Source of the DNA: an uncultured Planctomycetota bacterium
Lineage (GTDB): Bacteria; Planctomycetota; Planctomycetia; Isosphaerales; Isosphaeraceae
Direction: 5' to 3'
Assembly (NCBI GenBank): GCA_963823665.1
Contig: CAWGMQ010000008.1
Coordinates: 1,760,001 to 1,824,000, forward strand
DNA: 64,000 nt
Below, piece after piece: positions 1-64,000 of this stretch. Positions within the stretch are counted from its first letter, which is position 1. Each line of letters starts with the position of its first letter. The position numbers and the translations under genes are program-made. The notes under the pieces were generated by a model that had not been told where the DNA came from, made no database searches, and saw nothing but the letters and a program-made list of their open reading frames with translations.

Positions 1-211
1 GCTCGTGATGGCGGCGGCGAAGGACGCGACTGGTCACGAGGGCAAGACACCGAAGGAATGGCGGGATAAGCTGCCCGGGAAAGGCTTGAGCAAGCAGCCC
101 GACGAAAAGCCGACGTACCCGGAGATGGTGGCGCTCGAGTACAACCCCGTATTCCAGCCCGTGGGGATCACCACGCAGACTCTATTCAAGGTCTTTTTCA
201 ACGACGGGTGA
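1..211 (+). CDS. 3' end of a hypothetical protein entering from the left edge
   Basis: Open frame from the window start to TGA at 209-211 with high-GC codon usage; no recognisable motif. Confidence 0.5.
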   Translation, partial: LVMAAAKDATGHEGKTPKEWRDKLPGKGLSKQPDEKPTYPEMVALEYNPVFQPVGITTQTLFKVFFNDG

Positions 212-665
212 CCGGAGATGCATTGATTGCTTCCGGTCCGGAAGCTTCGTGGTTTTTGCGTTGTGGCTAATCGTTCCATGCGGGGGGTAGTTTCCCGCCT
301 CCAGCGACAGACGTACGAGGCTGGCACGTCTTTTGTCAACTTCGCCCGGCTGATCGGGCGCTCACCCGAAAAAGTCCCCTGGTCGGGTTGAAAGCTCGAT
401 GATGGGCAGAGGAGGGAGTCGAGGGGGAGCATCGCGTACCGGCGCACGAGGGCGATTACCACGATGGCGTATCTCTTTGATCTGCGAGGGCGTTTCTCGT
501 TCAGCTCGAAGTCGTTCATCGTGGCCGCCTGCCGGGTTGCGAGGTGGATGGCTGTCAGCGTGAAGACGTGGCGTGTGCTCCCTGTCGAAATCGAGAGTCT
601 ACGCTGCGGACGTACGCTCATCGCGACCATTGCGCCGGCACTGGCGTGCACTCATCGGGTATATT

Positions 666-1425
666 CTATTCCGCGGTCGGAAGTGCGTGAACGGCGGCTT
701 GATGGATGCGAAGGTCCGCGCACGTCATCTGGTAGCTGGCTTCCAGATCAAGGGGCACGGAGAAGTCGGTGGCGATCCACAAAGGGAGGGTCGGGAGCGG
801 CTGGCCCAGGGCGAACGGTGCCGGCCAAACCTCGAGTTGCTGCGACGCTTCTTCACGCGGCACGGCTCTATAGGAAACTGCCGACAGGCTCGACGGCGGC
901 AGGGCCGCCGCGCCCATATCGACCCCGAGGAGGGACAGGATGGTGCTGTTCAGATCTGCTCGTCGCGTGGTGACGGTGTCCACGACGACGAGCGCTACTT
1001 CCCTGTTGCAGGTAGCCGACACACTTGACCGCGAACGCCTGCCTGGATGCGGAGCGGTCCTTGTTCGGCGGGCTGAGCAGCTCGACGGCTGCCGCGAGGC
1101 GGGGGTCGCCGTCGTCAGCAAATATCTGAACCTCGACGCCATCAACGTTGGCCAGATCGACCGCGACGGCGAGGGCGGGTGCCGGTGCCTCCCAAGTCGA
1201 ATGCTCTGCCCCGCCGCGCACGCAGCCAGGGGTTTCCCGATCTTGCAGTGTGGCGACGTCGATCTCGATGGGGCCATCGCGATCCACGAGGGGGACGGCG
1301 TAATAGCCTGCGGGCAAGACCCTCTGGTTGAGTAGCCGGGCCATGGCTGCGGCCCACGCCCCATGGAAGCTGCGCCAGGGATGAGTTCGGTTCAACGGGG
1401 GGTTGAAATGGTCCAGCAGCGGCAT
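666..1425 (-). CDS. DUF4058 family protein (planctomycete, PD-(D/E)XK-like), split by one frameshift near 995
   Basis: MPLLDHF..PWRSFHGAWA start and VELLSPPNKDR motif in ORF 868-1425; continues as VALVVVD..QPLPTLPLWI..VPLDLEASY in ORF 666-1364. Confidence 0.8.
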
Positions 1426-1524
1426 AGGAGGCCCTTCGCGGTATCACTGGCCATCCGCAATAGAGGTCAGTGTATCCGGAGTCCGCATGATGAGGAAGAT
1501 TGATACCAGCCGCTGAGGTAACGA

Positions 1525-1915
1525 CACCATCGTAGGTCAGGTCGCCGTTCTCCGTGAGCGAGCCGTATGTCGAGGGTGCGTACTGGTACGAGAACGAGCT
1601 GCCCGCGCACGAGCCGGTTGTCGCCGAGCCGAAGCTGGCGCTGATCTGCGCCGAGCCGTCGAGCGTGCCGGTGATCGTTTTCCCGAGCGAGAAGTTGTCG
1701 GAGCCCGTCTCGCCCTCGGTGAACGTGTACGTGTCGCCGCTGGTACCCTTGGTGCCGGAGGCTTTCATATTCGCATTGTCATTGCCGGAGTCGGTCCAAC
1801 CGACGGAGTTCAAGCCGCTCTCGCTTTGGCTGTTGGTGTTCCCGGCGATTGAGTGGTCGTCGCTGACCGTAAACGTGTCGAGCGAAGTGGTGGTCGTATC
1901 GCCGATTGTGATCAC
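1525..1915 (-). pseudogene. Orphan S/T/G-rich toxin stalk fragment with no toxin tip
   Basis: VITIGDTTTTSLDTF..GSLTENGDLTYDGV is nearly identical to the N-part of ORF 6705-8537, then diverges. Confidence 0.75.
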
Positions 1916-1971
1916 GCCCGAATCGCTGACGCTGTGGCTCCTCCGTGTAACGCCTCCCCAGGAGATTCGGT

Positions 1972-2272
1972 GGGTGTCTGGCTCCTTCCGGACTTGCTGG
2001 TGGTCGTGTCGCCGATTGTGATCACGCCCGAATCGCTGACGCTGTGGCTTCTCCGTGTAACGTCTCCGCGGGAGATTTGGTGGGTGCCTGGCTCCTTTGG
2101 TGTCTGGCTCCTTCAGGAAATTGGGTGGGTGTCTGGCTCCTTGGTGTCTGGCTCCTTGGCTCCTTCTGTGCGTGTTCGAAGTGATCAGAGGCCCTGGTTT
2201 TGCGCCGAACGTGCGAGCCGCGAATGAGTGGATGCGGGGGGCCGTGATAAAAGGATGGGTGTCTGAAATCTC
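1972..2272. repeat. Cluster of short REP-like units GGTG(T/C)CTGGCTCCTT plus GGGTGTCTGAAATCTC
   Basis: About 5 full and partial copies between 1972 and 2166, another core at ~2257-2272; minus-strand core CAGACACC. Confidence 0.85.
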
Positions 2273-2274
2273 TT

Positions 2275-2976
2275 CTATTCGGTCGACGTACGCAGGCGTT
2301 CACTCTGTTCACATAGCGCGTCAATGTACAGTTGTGCGCCGATGCTGTTCGCAATCGATCGAGCGTTTTGTCGGCACAGGTCGACATAATCATTGTCGAA
2401 GTATCCACGACTGAGCATGTGCTCAGCGAGCGGTATGCAAGCCTCGAAGATTCGGTCGATCTTGCTCTTGCCCTGGGCAAGCTGACGAACGGTCTCCACA
2501 ACCGCCAGCACGGTTGTGTCGTTTTCCTTCGCCACACGCAACACGGTTGCGAGTGCTTTTCGCTCGATGTGGTAGCTAAAATACCGGCGCGTATTAAATG
2601 CAGGTTCGGCGAGCTCGGACCTGATCGGCGCGACAAAGCACCTCACACTCGGTAGTAGTGTGATAATCCTTTTTTGGCAGTTAATGAAGAAATGCTCGTC
2701 GACGTTGAACTCGCTGCCAATTCGGACCCTGTATCCGACGTAAAGCGCGTCGAGCCCGTCACCGGGCTCGTCAGGCGGGGCCACCCACAAATTGACGTCG
2801 ACATTGGCGTGCGAGGGCCGACCATCGGACACGAAGAGGTACACAACGATGTCCGGAGCGTGACTTTGAACCATGGACGCAAACGTTTTCCCAGATCCCG
2901 CTCGCGCCGGCACGAACCGATGAAGCTTCTGCAAATCGCTGAATATCTGAAAAACACTCTCTGCGAAAGAGGCCAT
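2275..2976 (-). CDS. Putative immunity protein for the nuclease toxin tip
   Basis: 233 aa, lower GC, immediately downstream of the HINT-nuclease cassette, no signal peptide; function inferred from position. Confidence 0.65.
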   Translation of the reverse strand: MASFAESVFQIFSDLQKLHRFVPARAGSGKTFASMVQSHAPDIVVYLFVSDGRPSHANVDVNLWVAPPDEPGDGLDALYVGYRVRIGSEFNVDEHFFINCQKRIITLLPSVRCFVAPIRSELAEPAFNTRRYFSYHIERKALATVLRVAKENDTTVLAVVETVRQLAQGKSKIDRIFEACIPLAEHMLSRGYFDNDYVDLCRQNARSIANSIGAQLYIDALCEQSERLRTSTE

Positions 2977-3072
2977 AACGGTTGCTCCAGTAAAGAGTCT
3001 CTCCTTCCCGTTTGCATTTCCGCACGGTTCGCGCTTACTTTCCGCTGAGTCGATCGGCCAACGGCCCTCGCG

Positions 3073-5030
3073 TCAGCTTCCGGGCGCATCAGGGCCCCAA
3101 GTCCAAGGAATCTCTCCCCCGTCAAGCTGGTCCAATAGCGGGCCCATCTTTGGCTCAAGTTTTGGATCGTTTTCAAAATGCCAATGCGGGTTTGCGCGCC
3201 CCATTTGGAGGTTGTCAAGATCTTTGCCGATCTGAACCTCCATCCTATCCGACCCCTCCTGTGATAATGGCCGTTTTCCGAATGCATTGGCTTTGAATTC
3301 GACGTCCTTGCCATTAAAAAGCTTGTCATAATTTCGACCGCCGATGTTCTGACGACCTTTCCCGGGCCCGAAGATTTTCGTCGCCCGATTGTCGTGCCAC
3401 AGCTTCGCCCAATTCAGCCACCCGCGCCCTTTCTTGCCATCACCATTGCAGGTCGCACTCATGTTATGCGACCAGACCGCGAAGCCCCAGATCTGGTGGC
3501 CGATGAAGTATGTATGATATTCCGCCACGCACATGTTGTAAACAGGTGCTGATGGCTTCGGGCCTTCAAAGCCGTCCACCTTCAGCCAGCGGCCGTCGTG
3601 GCGCGGAGCTCGTCGCCTGCCTCGAGCTGGTGCGCGGCGACCCAGCCGCGGTCCTTCACCCAGAATGGGTGCTCGGCCGTTGTGCGGATCGTCCGGCCGT
3701 TTACGTACAGGTCGAGCAAGGGCAGGTAATTCTCGAAGGTGGCTTCGACCTGCCTCGGCACTGGCTCGGCGTCCGGGTCGTCGTCCGGGGCGGTGATCAC
3801 CCAGTCGCCGGGGCGGATGTCTTCGATGAACTTGCTGCCCTCCGGCGTCAAGATCGGCGTGCCCGCGGCGAAGCAGCCGCCGGAGAAGATGTCATAAATC
3901 GCGCCGCCTAGGGATAGGATGGCTTTGAGGGCGCCGAAGCTGTCGTTGTTGGCGATGGCTGTCCTGAGCGCGTCCAGTGAGTCGATGGCGGTCTTGGTCG
4001 CGTAGCCCAGCCGAACGAGCTTCAATCCGAATGCCACCAACTTCGCGGCCTGAGACGCGTCTTCACCGACACAGCCCAGGGGCCCCAGGATTTTGCCGAT
4101 CGTCACCTGAATGGCCGCTTCGTCGGCCATCGGCGCGATCACATTGGCGCCCTGGTCGAAGTCTTCTCTGTTTCCAAAAACCGGATCATTCGGTAGGTAT
4201 TGCAGTTGCGGGACCAAGTACTGCAGCAGCTTGCTGTGCTTGGCGAGACCTTGAAATGTGTCGAAGGATTGGCCGTTGCCAAACGTCTCGCCCAGGGCAC
4301 CTGGCATGTTCTGGAGCGTCCCTCCCAGCAGGCCCGCTTCGGTTTTCGCGCCCTGCCATAACCTGCCGAGCTGGTAAGCGGCGTCGTCCCAGAATGAGCG
4401 CTTCGGCGATCCCGCAGGTCCCGGACCAGCCGCTCCGGAGGGCGTGGCATTTCGAATCGCCACGACTCCCGGGTCGGCGGCAGAGCCGTCTGCCGGGAGA
4501 ACAAGCAGCAGATTCGAGGCCGGCAGGTCCGCATCGGGATCGGTAAGGAGTAGGTTGGTGACCCCAGGCGAGCCCGCTGGGAACATCGGCAACGCAAGCT
4601 GCTGGCCTCTGCTGATCGGCCCTGGCTGCATCGCGGTCGGGTTTTCATTGCCGCCGGCGTTGAAATTGCTCAGGCGGTTGAGCTCGCTGGTGGTGCCGCC
4701 GTCGCTCAGGCCGGTGTCCATCGATGGGGCGTTGCCGGGAATCGGTGGGCCTTGCGAGGTTGACGCGCTGCTGCCTGAGCCGGTCGTGGTTGTTATTCCG
4801 GGAAAGCTGCGGCGGTAGCCGATTCCCGAGGGGTGCGAGACCCAGTTTGTGGCGGTTTGACCGACCTCGTTGGATTCTGCGAGCCAGACCTCGGTGCCAG
4901 CGGTGTTTGCTTCGGGGAGGATGTCGGGGCCTGCGAAGGACATGGCGTGTACGCCCATGCCGCCCAAGGCGGACATGAGGCCGGAGCTGGTGTCGAGGCT
5001 GCCGGGCGAGGTGCCAAGGTGCAGTGCCAA
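3073..5030 (-). CDS. Orphan polymorphic toxin cassette 2: shared block + helical linker + pretoxin HINT + PD-(D/E)XK (REase-fold) nuclease tip; frameshift near 3600
   Basis: CFAAGTPILT, TTAEHPFWV, VYNMCVAEYHTYFIG..VWSHN (HINT); GRNYDK..VEFKAN..QIGKD..PHWHF (nuclease-type tip); restoring one C gives GDELRAHDGRWLKVDG. Confidence 0.85.
4611..5022. repeat. Direct repeat B, copy 1 (shared pre-toxin block)
   Basis: Near-identical to 7512-7923 (offset 2901); encodes HLGTSPGSLDTSSG..MQPGPISR. Confidence 0.95.
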
Positions 5031-5071
5031 GGGCTGAAGCCCGTGGCTATTGACCGGCGCCCCTTTGGGGC
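5027..5071. repeat. Palindromic REP-like double hairpin at the 5' junction of cassette 2
   Basis: CCAAGGGC-TGAA-GCCCGTGG followed by GCCCC-TTT-GGGGC. Confidence 0.6.
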
Positions 5072-5174
5072 CGAAGACGATGCCGGCGTGACCGGGTTCG
5101 TCCTCGGTGAGCGAGTTGCATGTCGAGGGTGCGAACTGGGGGGGATTGCAATGCTTGTCTATGCCCTTATGCCC

Positions 5175-6350
5175 TTAGCGATAACGCCGACGGTCACCAT
5201 TTCTCGGGGAGGCACAGATTTTGAGCCAGGGTTCGACTGACTGATCGCGCAAGTCGCTTGCAGACGTCTGGGTCACCAGAGTGCGGCCGTCGGCTGAGAG
5301 GCACAATTGGCGGCATTCCTGCAGGTTCGGGCCGCACTCAACTGTGCCCAGGACTTTGCCGGTCTCGAGGCTGATGATACTGGCAAGGTTGAAGTTTGGA
5401 TATCGACCGACGGCCAAGAGCTTTGCGCGCGACGAGATCGCCAACACGCCAGCCTGGTTCAGGGTCGTCGGCGGAACGATGTCGAAGCGCTTTGCCACTT
5501 TGCCGGATGGCACTTCAATCATTGATAGTTCTTTCTCTCCCAGGTGGAAGACGTTCGAGCCGTCATCGGAGAAGGTGAAGGCCCCGCGCGAGGGCAGGTC
5601 GAGTTTTCGGGTACCGGTCGCGAGTTCATAGACTCGTCGTTGCTGGTCAAGGAAATCGTTGACAACGGCGTATCGGCCGTCGGGCGAAATTGACTCGATG
5701 GACTGGTTGGCCCGAAAGTCAACAACGCTCAGACGTTTTCCCGACCCGATCGCCCATCGAATGACAACCGGGCGGTAAGGCGGCAATCCATCGTTCACGC
5801 CTGTGGGAACCGTTCCCACCGCGAGCAGCGTTCGATCACTCTCGGTGAACGTCAGGTTCACGGCGCCTCCCTGCTCAACGATGTGCGCCGATTGCTGTCG
5901 CCCCGGAAGTGCGAAGATGGTGATGCCTCGGCCGTGTGCTACCGCGAGCGCCCGACCGCTCTTGGAGAATGCTGCAGAGAAGGAGCCGAGGAGGCTGTCG
6001 GGCGATTCCGGCAGCATGGTTGACTTGGCGGAGGTCAGGTCCCAGAGCTCCACTCCGTGCCGCACGGGCGGCCGCGGGAAGGTTGTCGATATGCTCGAAT
6101 CGCCTCTGTACGGCAGCGCCAGGGTTCCTGCGTCTGGAGAAAGGTCCCACTTCGCGTCGTAGTAGTGCGGTGCCGCGATGCCTTCGAAGATTTGCCTGAT
6201 TTTCGCGCCGTCGTTCGGCCTAACTTTGGCGCCCTCCGGCTGCCTGGTTTTGGCGCTTTCGACCTGGTCGGGCGATGGTCCTGGACAACCGGTGGAAATC
6301 GCGGCGAGCACGAAGGTGATGGTGATTCGATGAAACACCTGGCGGGTCAT
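5175..6350 (-). CDS. WD40/beta-propeller lipoprotein, putative immunity protein for toxin tip 1
   Basis: N-terminal hydrophobic stretch ending LAAISTGC (lipobox-like); repeats LSPDAGTLA, FSKSGRALA, ISPDGRYAV, FSDDGSNV, LSADGRTLV; upstream GGAG RBS. Confidence 0.8.
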   Translation of the reverse strand: MTRQVFHRITITFVLAAISTGCPGPSPDQVESAKTRQPEGAKVRPNDGAKIRQIFEGIAAPHYYDAKWDLSPDAGTLALPYRGDSSISTTFPRPPVRHGVELWDLTSAKSTMLPESPDSLLGSFSAAFSKSGRALAVAHGRGITIFALPGRQQSAHIVEQGGAVNLTFTESDRTLLAVGTVPTGVNDGLPPYRPVVIRWAIGSGKRLSVVDFRANQSIESISPDGRYAVVNDFLDQQRRVYELATGTRKLDLPSRGAFTFSDDGSNVFHLGEKELSMIEVPSGKVAKRFDIVPPTTLNQAGVLAISSRAKLLAVGRYPNFNLASIISLETGKVLGTVECGPNLQECRQLCLSADGRTLVTQTSASDLRDQSVEPWLKICASPRNGDRRRYR

Positions 6351-6430
6351 GAGGAGTTGCTCCGCTATCTAGGCCGCATCGGTCGGAGCGATTGGTGACT
6401 GCCATCGAGGGCACAAACGGGTCAGACGCT

Positions 6431-8537
6431 CTACGACGGTGGCGGCGGTATAGGAGTGACGAGTTTCCCCGTTGGGTCGACGCCGATCCTCGGCACGTTC
6501 GGAATCCTCACTCCGTTGAGCGGGTAACTGCCTTTGGGCAAAGGTATCGGGGTTCTGTTGCGAAACTTGCGAATGCTGCCAGCGTCCCGCGGATCTGCTG
6601 ATGGCCACGACTCGCTGGGGTCGGCGAAGACATGGCGGGCGACCCTCGTGCCCCACGCCGAGAGGCGACTAAGCCAATTACTTTGATATGTAGCATCATC
6701 TTTGTTAGTCGGGTTTCGAGCCCTGAGCACGTCGGTGTCCGGAACCGGCGACTTCCCAGTAGTAGCCGCACGTTCCGAGGATCAGCGTACCGTTGGCCTC
6801 AAGGGCGTTCTGGATTGCGAGAACCAGGTCACCGATTATATTTGCCCCGGTCACTTTCACTGGCACATCTACCGGTTCACCATTCACCATTAGCGGTTCG
6901 CCGTTGAACATTGCGTTAGAATGCATCGTGATCGATGGGCTCTCGCTCTCGCCGCCAGCGTGCGACAGGATGAATATTCGCCTGAATGGCTTGCCTCCGT
7001 TCGCTGCGACCGCGTCATTGATTGCCTTTTCGAGCTCCCGTTGATTCTTCGGCTGAATTGGCGACAGCATGAAGTGGTTCGGCTTGGACGCCAACTGGAA
7101 TTCCGCGTATGTAGAGCCCCGTTGCGGGCCGGTCTCGACGGTATTCGGATCCGGTGGTTTCTCGGTTGCAGGCGAACCGGCGGTGACGATCACGAGGTCG
7201 CCAGGCCCTGGTGGCGCCTCCGGATCGACGTAGCCCTGGCGCGCTGGCGATGGCGCCGGCGTAGGTGTGCCGCCGGGCCCAAGCATCCGATTATCGGCGG
7301 GCGCGCTGACCGGAACGGATGCTAGCCCCCCGCCGTAGCCTCGCGCTGCCTGACCCGATTGCGATGAATCGACGTGGTTCGCCATGCGCGAGGCGGAGTT
7401 CTCTGGGTAATAGAGCGGGTTACCGTACGGCGTCCAGATTCCGGGCGTCTGGTCGTTCATCACAGCCGAGTCGAGCGGGCTGAGGCCGCCGCAGCCGACT
7501 TGCTCCACCCGGCTGATCGGCCCCGGCTGCATCGCGGTCGGGTTTTCATTACCGCCGGCGTTGAAATTGCTCAGGCGGTTGAGCTCGCTGGTGGTGCCGC
7601 CGTCGCTCAGGCCGGTGTCCATCGACGGGGCGTTGCCGGGCAGCGGGGGGCCTTGCGAGGTTGACGCGCTGCTGCCTGAGCCGGTCGTGGTTATTATTCC
7701 GGGGGAGCTGCGGCGGTAGCCGATTCCCGAGGGGTGCGAGACCCAGTTTGTGGCGGTTTGACCGACCTCGTTGGATTCTGCGAGCCAGACCTCGGTGCCA
7801 GCGGTGTTTGCCTCGGGGAGGATGTCGGGGCCCGCGAACGACATGGCGTGTACGCCCATGCCGCCTAATGCAGACATGAGGCCGGAGCTGGTGTCGAGGC
7901 TGCCGGGCGAGGTGCCGAGGTGCTCGGCGCTGCCGCGGGTCGAGCTGCCGATCTGGCCGGCCGTGTCAACGCCGGCGGTGTCGCCCTGGCCGGCGTATTC
8001 GGTCTCGGTGAGGTTGGCACCGTCGTCCGAGCCGGAGGTCGAGGTCGAGCTGTAGGTTCCGAGCGGCGTAGTTACGGCCGGGGCGCCTGTGACCGCATAT
8101 GCGGTCGAGAGCGAGTGGACGTTCAGCGTGGCGAAGGTGCTCGTCACCCCGTCGTACGTCAGGTTGCCGTCTTCCGTGAGCGAGCCGTATGTCGAGGGTG
8201 CGTACTGGTACGAGAACGAGCTGCCCGCGCACGAGCCGGTTGTCGCCGAGCCGAAGCTGGCGCTGATCTGCGCCGAGCCGTCGAGCGTGCCGGTGATCGT
8301 TTTCCCGAGCGAGAAGTTGTCGGAGCCCGTCTCGCCCTCGGTGAACGTGTACGTGTCGCCGCTGGTACCCTTGGTGCCGGAGGCTTTCATATTCGCATTG
8401 TCATTGCCGGAGTCGGTCCAACCGACGGAGTTCAAGCCGCTCTCGCTTTGGCTGTTGATGTTGCCGGCGATTGAGTGGTCGTCGCTGACCGTGAACGTGT
8501 CGAGCGAAGTGGTGGTCGTATCGCCGATTGTGATCAC
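6431..8537 (-). CDS. 5'-truncated polymorphic toxin cassette 1: S/T/G-rich stalk + shared block + caspase-like (CHAT/DUF4347-type) peptidase tip; frameshift near 6730
   Basis: ORF 6705-8537 plus continuation 6431-6730; RRIFILSHAG..GTLILGTCG His/Cys pattern, each residue following a hydrophobic strand. Confidence 0.7.
7512..7923. repeat. Direct repeat B, copy 2
   Basis: Aligns with 4611-5022. Confidence 0.95.
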
Positions 8538-8779
8538 GCCCGAGTCGCTGACGCTGTGGCTTCTCCGTGTAACGTCTCCGCGGGAGATTTGGTGGGTGCC
8601 TGGCTCCTTTGGTGTCTGGCTCCTTCAGGAAATTGGGTGGGTGTCTGGCTCCTTTGGCTCCTTGGCTCCTTCTGTGCGTGTTCGAAGTGATCAGAGGCCC
8701 TGGTTTTGCGCCGAACGTGCGAGCCGCGAATGAGTGGATGCGGGGGGCCGTGATCAAACGATGGGTGTCTGAAATCTCT
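8146..8779. repeat. Direct repeat A, copy 2, including REP-like cluster 8593-8671 and GGGTGTCTGAAATCTC
   Basis: Aligns with 1525-2273. Confidence 0.95.
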
Positions 8780-8787
8780 GAAATCTC

Positions 8788-9145
8788 CCACAACCCAAAA
8801 ATGTTCGTCGCTTTCCACAGGAAACGATTTGTACCGTCCCTGGTAAACATGGCCCAGCCCCGCGTAGCCCCGATGCTGTTGCCACCGTCGCACATGGGTG
8901 ACCGTCAGCCGCTGCATGAACGCTGCCAAGTCCCCATCGCTCGCCGGCCAAACCAGAAGATGCCAGTGGTTCGGCATCAGCGCATAGGCACACACCCGCA
9001 TCGGCGATTCATCGCGTGTTTCCCGCAAGACGTGCTCAAACGCCTCGTAATCCGTTGGCTCTTCGAACAACTGCATGCGCGCCACGCCTCGATTCAAGAC
9101 GTGGAAGACCATCCCGCCTGGGGCGACCCGCGCTGTTCTTGGCAT
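8788..9145 (-). mobile_element. Truncated IS200-like Y1 / REP-associated tyrosine transposase (RAYT-type)
   Basis: MPRTAR..FHVLNRG, CAYALMPNHWHLLV (HUH), GHVYQGRYKSFPVE; homology ends at DEHFWVV, just before the expected catalytic-Tyr helix. Confidence 0.9.
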
Positions 9146-9184
9146 CGAACCAAGTTACCAACAGACCACCTATTTTGCCAATAT

Positions 9185-9204
9185 CGGACCTGACCCCGTT
9201 TTCC
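9185..9204. repeat. REP-like unit upstream of the transposase (GGACCTGACCCCGTTTT)
   Basis: Core CTGACCCC resembles CAGACACC of the downstream cluster, in opposite orientation. Confidence 0.5.
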
Positions 9205-9292
9205 TCCCGCATGATGTGCGGGGGCCGTGAGTTGATGTGAGTTCTGATGCGCGGCGAGCGGATCACTGTGGGTGACGCCCTTCACCCCCTGG

Positions 9293-9311
9293 CCCCCCTT
9301 GGCAAGGGGGG
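9293..9311. repeat. Palindromic REP-like hairpin CCCCCCTT-GGC-AAGGGGGG
   Basis: Perfect 8-bp stem in intergenic DNA. Confidence 0.6.
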
Positions 9312-9742
9312 GAAAGGGACGGGTGGAGGCTTCCGCTCGAGCGCGGTGCTTCGAGCGGAACGCTGGCGGATTACGGGGCGTTGGCGAGGCGCTTGACTCC
9401 AATCACTTACCTCAGGTATTTCAGTTTGATAATCTGGATGTCGTCGACTCGCGGTCGCTCTGGTTCAGGAGGCACGGTTTCCAGGACGATGACCTGCCCT
9501 CGTCTGTCGGGCTCCCGCGAGGCGGAATGCGAGACGCGCCGAATCGATGCGCGGAGGCGAGAGGGTTCCTCCTGCCAGAACTGTGAGAGAAACGAAGCAA
9601 GGGTCGTGACGAGGCGGGCGCGGCGAAGTGAATTGCCAGGCATTGAGATGACATCACCAGGGGTCGGGTGAGCTGCCGCAGCAGGGCGTCGAAGAACAAC
9701 TTCGGGGTTGCATCATTCGCTCGTATGAGAGGACGAATTGTG

Positions 9743-12700
9743 ATGCGCAAAGCCGCAATTGGATCCGGGCGTTCCAGGACTCGCACTCTTCGCAGGACAC
9801 TGACCCGGTTCCGGCTCGAGTGGCTCGAGCCTCGTGAACTGCTCACGGCGTATACCGTCACCGATACGAGCGACAACACGAGCATGGGCTCGCTGCGGTG
9901 GGCGATTACCCAGGTCGATGGTGACTCAAGCCTCGACACCATCAAATTCGCGATTTCGGGAACGGGGGTCCAGACAATCGACCTGGGCTCACCATTGCCC
10001 CAAATCACCAATTCCGTCCTCATCGACGGCACCACGCAGAACAATTCCTCGGGACCACCGCAGATTGCGATCAATGGGGCCTCCCTATCTTCCTCTGCCT
10101 CGGTCCTTGATGACACGGGGGGATCGTTCACGATCAAGGACGTGGCGATCGTCGGCTGCCCGGGGACAGGGATCGAGTTGACCGGGGGCGCGAACGATTT
10201 GATCGAGGGATGCTACGTTGGAACGTCCGACGGCGCGCATGCCACGGCCAATGGCACAGGCATCGAGCTATTCGGTTCAGCGGATGTCACGATCGGAGGG
10301 ACGAGCGCCGCCAGCCAGAACGTCATTTCGGGCAACACGCAAAATGGCATCGAGCTGGCACCCGGTTCAAACAATGACGACGCCATCGGCACACTCATCG
10401 AGGGAAACATCATCGGCCTCGTGGCGGGGGGCACGGCGCCCTCGGGAACGGCAGCGACGGCATCTTTCAGAATGGCGCCAACAACACGACGATCGGCGGC
10501 ACCACGGCGCTTCAGCGAAACATCATCTCTGGTAACTCGGGAGATGGGATCTCCCTCGGTACCGGTATCGACTCGCTGGTGGAGGGTAACTATCTCGGCA
10601 CCGATACGACGGGTATGGTGGCCCTGGGCAACAACAACGGCTTGAATTTCACCAACGCGTCGTATGCCACGATCGGCGGGACGGTGAGCGGGGCCGGCAA
10701 CCTGATCTCGGGCAATAACGGCGGCGGGATCAACTGTTTTGTGCTGGGCTCGACGGCTGAGCTGATCGAGGGGAACCTGATCGGGGTGGACATCACCGGC
10801 AGGCGTGCGCTGCCGAACAAGAGCCACGGCCTCCGGATCGCCGGCCCGACCAACTGCACGATCGGGGGTACGGTCGCGCGCGCGGCGAACGTGATCTCCG
10901 GCAACGGCGGTGACGGAGTAAACCTCACCGTCGGCCCCGCCAACGGGACGTACGTTCTCGGCAACTTTATCGGCACCGACTCCTTCGGTGACAACCTCGG
11001 CAATGTGGGCCGCGGCGTTGACATTGGGTCCGACGACGTCACGGTCGGCGGCACCGCCAGTGGCGCCGCCAATGTGATCGCGTTCAACGGAAGCTCAGGG
11101 ATTTTCGTTGGTGGCAACCTCGATCACAATTCCTTTCTTTCCAACTCGATCTACGACAACACCGACCTGGGCATCAACCTGGGCAACGGCCCGACTCCGA
11201 ACCATCTCGACGAACAAGGCTTCACCATACCTGCACCGAACGACTATCAGAACTATCCGGTCTTGACGTCGGCGACGTCCACATCAAAGTCGACCGAGAT
11301 CATCGGCACGCTCAATGCGTCGGCCAGCACATCTTATCTCGTCCAGTTTTTCGCGAGCCCCACCGCTGATGCCTCGGGATTTGGACAGGGCCAGCTCTAC
11401 CTCGGCAGCGCGACCGTGCCGACCGGAGCGAACTTTAACGCAAGCATTAACGCCACAGTGAACACCGCGACTCCGGCCGGCTGGGTTGTCTCGGCCACCG
11501 CGACCGACCCGCTGGGCAACACGTCCGAGTTTTCACAAGACGTCATTCCGGTGGCCAGTGCCGACATGGGCGTCGCGATCACCTCGTCGCCTACTTCGGC
11601 GGCGTATGCAGGCAGCAACCTGACATATACGGTGACGGCCACGGCGAACGGGCCGGGGACTGCTCAGGGCGTGACCGTCACCGATACGCTGCCGGCGAAC
11701 ATCGGCCAGAACGTGATCGCAAGCACGTCGGTCGCCGGCGTCACGCCGATCATTTCCGGGAACACAGTGACCGCCGATTTCGGCGCTATGGCCGCGAACA
11801 CGTCGGCAATGCTCACCATCACGGTCGTGCCGACCGCCGCCGCAATACCCCAGATCACCGATCAGGCGACGGTCACCACCCAGGGTAGCATCGACCCCAA
11901 CCCGAACAACAACTCTGCCTCGCTCACGACCACGATCGATCCCGCGGCCGACCTCGCACTTTCCCTGGCGGGGCTCCCGAGCACGGTCACCGTCGGCAAT
12001 TCAGTCACATACACATTGACCGCGACGAACGCCGGTCCTTCGGATGCGGACGACGTTGTCGTGACGGATATCCTGCCACTGGATATCACTTCGTCCGTGA
12101 CGGCGAGCACGTCGGTTGGCGGCGTGACGCCCACGGTTGCGAACGGTCAGGTCACGGCGGACCTCGGTACTCTCGCCATGGGCGCGTCGGCCACGGTGAC
12201 GATCACCGTCGTGCCCGACGGCGCGGCGGTTCCCCAGATCATCGACAGCGCCTTCATTTCCAGCAGTACTTATGATCCTGACCAGGGCAACAACTCGCCC
12301 CCCGCGGTGACAACGACGGTCAACCCTGTTCCAATGAGCGACCTGTCGATCACGATGTCGGGCGCGCCCGACCCCGTCTACGCCGGCAGCAACTTGACCT
12401 ACACGATCAAAGCAACCAACAGTGGGCCGTCGACCGACCCGGACGCAGTCGTCACCGACACGCTGCCGGCCAACGTGACCTTCGTGTCGGCCACCGGCGG
12501 GGTAACGCCTTCAGGCGACGTTTTGACGCTGCCGCTGGGCGGCCTGGCTTCGAATTCCACAACCACGGTGACCATCGTCGTGACCCCGACGGCTGCGGCG
12601 GCGGGCTCCGGTAGTGCCTCGATCACGAATAGCGCGGTGATCACCGGAGAGTACAACAGCAACCTCCAGAATTCGGCCTCGACGTCGACCACGGTGATGG

Positions 12701-15330
12701 CCTCGACAGCCATCGCGATCCAGGTCGCGCCGCAGCCCACAACGGCCCAGGCCGGCCAGGACTTGACGTACACGGTCACGGCCACCAACAACGGTCCGTC
12801 GAATGCCACCGGCTTGGTCTTGACCGACACGCTTCCTTCGGTCATCGGGGCAAACGTGTCCGCGATGACCTCGGTACCTGGTGTGACTGCTGTCGTCTCA
12901 GGTGGGCAGGTGACCGCGAGCTTCGGCGAGGTGGACCTCAATGATTCGCTTACGTTGACGATCACCGTTGTGCCGACGCTTGCGGCGGTGACTGATTCGC
13001 CGCTGGTCGACACCGCAACGGTCACCAATAACGAATTCAATTCCGACCCGAATACCGCGATGAGCTCGGTGCCCGTGGCGCCGGTGAGCAACCTTTCGAT
13101 CACCATGTCGGGTCCGCCCGGCTCGGTCGGTGTCGGGAGCGACGTGACGTATACGATCAGTGCGAGCAACAGTGGGCCCTCGACCGACCCGGACGCGGTC
13201 GTGACCGACACACTACCGGCCAACGTGACGTTCGTGTCGGCCACGGGCGGAGCGACTCCGTCCGGAGGCGTGCTAACCTTGCCGCTGGGCAGCATGGCGC
13301 CAGGCGCCATGACCACGATGACGATCGTGGTGACGCCCACCGCGGTTGCGGCCGGCACGGGCACCGGTTCGATCACGAACAGCGCCGTCATCACGTCGCC
13401 ATCGGACGCCAACCTCGAGAACTCGGCGTCGGTGCAGACGACGGTTACGGCCGTGACGGCGATCGGGCTTCACATGACGGCGACGAACGGCCCGAATTAC
13501 GTCGACGGGGACCTGGAGTACACGATCACGGCGACGAACAGCGGCCCGTCGAACGCCACCGGCGTGGTGCTGGCCGATACACTTCCTGGAGACATCAGCT
13601 CGAACGTGACGGCCACCACGTCGGTGCCGGGGGTGGGTGCCTCGATCGCGGGCGGTCAGGTGACCGCGGACTTCGGTGCACTGAACGTCGATGAGTCTGT
13701 CACGCTGACGATCACGGTGGTGCCGACTGCGACCGCGGTCGCCGACTCGCCGCTGGTCAATCTCGTGAAGGTCACGAACAACGAGTTCGACGCGAGCCCG
13801 AGCACGGCGACGCTGTCGACGACGATCCTTCCCGTCTCCGACCTGGCGATCACGCAGTTCACCGCCGCGCCTGCGGCCGTCACCTACGGGAGCGCGGTCA
13901 CGTATACGGCGGCGGTCATCAACCACGGGCCGTCGCCGGCGACCGGTTTGACAGTGACTCTGCCGATGCCGGCGTTCACCACATTCGCATCGGGGTCGTG
14001 GACCATACCGTCGCACCCAATCGATCTCGCTGGGACCGTCGATCAAGAGGGATCGAACCTGGTCGCCGACATCGGCAACCTGGCGGTCGGCTCGACTGTG
14101 ACGGTCACTATCGTGGTCACACCCCAGCAGGATGCGGTTGGAACGCTCAATGCGACGATCACCGCCTCGGCCGACGGATTCAACGAGACGGCGAGCGCCG
14201 CCACAAACACTTTGCAGACGACTGTCGAAGATCAGCCGGGGAACTTGCAATTCAGCGCGGCCGGCTACGAGGTGCCCGAAACCGCCGGTTCCGCGACCAT
14301 CACCGTGATTCGGACGGACGGGCTGCGAGGGCAGGTCTCGGTGAATTTCACGACGGTTCCGATGAGCGCGACCGCCGGCCTCGATTACACACCGGTCGCC
14401 CAGACGGTCGTGTTTCCGGCGGGCGTGGCGCGGGAGACGATTCAGGTGCCGGTGCTGGCCGACCCGTACGATGACCGCAATGAGCTGGTGGGGCTTGCCA
14501 TCAGCGATCCGACCGGGGGCGCGGCATTGGGCGCCGTGACGACAGCGACTTTGACGATAGAGGACACCGACCCGAACTCCACCGTGCCGATGGTCTCGGC
14601 CGTTCAGTGGACGGGGACGGCACGATCGATCACGAGCCTGATCATCAGCTTCAACGAGCCACTTGCGGCCGCGACTGCCGACAACCCCGCCAATTTCGAG
14701 CTGGCCGGGGTGGGCAAGAAGGGTACGTTCAGCACACAGCACGACATGCCGCTGGCTATTGAGCCGCCGGTATACGACCCGTCGAACTTTACGGTTACGC
14801 TGGTTCCCACTCACGCGTTGGGGATCAATCAGTTTTACAGCTTGCTTCTCAAAGGCACGCCGGGTGGAATTACCAATGGCGGCGGCATCGAGCTGGCCGG
14901 CGCAGGGGCTGGCCAGATCGGAACGAATTTCACTGCGTTGTTTGCGCAGGGGACGAACCTGAAATACACGGACGCGGGCGGAAACCAGGTTTCGTTCGGC
15001 GTCAAGGGGGGTGGTTACCTCCAGGATCTGCTCACGGGCTCAGGGGTAGGCCAGCGGCTTGTGCTCGTCGGCGAGGTGCCACACCGCACGATTGTTAGCG
15101 GCAGTGTCAAGCAGGGTAAGCACGGCACCGGCCGGGCCTATCTGGGCTATTCGTTTTACGGGCTGGGCCAGTTCGGAAATGTGCGGGTGACGCTCAAGAG
15201 CCCGCCGTTCCAGATTCAGCGGTATCCATTCTCGCCAGGTTTGCCGCTGGGTCCGCCGACGGAGCTTGCGCGGGTGAGCAGCGCCGGGCCGGTCGCGGCC
15301 GCGCGGAGACAATCAGCCGGACGCGGGTAG
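9743..15330 (+). CDS. Giant secreted/surface protein: LEPR-XLL motif, parallel beta-helix, about 7 DUF11 domains, Calx-beta, C-terminal Ig-like domain; frameshift near 10440
   Basis: LEWLEPRELL; NVISGN/IEGNYLGTD repeats; DL.IT...P..LTYT..ATN.GPS..VVTDTLP repeats; GNLQFSAAGYEVPE..DYTPV; GAGGA RBS before ATG 9743. Confidence 0.88.
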
Positions 15331-15340
15331 ACGAAAATGC

Positions 15341-15401
15341 GTCAGGCTGAAAGCCTGACGTACTTGGTGGAACAGAATTGTCAGGCCGAAGCCTGACCTA
15401 C
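15341..15401. repeat. Pair of GTCAGGC-N4/5-GCCTGAC palindromic REP-like elements between convergent genes (possible terminator); third copy at 25411-25432
   Basis: gtcaggctgaaagcctgac and gtcaggccgaagcctgacctac. Confidence 0.75.
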
Positions 15402-16397
15402 TAACTGGGCGATTGAGGCGGTTCCGGTGGTTCCAAGCTGGTGGATGACGATGGAGGCGGCGGCCATGGCGAGCTCCATCGCTTCGCCGTGCCTGGCGCC
15501 TGAGGCCAAGGCGGACGTCAAGTTCGCGGTGACGGCGTCGCCGGCGCCGACGATATCGATTTCGGCGCGGACCGGGTGGGCCGGGACGTGCTCGGGATCG
15601 GCGCCTGGGTGCGCTCCCACGATTCCTTGCTCGGCCAAGGTGACGAAGACGGGCTGGCGAGTGCGGGCGCAGACACTGGCAGCATGCTGTTTCACGGCGC
15701 TCAAACCGACCACCGGGTTGCCTGCCATTCGCGCGAGCTCGGCGGCGTTCATCTTGAAACCGAGTGGTGGGAAATCCGTGAGGCCGCGGCGGCTGTCGGC
15801 GAGGATGATCAGGTTGGGATTGGACTGAAGTGCGCGGTGAGCTGCGTCTTTCACGCGAGCGGTCACGACGCCGGTTTCGGGCTGATCGACCTGATCGAGG
15901 AGGATGAGGGCGTCGACGCGTTCGGACAGACCGACCACAACGCGTGCCAGCTCGCGGTCGATTGCTTCGGGCGTGGTTGTCCAGTTCTTGGAATCGAGGC
16001 GGTTCAACTCGCGCGGGGGACGGCTGGGCTCGATCAAGAGCGGCTTGCAGTAAACGGGTGTTCGGCGCGAGGGGGTGGTGAGGAGGCCGTCGAGAATCAC
16101 GCCGGGGCTGGCGGCCAGGGCCTGGCGCAGCTCGTAACCTTCGCCGTCGTCGCCGCAGAAACCGATGGCGTGGATCTCGGCGATTCCGAGAGCGACCAGG
16201 TTGCTCAGGATCGTGCCGGCCGCGCCCGGCTGGCTGCGGACGGAGACGACGTTATAGACGGTCAAGCCGGTTTCGATCGAGGTTTCATTTTTGGATGGGT
16301 CGATATGTAGGTAACGATCCAGGAAGTAGTCGCCGACGACGGCGATTCGCAGGTGGTGGTAGCGATCGGTGATGGCGGTGAAGCGATCGGGTGTCAT
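15381..16397 (-). CDS. PfkB-family carbohydrate kinase, RfaE/HldE kinase-domain-like
   Basis: IAVVGDYFLDRYL, PGAAGTILSNL, FVTLAEQG, DIVGAGDAVTA. Confidence 0.88.
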   Translation of the reverse strand: MTPDRFTAITDRYHHLRIAVVGDYFLDRYLHIDPSKNETSIETGLTVYNVVSVRSQPGAAGTILSNLVALGIAEIHAIGFCGDDGEGYELRQALAASPGVILDGLLTTPSRRTPVYCKPLLIEPSRPPRELNRLDSKNWTTTPEAIDRELARVVVGLSERVDALILLDQVDQPETGVVTARVKDAAHRALQSNPNLIILADSRRGLTDFPPLGFKMNAAELARMAGNPVVGLSAVKQHAASVCARTRQPVFVTLAEQGIVGAHPGADPEHVPAHPVRAEIDIVGAGDAVTANLTSALASGARHGEAMELAMAAASIVIHQLGTTGTASIAQLVGQASA

Positions 16398-17498
16398 GCG
16401 TCCTGGAGCCGATGGTGGAGATGATGGACAAACATCAGATTATCGCATTGTACATAGTGGAGGGCGCCTGCCATGCGCGAGTAGCTCTTGCAGAACCTGA
16501 GATAATAGGCGGGGTTGTCCTTGGGGGGCTCGCCGCGGGTCCAATCCCAGTTGCCGCCGTCCTGGAGGTCGACGACGTAGATGTGGTGGCCGCGGATGAT
16601 ATCGAGATTGGATTGGAGGCGCAGGTTGTTGACGCAGCTCAGGGCTTTCTCGAAGACCTGAGGACCCATGATGGCCGAGCCGATCGAGAGGACGACGCCG
16701 CCTGCCAAGCTTCTGAGCGAGCCGCCGAAGAGCTTGAAGTCGAGCTCGCCGCGCGGCCGATTGCCGAGCCGCTGAACACGGGATGATTGGCGATGATGTC
16801 GTAGCCGATGCCGGGATGGACGGAGAGCGGAACCTGGTGGCGCGCGGCCTGGGCGAGGATCGAGGCGTGCTTGTGGCGGTGCTCGACGGTGATCCGGCCG
16901 GCGGGCCATTTTTGCTGGTGCATCGTGCGAAGCAGATCGGCGCGGGCGGAGGTCAGCGGGTGGCCGGGCTCGGACGCGATCAGGAGGGTGAGGTGCTCAG
17001 GATCCGGGAGAGTGGCGCCATCTTGGAGGATGAATCGGCCCAGGGACTGGCCGTAGCCGAGGCCATCGAGGCGCCGGCCATGAGGGCGAGGTGGATGTTC
17101 GACGCGGTCTCGTGCCAGGTTCCAAAGGTGCCGGTGGCGACATTCTTCTCGACGGATTCGGTTGATGCGCCGAGCCAGGCATATTCCCAGTCGTGGATGG
17201 TGCCGGCGCCGTTGGTGGCCAGATGGGTGAGCCAGCCGGCGGCCATCATTTGCTCGAGGAGGCGCGCTGCGCCGTTGCGCAGCAGGTGGGCGCCGTAGAT
17301 CAAGACGACGGCGGAGCCGCGGGCGCGGGCGGCTCGGATTTCTTGGGCACAGCCGTCGATCACGGCGGCGAGATGATCGGGGCAGGGGGGAGGGGGGAGG
17401 GCCGGGTCGATGAGGATCTCTTCGGCATTCGTCAAGCTGTGGCGGCTGGCGAGGGGGAGGACTTTCAGTTTGCTGAGGTCGAGGGGCGGGGGGATCAC
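16394..17498 (-). CDS. Deoxyhypusine-synthase-like conserved protein, split by two frameshifts
   Basis: VLIYGAHLLRNG..THLATNGAGTIHDWE; VHPGIGYDII; VVLSIGSAIMGPQVFEKA across ORFs 16980-17606, 16639-17640 and 16394-16909; stop overlaps the kinase ATG. Confidence 0.65.
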
Positions 17499-17509
17499 TG
17501 AGGGTTCCT

Positions 17510-18368
17510 TTAGCGGCCGAGCAGATAATTGACAAAGGGGATCGCGTCGCGATAGTCGGGGATGACGGCGTCGGCGCCGACGCCCAGGAGGCGCTGGCGC
17601 TTCCATTCGTCGACGCGGCCGGAGCCGTTGTTGGCCTCATCGCTGGCGACGGCGACGGCCAGGCCGCCGGCTTGCTTGGTGTTTTCGATCTCGACGTAAC
17701 CGTCGCCGAAGGAGAGCAGGTGACGGCCGGTAATGCCGTGCTCCTGGAGAATGCGATCGATCACGATTTTCTTGGAGAACTGCTTAAAATCATCAACGGC
17801 TCCAAAGATATGGCCATTGAAATATCGGGTGATGTCGAGAAGGTCCGGCCTCGCGCTCTACGGCGGAGAGATCGGTGCCGCTGGCGAGGTAGAGGGGGAG
17901 ACCGAGGCCTCGGAGGTGCTCGAGCAGGGGACGGACGCCGTGAACGAGGAGCGCATCGGGCGCGACAGTCCGGCCGGCTAGCGCGGCGGTTCGGGCGCCG
18001 ATGTGCGCTTCCAGGCGCCGGAGGTATTCGTGCTTGTAGGCCAGGGGCTCGTCGGGCCCGCCGCCGCGCTCGCGGATGCGGTCGGCGAGCTGGATCATCT
18101 GGTAGATCGTTTGCTTGCCGTTCAAGCGCATGATGTCGTCGAGGACGAGCTGGCGGAGGGCATCGTCGGTCTCGCCGGGCTGGCGGGGCAGCGCTTCGAC
18201 GAACATGGGGACCATGACTTCGGGCCAGCCCTGGCGGATCAGGGAAATGGTGCCGTCGAAGTCGAAGAGGACGTGGCTGATCTCGGGGCGAGGGGACAAA
18301 GGACGAGGAAGCTCGACGGACGGCCAATCGTTTTGCGGGTGGGACGACGGGTGGAGAGTGGAAGTCAT
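17510..18368 (-). CDS. HAD-superfamily hydrolase (phosphatase), frameshift near 17840
   Basis: LFDFDGTISL (motif I), LYLASGT (motif II), SFGDGYVE (motif IV). Confidence 0.88.
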
Positions 18369-18465
18369 TGGCTTAACCTGTGAGGGACCATTCGGGCAGA
18401 GCGGTACGCAATGGCCTAGCGTACGAGCAACCATTTGGGCAGGCCACGAGGAGCACTGCGCGGGG

Positions 18466-19584
18466 TCATGCGGGGGGGCCAAGACCGACGAGGAGTTTTT
18501 CGGCGTTTTTGTGGTAGAGCTTCTCGAGGACGTCTTTGGGGAGGAAGACGCCGTAGATCATCCAGAAGCCCTGGCGGTGGTGGCCGCCGGCGGGGTCGAA
18601 GTACTCGTCGTCGGTTTCCAGGAATCGATAGTACATTCGATAGGCCTGGCGGCCGGGGGATGTGTCGGTGCCGAACATGATTCGATCCTGGTATTTCAGG
18701 AAGAAGCGGCGGGCGGTGTAGGGCTGGCGGCCGAGCTCGGAGATGCGGGCATCGATATCGACATACATGTTGGGATATTCGTCGAGCCAGCGGGCGACCT
18801 CCGCCAGGTCTTCACCGTCATTGGCCATATGGGCGCAGATGAATGTTGTTCTGGGATGGCGGGCGATGACCTTGATTCTCTGGGCGTGGAGATCGGATCG
18901 CTTGGGGAAATCCTTGCCGTAAAAGAGCCACTCGGGGTGCTCGTTCAATTCGTGCCAGCGCTCGCTGCTGCCATCGAGCGGGGTGAAGAATGCGCCGGGG
19001 TCTCCGGTGTGGATCTCGACCGGACGCTTAAAGCGGGCACAGACTTCCCAGATCGGGTCGAGCTTGGGATCGTCGACTGGGAGGAACCGGCCATCGCGAT
19101 AGCGGACTCCCAAACCGAGGGACTTGTGAAACTTGAGGCCCTTGGCGCCGGCTTCGAAGCTTTCGGCGAGGCGGGCTGACTCGCGGTCGGACCAGCTCGG
19201 GTCATCGATTCCGGAGAAGTCGAGCTGGGCATAGGTCAGGAATCGACCGGGGTGGGCCTGATCGAGGGCGGCGAGCGTCTCCTTGAGTCTTTCGCCCCAG
19301 CCGCCGTCCAGGTTGACGACGGTTTGGACGCCGGCTGCGTCCATCTCTTCGAGGTAGCGTTTGACTCGATCTGCGGTGAGGAACGCCTTGCCGGCTCCGA
19401 GGTGGTTATGGACGTCGACGACGGGAAATGCAGGTTTGGGTACCTCGGTCGTCTTGGTGATGAGCATGGACCGAGGGTGCCAATCGCGGAGCTTCAATTC
19501 CTTGATGTCCTGGGAATCCTGGGCCGAGGCGATCTGTGTGCAGACGAGCGCGATGACAAAAAGGCCCGCGAGCGATCGGAGCAT
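18466..19584 (-). CDS. Secreted amidohydrolase family protein (Amidohydro_2-like)
   Basis: Signal peptide; VVDVHNH, GLKFH, VEIHTGD, ICAHMA, IMFGTD. Confidence 0.88.
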   Translation of the reverse strand: MLRSLAGLFVIALVCTQIASAQDSQDIKELKLRDWHPRSMLITKTTEVPKPAFPVVDVHNHLGAGKAFLTADRVKRYLEEMDAAGVQTVVNLDGGWGERLKETLAALDQAHPGRFLTYAQLDFSGIDDPSWSDRESARLAESFEAGAKGLKFHKSLGLGVRYRDGRFLPVDDPKLDPIWEVCARFKRPVEIHTGDPGAFFTPLDGSSERWHELNEHPEWLFYGKDFPKRSDLHAQRIKVIARHPRTTFICAHMANDGEDLAEVARWLDEYPNMYVDIDARISELGRQPYTARRFFLKYQDRIMFGTDTSPGRQAYRMYYRFLETDDEYFDPAGGHHRQGFWMIYGVFLPKDVLEKLYHKNAEKLLVGLGPPA

Positions 19585-19681
19585 GACGGCGATCTCCCTG
19601 GATTGGAATGGGGCCTGAGAAGGAAATCCGGCCCAGTGCACTCAGCTTCGGCGAAGCAGGGAAGAGCGTCAAGCGGCAATC

Positions 19682-20177
19682 TTATTTTGCGGACTTTACT
19701 CCGGCTTTGAACGCTGGGTTCTCCTCCATCATCTTCTGGTGCCGGGCTTTGATTCGTGCAAATTCGGCGGGGTGGTCGCCGTTAAACCCAGATGCGGAAC
19801 GAGCAGTCGACGATCTTGCTGCGCGGCGAGCGGGCGGGGTCAACCGCTTTGAGCACGCTCGTTTTTTCGGCCGCCGTGAGCGCGGGCTTCCCTGCAATTG
19901 TCACGTCGGCCTGCCGATCAGTGTGCAAGGTCACCTGCAGGACGATCGTGCGGCGCGCCTGTTCGTTCGCGAATTGAGTTTCGAGCGCACCGATGGCGGG
20001 TTTTACCCAGGCGACGAGCGAGTCGGTGTCAAGCGCGACCTCCGCAATGTTCATCTCCGTCAAGATCTGGATGGAGACTTCGACGTTTTCAGGCTTCTGG
20101 GCGAGGCAGGTGGCGGAGAGCAGGAAGAGCAGAGCGATCGCCATTGAGCATCGGCTGCGAATATGAGCGTGGTCCAT
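19682..20177 (-). CDS. Hypothetical secreted protein, frameshifted or internally deleted
   Basis: Signal-peptide-like IALLFLLSATCLAQ; frame breaks near 19785, protein-like tail ends at 19682. Confidence 0.5.
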
Positions 20178-20427
20178 GGCGCGGGCTCGTTTCGAAGAGA
20201 GGATATCCGGCGAAGGGCCGCAGCAACGACAATTGTCACATTTGATCGTAATCTTCGCGGGAAATCGGCTCAAGGTGGTTGTCTCGGAAGGCCGTTTGCG
20301 GAAAGCGGAATTCATTTGCCGGGGTTATGGACAGGACGTATCATGAGCCTGCGGCCGGCCAATCTCGCGGCTGAGCCGATTCCTGCCTGACGATTCCCTG
20401 CCGACGACACACCAGGGGTCTTTGATC

Positions 20428-22728
20428 ATGACCCGATTGCTGCGCACGGCGTGCTTTCTGTTCACACTTTTTGGGCAGGCGTCAATCAGCCTAGGAGACG
20501 ATCCGCCCAAGCCGGGCGGGGATGTAACGAGGCTGGTCTACGGCGAGTGGCGCATCCGGGTGCGGCCGGACCAGGGGCCGGCGTACGACGCGCTCATTCA
20601 ACAATCGGGACTGCCGCTGTTTCGCGCTGCGGGGGGGCGGATGGTCGGCTGGTGGAAGACGCTCGTCGGGGACCTTTACGAGCACGTCACGATCTGGGAA
20701 TACGATGATATGGCGGCGTTCGAGAAGGCCGTCGGCTTCCTGTCGAAGAGCGCGGATTTTGCCAAATTTGTTGCAGCGCGCGACCCGCTGTTATCCGGCG
20801 AGGAGAGCCGATTTTTGCGGCTGGCCACATTCTGGGCGACGCGCCCGAGCCTGCCTGAGCCGGCGGCTTTTGTGGTGCACGAGATTCATCGGGTGCCACT
20901 TGCGCACCAGGCGGCTTACTTTGAGCACATGGGCAAGCAAGGCATCGGGTTTCTCAAAGCCAACGGTTATCGACCGGCTGGTCCGTGGGTCGCGGAGGTC
21001 GGGAAGTGGTCGGAGGTGACGTATCTCTACTCGTTCGACAGCCTGGCGCAGCGACAGCAGACAATGGAGAAGCTCCGTTCGGACCCGAGCGCTGCCGCTT
21101 ATTCGGAGAAGCTGCGGGAGTTCACCGAGGAGATCAGCTCGCGGTTGCTGATTCCGGCGGACTTTGCGCGAGCGCCGGCCGCGGGAGCGGCCACGAAGGG
21201 TGAGTCTTCTGCGCTGACATTGCCGCACCGGGAGGAGATTGCGCCGGGGGTGCATGTCGCGGGGTTTGCCGATCGTTACCACTCGGCAAATTGCGGGTGG
21301 GTCGCGCTCGCTAGCGAGACGCTGCTCATCGATCTGCCGCGGGGGATGGAGGTTGGTCACTTTTTGAAGCTTGTCGCCACCACGACGGGCAGGCCTGCCA
21401 GGACGGTCGTGTTGACTCATGCGCAGGACGGGGATTGGCCGATCCTCAGGTCGCTGCGAGAGCGAGGAGTCACCCGCATCGTGACGTCACCGCTGGTGCG
21501 CACCAAGCTGCTGGCGGGGCCGGGGGCGCTCGATCCCGGAATGGTCAAGGCGGTCGGCGAGCGATTGTCGCTCGGCGACGGGTCGATCGCGGTGGAATTC
21601 CTACCGATGGATGATGCCGCCGGGCTCGCGGGAGGGGCCGTTCATGTGGCCGGGCGGCGCGTTCTCTTTGTCGGGCCGCTTGTGGTTCATGGGCCGCGGG
21701 CGCGATTGCCCGGCACGAGGACAGGGCGCTGGGCGGACGCGCTGCGACAGCTTGAAAAGCTGGATCTCGCCGGAGTCGTTCCCGGGATCGGGACGTGGGG
21801 CGGGCCGGAGCTGCTGGTGCGGCAGCGGAGGTTCTTGACGGAGCTGAGGCGCCAGGTTGGATATCAGATCGCCCAGGGCCGGCCTCGTGTGGGACTGACG
21901 GACCGGATCTGCCTGCCGGCGGATTGTCTGGTCTGGACGCCGTACGGGAACCCGACCTCAGAGGACATCGAGCACGTTTATACCGAGCTCACGGTTCCGA
22001 GCGCGCCGTTTGAGGGCCGCGAGCCCGGTGGCTCGCATTCGCGGCCGCACGCGCTTGTACTGATCGGGGATGGGCCGCACGAGCCGGGGCATCTCGAGGA
22101 GGGGCTGCGACCGGTGTTCGAGTCGACGGGAGTGGTTGCGCATTTCACGGTTGACGTTCGAGCGCTCTCGGCCGAGAACCTTGCGAAGGTGGGATTGCTC
22201 GTGATCCTGCGCGACGGGTTGCAGCGGCCGGGGGCGGATGCGCGATCGTATTACAAATGGATGACGCCCGAGCAAGAGCGGGCGGTCGTTTCATTTGTTG
22301 AAGGAGGCGGGGGCTTCTTGAACCTGCATAATTCGATGGGGCTTTATCCGGAGCATGGGCCTTATCTCGAGCTCGTCGGTGGACGGTACATCGGCCATGG
22401 GCCGCTGGAACGATTTCGCGTCGAGGTTGTCGACTCGGGGCACCCGGTCACGCGTGGTGTGAGCGGGTTTTTCACGGCCGATGAGCAGCATACTCCTCCC
22501 TATGATGAAGGGCGCGTGCATCTGCTGTTGCGCAATTGCTCGGATGATGGTAAGTCTGCCGCGGCCGGATGGGTGCGCGAGGTGGGGCGCGGGCGGCTTT
22601 GCCATCTGGCGAACGGGCATACGCTCGAGGCGCTGCTGCATCCTATGTATCAGCGGCTCATGTGTAATGCGGTTCGGTGGTGTTTGCGGCTGGATGACAA
22701 GGCTGTGGCGGCAACAGTTGTGAATTGA
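20428..22728 (+). CDS. Secreted fusion: tandem NIPSNAP + degenerate metallo-beta-lactamase fold + ThuA-like domain
   Basis: Signal peptide; MVGWWKTLVGDLYEHVTIWEYDD; ANCGWV..LLID..VVLTHAQDGD..VVPGIG; FVEGGGGFLNLHNS..GRGRLCHLANGH. Confidence 0.8.
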   Translation: MTRLLRTACFLFTLFGQASISLGDDPPKPGGDVTRLVYGEWRIRVRPDQGPAYDALIQQSGLPLFRAAGGRMVGWWKTLVGDLYEHVTIWEYDDMAAFEKAVGFLSKSADFAKFVAARDPLLSGEESRFLRLATFWATRPSLPEPAAFVVHEIHRVPLAHQAAYFEHMGKQGIGFLKANGYRPAGPWVAEVGKWSEVTYLYSFDSLAQRQQTMEKLRSDPSAAAYSEKLREFTEEISSRLLIPADFARAPAAGAATKGESSALTLPHREEIAPGVHVAGFADRYHSANCGWVALASETLLIDLPRGMEVGHFLKLVATTTGRPARTVVLTHAQDGDWPILRSLRERGVTRIVTSPLVRTKLLAGPGALDPGMVKAVGERLSLGDGSIAVEFLPMDDAAGLAGGAVHVAGRRVLFVGPLVVHGPRARLPGTRTGRWADALRQLEKLDLAGVVPGIGTWGGPELLVRQRRFLTELRRQVGYQIAQGRPRVGLTDRICLPADCLVWTPYGNPTSEDIEHVYTELTVPSAPFEGREPGGSHSRPHALVLIGDGPHEPGHLEEGLRPVFESTGVVAHFTVDVRALSAENLAKVGLLVILRDGLQRPGADARSYYKWMTPEQERAVVSFVEGGGGFLNLHNSMGLYPEHGPYLELVGGRYIGHGPLERFRVEVVDSGHPVTRGVSGFFTADEQHTPPYDEGRVHLLLRNCSDDGKSAAAGWVREVGRGRLCHLANGHTLEALLHPMYQRLMCNAVRWCLRLDDKAVAATVVN

Positions 22729-22737
22729 AGTTGAGAT

Positions 22738-22863
22738 TGCCGCAGAGCGGCAACCGGAGCGTTCCCACGCAGAGCGTGGGAACGAGGGAGCACGCGATGG
22801 AGCGGCGTGCGGGGCGCGGGCATGGGGAGAGAGCGCACTTTCGCGGAGCGAAAGGCGACTTTG
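22738..22863. repeat. REP-like palindromes CGTTCCCACGCAGAGCGTGGGAACG and CTTTCGCGGAGCGAAAG between convergent genes
   Basis: Perfect stems; the first family recurs at 60784-60829. Confidence 0.75.
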
Positions 22864-23985
22864 CTACGCGCTGACGATGAATTGTTTGCACTGGATGGCG
22901 TTCAGGCCGGAGCGCTGGTGGAAGGGGCGCGGCTCGGGCTGGGCGAAGCCGTTCTTATCGATGGTGCGGACGCGAAACTCGTAGCCGCCGGGTTTCAGAT
23001 TCTGGAGGCTGACGGACCAGAGTGCGACGCTGAAGCGCATGGGCCATTCTTTGGGCTTGCCTTCGGGGGTGAAGCCCCAGATCTGGGCTGGCTTGACGTC
23101 TTCGGGAAGGCCGCCGCCCCAGTTGGAGGGTGGAGGCTCGATGGTGCAGGGGCGCCACTGGGCTGTGTTCCAGGCGGGATCGTCGTCAGCGATTTGGCCG
23201 TGGGTACCGGCCTCGGGGCGAAGCCAGTATTCGATATGGTCCAGTCCAGGCCAACCGACCATTGCGGTTCCCTGGATCGTGAAGGGGCGGCTGGCGGGGA
23301 AGCTGCCGGGCTCGGGGTTGTCGATGTATGCGGCCGTCTTCAAGTAAGATTCGGGGTCATTGTTCTGAAGAGCGTAGGTGTCGTTGGCGCGATAGTCGTT
23401 CGTCAGCGTGATGTGCTGGAGCCATTTCACGGATTTGAAGCCGTGGGCCCAGGGAATGAGCATGCGCACCGGCCCGCCGCGCTCGAGCGGGATGGGCTGG
23501 CCGTTGAGCCGATAGGCGATGAACGGGGGCAATTCACCCGGCGGCGTATCGAGGACCTGGTTGATTCCGAGCGATGACTGGAACGTCTGGTTGGGGTCGT
23601 TGTTGTGAAAGCCCCAGTAGTAGACGCGGCGGACGTCGCGCATCTTGCCGGTGGTGCGTAGAACCTGGCGCAAGGGGACGCCCTCCCATAGCCCCTGACC
23701 AAGGGGCTGGGCGATGTTGTTGCATTGCATGGCTTTCAAGAACTTGACGCCGTGCTTTTTGCCGAAGGCAAGCAACGCGGGGAGATCGAGGGCGGTGCCG
23801 TCGGCGAGTTTCTTGGGGTGATCGATCTTGGCGACGCCCTCCGATTCGATCTCGAGGCGCCAGGTATCGGCGGTGAGCCGGGCCTTCGTGAGGGCCTCGC
23901 CGGTGAGCGTGTGAGGTTGGGGATTGCCGCGGCTGACGTCTGTGAAGTCGTCGGGATTCGTCAGGAACGAGCGACGGTCGGTCAT
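22864..23985 (-). CDS. Molybdopterin-dependent oxidoreductase (sulfite oxidase family)
   Basis: AMQCNN (Mo-ligand Cys), WEGVPL, AYRLNGQPIPLERGGPVRMLIPWAHGFKSVKWL. Confidence 0.88.
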   Translation of the reverse strand: MTDRRSFLTNPDDFTDVSRGNPQPHTLTGEALTKARLTADTWRLEIESEGVAKIDHPKKLADGTALDLPALLAFGKKHGVKFLKAMQCNNIAQPLGQGLWEGVPLRQVLRTTGKMRDVRRVYYWGFHNNDPNQTFQSSLGINQVLDTPPGELPPFIAYRLNGQPIPLERGGPVRMLIPWAHGFKSVKWLQHITLTNDYRANDTYALQNNDPESYLKTAAYIDNPEPGSFPASRPFTIQGTAMVGWPGLDHIEYWLRPEAGTHGQIADDDPAWNTAQWRPCTIEPPPSNWGGGLPEDVKPAQIWGFTPEGKPKEWPMRFSVALWSVSLQNLKPGGYEFRVRTIDKNGFAQPEPRPFHQRSGLNAIQCKQFIVSA

Positions 23986-24018
23986 GGGAACTTCTCCGTG
24001 TGCGGCGCTGCGCGTTCT

Positions 24019-25368
24019 TCACGCGTGGTCGCCCGGGTGGATCCAGGGTCCGCGATAGGGGCGAGTGAGCAGGTCGTTGGCCTCTCCATCGCCGGAGACC
24101 TGACCGGTCTGGGCATCCCAGGTGAGTGCGCGGCCGAGTTTCATGGAGAGATTGGCGAGGATGCAGGTTGCGGTGGAAATATATCCTTCCTCGATATCGG
24201 CGACCGGGCGGGAGCGCGAGGCGATGGCGGCGAGGAGGTCTTTCATGTGGCCGCGGATCGCCGGTGCGACGTGGCGCTCGAGATCCTTCTCGGTCTTGTC
24301 CTCGGGAAACTGCTCGAGTTCCATGGTCACATCGCGGTGAATGGGAGTGCCGCCGCCGGAGGGGATGAAATCGTAGCCGTTGACGCTGGCTTTCAAGGTT
24401 CCCTTGTCGCCGTAGAAGGTGGCGCCCCAGGGGTATTTGGGGTCGGCTGGCTCGCCCCAGGTTCGATGCTGCCATACCACGTCGAGATCGCCAAAGTCGA
24501 ACGTGGCGGTCTGGGTGTCGGCGATGTTGGCCTTGGCGCCTTTCTGGACGAGGATGCCGCCGCTGGAGCTGACGCGCTTGGGCCAGCCGAGCTCGAGCAT
24601 CCAGCGGGTCATGTCGAGCATGTGGATGCACATATCACCCATGATTCCGTTGCTATATTCCATGAAGGCACGCCAGCCTCTGGGGTGGGCGATCGAGTTA
24701 TAGGGGCGGAGCGGGGCCGGGCCGGTCCACATGTTCCAGTCAAGGTAATCGGGGGGGTTGGAGTCTGGTGGGTTGGACGGGTTTCGCATGTGGTAGTAGC
24801 AATAGAGTTCGACCAGGCCGACCTTGCCGAGCTTTCCTTCGCGGATGATGCGGTCGCGGGCCTCGATCAAGTGAGGCGTGCTGCGGCGCTGGGTGCCGAC
24901 CTGCACGACTCTTTGGTGCTTGCGGGCGGCGGCGAGCATCGCCTTGCCCTCGTTCACGTCGATGCTAATCGGCTTCTGGACGTAGATATCAGCGCCGGCC
25001 TCGACGGCGGCGATCATCGGGAGGGCGTGCCAGTGGTCGGGGGTGGCGATCAGGACGATGTCGAGGTCTTTTTCTTTGAGCATTTCGCGATAGTCGGCGT
25101 AGGTGCGAGGGGTCTTCTTCGACGCCTGGCGCTGGGCGACCAGATCGGCGGCATCGGCGAGCATTTTCTTGTCGACATCGCAGAGCGAGACGACCTCGAC
25201 GGGGGCAACCTGGATCAGGCGGAGCAGGTCGGCCTTGCCGTACCAACCGCTGCCGATCAAACCCACCCGCTTGGCTTCGCGGCCCTCGAAGGCCGGAGCG
25301 TGTTTACCCCCGATCGAGAAAGCCAGCCCCGTGGCCGATGAGGCCGCCAGGAAATCGCGACGGTTCAT
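24019..25368 (-). CDS. Tat-exported Gfo/Idh/MocA family oxidoreductase
   Basis: MNRRDFL signal; VGLIGSGWYG; ATPDHWHA; YVQKPI; VQVGTQRRS; DMCIHMLD. Confidence 0.92.
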   Translation of the reverse strand: MNRRDFLAASSATGLAFSIGGKHAPAFEGREAKRVGLIGSGWYGKADLLRLIQVAPVEVVSLCDVDKKMLADAADLVAQRQASKKTPRTYADYREMLKEKDLDIVLIATPDHWHALPMIAAVEAGADIYVQKPISIDVNEGKAMLAAARKHQRVVQVGTQRRSTPHLIEARDRIIREGKLGKVGLVELYCYYHMRNPSNPPDSNPPDYLDWNMWTGPAPLRPYNSIAHPRGWRAFMEYSNGIMGDMCIHMLDMTRWMLELGWPKRVSSSGGILVQKGAKANIADTQTATFDFGDLDVVWQHRTWGEPADPKYPWGATFYGDKGTLKASVNGYDFIPSGGGTPIHRDVTMELEQFPEDKTEKDLERHVAPAIRGHMKDLLAAIASRSRPVADIEEGYISTATCILANLSMKLGRALTWDAQTGQVSGDGEANDLLTRPYRGPWIHPGDHA

Positions 25369-25487
25369 GGAGGTGATTCCTCTGATGGGTTTGGGTATGA
25401 TTACTGGATCGTCAGGCCAAAGCCTGACCTACGATGCGCGAATCGCTTGGACCACAATAAATCGAAAGTTAACGGGAACCACTCGCG

Positions 25488-26138
25488 TTGTCCACGGGGC
25501 TGGTGGACACCGACCAGAACGCGCTTGCCGGCAAGCCGGAGTTCTGCGGGCTTCGGCGACCGCTGTCTCTTCCTCTCTCTACGAGTGACATTCTACTACC
25601 CGGGGGGAAGAACGGCGCGCTTGAACAGGTGGTGCCGGGAAACTGGCGGGGCACGATACAGAAGCATCGGTTACGGGCGAGTAATGACGTCGAGAGAAGC
25701 CGGAGGGTGATCCGTTTCCTTTTCAGGAACTGGCTGGCGCAGGTTGACAAGCCAGACGCGGAACGCGCACGGCGCAGGAGGGTCGAGGACTTCTGGCTGT
25801 ACGAGTTTGACCGATCCGTGCCCGATAAGGCTCGCGAGATCAGCCCCGAGACGATCGATCGGGCCATTGACGAGACGCTTTTCGCCCGATTGGTGTTCGG
25901 ACAGGATGACCGGGCCGCGAACATGAACCCCTCCGCCATTGGCGCGTGGGAAGGTGACGGCTTTTTTGCGCGTGAACGGAAGCGGCGGTCCGTGCTGCTG
26001 GTGAAGCTGGCGGCGGAGCTGTATCGGCGGGAGAAGGGGCGGGCGCCGGCAACCGCAGGGGAGTTGCTTGGGGGTTATCTCAAGGAATTGCCTGAAGGGA
26101 TCTCGGGCGACGACGCCATTCCGGCGCGCGTGGAGTGA
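25488..26138 (+). pseudogene. Probable C-terminal remnant of a planctomycete hypothetical protein
   Basis: Protein-like 3' half (LVKLAAELYRREKGRAPATAGELLGGYLKELP) but no convincing start or RBS. Confidence 0.4.
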
Positions 26139-26149
26139 AGAACGAACGG

Positions 26150-27574
26150 TCAGGAGACGGGTGACGCGGAGAGGGGCTGCGCGCCTTGGCCGTTGCGCTC
26201 GAGGTCGGCTTGTGCCTCGGTGTCCGCCGCCGCAGAGATATGGGTGCGCAAGGGCGCCCTTGGGAGCGATCGTTCGGCGAGGACGATGGCGGCGGCGATA
26301 GTCCAGAGGCCGACCGGCAGCGTGACGTAGTGGGCGTAGGCATCGGCCGCGCCCAAAACCCAGCCCTGCGCGGGCAACAGCAGGAGAAGGGCATAGACGG
26401 ACCCGGCGAGCAGCGAGGCGGCGGCGCAGGACATGGCCATAACGACAACCATCGAACCGCCGCTCGAGACGAGAAATCGCCTGAACCCGACGAGCGAGCC
26501 CCAGATCGTGCCGCGGCTCCAGGCGACGATGCCGGCGAGCCCGGCCATCACCAGCCCGACGGCTTGAAGATCGGTCAGACCCCAGCCGAGCTGCCAGCGT
26601 ACGTAGCTACCGATGGGGGTGACATTGACCCAGGTCGGGAAGTAAGCGGCGCTCAACCATACGAAGCTCGCCAGATAACGCGAGGGCAAGACGAAGGCGC
26701 ATAGCATTGCGGAAGCGGGCATCAAGGCGATTGCCTCGCGGATGTCGAGCTTGTCTTCACCGGACCTCGTCAAGCCGGCGTTCCGAAGCTCTGTCAACAC
26801 CCAGCCGAGCAAGAAACCGTCGCAAATCAGCATCAAAATTGGTACACAGGCGGCCTCGACGACCAAGCAACCGCCCAGAGGCAAGTCACCACTGCCGGCA
26901 CCCCAGCCGACGGCCCGATAGAGTGCGTAGAGCGCCGCACTTCCCCAGATTGCCGTGGTCCAACGGCTGGCTGGCTGGGCCTTTGCTCCTTTTGCTGAGT
27001 AGTCGGTGGGGATGCCCCAGCCGGGTAATTCGAGGGACGCGCGGAACACGACGACGACGACGATCAAGAGGAGGGTCACGTTGTCGCCGAGCGCAGCGAC
27101 GTCGCGGAGGGGGGTGAGCCCGGCCAGGAGGCCTTGTTCGACGGCGAGCTCCCAGAGGGCGCGAGACTTGGTCAGGAGGGTGAGGTCGACGCGCCGGCCG
27201 TCGTCTCGCATGAACACCAGAGCCTGGGCGGCCGTCCAGCCGAGGACGGTGAATCCGATGACGACGGCGATCAAGCGACCGGCCTGCCAGACGCGCCAGG
27301 CGGCGTCTCGGACGAGCCTGAAGTGGCCGGGAAGGTCGAAGAGCTGCTTGAGGACCGCGAGGGGCCCCTGAAAGAGCAACGCCAGAACCAGAAGGGCAGC
27401 GAGTGGAGTGAGAAGAGCGAACAGCGGGTGATGAAAATCGGGAAGCGCCTGCGGGGACGACAGTGTGAGCCCGCCGAACCAGCGGCGCAGGGATGAGAGC
27501 GCCATGGAGGTGTTCGTGGCGGGCGCGGGTTGATTTTGCGCCCAGACGAAGGGGAGCGTCTGCCAATCCATCAA
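26150..27574 (-). CDS. Polytopic membrane protein of unknown function
   Basis: 474 aa with about 9-10 hydrophobic segments; GGAG RBS upstream. Confidence 0.8.
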   Translation of the reverse strand: MMDWQTLPFVWAQNQPAPATNTSMALSSLRRWFGGLTLSSPQALPDFHHPLFALLTPLAALLVLALLFQGPLAVLKQLFDLPGHFRLVRDAAWRVWQAGRLIAVVIGFTVLGWTAAQALVFMRDDGRRVDLTLLTKSRALWELAVEQGLLAGLTPLRDVAALGDNVTLLLIVVVVVFRASLELPGWGIPTDYSAKGAKAQPASRWTTAIWGSAALYALYRAVGWGAGSGDLPLGGCLVVEAACVPILMLICDGFLLGWVLTELRNAGLTRSGEDKLDIREAIALMPASAMLCAFVLPSRYLASFVWLSAAYFPTWVNVTPIGSYVRWQLGWGLTDLQAVGLVMAGLAGIVAWSRGTIWGSLVGFRRFLVSSGGSMVVVMAMSCAAASLLAGSVYALLLLLPAQGWVLGAADAYAHYVTLPVGLWTIAAAIVLAERSLPRAPLRTHISAAADTEAQADLERNGQGAQPLSASPVS

Positions 27575-27760
27575 CCCTGCTCCCTAGGGTGACTCATGAG
27601 TCAACATCCCGCGCGGTGATTCTGGCGGCGCGTTCGAGGGATCAACTGGACCTCCCCGCTCGACGTGCGGCGCCGCCCGAGTTGGCGAAGCTCGTCACGT
27701 GCGACAATTGTACTCGACGTGAATCACGATGGCGAGAACGGACTCGAGCCTGGCCGGATT

Positions 27761-28267
27761 TCATTGAGCGGGGTCGCTTGCAGCGCGATCCTTGATGTAA
27801 TCCTTGAGGTAGCGCAGGAAGGTGGGGAGGCCGGCGCGATCCCACTCGGCCTCGATCGCTTCTTTGAGTCGCTGATTTTCGGCCTGAAGGTTGCGGAAGG
27901 CCTCGGCATCGATCGCGCAGAGATCGACGCCGGTCACCTGGTCGTGCGTGTTGACGGAGACCAGGAAACCGGCCTCATTGGGCCAGGCCTCGATCTGGAG
28001 CTTCATATGTGGGTAGCGATGGTTGCCCAGCCGCAGCGCGTAGATCGGGGATGGGCGACCGGGGGCTTTTCCGGCGCGCTCGAAGGGGGGCCCCTTCAAG
28101 AGAACGTCGGTCGTGCAGTCCTCGCGCCAGATTGTGCGGCGCACCACAGTTTCGGGAAGATCGCCGGAGGGATAGGCGAGTTTCAAATAGATCTCGGCGG
28201 CCTTGCGCAGGAGGTCGACGCGCAGCCCACGTAAGTCACAATGACCTGCCGCGCCCATTGGCTCCAT
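27761..28267 (-). CDS. Hypothetical protein
   Basis: MEPMG..LRLGNHRYPHMKL..VNTHD; AGGA RBS before ATG 28267. Confidence 0.7.
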   Translation of the reverse strand: MEPMGAAGHCDLRGLRVDLLRKAAEIYLKLAYPSGDLPETVVRRTIWREDCTTDVLLKGPPFERAGKAPGRPSPIYALRLGNHRYPHMKLQIEAWPNEAGFLVSVNTHDQVTGVDLCAIDAEAFRNLQAENQRLKEAIEAEWDRAGLPTFLRYLKDYIKDRAASDPAQ

Positions 28268-28636
28268 GAGCAATTCCTGAGTTGCAGCCACGGGGTTACC
28301 CCTCATTGCTTCCCCAACTTGACTCAAATTCTCCGCAGACTCAATACCGATTGTCATACGACCCCTCGATTGGTGAGAGCGCGTGAGGACCGGTTGCATC
28401 GGGGAAGCGAACATGGTCGGGAGAATCGGGCGATAGCGGACGCGGACACCTCTATCTACAGAATGACGCTCGTATCTATAGGATGACGCTTGTCGCAGTA
28501 AACTGTGACCACGGCCCCACGGGGACGTGCCGGAAAGAGGGCACGGCGCGCAGTTCTCTACAGCTTTGACGACATTCGGGGGTGATTTGTTCGCCTCAGG
28601 GGCTGGCAAGAGGCGTTGCAGGGCGGCCGGCGCTGG

Positions 28637-29629
28637 TCAGCCCAAGGTTTCCATCGTGAGGGAGAACGTGTCGTGGCGGCCATGGGCGAGGAGGCGCAGG
28701 CCGGCGTCCTTGCCCTGCGGCTGGAGGTTGATCGCGTCGGTCGTCTGCGTGTAGGGCTCAACCGCAAGCACATCGGGCTTCCGCGGAGGCGTGTACACGA
28801 CCAGCTCGCGAATTCCGTCGTCGAACGTGAGCCGAAACTCGGCCTTTTTCTCCAGATCGACCAGCCGGGCCACACCGCGGCGATCCTGATACTGCAATCC
28901 GGTGAGAACGTCGTCGAGCTCGAGCCCATTCCGGGGCTTGCCTGTGCGAAAATCGAGCCTGGAATCGACCGGGCGGATCTCGCCGGTGGGCAGGAAATCC
29001 TTGAGGACCCAGTACCTGGACGCGGGCAAGATGACCTGGGTTTGCGCCGGATCGCCTCCCGGTGAAAACGGGAGACGAAAGTAAGGGTGGATGCCAAAAC
29101 CGTAAGGTAGATCGGCGGCGCCGGGGTTCGAGACAGTGACGGTCATGGAGAGCTTGCGGCCGGCCAAGGCGTAGGCGACCTGGAGCAGGGCATCGGCCGG
29201 CCAGAGTGAACGCGACTCGGGAGAGTGCTTGGAGATCTGGTAACTGGCGACGATACGAGCACTATCGTTACCGGCTTTATGCTCGATCACATCCCAGGCC
29301 GCGGTCATGGCGAAGCCGTGAATTGCGTTGGGGCCGTTGGTTGTGGGCAACTGGTAGGTGCGTCCTTCGAACGTGAAGCGTCCGTCACGGATGCGGTTGG
29401 GGAATGGGAAGAGGATCGGCGTGCCGTTGCCTGCGGGGTGGGCGGGCTGATCCGGGAAATCCGGAGATGCGACCAAGACCGGCCGGGGCTCTCCCGCGAG
29501 GGGGAGCCGGAGATCGAAAAGATTGAAACCATACGCGGGCAAGATGGATGCGGAGGCCCCGGTTGCATCGTCGTGGAGAGAGTAGACGGTCCTGCCAGCG
29601 TGGTCGCGGGTTTCGATTCGGAACGACAT
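28637..29629 (-). CDS. Aldose 1-epimerase family protein
   Basis: LFPFPNRIRDG, NAIHGF, FGIHPYF, LDDV, AVEPYT. Confidence 0.9.
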   Translation of the reverse strand: MSFRIETRDHAGRTVYSLHDDATGASASILPAYGFNLFDLRLPLAGEPRPVLVASPDFPDQPAHPAGNGTPILFPFPNRIRDGRFTFEGRTYQLPTTNGPNAIHGFAMTAAWDVIEHKAGNDSARIVASYQISKHSPESRSLWPADALLQVAYALAGRKLSMTVTVSNPGAADLPYGFGIHPYFRLPFSPGGDPAQTQVILPASRYWVLKDFLPTGEIRPVDSRLDFRTGKPRNGLELDDVLTGLQYQDRRGVARLVDLEKKAEFRLTFDDGIRELVVYTPPRKPDVLAVEPYTQTTDAINLQPQGKDAGLRLLAHGRHDTFSLTMETLG

Positions 29630-29846
29630 CAGGACACCCCATTTCACGATTTGCGCCTTGTCCGGTGGGCGGACGGTGGCGCTTGACATGTCAACTCCAC
29701 CCGATTCGACCATGCCGGGCGCGCGATTGCAAACGGTGCGCGGGAGGATAAGATCGGGCCGCTGACCCGGCGGGCGGCACACGGAGTGTGCCTGCTACAG
29801 AGGTCGGACGACTCTTTCCGCACTTTTCTTCTTGAGTGAGCTGCGC

Positions 29847-30902
29847 ATGGCCGACATTCCTGCATCGACTCTGATCGAATTTGCGACTGCACTCCTGGCC
29901 GGAGCGGGTGTACCGCGAGAGGATGCCGTGGTCGTGGCGACGAGCTTAGTCGGTGCGAATCTGCGCGGCCACGACTCGCACGGCGTGATGCGGGTGTTGC
30001 AGTACGTTGAATTCGTGGAGCGTGGCGAGATCCGGCCAGGCGTGGACCTTCAGGTCGTGCAAGAGACAGCCGCCATGCTGGTTTGCGACGGCCAGTGGGG
30101 CCTGGGACAGGTGCAAGCGCAGCGGCTGCTGGACCTTCTGGTGCCCAAGGCGAGGGTACTCGGAGTAGCGGTCGGCGCGGCGCGTGATTGCGGGCACATC
30201 GGCCGGCTGGGCGAATACGCCGAGCGCGCCGCGTCTCTGGGACTGATGCTGCTGGCGGTCGTGAACAATTGCGGAGGGTGGAAGCGAGTCGCGCCACCTG
30301 GCGGAATCGAGCCAAGACTGAGCACGAACCCGTTTTGTGCGTCTGTTCCGACCGAGGATCCCGATGCGCCGATCGTCGCGGACTTTTCCACGAGCGTGGT
30401 CGCCGAGGGGAAAGTGCGGAGGCATTACATCGGTCAGCGCCCTGTTCCCGAGGGATGGCTGCTGGATCACAGAGGCCAGCCGACGACGGACCCGGCGGTC
30501 CTTTACGAGCCGCCGCTGGGCACGATTCTTCCGCTGGGTGGAGCTCAATCATACAAGGGCTTCGGGCTGGCGCTGATTCTCGAGTTGTGGGCGGGGGGTC
30601 TTTCCGGCGGGCGGTGCAGTGATCCTGAGGTACGCGCGGTGGGCGGGAACAACATTCTGTTCGTGGTCTTCGACCCGGAGTTCTTCGCGGGCAAGGAGTA
30701 CGTGATCGGACAAGCAAGCCGGCTGGGTGAATTCATCCATGCGACGCCACGGCTCCCGGGCGTGGATGCAATTCTTTTGCCGGGAGAGCCCGAACGCATC
30801 ATGTTCGAGCGACGAAGCGTGGACGGAATTCCGCTCGACCCGCAACTTCGTGCCAAGTTGGCTCAACTCGCGCAGAGGCTGGGAGTTGCGCCTCTTGATT
30901 GA
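29847..30902 (+). CDS. Ldh_2 family (malate/L-lactate/hydroxycarboxylate) dehydrogenase
   Basis: ANLRGHDSHGVMR, GHIGRLGEYAE, LSTNP, SYKGFGL, LPGEPE. Confidence 0.92.
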   Translation: MADIPASTLIEFATALLAGAGVPREDAVVVATSLVGANLRGHDSHGVMRVLQYVEFVERGEIRPGVDLQVVQETAAMLVCDGQWGLGQVQAQRLLDLLVPKARVLGVAVGAARDCGHIGRLGEYAERAASLGLMLLAVVNNCGGWKRVAPPGGIEPRLSTNPFCASVPTEDPDAPIVADFSTSVVAEGKVRRHYIGQRPVPEGWLLDHRGQPTTDPAVLYEPPLGTILPLGGAQSYKGFGLALILELWAGGLSGGRCSDPEVRAVGGNNILFVVFDPEFFAGKEYVIGQASRLGEFIHATPRLPGVDAILLPGEPERIMFERRSVDGIPLDPQLRAKLAQLAQRLGVAPLD

Positions 30903-31270
30903 TAAGTCTGGCGGCCGCTACCGAGGAATGACGATAGCATTCATGTTATCGCGGTCGCTCCCATGGCAGGCTGAGGACGGTTGCATTGATTCAATCGAGT
31001 GCACCTGAATTCGCCTTGTCGTACCTCCAATTGGGAATATAGTCTGGGTTTTACGCTAAAAGAGGCACGGAGATAATGACTATGCGGCAGGATAAGCGCG
31101 AAAGCGAGGAAACGTGGTGCGTGGTTGGCTTGGCGCAATCTAGTGTAAATTGATGTTGACCGACAAATTCTTGGCTGCTATGATGGATGTGAGCGATCGA
31201 TAATGAAGGGGGGAAAGCGATGAGGTTGAATAGCGGCGGGCCAGGGAGTCGGAGAGAGGAGAGTGCGAGG

Positions 31271-31546
31271 ATGGACTCTGAAATGGTGGTGGCCGGCGCA
31301 ATCATCGACTCCTGGATTGAGCCGACGCGGTCGAAGGCGGATACGACTCGCCTGGTCTTGCAAGTGGCTCCGCGCGAGCGGCCCAAGGATCTGGTGATCG
31401 TCGAGGCCGAGCCTTCGCTTGTACCGGATCGCTTCTGGCTGGAGGATCTGAGCGAGAACCTCTGCCACGGGAGCCCGGTGCTGGCCGTCGGGCGGCAGTG
31501 TTTCAACGGCTTTTTCGCGGCGACGCGGCTGCAACTGGCGCGGTGA
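31271..31546 (+). CDS. Small hypothetical protein
   Basis: Protein-like ORF with purine-rich RBS (GAGGAGAG) before ATG 31271. Confidence 0.55.
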   Translation: MDSEMVVAGAIIDSWIEPTRSKADTTRLVLQVAPRERPKDLVIVEAEPSLVPDRFWLEDLSENLCHGSPVLAVGRQCFNGFFAATRLQLAR

Positions 31547-31630
31547 TCAAGATCGTCGTCACGACATCGTGATTGCTGTCGAAGGCGCTCTGGCGGTTGC
31601 TCGTTGCCGAGCGTCGCACGCCATTCGGCC

Positions 31631-31840
31631 TCATTCCTTGCCGGGTTCTGTGGACCGGGGGAGCAGGTCGCGGGCGTCTGTCGGATCGAGGAGATCGTCG
31701 GGCTCGGCATGGGCTCGGAGCAAGGCTTCGACGCGGCGCCGCAGCCGAAGATCGCCGGCGCAGGCCTCGGCGAGGAAGGCGGCACGCTCGGCTTCGTTCG
31801 GCATGTCGAGGGCGGCGATGAAGATCGCGGCTTCGCTCAT
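31631..31840 (-). pseudogene. Ser/Thr kinase N-terminal fragment, duplicate of the 5' end of the kinase starting at 34892
   Basis: [38 protein letters not shown]; no kinase domain follows. Confidence 0.8.
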
Positions 31841-32026
31841 GATCCTGGCCCCTTTCGCGTCGACGGCTCACGGTCGACCCGAGAGTCAATGCGCCTTCGG
31901 CGGAGGGAAAGCACCATGCTCGCGAGAATTTTTCTTGCGAGATCTCGGTGCGGAGCGGGGCCCGCGCGGGCGCCGCGGAGCCGCCGCGGCGTTCTCCGTT
32001 GCCCGGCGGCATGAACAGGGCCTGCC

Positions 32027-34892
<2,866 letters not shown>

Positions 34893-34937
34893 GATCCCGG
34901 CCCTTTTTCGCGCCGAGCACCCCGGGTCGGCCCGTCA

Positions 34938-34968
34938 GTCAATGCGCCATCAGCCGGCGGAAGGCACC
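34938..34968 (-). promoter_or_regulatory. Conserved motif GGTGC-N-TTCC-N7-GA(T/A)GGCGCATTGA upstream of kinase starts; copies at 31885-31915 and 38995-39025; possible ECF promoter
   Basis: Three aligned copies, each ~45-55 bp upstream of a kinase ATG. Confidence 0.55.
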
Positions 34969-34972
34969 GGGC

Positions 34973-35539
34973 TCACGAATCTTTTTCCTGCGAGATCTCC
35001 GTGCGCAGCCAGGCCCGCGCATACGCCCACCAGCGGTCGGCGGTCGTTGGTGAGATGCCCAGGACTTCGGCGGATGCGGCGAGGCTGAAGCCTCCGAATG
35101 CATGGAGCTTGAGGAGCTCTGCCTTCGCCGGCTCGATCGCGGCGAAACGTTCGAGGGCCTCATCCATGGCGAGCAGTCGTTCGTCGCGCTGGGGCGTTTC
35201 CAGGGCGTCGCCCTCGAGCTCGACGCGGCGGAGGCGTCCCCCGCGCTTGGCACGGCCCTTGCGACGGGCATTTTCCACGAGGATCCGACGCATCGCTTCG
35301 GAGGCCGCCACGAAGAAGTGTTTACGGTTGGCGAAGGTGCGGTCGGTCGAGGAGCCGACGAGGCGCATGTAGGCCTCATGCACCAGGCCCGTGGCATCGA
35401 GCGTCTGTCCGGGAGCTTCGCTCGCCATTCGCACCGCGGCGAGCCGGCGCAGCTCGTCGTAGACCAGGGGCAGAAGCTGCTGGGGCGCCCCGGTGTCGCC
35501 TTGCTCGACGGAGTAGAGGATGCGCGTGACGTCGTCCAT
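34973..35539 (-). CDS. ECF sigma factor, planctomycete TIGR02999-type
   Basis: MDDVTRIL..LLPLVYDELRRLAA..QTLDATGLVHEAYMRL..AMRRILVENARRK..WAYARAWL. Confidence 0.93.
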   Translation of the reverse strand: MDDVTRILYSVEQGDTGAPQQLLPLVYDELRRLAAVRMASEAPGQTLDATGLVHEAYMRLVGSSTDRTFANRKHFFVAASEAMRRILVENARRKGRAKRGGRLRRVELEGDALETPQRDERLLAMDEALERFAAIEPAKAELLKLHAFGGFSLAASAEVLGISPTTADRWWAYARAWLRTEISQEKDS

Positions 35540-35726
35540 CGATTCGGCTGCCGACGGCCGCCCCTGAGGCATTCCCGACCGGAGCCCAGGCGGTGCCGGC
35601 CACCGGCGCCCCACCCCGGCCGGCATGCATTCGGCGACGGCTCGGCTCAAGCTTAACCGGCTGCTCCGGAAAAGGACAGCCACCCGACGTCCACGCCGGA
35701 CGGGGCGGCCGTCGCCGCCGTCGCAG

Positions 35727-38700
35727 TCATCTTTGAAGCCCGGGGGTGCGGGCGAACGGGTCGTCCGGCATGGCCAGGTCCATAAGCAGCAGGGCGAAGT
35801 CGGCCCGGTCCCGCAACGCCGCCAGGTCTGCTGTATCCCGGATTCGGGCCGTTTCTTCACGATAACCGGCAGCCACCGTGGCCTTGAGCGTGCCCATCGC
35901 CCGGTCGCGAGCGGCCTCAGCCTCGCGCGCGGCTGCCCTGCCGCCTTGGCCGTGAGCCGGCTCGGAGACAACGGACGCCAACAGAGCCAGCCCACATGCC
36001 TGATCGAATCGGGCCTCGAGGCTCAGGTCCGCGATCGCTTCCCGCACCGCCGCGGCCCGCCGCAAGGGCGCCTCCGCCTCGGCGCCGCGGCCGGCGCGGT
36101 GGAGGGCGCGGCCCAGCGCGGTCAGGGCGAACGCCAGACCACTGCCGTAGTCAGTGACTGCGGGATAATCCGCGGCTAGCCGCTCGTGCAGCGTCACGCT
36201 TTCGCGAAGGCGGTCGGCCGCCGCGCCAAGACGGCCGGCCTCGATGTCCAGGTTCCCGAGGTTAGCCAGGCTCTTGCCGATGTCCCTCCGCCAGCGGGGG
36301 TTGGCCGGTTCGGCCTCGCTCAGCCTGCGGTAGATCTCGAGCCCCGTGTGGTACTCAGCCTCGGCCTCCCGTCTTCGGTCCGTGTTCGAGAGCAGTTCGC
36401 CGAGATTGAGATGGCTGGTCGCCAGGCGAACCCGGAAGCCGGAGACCGCGGGGTGGTCGTCGGCCAGTTTCTGAAAGATCGCCAGCGCTTGGCGGTAGTC
36501 GGCCTCCGCTTCACGCGACCGGCCGATCTGGCTCAATGTGTGGCCAAGGTTCGAGTGGGTGGTCGCCAAGCGGCTACGGAAGTCGGAATCGGCAGGCTGG
36601 CGGTCCGAGAGCGCCTGGAAAACCGCCAGCGCCGCGCGGTACTCGGAGGCAGCCTCGCGAGCCCGGCCCGTGTCGGCTAGCGCGGCGCCGAAGTTGAGGT
36701 GGGCCGTCGCCAGCGAGCTCTGGAAGTCATCGACGCCGGGTTGCTCGGCGGCGAGTTTCCGCAGGATCGCCAGCGAGGCGCGGAACTCGGCCTCAGCTTC
36801 GCGCGGCCGGCCGGTCTTGTTAAAGAGGCAGCCGATCCAGTCATGCATATCCCCCAGCTCGCGCCGCGCCTCGCCCGGCGCTCCGGGGGCCGACGCCAAG
36901 GCCTCCTGGTCGCCCTGTGCAAGCCGGAAGACGGCCAGCGCCTCGTCGTTCTTGCCGCTCGAGTAGAGGAACCAGCCCATCCGCGACCGGCAGTCCGCCA
37001 GCATCGAGCGGGCCTGTGACGACTCTGCCGCCGGGCCGGCCAGCACGGCGTCGGCGTCACGGAAGGCTGCCAGCGCCTCGTCGGCCTTTCCCGTCTGCTG
37101 GAGGAGCCACGCGATGGCGACCAGGCTGCGGCCCGCCTCAGCTCGCACCGCTGCGGTGGCGCCCGGCGCTTCCGCCAGCACCCGCCGCGCCGCCAGGACC
37201 GACCGATGCGCCTGAATCGCGTCCTCGATGCGGCCGACATTCGACGTCAGCCCCGCTAGCTCGAAGTTGACTTGCGCCAGCTCCCGGCGCGAGGTGAAGT
37301 CGCGCTCTTCGCCCAAAAGCGCGGAGAGCTTGCCGTAGAAATCGGCGGCCGATTTCAGCAGGCGATTGCGCAGGACCTTGAACTGCTCTTCCCTGAGCAG
37401 GAAGTCTGCGCTCACTCCGGTGTGAAACGTCTTGATGGCTTCCGTCGCCAGCTCGTAGCGTGCCCGGACTTTCGCGCTGGCCGACGCCAGCTCAGAGTTC
37501 TTCGCCGCCAGCGCGGCGCGGGCCTGGGTCTGGACCACCGCAACAGCCCCCAGCCCTACCAAGAGCGCGAGTCCCGCCGCAGCGACGCCGGTCACGCCGG
37601 TGCGGTGGCGAGCCAGCCACCGCGTCAAGGTTCTCGACCAGGGCTCGCGGTAAGCCACGACCGGCTCGTCGGCCATCCAGCGCTCGACGTCATCCGCCAG
37701 TGCCCTGCATGATGCGTATCGGTCGACAGGTTTCGTCGCCATCGCCCTGGAGCACAGCGCCGCGAGCGCCGGATCGATCGAAGGCTCGAGGTGCCGAGGT
37801 GGCGGAAAATCACCGCCCTGCACCCGGCGGAGTAACTCGCCGACTTCGTCCCCTTGAAACGGCGGCTTTCCGGTCAGCAGGCAGAAGAGCGTTGCCCCGA
37901 GGCTGTAGACGTCCGAGCGCGGCCCGAGCTGGTCGAGGTCGCCGCTTGCCTGCTCGGGGCTCATGTACGAGGGCGTGCCCAGCGCGACGCCGGGAAGCGT
38001 CTCGGCGCTGCCACTGGCAGAAGGGGCTATGAGGGTCCGTTCGGCGGATGCGCTCCCCGGCTCGAAGTGGCCCAGCGGCTTGGCCAGTCCCCAATCGACC
38101 ACCAGCGTCTCGCCGTGCTTGCCGACGATGATGTTGCCCGGCTTGATGTCGCGGTGCAGCACGCCGCGCGAGTGGGCGTATTCGATCGCATTGCAGACAT
38201 CCGTGAACCGGCGCAAGAGCTTGCGTAACTCGAGCGAGCGCTCGCCGGGGTTTTTCTTGAGAGATTCGTCCGTGTGGAAGCGCTCGATCGCTTCTTTCAG
38301 ATTGTCGCCCTTGATGAACCGCATCGCATAGTAGGGGCGGCCGTCGGTGTAGGCGCCCAGCCCATAGACCGGCACGATCCCCGGATGCTCCAGCCCGCCG
38401 GTGATCTCGGCCTCGAGCAGGAAGCGGGTGCGGCTGGTCGCGTCGTCGGCGTGCTTTTCGAGGATCTGCTTGAGCGCCACCTCGCGATGCAGCTCCTCGT
38501 CGAGGGCGACGAAGACGGCGCCGAAGCCACCCCGGGCGTGGGGGCGGAGGACGCGGAACCGCTGGCCACCCGAGCTGGCCGTGCCGACAGCGTAGCTGGC
38601 CGTACGGTCGGCGCTGCCCTCGGAGCCGGAGTTGAGCTGTGTCAGCGTACGGTCGAGCTCGGGGTCGGCCAGCGCCCTGAGCGATTCGCGGGTGGAGGGG

Positions 38701-38942
38701 CCGGCGGGCATGGCGGCGAGGCTGCGCTCGAGATCGCGGTGTTTCTTCAGGTGCAGGCCCATCATCGCCTCGACGCCCAGGCGCTGCTCGGCGTCCAAGT
38801 CACCGCGCGCGACCAGATGATCGGCCAGCGGCCGGGCGCGGTCCCGGGTCCAGGCCTGGAAGGCGGCGACGAGCTGCACCTGGTCAATCAAGCCGTTCTG
38901 CAGCGCGAGCAGCCCGAAGAGAAGATTTTGATCAGCGGACAT
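35727..38942 (-). CDS. Ser/Thr protein kinase with TM segment and TPR repeats
   Basis: MSADQNLLFGLLALQNGLI; HARGGFGAV, VALKQI, HRDIKPGN, VDWGLAK, GTPSYMSPE. Confidence 0.93.
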   Translation of the reverse strand: MSADQNLLFGLLALQNGLIDQVQLVAAFQAWTRDRARPLADHLVARGDLDAEQRLGVEAMMGLHLKKHRDLERSLAAMPAGPSTRESLRALADPELDRTLTQLNSGSEGSADRTASYAVGTASSGGQRFRVLRPHARGGFGAVFVALDEELHREVALKQILEKHADDATSRTRFLLEAEITGGLEHPGIVPVYGLGAYTDGRPYYAMRFIKGDNLKEAIERFHTDESLKKNPGERSLELRKLLRRFTDVCNAIEYAHSRGVLHRDIKPGNIIVGKHGETLVVDWGLAKPLGHFEPGSASAERTLIAPSASGSAETLPGVALGTPSYMSPEQASGDLDQLGPRSDVYSLGATLFCLLTGKPPFQGDEVGELLRRVQGGDFPPPRHLEPSIDPALAALCSRAMATKPVDRYASCRALADDVERWMADEPVVAYREPWSRTLTRWLARHRTGVTGVAAAGLALLVGLGAVAVVQTQARAALAAKNSELASASAKVRARYELATEAIKTFHTGVSADFLLREEQFKVLRNRLLKSAADFYGKLSALLGEERDFTSRRELAQVNFELAGLTSNVGRIEDAIQAHRSVLAARRVLAEAPGATAAVRAEAGRSLVAIAWLLQQTGKADEALAAFRDADAVLAGPAAESSQARSMLADCRSRMGWFLYSSGKNDEALAVFRLAQGDQEALASAPGAPGEARRELGDMHDWIGCLFNKTGRPREAEAEFRASLAILRKLAAEQPGVDDFQSSLATAHLNFGAALADTGRAREAASEYRAALAVFQALSDRQPADSDFRSRLATTHSNLGHTLSQIGRSREAEADYRQALAIFQKLADDHPAVSGFRVRLATSHLNLGELLSNTDRRREAEAEYHTGLEIYRRLSEAEPANPRWRRDIGKSLANLGNLDIEAGRLGAAADRLRESVTLHERLAADYPAVTDYGSGLAFALTALGRALHRAGRGAEAEAPLRRAAAVREAIADLSLEARFDQACGLALLASVVSEPAHGQGGRAAAREAEAARDRAMGTLKATVAAGYREETARIRDTADLAALRDRADFALLLMDLAMPDDPFARTPGLQR

Positions 38943-39239
38943 GGCTGCGGCTCCCCGGCGCCTTGCGCACCAGCGTCATTGGTCGGCCCGTCATTCAATG
39001 CGCCATCAGGCGGTGGAAAGCACCGCGGCCGCGCATCATTTTGTGGCAAGATCGGCGGAGGCGGCTCGCCCGTTGCGGGCTGGGCGAGAGGCCGAATCGC
39101 GAAAAACTGGGGCAGCGCTGGGGTAATTTCCGGCCAGATGGCGCTTTGTGGTTAGAAGCACTTCACGATTCCAAATGCGTGGCCCGTCGCGGTTGGGTGA
39201 CCCGGTTCGCCGTGCCGCTTGGAACAAGGGGGGTGAGCG

Positions 39240-40451
39240 ATGTCTGTCTTCGGCAGGCAACAACAACGCAATGACAGACGGAAGGCAAATCGGTGGATCG
39301 AGTTGGAGCTGCTCGAGTCGCGGGTCGCGCTCAGCACGTTTCGGGTCAACACTCTGCTCGACACCGTGGCCGTGAACTTGAAGACGGGTCAGGACGCTTC
39401 GGGCCACATTTCGCTGCGCTCGGCGATCATGGCGGCCAACGCCAAGCCCGACCCCGACACGATCATTCTGCCGGCGGGCACGTTCACGCTGACCATTCCT
39501 GAAGCGGGAGATGACGACGATTCGACGGGCGATCTCGACATCGACACCAACGTGACGATCAAAGGCAAAGGCGCCGGCGCGACCATCATCGATGGAAACT
39601 TTCTGGACCGAGATTTCCACATCTTCAGCGGCAAGGTCACGATTTCGGGCGTCACGATCGAGCATGGGAATGCATCTGACGGCGACGGAGGCGGAATTCT
39701 CAACTCGGGGGGCAAGGTCACGCTCTCTTCGGTGGATGTCGTGGACAACGTCGCGCGCGGCTTCGGCTACTCCAAGGGGACCGGGAGCAGCGGAGCAGCC
39801 CCCGCCGGTAAGGACGGACTTCCTGGAGGCAACGGCTCCGGCGGTGGGATTTTCAACGCGGCCGGCTCGCTCACGATCATGAATAGTTTGATCAAGTCTA
39901 ACTCGGCGATCGGAGGTAACGGCGAGATCGGCGGTGAGGGGCTGGACGTCACCGGTGCCAACGGTAAGACGGGCCAGAGCGGGCAAGCCGCTTCCGGCGC
40001 CGGGGGTGGCAGCGGGGGTGAAGGGGGGCAAGCGTTTGGTGGCGGCAACGTTTCCGGAGGCAACGGCGGCGCGAGCGGCCTTGGGGGCTCGGCCTATGGA
40101 GGTGGCTTCGCCGACGACGGAATCGTCACACTCAACCCGCGTCTCGGGGCCAAGAAACGGTCGAATCAAGCCAAGGCGACCGACACCGTCACGGCGAACT
40201 TCGCCAACGGAGGGCAGGCAGGTCCAGGAGGTGACGCAGGGGGCACAATCCCCGGGGGCGGAGGGGCACCCTCCGGGTCGGGAGGCCGAGTCGTCACCGC
40301 CGGCGAGCGTGGCTCGGTGAAGGACGGTGGTGTTGGAAGCGGCGGCGGCGCGGCGGTCGACAGCGACACAACTTATGCTAATACAAACATTACAGGTAAC
40401 CACGCATCGACGAGTGATCCAGAGGTGAACACCGATATCAACGGGCCGTGA
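39240..40451 (+). CDS. LEPR-XLL secreted glycine-rich beta-helix (CSLREA-like) protein
   Basis: LELLESRVALS; ISLRSAIMAAN; TGDLDI; GGGI.N repeats; GGGGTGAG RBS. Confidence 0.85.
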   Translation: MSVFGRQQQRNDRRKANRWIELELLESRVALSTFRVNTLLDTVAVNLKTGQDASGHISLRSAIMAANAKPDPDTIILPAGTFTLTIPEAGDDDDSTGDLDIDTNVTIKGKGAGATIIDGNFLDRDFHIFSGKVTISGVTIEHGNASDGDGGGILNSGGKVTLSSVDVVDNVARGFGYSKGTGSSGAAPAGKDGLPGGNGSGGGIFNAAGSLTIMNSLIKSNSAIGGNGEIGGEGLDVTGANGKTGQSGQAASGAGGGSGGEGGQAFGGGNVSGGNGGASGLGGSAYGGGFADDGIVTLNPRLGAKKRSNQAKATDTVTANFANGGQAGPGGDAGGTIPGGGGAPSGSGGRVVTAGERGSVKDGGVGSGGGAAVDSDTTYANTNITGNHASTSDPEVNTDINGP

Positions 40452-40595
40452 CAGCCAGAACAGGGGGCGACCTCGCGGTTCAGACGAGCCGGCGGGGACG
40501 GTGCGCCCAGTGAGAATCACCTGACTCCAGAGGGGCTCGTGGGGCCCGCAACACTTTTGTTTTCCCGAGTCGCTTCTGTTTTGGAGGTCATCGCC

Positions 40596-43098
40596 ATGCT
40601 CGCACTGCCATTTCGATCACAATCGAACCGCAAGCCGAATCGGTCGAAGTCGTGCCGGCCACGAATCGAATGGATGGAGCCGAGGACGCTGCTCTCGGCC
40701 GTCACCTGGACGGGCGGCGGCGGTGACAACAACTGGGACACCGCCGGCGAACTGGAGCACAGACAGCGTCCCGGGATCGGGCGACGACGTCACGATCGAC
40801 ATCGCCGCGAACGTCGTTCACTCGAATAACGTCACCGACTCGATCAACAGCCTCACCTCGACGGAACCGCTGACGATCTCGGGCGGCACGCTCTCGATCG
40901 CCGCGGCGTCGACGATCGACAACACCCTCTCGCTCACCGGTGGCACGCTCACCGGCACGGGTGACGTGAGCGTCAGCGGCCTTGTGACTCTGACTACCGG
41001 CACACTTTCCGGGGGAAGCGCGCTCAATGCCAACGGTGGGATGCTGATCAACGCGCCGACCCAGGGCTTGAACTTCGACGGCCGCACGATCAATAACCCA
41101 GCCGGCCAGACCGTCATGTGGAACTCGCCCGGCAACAGCAACATCCTGGTTTCGGATGACACCGTCTTCAACAATCTGGGCACGTTCACGGCCAGCGGCA
41201 ACGGGTCTTACAACGAAGCGGGGGCCGGCGACAATTCCTCGTTTAACAACATGGGGACCTTGACCAGCTCGGGATTGCCGGGATATCACCGTGCCGTTCA
41301 ATATGGTCGGCGGGTCGCTCGACGTGACGGGTGACGGCAGTGTCAGCCTCCAGAGCGGGACGAGCACCGGCGGCGCGTTCAACATCGCGTCCGGAGCGAG
41401 TCTCGGATTGGGCAGCACATTCACCGGATACTCCGTCGACCCGACCACAACCATCAGCGGGACCGGCAGCCTGAGCGTCGGTGCGAACCCCACAATGGTC
41501 TTGCCCGCAAACTACAGCTTCGCTGGTTCCACGAAGTGTCTTCAGCGGCGTGCTCCAGGTTGACGGCTCACTGATCGGCAGCCGGAATCAATGTCTCGGG
41601 CGGCACCTTGAGCGGGACCGGGACGGTCGGCGCGATGTCCGTCGAAGAGGCGGAGGTGAGTCCGGGTGACGGCGGTGGCCCCGGAATCCTGAACGTTCAG
41701 GGACCGGTCGATTTCGCGGGGAATTTCGACGATGAAGAAGGGCAAGAGTTTTCCACGTTCACGGTGCAACTCAATGGCCCGACACCGGGAACCGGCTACA
41801 GCCAGCTCAATGTCAGCCGGGGCGGTCGATCTGGCAGAGTGTTCTCTCGAACCCGTCGCTCGGGTTCACGCCCACAAGCGGTGAACAATTCACGATCATC
41901 AAGAGCACCGCACCGATCGTCGGGACGTTTGATGGGCTTCCCGAGGGCGCCTCGTTAACGATCGGCAATACGCCGTTCACGATCAGCTATCACGGCGGGG
42001 ATGGCGACGATGTCGTGCTGACCCAGGCGACACGCGGCCGCGCCGACGGTCACCGGCATCAGCCCGAGCAGCGGGCCGGCGGCCGGCGGCACTCTGGTGA
42101 CGATCACCGGCACGGCTTCACCGGCGCCACGGCCGTCGACTTCGGCACGAGCCCGGCGACGGGCGTGACCGTGGTCAACGCCACCACGATCACCGCCGAC
42201 AGCCCGGCGGGCAGCGGCGCGGTCGACGTGACCGTGATCGACCCCCGGCGGCACGTCGGCCACCTCGACCGCCGACCAGTTCACGTACACCGCGGTCGCC
42301 GCGCCGACGGTCACGGGAATCAGCCCGAACAGCGGGCCCGCGGCCGGCGGCACTCTGGTGACGATCACCGGAACCGGGTTCACCGGCGCCACGGCCGTCG
42401 ACTTCGGCACGACGGCGGCGACGGGCGTCACCGTGGTGAACGGCACCACGATCACGGCCGACAGCCCGGCGGGCACCGGCGTCGCCAACGTGACCGTGAT
42501 CACTCCGGGCGGCACATCGGCCGACGTCGCCCGCCGATCAGTTCACGTACGTTGCCGCTTCACCGACGGTCGTCTCTGTGTCACGCTTTGGCTTTCATAT
42601 GCAGCCAACGTCCGTGGTCCTGACCTTCAGCTCGGCGCTTGATCCGACGCGGGCTGATGACGTGAACAATTATCAGTTTGTGACGATGGGTGGGCGGGGG
42701 AAGAACGGAAATCTGATCGGCCACGTCACCCGTGTCAGGGCCGCGGTTTACGACCCGGCGACGCTCACCGTGACGCTCTATCCGAGCAGCCGGCTCAATA
42801 TCCACAACGTGTATCGACTCACGGTGAACGGCAAGACATCGAAGGGGCTGATGGGCGCAACGGGCGTTCCGCTCGATAGCCAGGGCAAGGGCACGCCGGC
42901 GCGAACTATGTCCGGTTGATCACCGGGAAGCTGCTGGCGGGTCCGGCGCCGTCGCTGCCGGCAGCTCAACGAAAGAGGCTGGCCGCGTACCTTCGGCAGA
43001 TTGACGGCCGTTCCGCCTCGGGTGTCGATGCGGGATCGGCCTCCGGGAAGTTGGACGCCAGGGTGAACGCGGTGCGAATCCAGGGGGGACAGACGTGA
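40596..43098 (+). CDS. LEPR-XLL secreted protein with beta-helix, two IPT/TIG domains and C-terminal Ig-like domain; several frameshifts
   Basis: IEWMEPRTLLSAVTWTGGGGDNNW; GGAGG RBS; APTVTGISP.SGPAAGGTLVTITGT repeats; PTSVVLTFSSALDP..AVYDPATLTVTLYP. Confidence 0.75.
42040..42560 (+). repeat. Tandem ~261 bp IPT/TIG coding duplication
   Basis: gcgccgacggtcac..cagcccga..gcgggcc.gcggccggcggcactctggtgacgatcaccgg at 42040 and 42301. Confidence 0.85.
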
Positions 43099-43183
43099 CG
43101 ATCCGCGCGAGGTGAGAGGGGCCGGTGTCTCGCAGTGAGGGTGGCGCGAAGGCATCTGGAAGATGCGATCGACGAACGAGAAT

Positions 43184-43293
43184 GCAAAGAGTGGCTCACG
43201 CGAAGGCGCAACGGCGCAAAGAAGAAAAGGCGCGAATCGACAGACAGACCGAGGGCGAGGGCACGCGTCGCGATTCGGGCTTGGAAGGTGATG
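43184..43293. repeat. ~110 bp intergenic direct repeat C, copy 1
   Basis: gcaaagagtggctcacgc..ggcgcaacggcgcaaagaagaaaaggc..agacagaccgagggcgagggcacg..ttcgggcttgga.ggtgatg matches 46290-46399. Confidence 0.9.
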
Positions 43294-43513
43294 CACTGCC
43301 GACTTGTGGCAAGAGTGCGATGCATGTCCTCGTTATTCCGAATCGGGTTCGACCGGATCTCTGAAGGCGATAATCGGTTCCTGAGAGGATCTTCTGGACG
43401 GTGGAAGTCACCTTCGCCCGGGAGTGGGCGAAATGCTATGATGACGTGTGCCGGGAAAGCCGTTTTCGGTTCCTGGCACCTTTTCCCGGTTCCCTCAGCT
43501 CACGAGCCCCGCG

Positions 43514-45333
43514 ATGATCAACGAAACACACCGTGCGCTGGCCGCCTTGGTGGGCCTGTGCGCCTTCATGCCGGGAAACGCCCTCGGCGGCCCCGTCTCG
43601 GCGGCGAACACGACCGTGTTCGGCCCGAACGTCTATGTCTTCGACACGAGCATGCCGCCCGCGGACATCCAGGGCACCGCCGCCGGGATCTTCTCGAAGA
43701 TGGAGTCCAACCAGTTTGGCCCGGCGCGGTTCGCGCTGCTCTTCAAGCCGGGGAAGTACAACGTGACCTTTGACGTCGGCTTCTACACGCAGGTGGCGGG
43801 GCTGGGGCGGAGCCCGGACGACGTCCGCATCGACGGGGGTGTGAACGTCAATGCCCGGTGGATGCCTAACGCCAACGCGACGTGCAACTTCTGGCGGGCG
43901 CTGGAAAACTTCGCCGTCACTCCTTCGGCGACCAAGGGCATCACGCGGATCGCCGTCTCCCAGGCTGCTCCCCTGAGGCGTCTTCACGTCAAGGGGGATC
44001 TGCATCTGTTCGACTTCAACGCGAGGGGGAACGCGGGCTGGGCCAGCGGCGGTTTCCTGGCCGACTCGGTCGTGGACGGGAAGGTCGTCCCCGCCTCGCA
44101 GCAGCAATGGCTTTCTCGCAACAGCAAGTGGTCCGAGTGGAGCAACGGGGTCTGGAACATGGTGTTCGTGGGCTGCTCCAACGTCCCGGCCGGAGTCTTT
44201 CCCGACCCGCCCTACACCGTGGTCAGACAGACGCCCATCATCCGCGAGAAGCCCTACCTCTACGTCGATCGCTCCGGCCAATACTTTGTCTTCGTCCCGT
44301 CGTTGCGGAGAAACACCCAAGGCGTCAGTTGGGCCGACGGCCCCACGCCGGGAACCTCCATTCCGATCGACCGGTTTTACATCGCGCAACCCCCGACGGC
44401 CAGCGCCGCCAAGATCAACGCCGCCCTGGCGGCTGGCAGGCACATCCTCATCACCCCGGGTGTTTACTCGCTCGACGACTCATTGAAGGTCACCAAGGCC
44501 AACACCATCATCCTCGGGCTCGGTGTCCCCTCGCTTGTTCCGACGAACGGCTTGCCGGCTATCTCGGTTGCCGACGTGGATGGCGTGACCATCGCCGGCC
44601 TGATCGTCGATGCCGGTGTGGTCAAGTCCGCCACGCTCCTGGAGGTGGGCCCCGCGGGGGGCAAGGCTGATCATTCAGCCAACCCCACCTTCCTCTACGA
44701 CCTGACAGTACGAACCGGCGGCCCGAGGCCGGGCAAGAATGACGTGGGAATCACCATCAACAGCGATGACGTCGTGGCGGATCAGATATGGTTGTGGCGC
44801 GCGGACCACGGCGCGGCGCCGCCTGGACCACGAACCCCACGAAGAACGGCCTGGTCGTCAATGGCAACGAAGTGACAGTCTACGGCCTGTTCAATGAGCA
44901 CCACGAGGAATACCAGACCCTGTGGAACGGCGACGGCGGGCGTGTCTACTTCTACCAGTCCGAGATGCCTTACGACGTGCCCAACCAGTCCTCCTGGATG
45001 AGCGGCAAGACAAACGGCTACGCGTCATACAAGGTTGCCGACACCGTGACGGGCCACGAGGCGTGGGGCGTCGGCGTCTACGCCTATTTCCGCGATGCGG
45101 CAGTAAGGGCCGACAGCGCCATCGAAGCCCCCGCGGTCGGGGGCGTCAAGTTCCATAACTTGACGACCGTCTGGCTCAATGGCCGGGCCGGCAGCGAGAT
45201 TACCCACATCATCAACCGCAGCGGTGGCCGGGTTCACGCCAACTCGCCCGCCGGAGCGATGCGGCAGACCTTTCGTGAATTCGCGGGCACGCCACCGGGT
45301 GGTGGCGCGACGAGTGGCACAAAGCAGCGCTAA
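43514..45333 (+). CDS. Secreted GH55-type exo-beta-1,3-glucanase-like protein; frameshift near 44815
   Basis: Signal peptide; FGPNVYVFD, NQFG..ALLFKPG.Y, VGFYTQVAGLG, NATCNFWR..EN, SQAAPLRR, SGGFLAD, SQQQW, WLWRADHG, FYQSEMPYD. Confidence 0.82.
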
Positions 45334-45362
45334 TTCGATAGGATGCGTTACTTCTCGCCGAT

Positions 45363-46070
45363 TCAGGGCATGCCCGCAAGCTTGTATAGCGCCCAGCCCT
45401 CGGGGGTCGATCGGAACTCGTAACGACCGCCGGGCGAGATCCGATACCGGCGCTGGCCGATCGATCCGCCGGCGTCGTAGGTGATGTGCGAGTCGGCGGT
45501 CACGGGCAAGTCCTGGCGCGAGCCGCCGGCGGCCTGATAGGTGATGCCATCGATGGAGAAGGCGACGCCGGCCCCCGCCGGCTCGGCATTGACGATCGTG
45601 ACCGGGATCGTCGGGGCGGCGACCATCATTGCCGGGGTCGGGAGAGACTGCCGGGGGTAGGGAGATGGTATCGGGTGGGTGGCCTGAGCGATGAAGGCGC
45701 ACGACACTTCATCGGTGCGGATCGGGTAAAAGCAAGGGTATTGGCGCGAGTTCCACCGGGCGAGCCATTCGTGGATCGCGATGCGATACTTGACGTTGTC
45801 GATCTGATGGATGTCGTGTTCCACGGCGGCCATGTCGCCGCTCTGGGCATCGAGCATGAGCTTGGCCTGGAGCTTTTCGAAACGCCACTGCGCGTGCGCC
45901 TCGTTCAGAATGTCATACTCAGCCCCGGTGATCACGGCTCTGCAGAAGCCTGGATGTTCTCGGGGCGGGCCCGGGTCGACGCCGATTTGCGCGGCGGCGG
46001 GCGTTGACGAGAGCAGTGCGACCACAAGGGCCGCCCCAGCGATCGAGCCTCGGCAGTGGAGCCTGGACAT
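45363..46070 (-). CDS. Hypothetical secreted protein
   Basis: Signal peptide ending PAAAQ; GGAGA RBS; C-terminal small beta domain. Confidence 0.7.
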   Translation of the reverse strand: MSRLHCRGSIAGAALVVALLSSTPAAAQIGVDPGPPREHPGFCRAVITGAEYDILNEAHAQWRFEKLQAKLMLDAQSGDMAAVEHDIHQIDNVKYRIAIHEWLARWNSRQYPCFYPIRTDEVSCAFIAQATHPIPSPYPRQSLPTPAMMVAAPTIPVTIVNAEPAGAGVAFSIDGITYQAAGGSRQDLPVTADSHITYDAGGSIGQRRYRISPGGRYEFRSTPEGWALYKLAGMP

Positions 46071-46289
46071 GCGTTTTCTCCGCCATCGAGTCCATTCGAT
46101 ATCTCCGACGGGAGTTTACCACACGAATTGGGGGGCGGCGCGGACGATGGCGATTTGGGCTGGACTGGCGACGGGCGCGGATTTGAGTCCGCGCCGATCA
46201 CATGTGCGGATCGTATTGAAAGAGGGCTCTGAGAAGAATGGCGAGGATCTCGCGGTCGCGGATTCCGGGCCGACGTTCCGGGCTATGCC

Positions 46290-46399
46290 GCAAAGAGTGG
46301 CTCACGCAACGGCGCAACGGCGCAAAGAAGAAAAGGCCAGAGGCGATAGACAGACCGAGGGCGAGGGCACGGGACGGGGTTCGGGCTTGGACGGTGATG
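46290..46399. repeat. ~110 bp intergenic direct repeat C, copy 2
   Basis: Aligns with 43184-43293. Confidence 0.9.
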
Positions 46400-46436
46400 T
46401 TTGGTGGGTAACGCCTGGGGTGCACGACATTCGCTG

Positions 46437-46760
46437 TTTAGCGGGGAGCACGTCCACCGAGATTGGCCAGGTGGTGGACGCCCCGGTCGGCGGCGACTGT
46501 GCGCAGGCGGCGCTGCTGGCGGGGAAGAATTGGCCCAATAGGTGACCCTTCGTCAGTTTCTCGTGCCTCGTCGTCCAGCTTTCGGCGGTCGAGCTGATTC
46601 GTTCGAGGATCGGATTTGCGGTGGCGGGTGATGGGTGGCGGGTCGGCTGAGGGATTCCGGCGGCTTGGTGGATTTGGCGTCGCGGACGAGGCGGCCGGTG
46701 TGTTCGACCACGAGCAGATGGTTACCGGGCGAAAACCTTCGAGCGTTCCTTCACGGGATG
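46437..46760 (-). pseudogene. Degenerate C-terminal remnant of an IS200/RAYT-like transposase
   Basis: Fragments in shifting frames: LEGF, GNHLLVVEHTGR (compare YL.LVD.TGR), ILERI..W..KL..G.LLGQFF, GVHHLANLGG; recognised from memory of the family. Confidence 0.5.
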
Positions 46761-46940
46761 AATTTGGCTTGGTTTGGTCTTCGACTGGGCGGGGCTGGAT
46801 TGATTCGCGATGCTTGCGTTGCCGGGTTCTGAATTGATTTGAAATCAGGAGGTGACCGGCGTGGATTGGGGTGAGAAACGAGGTGAACCGCCGTTGCTGT
46901 GCGCTTTGGGGGTGGATAATTACCTACGTCCCCTTTTCGG

Positions 46941-46969
46941 TTGATATGGACCTGCGCGGATGGTAATTT
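46941..46969 (+). promoter_or_regulatory. Putative sigma70 promoter of the DISARM operon
   Basis: TTGATA-N17-TAATTT with TG before the -10, about 50 bp upstream of the drmD ATG, in AT-richer DNA. Confidence 0.45.
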
Positions 46970-47021
46970 AGGAGTCCACTGTCAAGTAATTGATCAAGCG
47001 ATGAACGGCGGGAGGGCAACG

Positions 47022-50000
47022 ATGACAGTCGCCCTGAGGTCACCACTCGAGATCGGGCAGCTCGTCGAGGTGCGATCGCGGCGCTGGGTGGTGAACGAGG
47101 TGGTGGCGAGTACGCTGCCGGCGCGTTCCCTCGAGGCCGCGCCGGGCCCGCCACAGCATCTCGTTTCGTTGCTTTCGCTCGAAGATGACGCCCTCGGGGA
47201 AGAGCTGCGGGTGATCTGGGAGATCGAGCCGGGTGCCACCGTAGTCGAGAAGGCGGCTCTGCCGCGGGCGACGGGTTTTGACCCACCCGAAAAGCTCGAC
47301 GCGTTTCTGGACGCCGTGCGCTGGGGGGCTGCTTCGACGGCAGACGTGCGGAACATCCAGTCGCCATTCCGGGCCGGCATCGACATCGAGGACTACCAGC
47401 TCGACCCCGTCTTCCGAGCGATCCAGATGCCGCGGGTGAACTTGCTGATCGCCGATGACGTCGGGCTGGGGAAGACCATCGAATCAGGGCTGGTCGCCCT
47501 CGAGCTGATCATTCGGCACAGAGCGCGGCGGGTGCTTGTCGTCTGCCCGGCATCGCTCCAGGTCCAGTGGCGCGACCAGATGCGAGACAAGTTCGGGCTG
47601 GATTTCCGGATCGTGGACAGCGAGCTGCTGCGAGATCTGCGGCGGCGGCGAGGCATTCATGTTAACCCATGGTCGCACTTTCCCCGGCTGATCACCTCGC
47701 TCGACTTCCTGAAGCGAGAGCGGCCGCTGCGGCTGTTTCGAGAAACTCTGCCCGCCGAGGGCGAATCGATTTATCCGCGGCGCTACGACCTGCTCATCGT
47801 GGATGAGGCGCACAACTGCGCGCCGGCCGGTCGCGGCAAGTATGCCACCGACTCGCTGCGCACGACCACCATCCGTACGCTGGCGCCTCACTTCGAGCAC
47901 AAGCTCTTCCTGACGGCAACGCCCGATAACGGGTATTCGGAGAGCTTCACCGCGCTGCTCGAGCTGCTGGACAACCAGCGATTTGCGCGGGGCATGGCCA
48001 CCGATAGCAAGGAGTTTCACCGCCAGAAGGATGCGGTGATGGTGCGCCGGCTCAAGTCTGAGCTGCCTAAGGATGACTATGGTCAGGACCGGTTTGCCAA
48101 GCGGGCTCTCGAGGCCCTGGAAGTCGACTACCCGGCCGAGGAACGACGGGTGCACGCGGCGCTGAAGCGCTACTCCGAGCTGCGGCAGGCCAACTGCGCC
48201 GACCATGCCGAAGAGTTCGCCACGGATTTCGTGCTGATGACGCTCAAGAAGCGGCTGTTCTCGAGCCCGGCGGCTTTCCTGCGGACGCTCGAACAGCACG
48301 AATCGTCGCTGAAGACCGCCAGGAAGCGCAAGGGCATCTCGAAACCCACTCGCGGAATTCTCCAGCGGCAGATCGATCGGGCGGAGGAGGATTACTCGGT
48401 CGATGACGAAGCTGAAGAGGCGACCTACGAGGCGATTGACTCGGCGGCGCTGCTCTTTCGGGAGCCGTCTGCCGAGGAGCTGGCGCTGCTGAAGGAGATG
48501 AAGTCGTGGGCCGGGCGTGCTATGGCCGGGCTCGATGCGAAGACCAAAGTGCTGACCGGGTGGCTGAATGAGCGTGTCCGGCCGGGGGGAAAGTGGTCGA
48601 ACGAGCGGGTGATCGTCTTCACGGAGTACAGGGCCACGCAGAATTGGCTGCACGGGGTGCTGGCTGCCGAGGGGCTTGCTGGGGGCGACCGGCTTTTGAC
48701 GATGTATGGCGGAATGGAGTCGAAGGATCGCGAGCGGGTGAAGGCGGCGTTTCAGACGGACCCGAAGCAGAGCCCCGTTCGGATCCTGCTGGCGACGGAC
48801 GCGGCTTCGGAGGGCATCGATCTACAAAACCACTGTTCGCGGATGGTTCATTTCGAGATCCCGTGGAACCCGAACCGATTGGAGCAACGCAACGGGCGCA
48901 TTGACCGGCATGGGCAGAAGGCAAAGACCGTGCAGATCGCGCACTTCGTGGGCAAGGGCTACAACGATCGTGAGCGGCGGCTGGTTGAAACGGCGGTCGG
49001 TGATCTCGAGGCCGATCTCGAGTTCTTGATGCGGGCGGTGAGGAAGGTCGAGGCGATTCGGGAAGACCTCGGCAAAGTCGGCCCCGTGATTGCAGACCAG
49101 GTGCAGGACGCGATGCTGGGGCGGCGGTCGAAGCTGGACACGAAGCGGGCGGAGGCGGAGTCTGAGCCGGTACGGAAGCTGTTCAAGTTCGAGCGGGATC
49201 TGGCGAAGCAGATCAAGGCGCTCAAGGATAAGCTTCAGGAGACCAGGCAGGAGCTGCGGCTCGATCCCGAGAATGTGCAGAAGGTCGTCGAGATCGCCCT
49301 GGAGCTTGCTGGTCAGCCGCCGCTCGAGGAAGCGAAGGTCGCGGGCCTGTGGCCTGATTCGAGCCTGAAGGCTTGCCCAGTCTTTCGGCTACCGGCTCTT
49401 TCCGGGAGCTGGGGGCAGTGTGCGGAGGGGCTTGCGCATCCGTTCACGGGGGAGCCACGGCCGTTCGTGTTCGCGCAGGATCTGGCGAAGGGCGCGAGGA
49501 TGTCGTGCTGGTGCATTTGAATCACCGGCTGGTGCAGATGAGCTTGCGGCTGTTGCGGGCGGAGATCTGGTCGCTGGCGGGTCAGAAGAAGCGGCTGAAT
49601 CGAGTGACGGCGCGGGTGGTGCCTGACTCGGCGCTCCAGCACATCGCGGCGGTCGCGCATGCGCGGCTGGTGGTGATCGGCGGCGACAGCCAGCGGCTGC
49701 ATGAGGAGATCATCACGGCGGGGGGCGAGTTTCGCGAGGGGCGGTTTTATCGCTTCGGTGCGCTCAAGGAGACGCCAGCGGCACTGGCCGCAGCCGCGGA
49801 CCAGGAGCCATCCGATGGTGTGAAGCAGAAGCTTCTTGATCTCTTGGTCAGGAATACCGAGCCGCTGCATCAGGCGCTGGAAGCCCGCGCGAGGGACCGG
49901 AGTGAGGGGCTGACCAAGATGCTGACGGAGCGGGCGGAGAAAGAGACATCGGATATCACGGCGATTCTGACCGAGCTGGAGCGAGCGATTCGGGATCAAC

Positions 50001-50230
50001 TGGACGATCCGGACTACAGGCAAGGGTTCTTGCCGGGGCTGGCGCCGGTCGAGCAGGAGCAATTTGAGCGGAATGTTGACGCGTTGCGCCGGCGGGTGGG
50101 GGAAATTCCGGGTGAGATTGAAAAGGAAACGGAGGCGATTCGGAAGCGGTTTGCTAACCCGCAGCCTCGGATGTTTCCTGTTGCGGTGACGTTCCTGGTG
50201 CCGGCACGGCTGGCCAGGGGGGGGCGGTGA
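47022..50230 (+). CDS. drmD: DISARM SNF2-like helicase DrmD; frameshift near 49490
   Basis: GQLVEVRSRRWVV, WGAASTAD..QSPFRAGIDIEDYQL, LIADDVGLGKTIE, IVDEAHN, LTATP, ATDAASEGIDLQ, EQRNGRIDRHGQ; followed by MTase and DrmA. Confidence 0.92.
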
Positions 50231-50589
50231 TGGGGCCGCGGAAACGGATCGGGGACGATTCCCTGGTCGTCCGCTGTGGTCAGCCTCCCTTCGATCTTCC
50301 GATTCCGCTTTGCAGGCGCTGTGTGCAGCATGAAGGCGTTTTTGGTTACTCCGTTCAGTGTGACGATGTGGTTCCGTGGGAAAAGCTCGCCGGTTGGTGC
50401 CCGAATCAGAAGGTCGGTGTCACGACTGTCGGAGAAATCCGGGCTTTAGGGTACGATGTCATAGTCACCAGTGGTCGGGGGTGCCATGCGACTGTTGTCG
50501 TCCCGGTTGGCTGGGACCACGACACGTCGCAGGACTTGATCTTGCTGTTTCGTGAAGAAAGCAATCCCACGCCGAGGCGGCGACGATGA
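50227..50589 (+). CDS. Small toxin-like hypothetical protein (possible ADP-ribosyltransferase-like fold)
   Basis: Start overlaps drmD stop (GTGA); LVVRCG..GYSVQ..VGVTTVGEIRALGYDVIVTSGRGCHAT. Confidence 0.55.
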   Translation: MMGPRKRIGDDSLVVRCGQPPFDLPIPLCRRCVQHEGVFGYSVQCDDVVPWEKLAGWCPNQKVGVTTVGEIRALGYDVIVTSGRGCHATVVVPVGWDHDTSQDLILLFREESNPTPRRRR

Positions 50590-51509
50590 AGACGATATTT
50601 GCCGACTATAACGCGGCGACCGAGGACGGCCACCTGTGGTTAACTTTCGAGGCGTCCCAGCAAGCCATCCGGGATGCGAAGCTCCATCCTGGAGATTGGG
50701 CGTGGTTGAGCGACGGTGAAGTTTTGGTCGGCGCTCAGTTGAGGATGGACGAGAAGTATGGGCTGGTCGGCGTTCCTGACTGGGATACGTTGGTGCCTCT
50801 CGACGAAGACGACACCCGCGATTACTTGAAGCACCTATCCGAGATTCAAAGACTTCTCGGTAAGAGCGGCGAACCCCTTCCGGATCCGAAGCGTGCGTTT
50901 GAGTTGTCGACGATCTTGGAAATCGTTGCACCGGCGGATGTCAAAGCGGCTTTCCCACCTGGGTTTTTCTCAGCCCGGCGCGCCGAGGCGCTGGCGATTC
51001 TTGGGAAGCTCGAACTGGCGCTCGTGGAGATCGAAGAGGCTCGCCGCCTGAATCCGGATAACGCGGATGACACTTGGACTTTCCTCGAGATTCTGCGTCG
51101 CCATGATCTTCCGCGAGCCAGGCGCGAGGCGGAAGCGCTGGCCCCGAGGGTGGACGTCCCTGCCAGCATTTTGGCGCAGTGCGTGAACGTGCTGGCGACC
51201 TGCGCGGACAATTTGACCGACGACCAGTTCGAACCAGTTGCCGAGAAGATCCTCGATTGGGCCGGTCGGTTTGAACGAGCGCCGGGCCGAGGGCGGGTGC
51301 GTGCGGGGGTGTTCGCTTTGTTCCAGTTTAACCTAGGAGTCGTTCTGCTGCGGCTCGGTCGTGGTGAGGCGGCGCGTGAAGCACTCAAGCTCGCGCGTGA
51401 TGTGGATCCCATTATCCCTGAGATCGAAGAGGCGGCACGATTGACGGTTTACGACGAGCGCGGCCGCGAGCTCGCCGTCCGGGTCCGTGGCAGGCCGATG
51501 GCGGCGTGA
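50586..51509 (+). CDS. Small N-terminal beta domain (putative antitoxin) fused to TPR repeats
   Basis: ATGA overlap with the upstream gene; MKTIFADYN..GHLWL..VPDWDT, then AEALAILGKLELALVEIEEARRLNP and FNLGVVLLRLGRGEAAREALKLARDVDP. Confidence 0.65.
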   Translation: MKTIFADYNAATEDGHLWLTFEASQQAIRDAKLHPGDWAWLSDGEVLVGAQLRMDEKYGLVGVPDWDTLVPLDEDDTRDYLKHLSEIQRLLGKSGEPLPDPKRAFELSTILEIVAPADVKAAFPPGFFSARRAEALAILGKLELALVEIEEARRLNPDNADDTWTFLEILRRHDLPRARREAEALAPRVDVPASILAQCVNVLATCADNLTDDQFEPVAEKILDWAGRFERAPGRGRVRAGVFALFQFNLGVVLLRLGRGEAAREALKLARDVDPIIPEIEEAARLTVYDERGRELAVRVRGRPMAA

Positions 51510-51575
51510 GCAGTCCTCGTGCTATCGCGCCGCAGCGACGAGGGGCTGGGGAACTTCGGGCGGAGAATACACAAC

Positions 51576-52220
51576 GTGGGCATTGGCATCACCGGGATGA
51601 GCAAGGCGAAGCGTGTCGCGTGTTCGGGCGAGTACGTTGAGGGCGAGTACGACGTCTGCCTTGAGAAGCATTTCACAATCGATCCACTTTCGCGGCGGCG
51701 AGGTGAGGTGAAGCCGGGCTGTTACAAGGTCGATCGAGGCGGTCGAACCTTCGACCTTGAGTTCGGTTACGCTGCGTATGATGGGTGGATCAGGCGACTC
51801 AGCTTGTTGGCTCTGGGTGTCGAGCCCGAAGAGGTCTGGCAGCACCGCCGCAGGTTCCGTGGCGAACCGTTCGTAGAGCTGATCAGTTTTCCGGATGCCG
51901 GCGGCGGTGCGATCGGACCGGTTGCTTCGGCCAATTTGTACTGCGATTTCGTGGCTTTCGCGCATCGGGCCAAGAGATATTATGCGATGTGCACGCCCGA
52001 CGAGTTCAAACCGCCTCTAGCCAGCAAACCATCTGCGAAGGAAAAGCCGCACCGAAATCGGATGGGGTTGTCGGACGTGATCGGGGTGACCGAAGCGCTC
52101 GGTGGGGGCGAATTTGTCTGGAGTGAAGGGGAAGACCTCGACTGGATGTGGCAGAGCTATCGGGACTTCCGGCAGGCATTCCGGCTGGCGAAGAATGACG
52201 GCCTCGTGGTTTTCTATTGA
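51576..52220 (+). CDS. Hypothetical protein resembling a phage-associated family
   Basis: GTG start after GGAGA; GYAAYDGWIRRL..PFVELISFPD..IGPVASANL..DF..YRDFRQAFRLA..GLVVFY. Confidence 0.6.
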   Translation: MGIGITGMSKAKRVACSGEYVEGEYDVCLEKHFTIDPLSRRRGEVKPGCYKVDRGGRTFDLEFGYAAYDGWIRRLSLLALGVEPEEVWQHRRRFRGEPFVELISFPDAGGGAIGPVASANLYCDFVAFAHRAKRYYAMCTPDEFKPPLASKPSAKEKPHRNRMGLSDVIGVTEALGGGEFVWSEGEDLDWMWQSYRDFRQAFRLAKNDGLVVFY

Positions 52221-52244
52221 GAGACTTTGTGAGAATCGCGACTG

Positions 52245-55200
52245 ATGCCCGCATCCCGCCACCACAATGAATGGCTTTCCCTGATCGATGTCTCGGGGCC
52301 GTTTCTTTCGGTTCCGGTGCTGACCCAGGTGTTTCCGCAGGGGTTGGATGCTCATGATGCGGAGCATGCTCGGCTGCTGAAGCTTGCGTTTGAAGAGTGG
52401 GAGGATAATCAGCAGGGCGAGCGGGCTAATGCGGCGATTCACCGGGAGTGGATCAGCTTCGTTCTGAGGCAAACTCTCGGCCTGCCGGATGAGGTGATTG
52501 CCGAGGGGCAGGCGATTCCGCAGACCCTGCGGGTCACGATTGCCGAGCACGGGGAGACTCTTAGGCCAGACCTTGTTGTTCGGAATCCGGAGGGTGGGGA
52601 AGGTGCGGGGACGGCTCGGCTGCTGGTGCAGGTTTATCCGGCCACGCAGGAACTTGAGAAACCTGTGCATGGCCGGCATTGGAAGGCTTCGCCGGCGACT
52701 CGGATGATGGAGTTGCTGCACGCGACGGACGTGCGTATCGGGGTCGTTACGAATGGTCAGGACTGGATGCTTGTTGATGCTCCGAAGGGGGAGACGACTG
52801 GGTTTGCTACGTGGGATGCCCAGTTCTGGGGCGAGGAGCCGGTGACGCTCAGGGCGTTTCGCAGCTTGCTGGGGGTCCAGCGGTTTTTTGGAGTGGCTGA
52901 GGGCGAGATGCTCGAGGCAATGCTCAACGATAGCGCCTCGAACCAGCAGGAAGTCACTGATCGGTTGGGGTATCAGGTTCGGGAGGCGGTTCAGGAAATC
53001 GTCCGCGCGCTGGATCGGGTTGATCAGGATGCCCATGGGGAGGTCCTGGCGGGCATTCCGGAGAGCGAGATCTACGAGGCGGCGCTGACGGTGATGATGC
53101 GGCTGGTGTTTCTGTTTTCGGCGGAGGAGCGGGGGCTGCTGCTCCTGGGCGATCCGCTTTATGACGAGCACTATGCCGTCTCGACCTTGGTGGCGAGATT
53201 GCAAGAAGATGCTGATCAGCACGGAGAGGAGGTGCTCGAGCGGCGGCATGATGCTTGGGTGCGGCTGCTCGCGACTTTTCGGGCTGTTTATGGCGGGGTT
53301 GTGCATGAACGGCTCAAGCTGCTGCCGTATGCGGGGAAGCTGTTTGATCCGGATCGGTTTGCATTTCTGGAGGGTCGCAGATCGGGCACGTCGTGGCAAG
53401 ATCCGCTTCAGCAACTGATTGCTCCGCTAGCAATTGATAGCCGGACTGTGCTTCACTTGCTTCGGTCGCTTCAGTATCTGACGCTGCACGGCGAGGCGCG
53501 TCGGCTGAGCTTTCGGGCGCTTGATATCGAGCAGATCGGGCATGTCTATGAGGGGCTGCTTGATCACACCGCCAAGCGGGCGACGGAGCCGATGCTGAGC
53601 TTGACGGCTTCGAAGGGGATGAGCCGGAGGTGGCGCTCGCGGAACTGGAGCGGCTGGCGATCAAGGGTGAGGCTGAGCTGATCAAGTTCCTGCGTGACGA
53701 GACGGGGCGATCGGAGAAGTCGCTCAAGAGGGCGCTGGATTCGCCCGTTGGCGGGGACGCGGCACGGAAGCTCAGGGCGGCCTGTGGCAATGACGAAGCA
53801 CTGTTCAGTAGCGTTTTGCCGTTTTCGGGATTGGTGCGTTATGACACGTGCGACCGGCTCGCGGTGATTCGCAAGGGCTCCGTGTTCGTGACGGCGGGAA
53901 CGGACAGGCGGTCGAGCGGGACGCACTATACGCCGCGGAGCTTGACCGAGCCGATTGTGCAGTACACGCTGGAGCCGCTCGTTTACTTTGGGCCTGCCGA
54001 GGGGAAGTCGAAGGAGGAATGGAAGCTCCGGACTGCGAAGGAACTGCTCGATCTCAAAGTGTGTGACATGGCGTGCGGGTCAGGGGCATTTCTTGTGCAG
54101 GCGTGCCGGTATCTGTCAGAGCGGTTGGTTGAGGCGTGGGAGGAGGCGGAGAGCGGACACTTGGGCGTGCCGAGCGTCGTGTCTGAGGGAGCGGCATCTG
54201 CTGGGGTTGTGAGCGAGCAACTGATCCCAAGGGACAGCGACGAGCGGCTGGCTTACGCGCGGCGCAGTGTGGCGCAGCGGTGCCTGTATGGTGTCGACAA
54301 GAATCCGCTCGCCGCCGAGATGGCCAAGCTATCGCTCTGGCTGTTGACCTTGGCCAAGAACAAGCCATTTACGTTTCTCGATCATGCGATCCGGTGCGGC
54401 GATTCTCTGGTTGGTATCCGGGACATCCGGCAGGTTCAATACTTCCAGTTGGATCTGGATCAGGCCGACCGGAGCCTCTTCGCGGGTCCCGTCATGAGCC
54501 TCGTGGAAGAGGCTGCCTCAGTCCGGAAGGAGCTCGAGTCTCTGCCTGCGAACACAGTCGAGGATGTGCGGGAGATGCAGAGGCTATTGGCGGACGCTGA
54601 AGATAAAACGGCCCGACTCTGCCACGCGGCGGATCTGCTCATCTCGGTCGAATTCCAGCCCGTCTCCTCGGCTGGTGAAAAGGACGACCTTCACAACAGC
54701 GTGGCGATTCAGGCGGGACATTATGTCCAGAGCGCGGCTCTGAAAGACTTTCGCGTAGCTGCGGAGCAGGCCTTGGGCGGGCAGGCGACCTTTCACTGGC
54801 CGCTGGCATTCCCTGAAGTAGTGGTCGAACGAGGTGGATTCGATGCGTTCGTTTGCAATCCGCCGTTTCTTGGTGGCAAGCGAATAAGCACGATGCACGG
54901 CGCGAAATACGAACGTTTTCTTAAGTCGGTAATTACTAGAAAAAAAGGCGCAGCAGACCTTTGCGCGTACTTCTTCATTCGGGTTTTTTCACTTCTTCGC
55001 AACGAGGGCAATTTTGGGCTTCTGGCAACGAACACAATTGCTCAGACGGACACCAGGGAGATCGGCCTTCTGACTGTCGAAGCTGAAGGAGCAATAACTA
55101 AAGCAGTTCCGTCAATGGCTTGGCCCGGAGCAGCGAATGTTATTGTCGCCCTCGTCCACGCCCATAAAGGCGCATGGCACGGCCCATTCATACTTAACGA

Positions 55201-56887
55201 CTCGGTTGTCTGTGCAATCAACTCCTACTTGTCGAGCGGAGATACGCTTAAGGAGCCCTACCGTCTTGCTCTAAACAAGCATTCATGTTTTGGAACTAAA
55301 GGGACGTACGTTCATGGAAAGGGATTTGTCATTTCGGCCGAAGAGGCAAGGGATTTCATTCAGCAAGACAACAACAATGCAGCGATACTGATGCCTTATT
55401 TGGTTGCTCAGGACTTTACCACTGATCCAGAACAAAGACCAAGCCGATTCGTGATTAACTTCGGTGACATGAATCGCCAAGAGGCAATGAACTATCGCTC
55501 TCTGTGGGATCACTTAGTTTGCACCGTTCAACCCATACGCGATGCTTTGAAAGGTCAAATTCACGAGAAGTGCTTTTGGAAGTTTTGGGATCGAAGAGAC
55601 GACTTGTACGACCGAGCAAGTCAGCTCGGTCACGTCTTGGTCTGCCCTGAGGTGAGCAAGTACAGCGCCTTTGCCCTCGTCATCAACAAGTATGTGTTTT
55701 CCAGCATGGTTAATGTAGTAGCTTCCGACAGCACAGGCCTGTTTGCCTGTGTCCAATCCTCTGTGCATGGCACATGGGCATGGCATCATGGCTCAACAAT
55801 GAAAACCGATCTACGTTATACGACAAGTGATTGTCTTGACACGTTTCCGTTTCCTGAAAATTGGTCACTTGTTGATGATATCGGCGAACGCTATCATTTC
55901 TCCCGTCATGGGATCATGGTTTCGCACTGTCAGGGCTTGACGAGAACATACAATCGTTTCCACGACGAAAGTGAGTCTAACGCCGATATTCGGAAACTGC
56001 GTCGACTCCACGTCGAGATGGATACCGCCGTCGCCGCTACCTACGGGTGGACCGACCTAAATTTTGACCACGGCTTCCACGAGACCAAGCAGGGCAACCG
56101 ATTCACGATCAGCGAATCGGCTCGACGGGAAGTGCTCGCGCGGCTGTTGACGCTCAACCACGAACGCTATGCGAAGGAAGTGAAACAAGGCCTCCACGAT
56201 AAGAAGACTAAGGCCAAACCTGCATCGAGCGGCCGGGGTCGAATATCCAAGGCGTCTCCCAGCGCACCGAGCCTCAACTTTGGCGACGATGAAGACGAGC
56301 CCGACCGGGCGGCGGCCACGGACGATGAGGGTGCCGACACTGCCTCGCACGCCGAAGACGCCGCGTCGAGAGCGGCGCGAGCCGACTGCCAGATTGCGCC
56401 GGCTCCCGCGGCGGATGACCCTCCCCGCCCGGTGCCGATTGATCAGATCGAGACGGACGCCGTCATGGCTGCGTTTCGGCAGGCTGCGCGGGGCCGGGGT
56501 CGGATGGAGCGCGATGAGCTTTTGAAGGAGGTTTCGCTGATTTTGGGATACCAGCGGCTTGGGCCCAGGATTGTTGAGTCGCTGCGCGGGCATCTGCGGG
56601 CGGCGATTCGGCGCGGGATCATTGAGGCTGAGGGGCCGTCGCTTGTTCGTGCTGGGACGGGGACGATGTCGGATTATGGGCTTGAAGCCTTGCGCGAGAC
56701 GTTTCGGTCGGTCATGAGACAGGGCACGAACTACGATCGCGAAGATTTGATCCATTCCCTTGCTCATCACCTGGGGTTTGTTCGGGTTACTGACACGATT
56801 CGGGAGCCGATCAAGTCGGCGATTAATAGTGCGATTCGGCAGGGGTTGCTGGGGTGTGAGGGTACTGCGATCTGGAGGATAAGCTGA
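52245..56887 (+). CDS. drmMI: DISARM adenine methyltransferase DrmMI (type IIG/Eco57I-like) with TRD and C-terminal extension; frameshift near 53618
   Basis: VVTNGQDW, LDIEQIGHVYEGLL, RRSSGTHYTP, VCDMACGSGAFL, YGVDKN, FHWPLAFPEV..GFDAFVCNPPF. Confidence 0.9.
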
Positions 56888-56962
56888 GAATAGATTCAGG
56901 TTCAGGACGGCGAACAGTTTCAGGCGCGGTTTTGAGCGGAGCCCATCCCAGAGGATTTCAGA

Positions 56963-57550
56963 ATGCGGTACTTGAGCGAACTCTATCGGCTCATCACCAA
57001 GCGACATACAGACATTGTTGTCTTAATAGATGAGGCACACCGCGGATGGAAGCAAGGTGCCGATGAGAGGTTGCTGAATATCGTCGAGGGGTATCGCAAG
57101 GAGGACATCGAAATATCGCCGTCATACTTGGAGCAACTCAACATCGAATCGTCGCTCTTGCAAGAAACGGAGCGAGTAATGTTCGCTGGCCTTGCGGTCG
57201 CGATTGCCTCTGTAACAGAGAACATTGTTGGTGGAATGTGTAAGCACCTCAACCTGCCTCTGGTTAAGAGCGACGGCACTCGAATCGAACGACCAAACTT
57301 CGGTAACAAGCAGACTGCAATTGAGAAACACCTCGGCATCAAGTTCTGCCGTTTGACGGGATTTGACGGGAATCGCCTGGCTCGGCTTCTGGCCAATTGC
57401 TACAAGCATTCCGAGGGCAGGGTCAATCAAGAACTCGCAAAGGCGTTCAGAAGGACGAAGGGCGAGGTTATCGCATACGAGAAGGAGAATTGGGGGCACA
57501 TGATTAGCGAGACTAAATTGTTCCTCGACGGGCTGGGTGCGAGGCTCTAG
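56963..57550 (+). CDS. Lower-GC hypothetical protein, HEPN-like
   Basis: Helical; AIASVTENIV, then RLLANCYKHSEG resembling the HEPN R/N-x-H motif. Confidence 0.55.
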   Translation: MRYLSELYRLITKRHTDIVVLIDEAHRGWKQGADERLLNIVEGYRKEDIEISPSYLEQLNIESSLLQETERVMFAGLAVAIASVTENIVGGMCKHLNLPLVKSDGTRIERPNFGNKQTAIEKHLGIKFCRLTGFDGNRLARLLANCYKHSEGRVNQELAKAFRRTKGEVIAYEKENWGHMISETKLFLDGLGARL

Positions 57551-57726
57551 TACGGCCTATGCCACGTGCCGACCGAGCCGGACGTTCCAGAAACGACGTG
57601 CCGTTGTTGCCGCAAACGGCCCCGTCGGTCTTGGACAGCGCTTACGGTCATCTGGCCGACTGCACTAGCTGCGCGGCCGCCGGCGCGAGTTGAGTCCGGC
57701 GGCTACGAGCTCTGCGAGGTGATGAA

Positions 57727-58479
57727 TTGAGGATCGTCGCCTGGAACATTAACCACCGCATTCGAGAAAAGGTCATCCCAGATCAGATGATCGAGGCGAT
57801 CGTCTCACTCGGCCCCGACGTCATCGTCTTGACCGAGTGCGTCCACGGGCCTTCCCGCAGTGCATTTCTCGAGAAGCTAGCGGATCACGGTTTGTGTCGA
57901 TGGCTCGTTTCCGAGTGCAGGAAGCGCGAGAATCACGTGCTGATTGCGTCACGGACGGCAATTGAACAGGGGCCAATCCGGGCGCCAGAGATCGCCCCTT
58001 CAGTGCCATCGAACGTGCTTCACGTTCGTCTGCCGGAAGAAGGGCTCGAAATCCTCGGAATTCGTGTGCCCGACCTCAGCAAGGATCCGAAAACCAAGCG
58101 GGCCTGCTGGAATTGGATCATCGAAACGGCGAAATCCGTGAGGGATCGTCCGTTTGTGATGATCGGCGACTTCAACACCGACCCGAAGTACCCGCCGAGC
58201 AAGTGCGGTGGTTGCATCAAGACGCTCGTTGCTGGCGGCTGGCAGCTCGCTTCTCCTGCGGACGGTGCGAGCTTCTGGACCTTGAACGGCCATGCGGTCT
58301 GCATCGACCACGCGTTCGTGAGTGGACTCTTGCGCGTCGATGGAGCGTGCTACGTTACGAAGCGCGACGGGCACATTTTCGCGGGGAAGGAGCCAGGCGC
58401 ACTGTCGGACCATGCTGCCCTATTGGTCGATGTCACGCTGGGCGCGTCGTTTCTACGTGACGCGCACGCGGGAGAGTAG
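57727..58479 (+). CDS. Endonuclease/exonuclease/phosphatase (EEP) family protein
   Basis: IVAWNI, PDVIVLTE, MIGDFNT, IDHAFVS, LSDHAAL; TTG start after GAGGTG. Confidence 0.88.
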   Translation: MRIVAWNINHRIREKVIPDQMIEAIVSLGPDVIVLTECVHGPSRSAFLEKLADHGLCRWLVSECRKRENHVLIASRTAIEQGPIRAPEIAPSVPSNVLHVRLPEEGLEILGIRVPDLSKDPKTKRACWNWIIETAKSVRDRPFVMIGDFNTDPKYPPSKCGGCIKTLVAGGWQLASPADGASFWTLNGHAVCIDHAFVSGLLRVDGACYVTKRDGHIFAGKEPGALSDHAALLVDVTLGASFLRDAHAGE

Positions 58480-58765
58480 AGAAAGCCGCGGTGGCGCCTG
58501 TCGATGATCAAGCAGCGAAGACTTCTCTCATTCGGCCGACTCTTTTCACGAGGCGCCCTCCGACTCCTCTCACAAGCTGGAAAAGATTCCGCCAGGATGA
58601 GCTTACGAGGCTGAGGCCGATGGCGGTTCTCGCTTCTGGCGGGACGCATTTGGCCCTTGAATTTGTTGGATACGTGACAGGGCGGGAGCGATCGTGCGCC
58701 GTCGACGGGTCGTGCGGGTCGGACCGATCGTGCTGGCGCCTGGCACCGTGGTGCGGCTCGTGAAT

Positions 58766-58795
58766 TTGGACGGTCGCGGTCGGCGGTGGTAAGAT
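58766..58795 (+). promoter_or_regulatory. Putative internal promoter for the ATPase-TOPRIM pair
   Basis: TTGGAC-N18-TAAGAT with extended TG. Confidence 0.35.
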
Positions 58796-58895
58796 TGAGG
58801 TTCGGATACGTTGAAGCACCTGGGCCGGCTCGTGTGGTCTTGGTTCGAGATCTGCCGTTCGGTTGCTCTGTCTCTGGCCCCCGGGAGCGAACGAG

Positions 58896-59879
58896 ATGCC
58901 CCCCGTCAGCCCACCTCCGATCGCACTGACATCGCTGAGGATACGCGACTTCCGGGGAATTGAATCACTCGAACTCGATTTCCAAGGGCCGGATGGCCTG
59001 CCCAATCGCCTCGTCGTACTGTCCGGGCCGAACGGAAGCGGCAAGACGGCCGTGCTCGAAGCCGCATTGATCGCCGTCGGCGGTTACAAGCTCGCCGTCG
59101 GACATCGTGGAAAGCGGGCCGTTCGGCGAGGAGCCGAAGATTACGAGATTCGAGCGGAAATCCGCGCACGCACGAGCACGTACGACGACGATGAGGTGTT
59201 TGTGGATTCCTCTGGGGGTCTACCGCCGAGGAATGACCCCAGGTTGCCTTTCTGGTACTTCTCTTCCTGGCGTGCACCGACTCTCGTCGGAGCGGTCAAT
59301 GTGAGCGTCGGCAAGCGGGGGCGGAGTCCCGCCACGACGGAACCGAATCGCTTGCTGCACGTGAAACAGAAGCTCGCGAATGCTGCCGCCGCGGAAAGCT
59401 TCCCCGGGGCTAACCCGTCTCAGGGGCGCAGCTATTCGGAATGGATTGCCAGGATCAATGAGGGTTGGAAGAAGTTCTACCCCGATCGCAACGGCGAGTT
59501 CGTCGTCGGCCTCATTGAGTCGGAGGGGGCCGGTGATGGGGCCTTTGAGGTGTTCTACAGGCGGGAGGGCTCGGCATCGCTTTCGGTCGATGAGTTGAGC
59601 GCGGGGCAACTGGAATTGTTCATGTTCCTGACGACACTCGTCCTGAACGACGATCGAGAGGGAATCGTGTTCATCGACGAGCCCGAACTGCATCTTGATC
59701 CCCAGTGGCACACGCCGATTGTCCGTGCATTAATGCAGTTGCAGCCCCGAGCGCAATTCATTGTTGCGACGCACTCTCCCGGCATCTACGACGCGGCGAT
59801 GTCTTATGAGCGGCATTTCCTGGTCGCCGAAGACGACCCGCGCGCACGCGCATGGCCGAGAATCGGCGCAGGGGCGTAA
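58896..59879 (+). CDS. ABC/AAA_21-type ATPase, PARIS AriA-like
   Basis: LRIRDFRGI, GPNGSGKT, LSAGQ, IDEPELHLDP, IVATHS; no TM segments. Confidence 0.88.
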   Translation: MPPVSPPPIALTSLRIRDFRGIESLELDFQGPDGLPNRLVVLSGPNGSGKTAVLEAALIAVGGYKLAVGHRGKRAVRRGAEDYEIRAEIRARTSTYDDDEVFVDSSGGLPPRNDPRLPFWYFSSWRAPTLVGAVNVSVGKRGRSPATTEPNRLLHVKQKLANAAAAESFPGANPSQGRSYSEWIARINEGWKKFYPDRNGEFVVGLIESEGAGDGAFEVFYRREGSASLSVDELSAGQLELFMFLTTLVLNDDREGIVFIDEPELHLDPQWHTPIVRALMQLQPRAQFIVATHSPGIYDAAMSYERHFLVAEDDPRARAWPRIGAGA

Positions 59880-59885
59880 CCGGCC

Positions 59886-60731
59886 ATGCCGCACGACGTT
59901 GCCCGCGATGCGCTCTACAACGGCCAGATCAACATCTGGGTCGAAGACGAGGTCACGCGTGCCTACCTTTCCGCCCTCTGGGATACGCCCGCCGTCGCGT
60001 TCTTCATCGGTGGCGGCAACGAAGGTGTCCGCGCCATCGTGAAGGACGCAGAAGAGTCGGGTTTCACAAATGTGTTCGCTCTGATCGACCGTGACTTCCG
60101 GCGAACGAATAGGCCGGACTGGTTCGCGACGACGAAAACGTTTCGCACGTTCGTCCCGCCGGTCCACGAGATCGAGAATTACCTGCTGGACGCTGATGCG
60201 TTGGCCGCGAGTCGTTTCAACAACCTGAAAAAGTCAAAGGTAGAGATCGAATCGGTGATGCGTGTGGCCGCCGGTCGGCTATTGTGGTGGGCCGCGTGCA
60301 GGGATGTTGTCGCGGAGTTGAGGCGGCGGTTCCGGGAAGGGTTCCTGCGCGATCCCACCTGCGACGTGAGCAGCGACATTCAGGCTCGAGACCACATTTG
60401 CTCATCACCCTGGTTTCGGAAACTCGCACACGAGTGCGAGCGGACAACCGAGGCGGAGGTCGACCAACTGTTATCCACCGCTCGCGCCGCAGCAGACCAG
60501 GCCCTAGCTGACGGGAACTGGAAGTCCGAGTTCGCGGGCAAGGAAATCCTCCGCGATGTCGGCAGCCGGATCTGCGACCGCACGAAGATTCGAGGGTATA
60601 AGCCGAGCGCGGCTGAGTTCGATGGTGATCTTGCGAAAGAGGTCGGTGCCTGGCAGAGGGACAACGATGCTGTTCCGTCTGATCTCACCGATCTGCTTGT
60701 CGCGCTTCAGATTCGGATTGCACGTTCTTGA
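59886..60731 (+). CDS. TOPRIM (DUF4435-like) nuclease, PARIS AriB-like
   Basis: IWVED, IGGG.EGV, ALIDRDF (DxD), HEIENYLL, GKE near the C-terminus; starts 6 bp after the ATPase. Confidence 0.8.
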   Translation: MPHDVARDALYNGQINIWVEDEVTRAYLSALWDTPAVAFFIGGGNEGVRAIVKDAEESGFTNVFALIDRDFRRTNRPDWFATTKTFRTFVPPVHEIENYLLDADALAASRFNNLKKSKVEIESVMRVAAGRLLWWAACRDVVAELRRRFREGFLRDPTCDVSSDIQARDHICSSPWFRKLAHECERTTEAEVDQLLSTARAAADQALADGNWKSEFAGKEILRDVGSRICDRTKIRGYKPSAAEFDGDLAKEVGAWQRDNDAVPSDLTDLLVALQIRIARS

Positions 60732-60783
60732 AGAGCGCTTTGAAATGGGGCAGAAATCATTTCCTGCAGTCGACGTCAAGCGC

Positions 60784-60829
60784 GCCGCAGAGCGGCAGAA
60801 AGGCCGTTCCCACGCAGAGCGTTGGAACG
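60784..60829. repeat. REP-like element GCCGCAGAGCGGC..CGTTCCCACGCAGAGCGTTGGAACG
   Basis: Same family as 22738-22784. Confidence 0.75.
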
Positions 60830-61113
60830 AGAACGTTCTCGTTCGCGAAGGGCATGATCCGAAATCGGGAAGGTCATTCAGGCCTGTTCTCGGCCTCACT
60901 TCTTGAAGGGATCTCATTCTCGGGATACCGAAGCCGACCTGGGACGATTTGAAGTACCAGGAGTTTCCTGGTTGGCGGACGAGAGCGCCGACGCTTTGTG
61001 CTCGCTCGGTTAGTATGATTGGTGCGATGACGTCTGTCCCGACATCGGCGTCGAATCGGTGAGCCTAGTGCGCCTGCGGTTTTGAGAAGCCCACTGAAGG
61101 AGCTACGGCCGTC

Positions 61114-64000
61114 ATGAGCGTCCTACAATCCATCCCATCGCCAACCAAGATTCGCGAAGAGCTCGAGCAGATGGTTCTCAAGGATCTGCTTGGGCCGGCG
61201 GGTGGGGCGGAGGAGGAGATTGACGAGCAGAGCGTTCGGGACCGGTACCTCGTCGGGATGCTCGCGCCCACGCGGCAGGAGCTAGCGCCTGAGGAATTTG
61301 ATGAGCTGAGCCAGGGGGGGAGTGCGCCGGTCGAGGACGGGTCGGCGGAACTCACCGCGCCGAGCACCAAAACGATGTTTCCCTCGTCGTTCGGGATGAC
61401 GTTTGCTGTCAATCGGGAGGCCAAAGAACTACGCGTAACGGCTCGGTGGGGGCATTACCGGCGCGACCGCAGCGAGAATCTCACAAACGCCAAAGGCGAC
61501 AAGAAACTCATCTGGAAACGCTGCCAGAGGGAAGCTGTCTCGGAGCCGATTGCCCTCAAGGCCGGCAAGATCAGGTGGACGCCGGATGTCGAGTTTCCGC
61601 AGGTGCAGGTGCACGGGCTCGTCCGCAAGCGCGAGGACTTCTGGAGCGTCACGCTGTTCCTCGTCAACGGGCAGCAGGAACCGCAGAAGCTGAGGGACAC
61701 GGCCTGGTTGTTTCAGCCTGTGCTCAGCGTCGAATCGCCCGACGGGGAGCCGATCTTCCACTGCCAGCCGACCGGGCGGGATTCGGGCAGGGCCGATCCG
61801 GTGGCGTTTGCCGAGGAGCAGGAGATGGCGATGCTGTATCGCCGCCGCGTCGAGTTTGCGGTCGGGCACGGGGTCAGCGTGAGCGCGATTTGTCCGGATG
61901 GAATCAGCGACCGGGCGTCGCGTTTGACGACCGAGGTCGTTCCCACCTATGAGGTCGCGCGGACTACGCCACCCGCTTTGGCCGAACGGCCTGGCATGCA
62001 TGGGCTCGTAACGGACATGAAGGAGCTGGGCGAGACGGAGACTCCGCAACTGGAGGCGAAGCTACGGCCATTGATCACGGCCTATGCAGCTTGGATCGCG
62101 GAACGAGGGGCTGACCTTCAACAGCCCGATATGGCAGGCCACCAGGAGCCGGGGCGTGCTGCGCTCGCGCGATGCCGGGAGACGCTGCGCCGCATCGAAG
62201 ACGGCATCGAGCTGTTGCTCGAGGACGCGCTGGCGGCGGAGGCGTTCCGGTTTGCCAACCTGGCCATGTGGCAGCAGCGCATTCACACGATCGTTTCGCT
62301 CAAGAGGCGGCGGGATGAGCAGGTCGACGAGCGGTCGATCGATGTTCCGGCGAATCGGTCGTGGTATCCGTTTCAGCTTGCGTTTGTGCTGCTCAACCTG
62401 CGCGGGATCACCAAGCTCGACCATTCGGAGAGGTGCGGGGCGCTGACGCTGGTGCGGACCTGCTGTGGTTTCCGACCGGTGGCGGGAAGACCGAGGCTTA
62501 TCTGGGGCTGTCGGCGTACACGATGGGATTACGGCGACTGCAGGGGATGGTGGCGGGGCGATCGGGCGAGCACGGGGTTGCGGTGCTCATGCGGTACACG
62601 CTTCGCCTTCTGACGATCCAACAGTTCCAGCGAGCGAGCGCGCTGGTCTGTGCGTGTGAGGTGATTCGCCGGACCGATGAGTCGAAGTGGGGGAACGAGC
62701 CGTTCCGCGCGGGGTTATGGGTCGGGCAGAAGACGACTCCGAACACGACGGAAGCGGCTGCGGAGGCGATTCAGCAGGAACATGGCGGGAAGTACAAAGG
62801 GCGAGGGAGCGGCTCGCCGGCGCAGTTGACGAATTGCCCATGGTGCGGCTCGAAGATTAACCCGGGGCGTGACATCAAGGTCGAGCGGTTTGCCAAGGGC
62901 CGGTGCCGGACGATTTCGTTCTGCGGTGATGTGCTGGGACGGTGTCCGTTCAGCGCGAAGAATTCACCGCTGGAGGGCATTCCGGTGCTGGTGGTCGACG
63001 AGGAGATTTACCGCCGCTTGCCAAGCTTGTTGATCGCCACTGTCGACAAGTTCGCCCAGATGCCGTGGAACGGCACGGTGCAGATGCTGTTCGGCCAGGT
63101 TGACGGATATTGCACGCGTCACGGTTTCCGCTCGCCCGAGATCGAGGACAGCGACACGCATCCGAAGAAGGACAGGTTTCCATCGGCGAAGACAATTCCA
63201 CACGCGCTGCTTCGGCCGCCGGACCTGATTATCCAGGACGAGCTCCACTTGATCAGCGGGCCGCTCGGGACCTTGGTCGGGCTCTACGAGACGGCCGTGG
63301 ACAAGCTGTGCTCGTGGACGGTTGACGGCAAGACGGTGCGACCGAAGCTGATCGCTTCAACGGCGACGATTCGCAAGGCGGGCGACCAGGTGCATGCGAC
63401 GTTTCTGCGGAAGGTGAGTGTGTTCCCGCCCAACGGGCTGGAGGTTGGGGACAACTTCTTCGCTTTGCAGCGCGCGCCTTCCGAGCAATATCCAGGGCGG
63501 CGGTATCTCGGCATCTGCGCGCCGGGTCGGCGGCTGAAGGTTGCCCTGATCAGGGTGTATGTCGCGTTGCTTTCGGCCGCGCAGGCTCTTTACGAGAAGA
63601 AAGCGTATGGGCTCGAGGTTGACGCATGGATGACACTGCTGGGCTATTTCAACTCGATGCGTGAGCTGGGCGGGATGCGACGGCTTGTCGACGACGATGT
63701 GCGCACGCGACTGGGGAAGATGGACCAGCGGGGGCTCGTTCGCAGGACGCTGTATTCGATCGACGAGCTGACCTCGCGGAAAGACTCGACGGATATTCCC
63801 GACGTGCTCGACCATCTCGAGGTTGCATTCGACCCGCAATCGGAGGCACGGCGGAAAGAGCTGCAACGGAAGGGTCACATCAAGGAATTGCCGAAGCGGC
63901 CGCTCGACGTGCTGCTGGCGACCAACATGGTTTCGGTGGGCGTCGACGTGCAGCGGCTGGGGTTGATGGTGGTCGGAGGGCAGCCGAAGACGACGGCCGA
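61114..64000 (+). CDS. drmA: DISARM helicase DrmA (partial, runs off the window end); frameshift near 62438
   Basis: DLLGPAGG..RDRYLVGMLAP; WYPFQLAF; DLLWFPTGGGKTEAYLGL; MRYTLRLLTIQQFQRA; IIQDELHLISGPLG; LATNMVSVGVDVQRLGLM. Confidence 0.93.

Follow-up and report, generated by a model that had tools for sequence, protein, structure and literature searches.

What set the boundaries of the polymorphic toxin cassettes that lie in tandem in a 64,000-nt stretch of DNA (hereafter the window) from an uncultured soil planctomycete of the family Isosphaeraceae? A sequence-only reading had proposed that all junctions of this array sit on REP-like elements and that an HUH transposase of the RAYT type may assemble or mobilise the cassettes. 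Comparison with related genomes indicates that orphan toxin pieces often begin and end at terminal repeats of TIR-type RAYTs (HUH/Y1), and we lean towards the explanation that these transposases cut their own ends and joined them to other DNA, thereby trimming and copying toxin pieces. The first part of the proposal was borne out insofar as cassette boundaries are enriched at RAYT ends; the adjacent RAYT, however, does not own these ends, and the pattern is not toxin-specific.

Layout of the array

The array is real and has the minus-strand order that was read from the sequence: truncated Y1 gene, repeats, cassette 1, ORF, hairpin, cassette 2, Imm25 gene, repeats, and stalk fragment (Table 1). 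Only 2 bp separate the stop of the Imm25 ORF from GAGATTTCAGACACC, the sequence at which the transposase is cut as well; cassette 2 lies beside the hairpin as described, with block B starting at 5022. Both stalk copies had been placed behind a CAG(A/G)CACC unit. They do start ~37 bp past a CAGGCACC unit, but the two starts represent a single duplicated junction, because 8779-8146 matches 2273-1524 at 96%. Both window copies of the TIR unit also carry one private outer-end variant. The claim that all junctions lie on REPs was too broad, as none of the motif sets used gives a repeat at 1524 or 5139, and the CAGACACC units are TIRs and not palindromic REPs, accompanied by one hairpin family.

Table 1 Features of the toxin array (window positions 1524..9204)
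Feature	Coordinates	Strand	Remarks
Left TIR of neighbouring TIR-type RAYT	9179..9204	-	GGGGTCAG core fits GGGGWSAS consensus
TIR-type RAYT, 5' half, subclass 2.1-like, NHWH	8788..9145	-	PF01797 E 8e-11; NF047646 below cut-off
Dispersed TIR element (~150 bp), left part, CAGACACCC end	8668..8787	-	Short tandem duplication at outer edge
End-unit cluster, GGAGCCAG(A/G)CACC	8558..8667	-	Last GGAGAAGCC joined to stalk
Cassette 1: 5'-truncated Ser/Thr/Gly stalk, block B (7923-7494), tip 1	6705..8557	-	
WD40-like secreted protein, likely immunity partner of tip 1	5175..6350	-	WD40 homologues
Stalk remnant, 41 bp, 85% to 8208-8168	5099..5139	-	Start without recognised repeat
Dispersed hairpin repeat, third family	5023..5088	-	Inside stalk deletion
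Cassette 2: block B, linker, PT-HINT (PF07591), tip 2	3073..5022	-	Frame break near 3590
Imm25-family protein (PF15564 E 2e-8), likely immunity partner of tip 2	2275..2976	-	
TIR element and end-unit cluster, second copy	1936..2273	-	110-bp tandem duplication (1998-2097 / 1888-1987)
Stalk fragment, 96.5% identical to cassette 1 start	1524..1935	-	3' end 1524 without repeat

The stalk deletion that contains the hairpin leaves the stalk remnant upstream of it, and CCTTGGCAC is present at the hairpin end and also at the block B start. This hairpin repeat is dispersed (37 matches among 40 scored of 72 candidates). ATTTCAGACACC has three genome copies, two in the window and one inside a kinase gene, and the GGAGAAGCC point is joined to further end units at other loci.

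The repeat-to-stalk junction near 8557 is bridged by an independent short-read contig (X1 record 8, 8458-8646, zero differences), and the sole joint listed from the short-read contigs is the other stalk copy. The frame break in HINT may be an assembly error, because at this site a short-read contig of low depth (2.7x) has a one-base indel relative to the assembly. These contigs, of only 2-5x depth, revealed no cleavage, circles, or new or alternative junctions.

Predicted toxins and partner genes

The toxin and immunity roles of the tips and their partners are predicted. The stalk of cassette 1 begins at residue 543 of a longer homologue, and homology of this cassette runs on in another frame to about 6431. 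Tip 1 has His/Cys motifs and a weak atlas lead (0.85) to DUF4347 / peptidase C80; Pfam and NCBIfam name neither tip 1 nor tip 2. Both predicted pairs recur, with a WD40 protein after tip-1 homologues at two loci (L135, L142) and tip 2 with Imm25 at another (L141), and tip 2 additionally forms the C-terminal end of an RHS protein (49% identity). The stalk family is without Pfam match and was found in only 11 of 121 family genomes, and the tips across its cassettes include HINT-linked domains and Peptidase_M91. As in orphan cassettes, a 5'-truncated conserved region common to longer genes is combined with a variable tip, and a predicted cognate partner gene downstream travels with the tip. One query of the window's own genome (G000, 92% complete) found no full-length secreted parent; long stalk copies are present in G045, G039, and G025. 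A metagenome scan found no relative.

Ownership of the repeat ends

The adjacent RAYT had been thought to act on the repeat units. Its own end is GGAAAACGGGGTCAGGTCCGATAT, however, and the RAYT that lies between CAGACACC ends is a different one, about 410-420 aa long; the neighbouring gene was truncated by one of the CAGACACC-type units and is not their owner. It is cut before the catalytic tyrosine motif, and two paralogues (L066, L072) continue past the cut, the latter with the same left end ahead of the gene and an inverted end downstream. NHWH of the window RAYT matches the NH[YFV]H-type core of Y1/HuH enzymes, and a TIR with GGGG[AT][CG]A[CG] is present. The Y-x-x-x-NP motif and the C-terminal extension are absent from the truncated gene; the paralogues (220-250 aa) have YVERN[AP]. 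The CAGACACCC end flanks the intact long RAYTs L148 and L150, which together with L152 (about 410-420 aa, NHLH, YVDLNP) fall by motif into subclass 2.3. A classical REP/REPIN-RAYT system was dismissed, as the units are TIRs of another RAYT, or the hairpin, and not GTAG- or GTGG-footed REPs cognate to the adjacent RAYT.

Repeat ends at truncated cassette starts

Proximity of junctions to repeats is not a matter of chance, because CAGRCACCCA is far too sparse (226 occurrences vs 28 of a control pattern in 16.5 Mb). With a 5' junction scored if an end motif lay within -200..+60 bp, truncated stalk-family fragments start at a RAYT end in 14/27 cases (12/27 if the first motif set is used), and in each of the 14 the motif is no more than 70 bp away. 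Among short Rhs orphans, 2/20 do so with the first set and 9/20 with a set widened by ends beside RAYT genes after the Rhs flanks had been viewed, one motif coming from an Rhs flank alone. Neutral positions reached 2.3%, a long-Rhs set 0/19 (a weak control that mostly marks internal positions), and other PT-HINT ORF starts 1/48. The nine-gene HINT array on C11 is without TIRs and at first seemed a counter-example, but the one member inspected proved to be intact, with HINT at its end and no toxin tip, so that the HINT set serves as gene-start control only.

When each distinct position was counted once, 7/22 junctions remained vs 0.64 expected from local repeat density, and 9/22 vs 0.78 with the wider motif set (0 of 200,000 simulations). 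The local-density null was thus rejected, and with it the objection that REPs might simply be too dense. On the 3' side, an end lies 1.3-2.8 kb past block B, behind the tip and the next ORF, in 15/27 cases, compared with 12% for 3 kb of neutral DNA. Truncation points in relatives are enriched at RAYT ends over three controls, a check of the kind that the sequence-only reading had called for. The scored sets show the pattern in five genomes of four genera, all of them related metagenome assemblies with indels, of which G025 and G026 have one junction in common; several unrelated end families form such junctions in different genera. Two extra junctions (G035, G039 C40) on a further RAYT end were found after the count. 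The other refuting condition, the same cassettes at homologous loci without REPs, did not hold either: cassettes of the relatives lie on RAYT-associated ends, often <30 bp away and on both sides. About half of the truncated starts have no recognisable end, a scored end being absent at the start of 13/27 stalk and 11/20 Rhs fragments.

Base-level junctions in relatives

Junctions in G045 were resolved at base level against 90-98% identical longer copies. At L130, an intact TIR-type RAYT has its right end fused to 791 bp that duplicate a toxin tip region at 100% identity; this copy stops inside another TIR. Both copies of the 791-bp piece are on a single contig, one near each end, and might be neighbours. 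At L130, L144, and L142, a single cassette is bracketed from either side and has no 5' gene part next to it, and one TIR-stalk junction is repeated at five loci of G025/G026. In about half of 11 junctions inspected by eye, T is the first base of the joined piece, which is the expectation for C^T cleavage. At some junctions, short common words (CCGACCTC, CAGACCTA, and CCTTGGCAC) would be in keeping with host microhomology repair as well.

The idea that stalk DNA acts as a decoy for TIR cores was discarded: in three long stalks the density of CWGACC is 4-6 times higher, which may only reflect Thr codons, and the window's stalk has none. The 3' end motif is uniformly oriented, but this was given no weight, because every TIR element gives that reading first.

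Proposed mechanism and alternatives

In the explanation that we favour, a RAYT would act in trans, cutting at its own TIR, presumably by a single-strand route, and joining this end to other DNA. Such end-joining would both trim toxin genes and copy pieces of them, which may be kept because of their immunity genes, and tips would still be exchanged on a common stalk via homologous recombination. In the window, a single event probably joined a CAGACACC end to the stalk at 8557, and the joined unit was then probably copied behind the Imm25 gene, with its far side left without an end. Since genes other than those of toxins are cut at these ends too, a general end-joining process is likely, rather than a dedicated toxin machine. 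Element flanks that cut non-toxin genes (22/152, of which about 10 are element self-matches) do not discriminate from background (17/212). We regard as rather unlikely a further-reaching version, in which TIR-type RAYTs, a large HUH class, would be active transposases by which toxin-immunity cassettes of Isosphaeraceae are captured, copied, and stacked into arrays in an integron-like manner, with an element promoter expressing the immunity gene.

Could the elements have eroded the arrays without moving any cassette? TIR elements would then insert into arrays that arose by homologous recombination and horizontal transfer, delete adjacent DNA, and merely trim. Cuts at 1-15 bp from ends are seen in non-toxin genes and in RAYTs themselves, most TIR clusters adjoin ordinary, non-toxin genes, stalk start positions vary between cassettes, and the window's RAYT is itself a victim, all of which fits erosion. 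Duplicated units, both the window pair and the 791-bp copy attached to an intact element, have their start precisely at the end of an element and do not fit it, nor do the cassettes bracketed on both sides or the junction repeated at five loci, so that we hold erosion as the only process to be rather unlikely. It is improbable that the G/C-run repeats were passive, serving as host substrates for homologous or microhomology recombination or stalling replication, with no RAYT catalysis. This would explain 8-9 bp common words at three junctions, the direct repeats of whole elements that flank cassettes in G045 C33, and the lack of a clear cleavage-site rule, but several junctions have at most 1-3 common bases, and the private outer-end variant of the window copies argues against recombination of two independent element copies.

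A dedicated integron-like system, in which RAYTs excise and integrate cassettes site-specifically at TIRs and a left-end promoter expresses the immunity genes, is suggested by TIR clusters at nearly every cassette boundary in G026 C49 and G045 C33, by the presence of 3 of about 19 GGTCTGACCCC clusters of G026 in one array, and by some stalks joined just inside a left end, a putative promoter. We nevertheless judge it very improbable, given that most clusters lie beside non-toxin genes, that the junction-to-core distance varies from 0 to 70 bp among many end families, and that arrays occur without a fixed adjacent RAYT gene; one recombinase with one conserved site per boundary was not found, about half of the starts having no scored end. 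Chance co-location in repeat-rich islands, or an artefact of long-read assembly, is hardly credible. TIRs are very numerous at some toxin loci (L127), many of the loci are close to contig ends, and the assemblies contain indels, yet rejection of the local-density null, the short-read contig across the window junction, and recurrence in several genera all speak against it.

Relation to known systems

Ends that capture or copy adjacent DNA or build cassette arrays are known from IS26 translocatable units, IS91/ISCR one-ended transposition, integrons, and Bacteroidales rAID arrays, which employ DDE, Y2 HUH, and tyrosine recombinases. In contrast to these, the arrays described here have no attC-like site and no fixed integrase. 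A close likeness is to the TIRYT genes and TIRtrons (Di Nocera 2013, PMC3733652), equivalent to TnpA-Y1 subclass 2.1 (Quentin 2018, PMC6006769), i.e., Y1/HuH genes flanked by TIRs with a GGGGWSAS core that are dispersed as singles, dimers, and clusters; cargo, gene-fragment junctions, or an activity test are not reported in the available text of either paper. For subclass 2.3, Quentin (PMC6006769, available text) found no REP-like structures around the genes, whereas the 2.3-like RAYT here has clear TIRs and a non-autonomous derivative. TnpA-REP enzymes of E. coli, Stenotrophomonas, and Marinomonas belong to the same superfamily and perform CT/CA cleavage and strand transfer on single-stranded DNA in vitro (PMC8266576, available text). 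Their substrates, however, are GTAG-tagged hairpins, while the TIRs here are without GTAG and the predicted CT preference is followed in about half of the junctions.

Orphan cdiA-CT/cdiI and rhs-CT/rhsI modules share 5'-truncated toxin pieces, variable tips, a downstream partner, and tandem arrangement with our cassettes (PMC4927057, PMC3482391). Ruhe 2016 (PMC4927057) noted transposase and integrase genes between orphan modules and discussed recombination models, with no mechanism for the transposases in the text available; an HUH/RAYT link or base-level end junctions do not appear in the accessible parts of the two papers, and 'RAYT' and 'HUH' have 0 matches among the first 300,000 characters of the text of Zhang 2012 (PMC3482391). 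In picocyanobacteria, a subclass 2.1 RAYT was proposed to diversify the conflict-type prochlorosin gene family (bioRxiv 10.1101/2020.03.09.984088, main text). That proposal involved gene adjacency only and no TIRs, and its causal claim was later withdrawn, whereas TIRs mark the breakpoints here. A search of openly accessible literature, judged by listings and by the papers cited here, revealed no report that connects RAYT/TIRYT ends with toxin cassettes.

The base-level junctions tie the breakpoints and new locations of orphan modules to the question of what role RAYTs of subclasses 2.1 and 2.3 play, and intact candidate enzyme-end pairs can be named, L150 with the CAGACACC end and L130 with its own ends. 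If the favoured explanation is true, RAYT-type HUH enzymes would be movers of cargo DNA besides being repeat amplifiers, and if cassettes were indeed stacked by them, they would constitute an HUH-driven source of orphan toxin modules.

Results

The toxin array in the window (G000:C8:1760001-1824000 in the coordinates of its own genome, G000) is arranged like orphan polymorphic toxin modules, with putative toxicity. The Ser/Thr/Gly stalk and the conserved block B after it are common to longer homologues, whose terminal domains (tips) differ; residue 543 of one such homologue corresponds to the start of the window stalk, and a search of G000 found no full-length parent. Tip 2 is also the end of an RHS protein and is accompanied in relatives by an Imm25 gene, as tip 1 is by a WD40 gene. 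With 35 candidates scored per genome, matches to block B came from 11 of the 121 family genomes, weak ones in two cases; named records of the toxin family carry the labels uncultured Isosphaeraceae or Planctomycetota.

Features of the toxin array, in minus-strand order
Feature	Position	Strand
RAYT end	9204-9179	minus
Y1 gene	cut at 8788	minus
Repeat units between Y1 gene and stalk	8787-8558	minus
Truncated stalk, block B, tip 1	8557-6705	minus
WD40-like ORF	6350-5175	minus
Stalk remnant (41 bp)	5139-5099	minus
Hairpin	5088-5023	minus
Block B, PT-HINT, tip 2	5022-3073	minus
Imm25 ORF	2976-2275	minus
Second repeat cluster, then stalk fragment	end at 1524	minus

The sequence-only reading placed all junctions on REP-like elements, which has to be narrowed: no recognised repeat lies at 1524 or 5139, and the two stalk starts are a single junction because 8779-8146 recurs at 2273-1524 (96% identity). 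A short-read contig spans the repeat-to-stalk junction with zero differences. Right behind the stalk fragment that ends the array is a DUF4058-like gene in two frames (666-1425, minus); in relatives, genes for DUF4058 and Uma2 proteins repeatedly adjoin clusters of terminal inverted repeats (TIRs). A further short dispersed hairpin-like repeat (CCCCCTGGCCCCCCTT...AAGGGGGG; 9272-9320) is also present in G000 locus L080 and many short-read contigs, and a large surface protein gene (beta-helix, DUF11, Calx-beta) occupies 9668-15330 (plus) in two frames. Elsewhere in G000 (L078/L079, G000:C11:154913-171069), nine tandem ORFs of ~400-700 aa have a C-terminal PT-HINT domain; in the one member inspected, the start is signal-like and no toxin tip follows the HINT.

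The proposal of one RAYT (Y1/HUH transposase) with its own REPs proved wrong in detail, because the window repeats form three families, CAGACACC-type ends flank other RAYTs, and the neighbouring RAYT is of another type and cut. Positions 8779-8668 are the left part of a ~150-bp TIR element that is dispersed in the genome (at least 48 matches, 40 of 198 candidates scored), its core occurring 226 times versus 28 for a control pattern. Its end also borders intact RAYTs, about 410-420 aa long, whose NHLH and YVDLNP motifs match subclass 2.3 as outlined in Quentin 2018 (PMC6006769). L148, L150 and L152 are intact G000 examples with clear TIRs; this family has 26 matches in G000, most missed by a PF01797 search. 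The RAYT gene beside the cassettes is of a different, TIR type (TIRYT) with GGGGTCAG ends and is cut by the CAGACACC unit. The hairpin is the third dispersed family; at G000:C10:189590-189653 (L074/L178) it lies in frame within a long RAYT gene. At least eight G000 loci (L011, L013, L015, L016, L019, L021, L028, L029) carry the same long insert at one position in the ~150-bp element's right end, with an RT-like ORF at several; the pattern suggests a group II intron with these ends as its homing site.

Starts of truncated fragments were scored at toxin-family loci; weak hits, long parents, fragments at contig edges and frameshift continuations were set aside. By the first motif set, a RAYT-type end lay at the start of 12/27 truncated stalk-family fragments, compared with 0/30 other PT-HINT ORFs in five relatives, 1/19 in G000 (an Rhs orphan) and 1.6% of neutral DNA (360 kb); the widened set gave 14/27, 1/48 and 2.3%. 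Positives came from G000 and relatives G045, G025, G026 and G037, plus G039 with the wider set; two more junctions (G035, G039 C40) lie on a further RAYT end recognised after the count. About half of the truncated cassettes had no scored end. At the 3' side, 15/27 had an end behind the tip and the next ORF, versus 12% in neutral DNA, the rest comprising two hits within a tip, one at 3.6 kb and nine without any. Among short Rhs fragments (from most short-frame hits, not all 128 matches), 9/20 had an end no more than about 60 bp from their start, but only 2/20 did with the first set; this figure is softer than that for the stalk family, since part of the motif widening came post hoc and related genomes are not independent samples.

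A second G000 locus (L080:12300-17200) holds a truncated Rhs-HINT gene and a downstream ORF, bordered on one side by an IS66-like element and on the other by CAGACACC ends accompanied by RAYT fragments. In G026, an ORF with an eCIS-core and then an S1/P1 nuclease domain (L182:2833-4864) contains a TIR cluster and is possibly another toxin type touched by RAYT ends.

Aligned to longer copies, G045 junctions fall at five different positions in the stalk and 0-60 bp away from end cores, some sharing 8-9 bases with the end and others almost none; no cleavage rule emerged from the junctions. One TIR-stalk junction was found at five loci of G025 and G026. At L130, an intact TIRYT abuts an Rhs fragment with its left end, and its right end continues directly into 791 bp identical to the tip region of the L129 long gene; this copy ends inside another TIR, and both copies lie near the ends of one contig. 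Also at this locus (L130:8491-9849), a transposase-like ORF whose start is similar to an IS110 match elsewhere directly adjoins a TIR end.

Discussion

Chance proximity through repeat density, or artefact, is a very improbable source of these junctions: with each position counted once and expectation taken from local repeat density, 7/22 distinct junctions had an end versus 0.64 expected, and 9/22 versus 0.78. The association of RAYT ends with toxin cassette breakpoints is real and cross-genus. We consider it slightly better than an even bet that TIR-type RAYTs, acting in trans, made the junctions by trimming and copying. Erosion only is a rather unlikely account; both window copies of the TIR element share a private outer-end variant, so that in two different contexts the duplicated unit stops precisely at the outer edge of the element, and this and the L130 duplication favour copying over trimming alone.

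A toxin-specific reading has its limits: TIR clusters chosen by motif alone (16 outside the array in G026; in G025, 20 regions drawn from the first 100 among 146 sites) neighbour mostly ordinary genes, and ends also lie 1-15 bp from the breakpoints of cut LRR, WD40, sigma-factor and RAYT genes, at a rate not above a confounded control. That the repeats are passive seems improbable to us, and a dedicated integron-like system still more so. The low-depth contigs showed neither circles nor alternative junctions.

Orphan toxin modules with intervening transposases are already known (part of PMC4927057), and the relevant parts of PMC3733652 and PMC6006769 describe TIRYTs but mention neither cargo nor activity. 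One study suggested a connection between a RAYT and prochlorosin genes, which was subsequently hedged (bioRxiv 10.1101/2020.03.09.984088). Our literature search, whose scope lay outside subscription journals and supplements, yielded no paper that places RAYT or TIRYT ends at the breakpoints of toxin cassettes; compared with transposon-associated orphan modules, the window and its relatives add such ends at the breakpoints. TnpA-REP enzymes, as characterised in part of PMC8266576, cleave one strand of ssDNA substrates at CT or CA and catalyse strand transfer. TIR-type RAYTs would link their own ends with other DNA and in doing so shorten long toxin genes and copy pieces; those with an immunity gene would be retained, and tips would still be exchanged via homologous recombination in the stalk.
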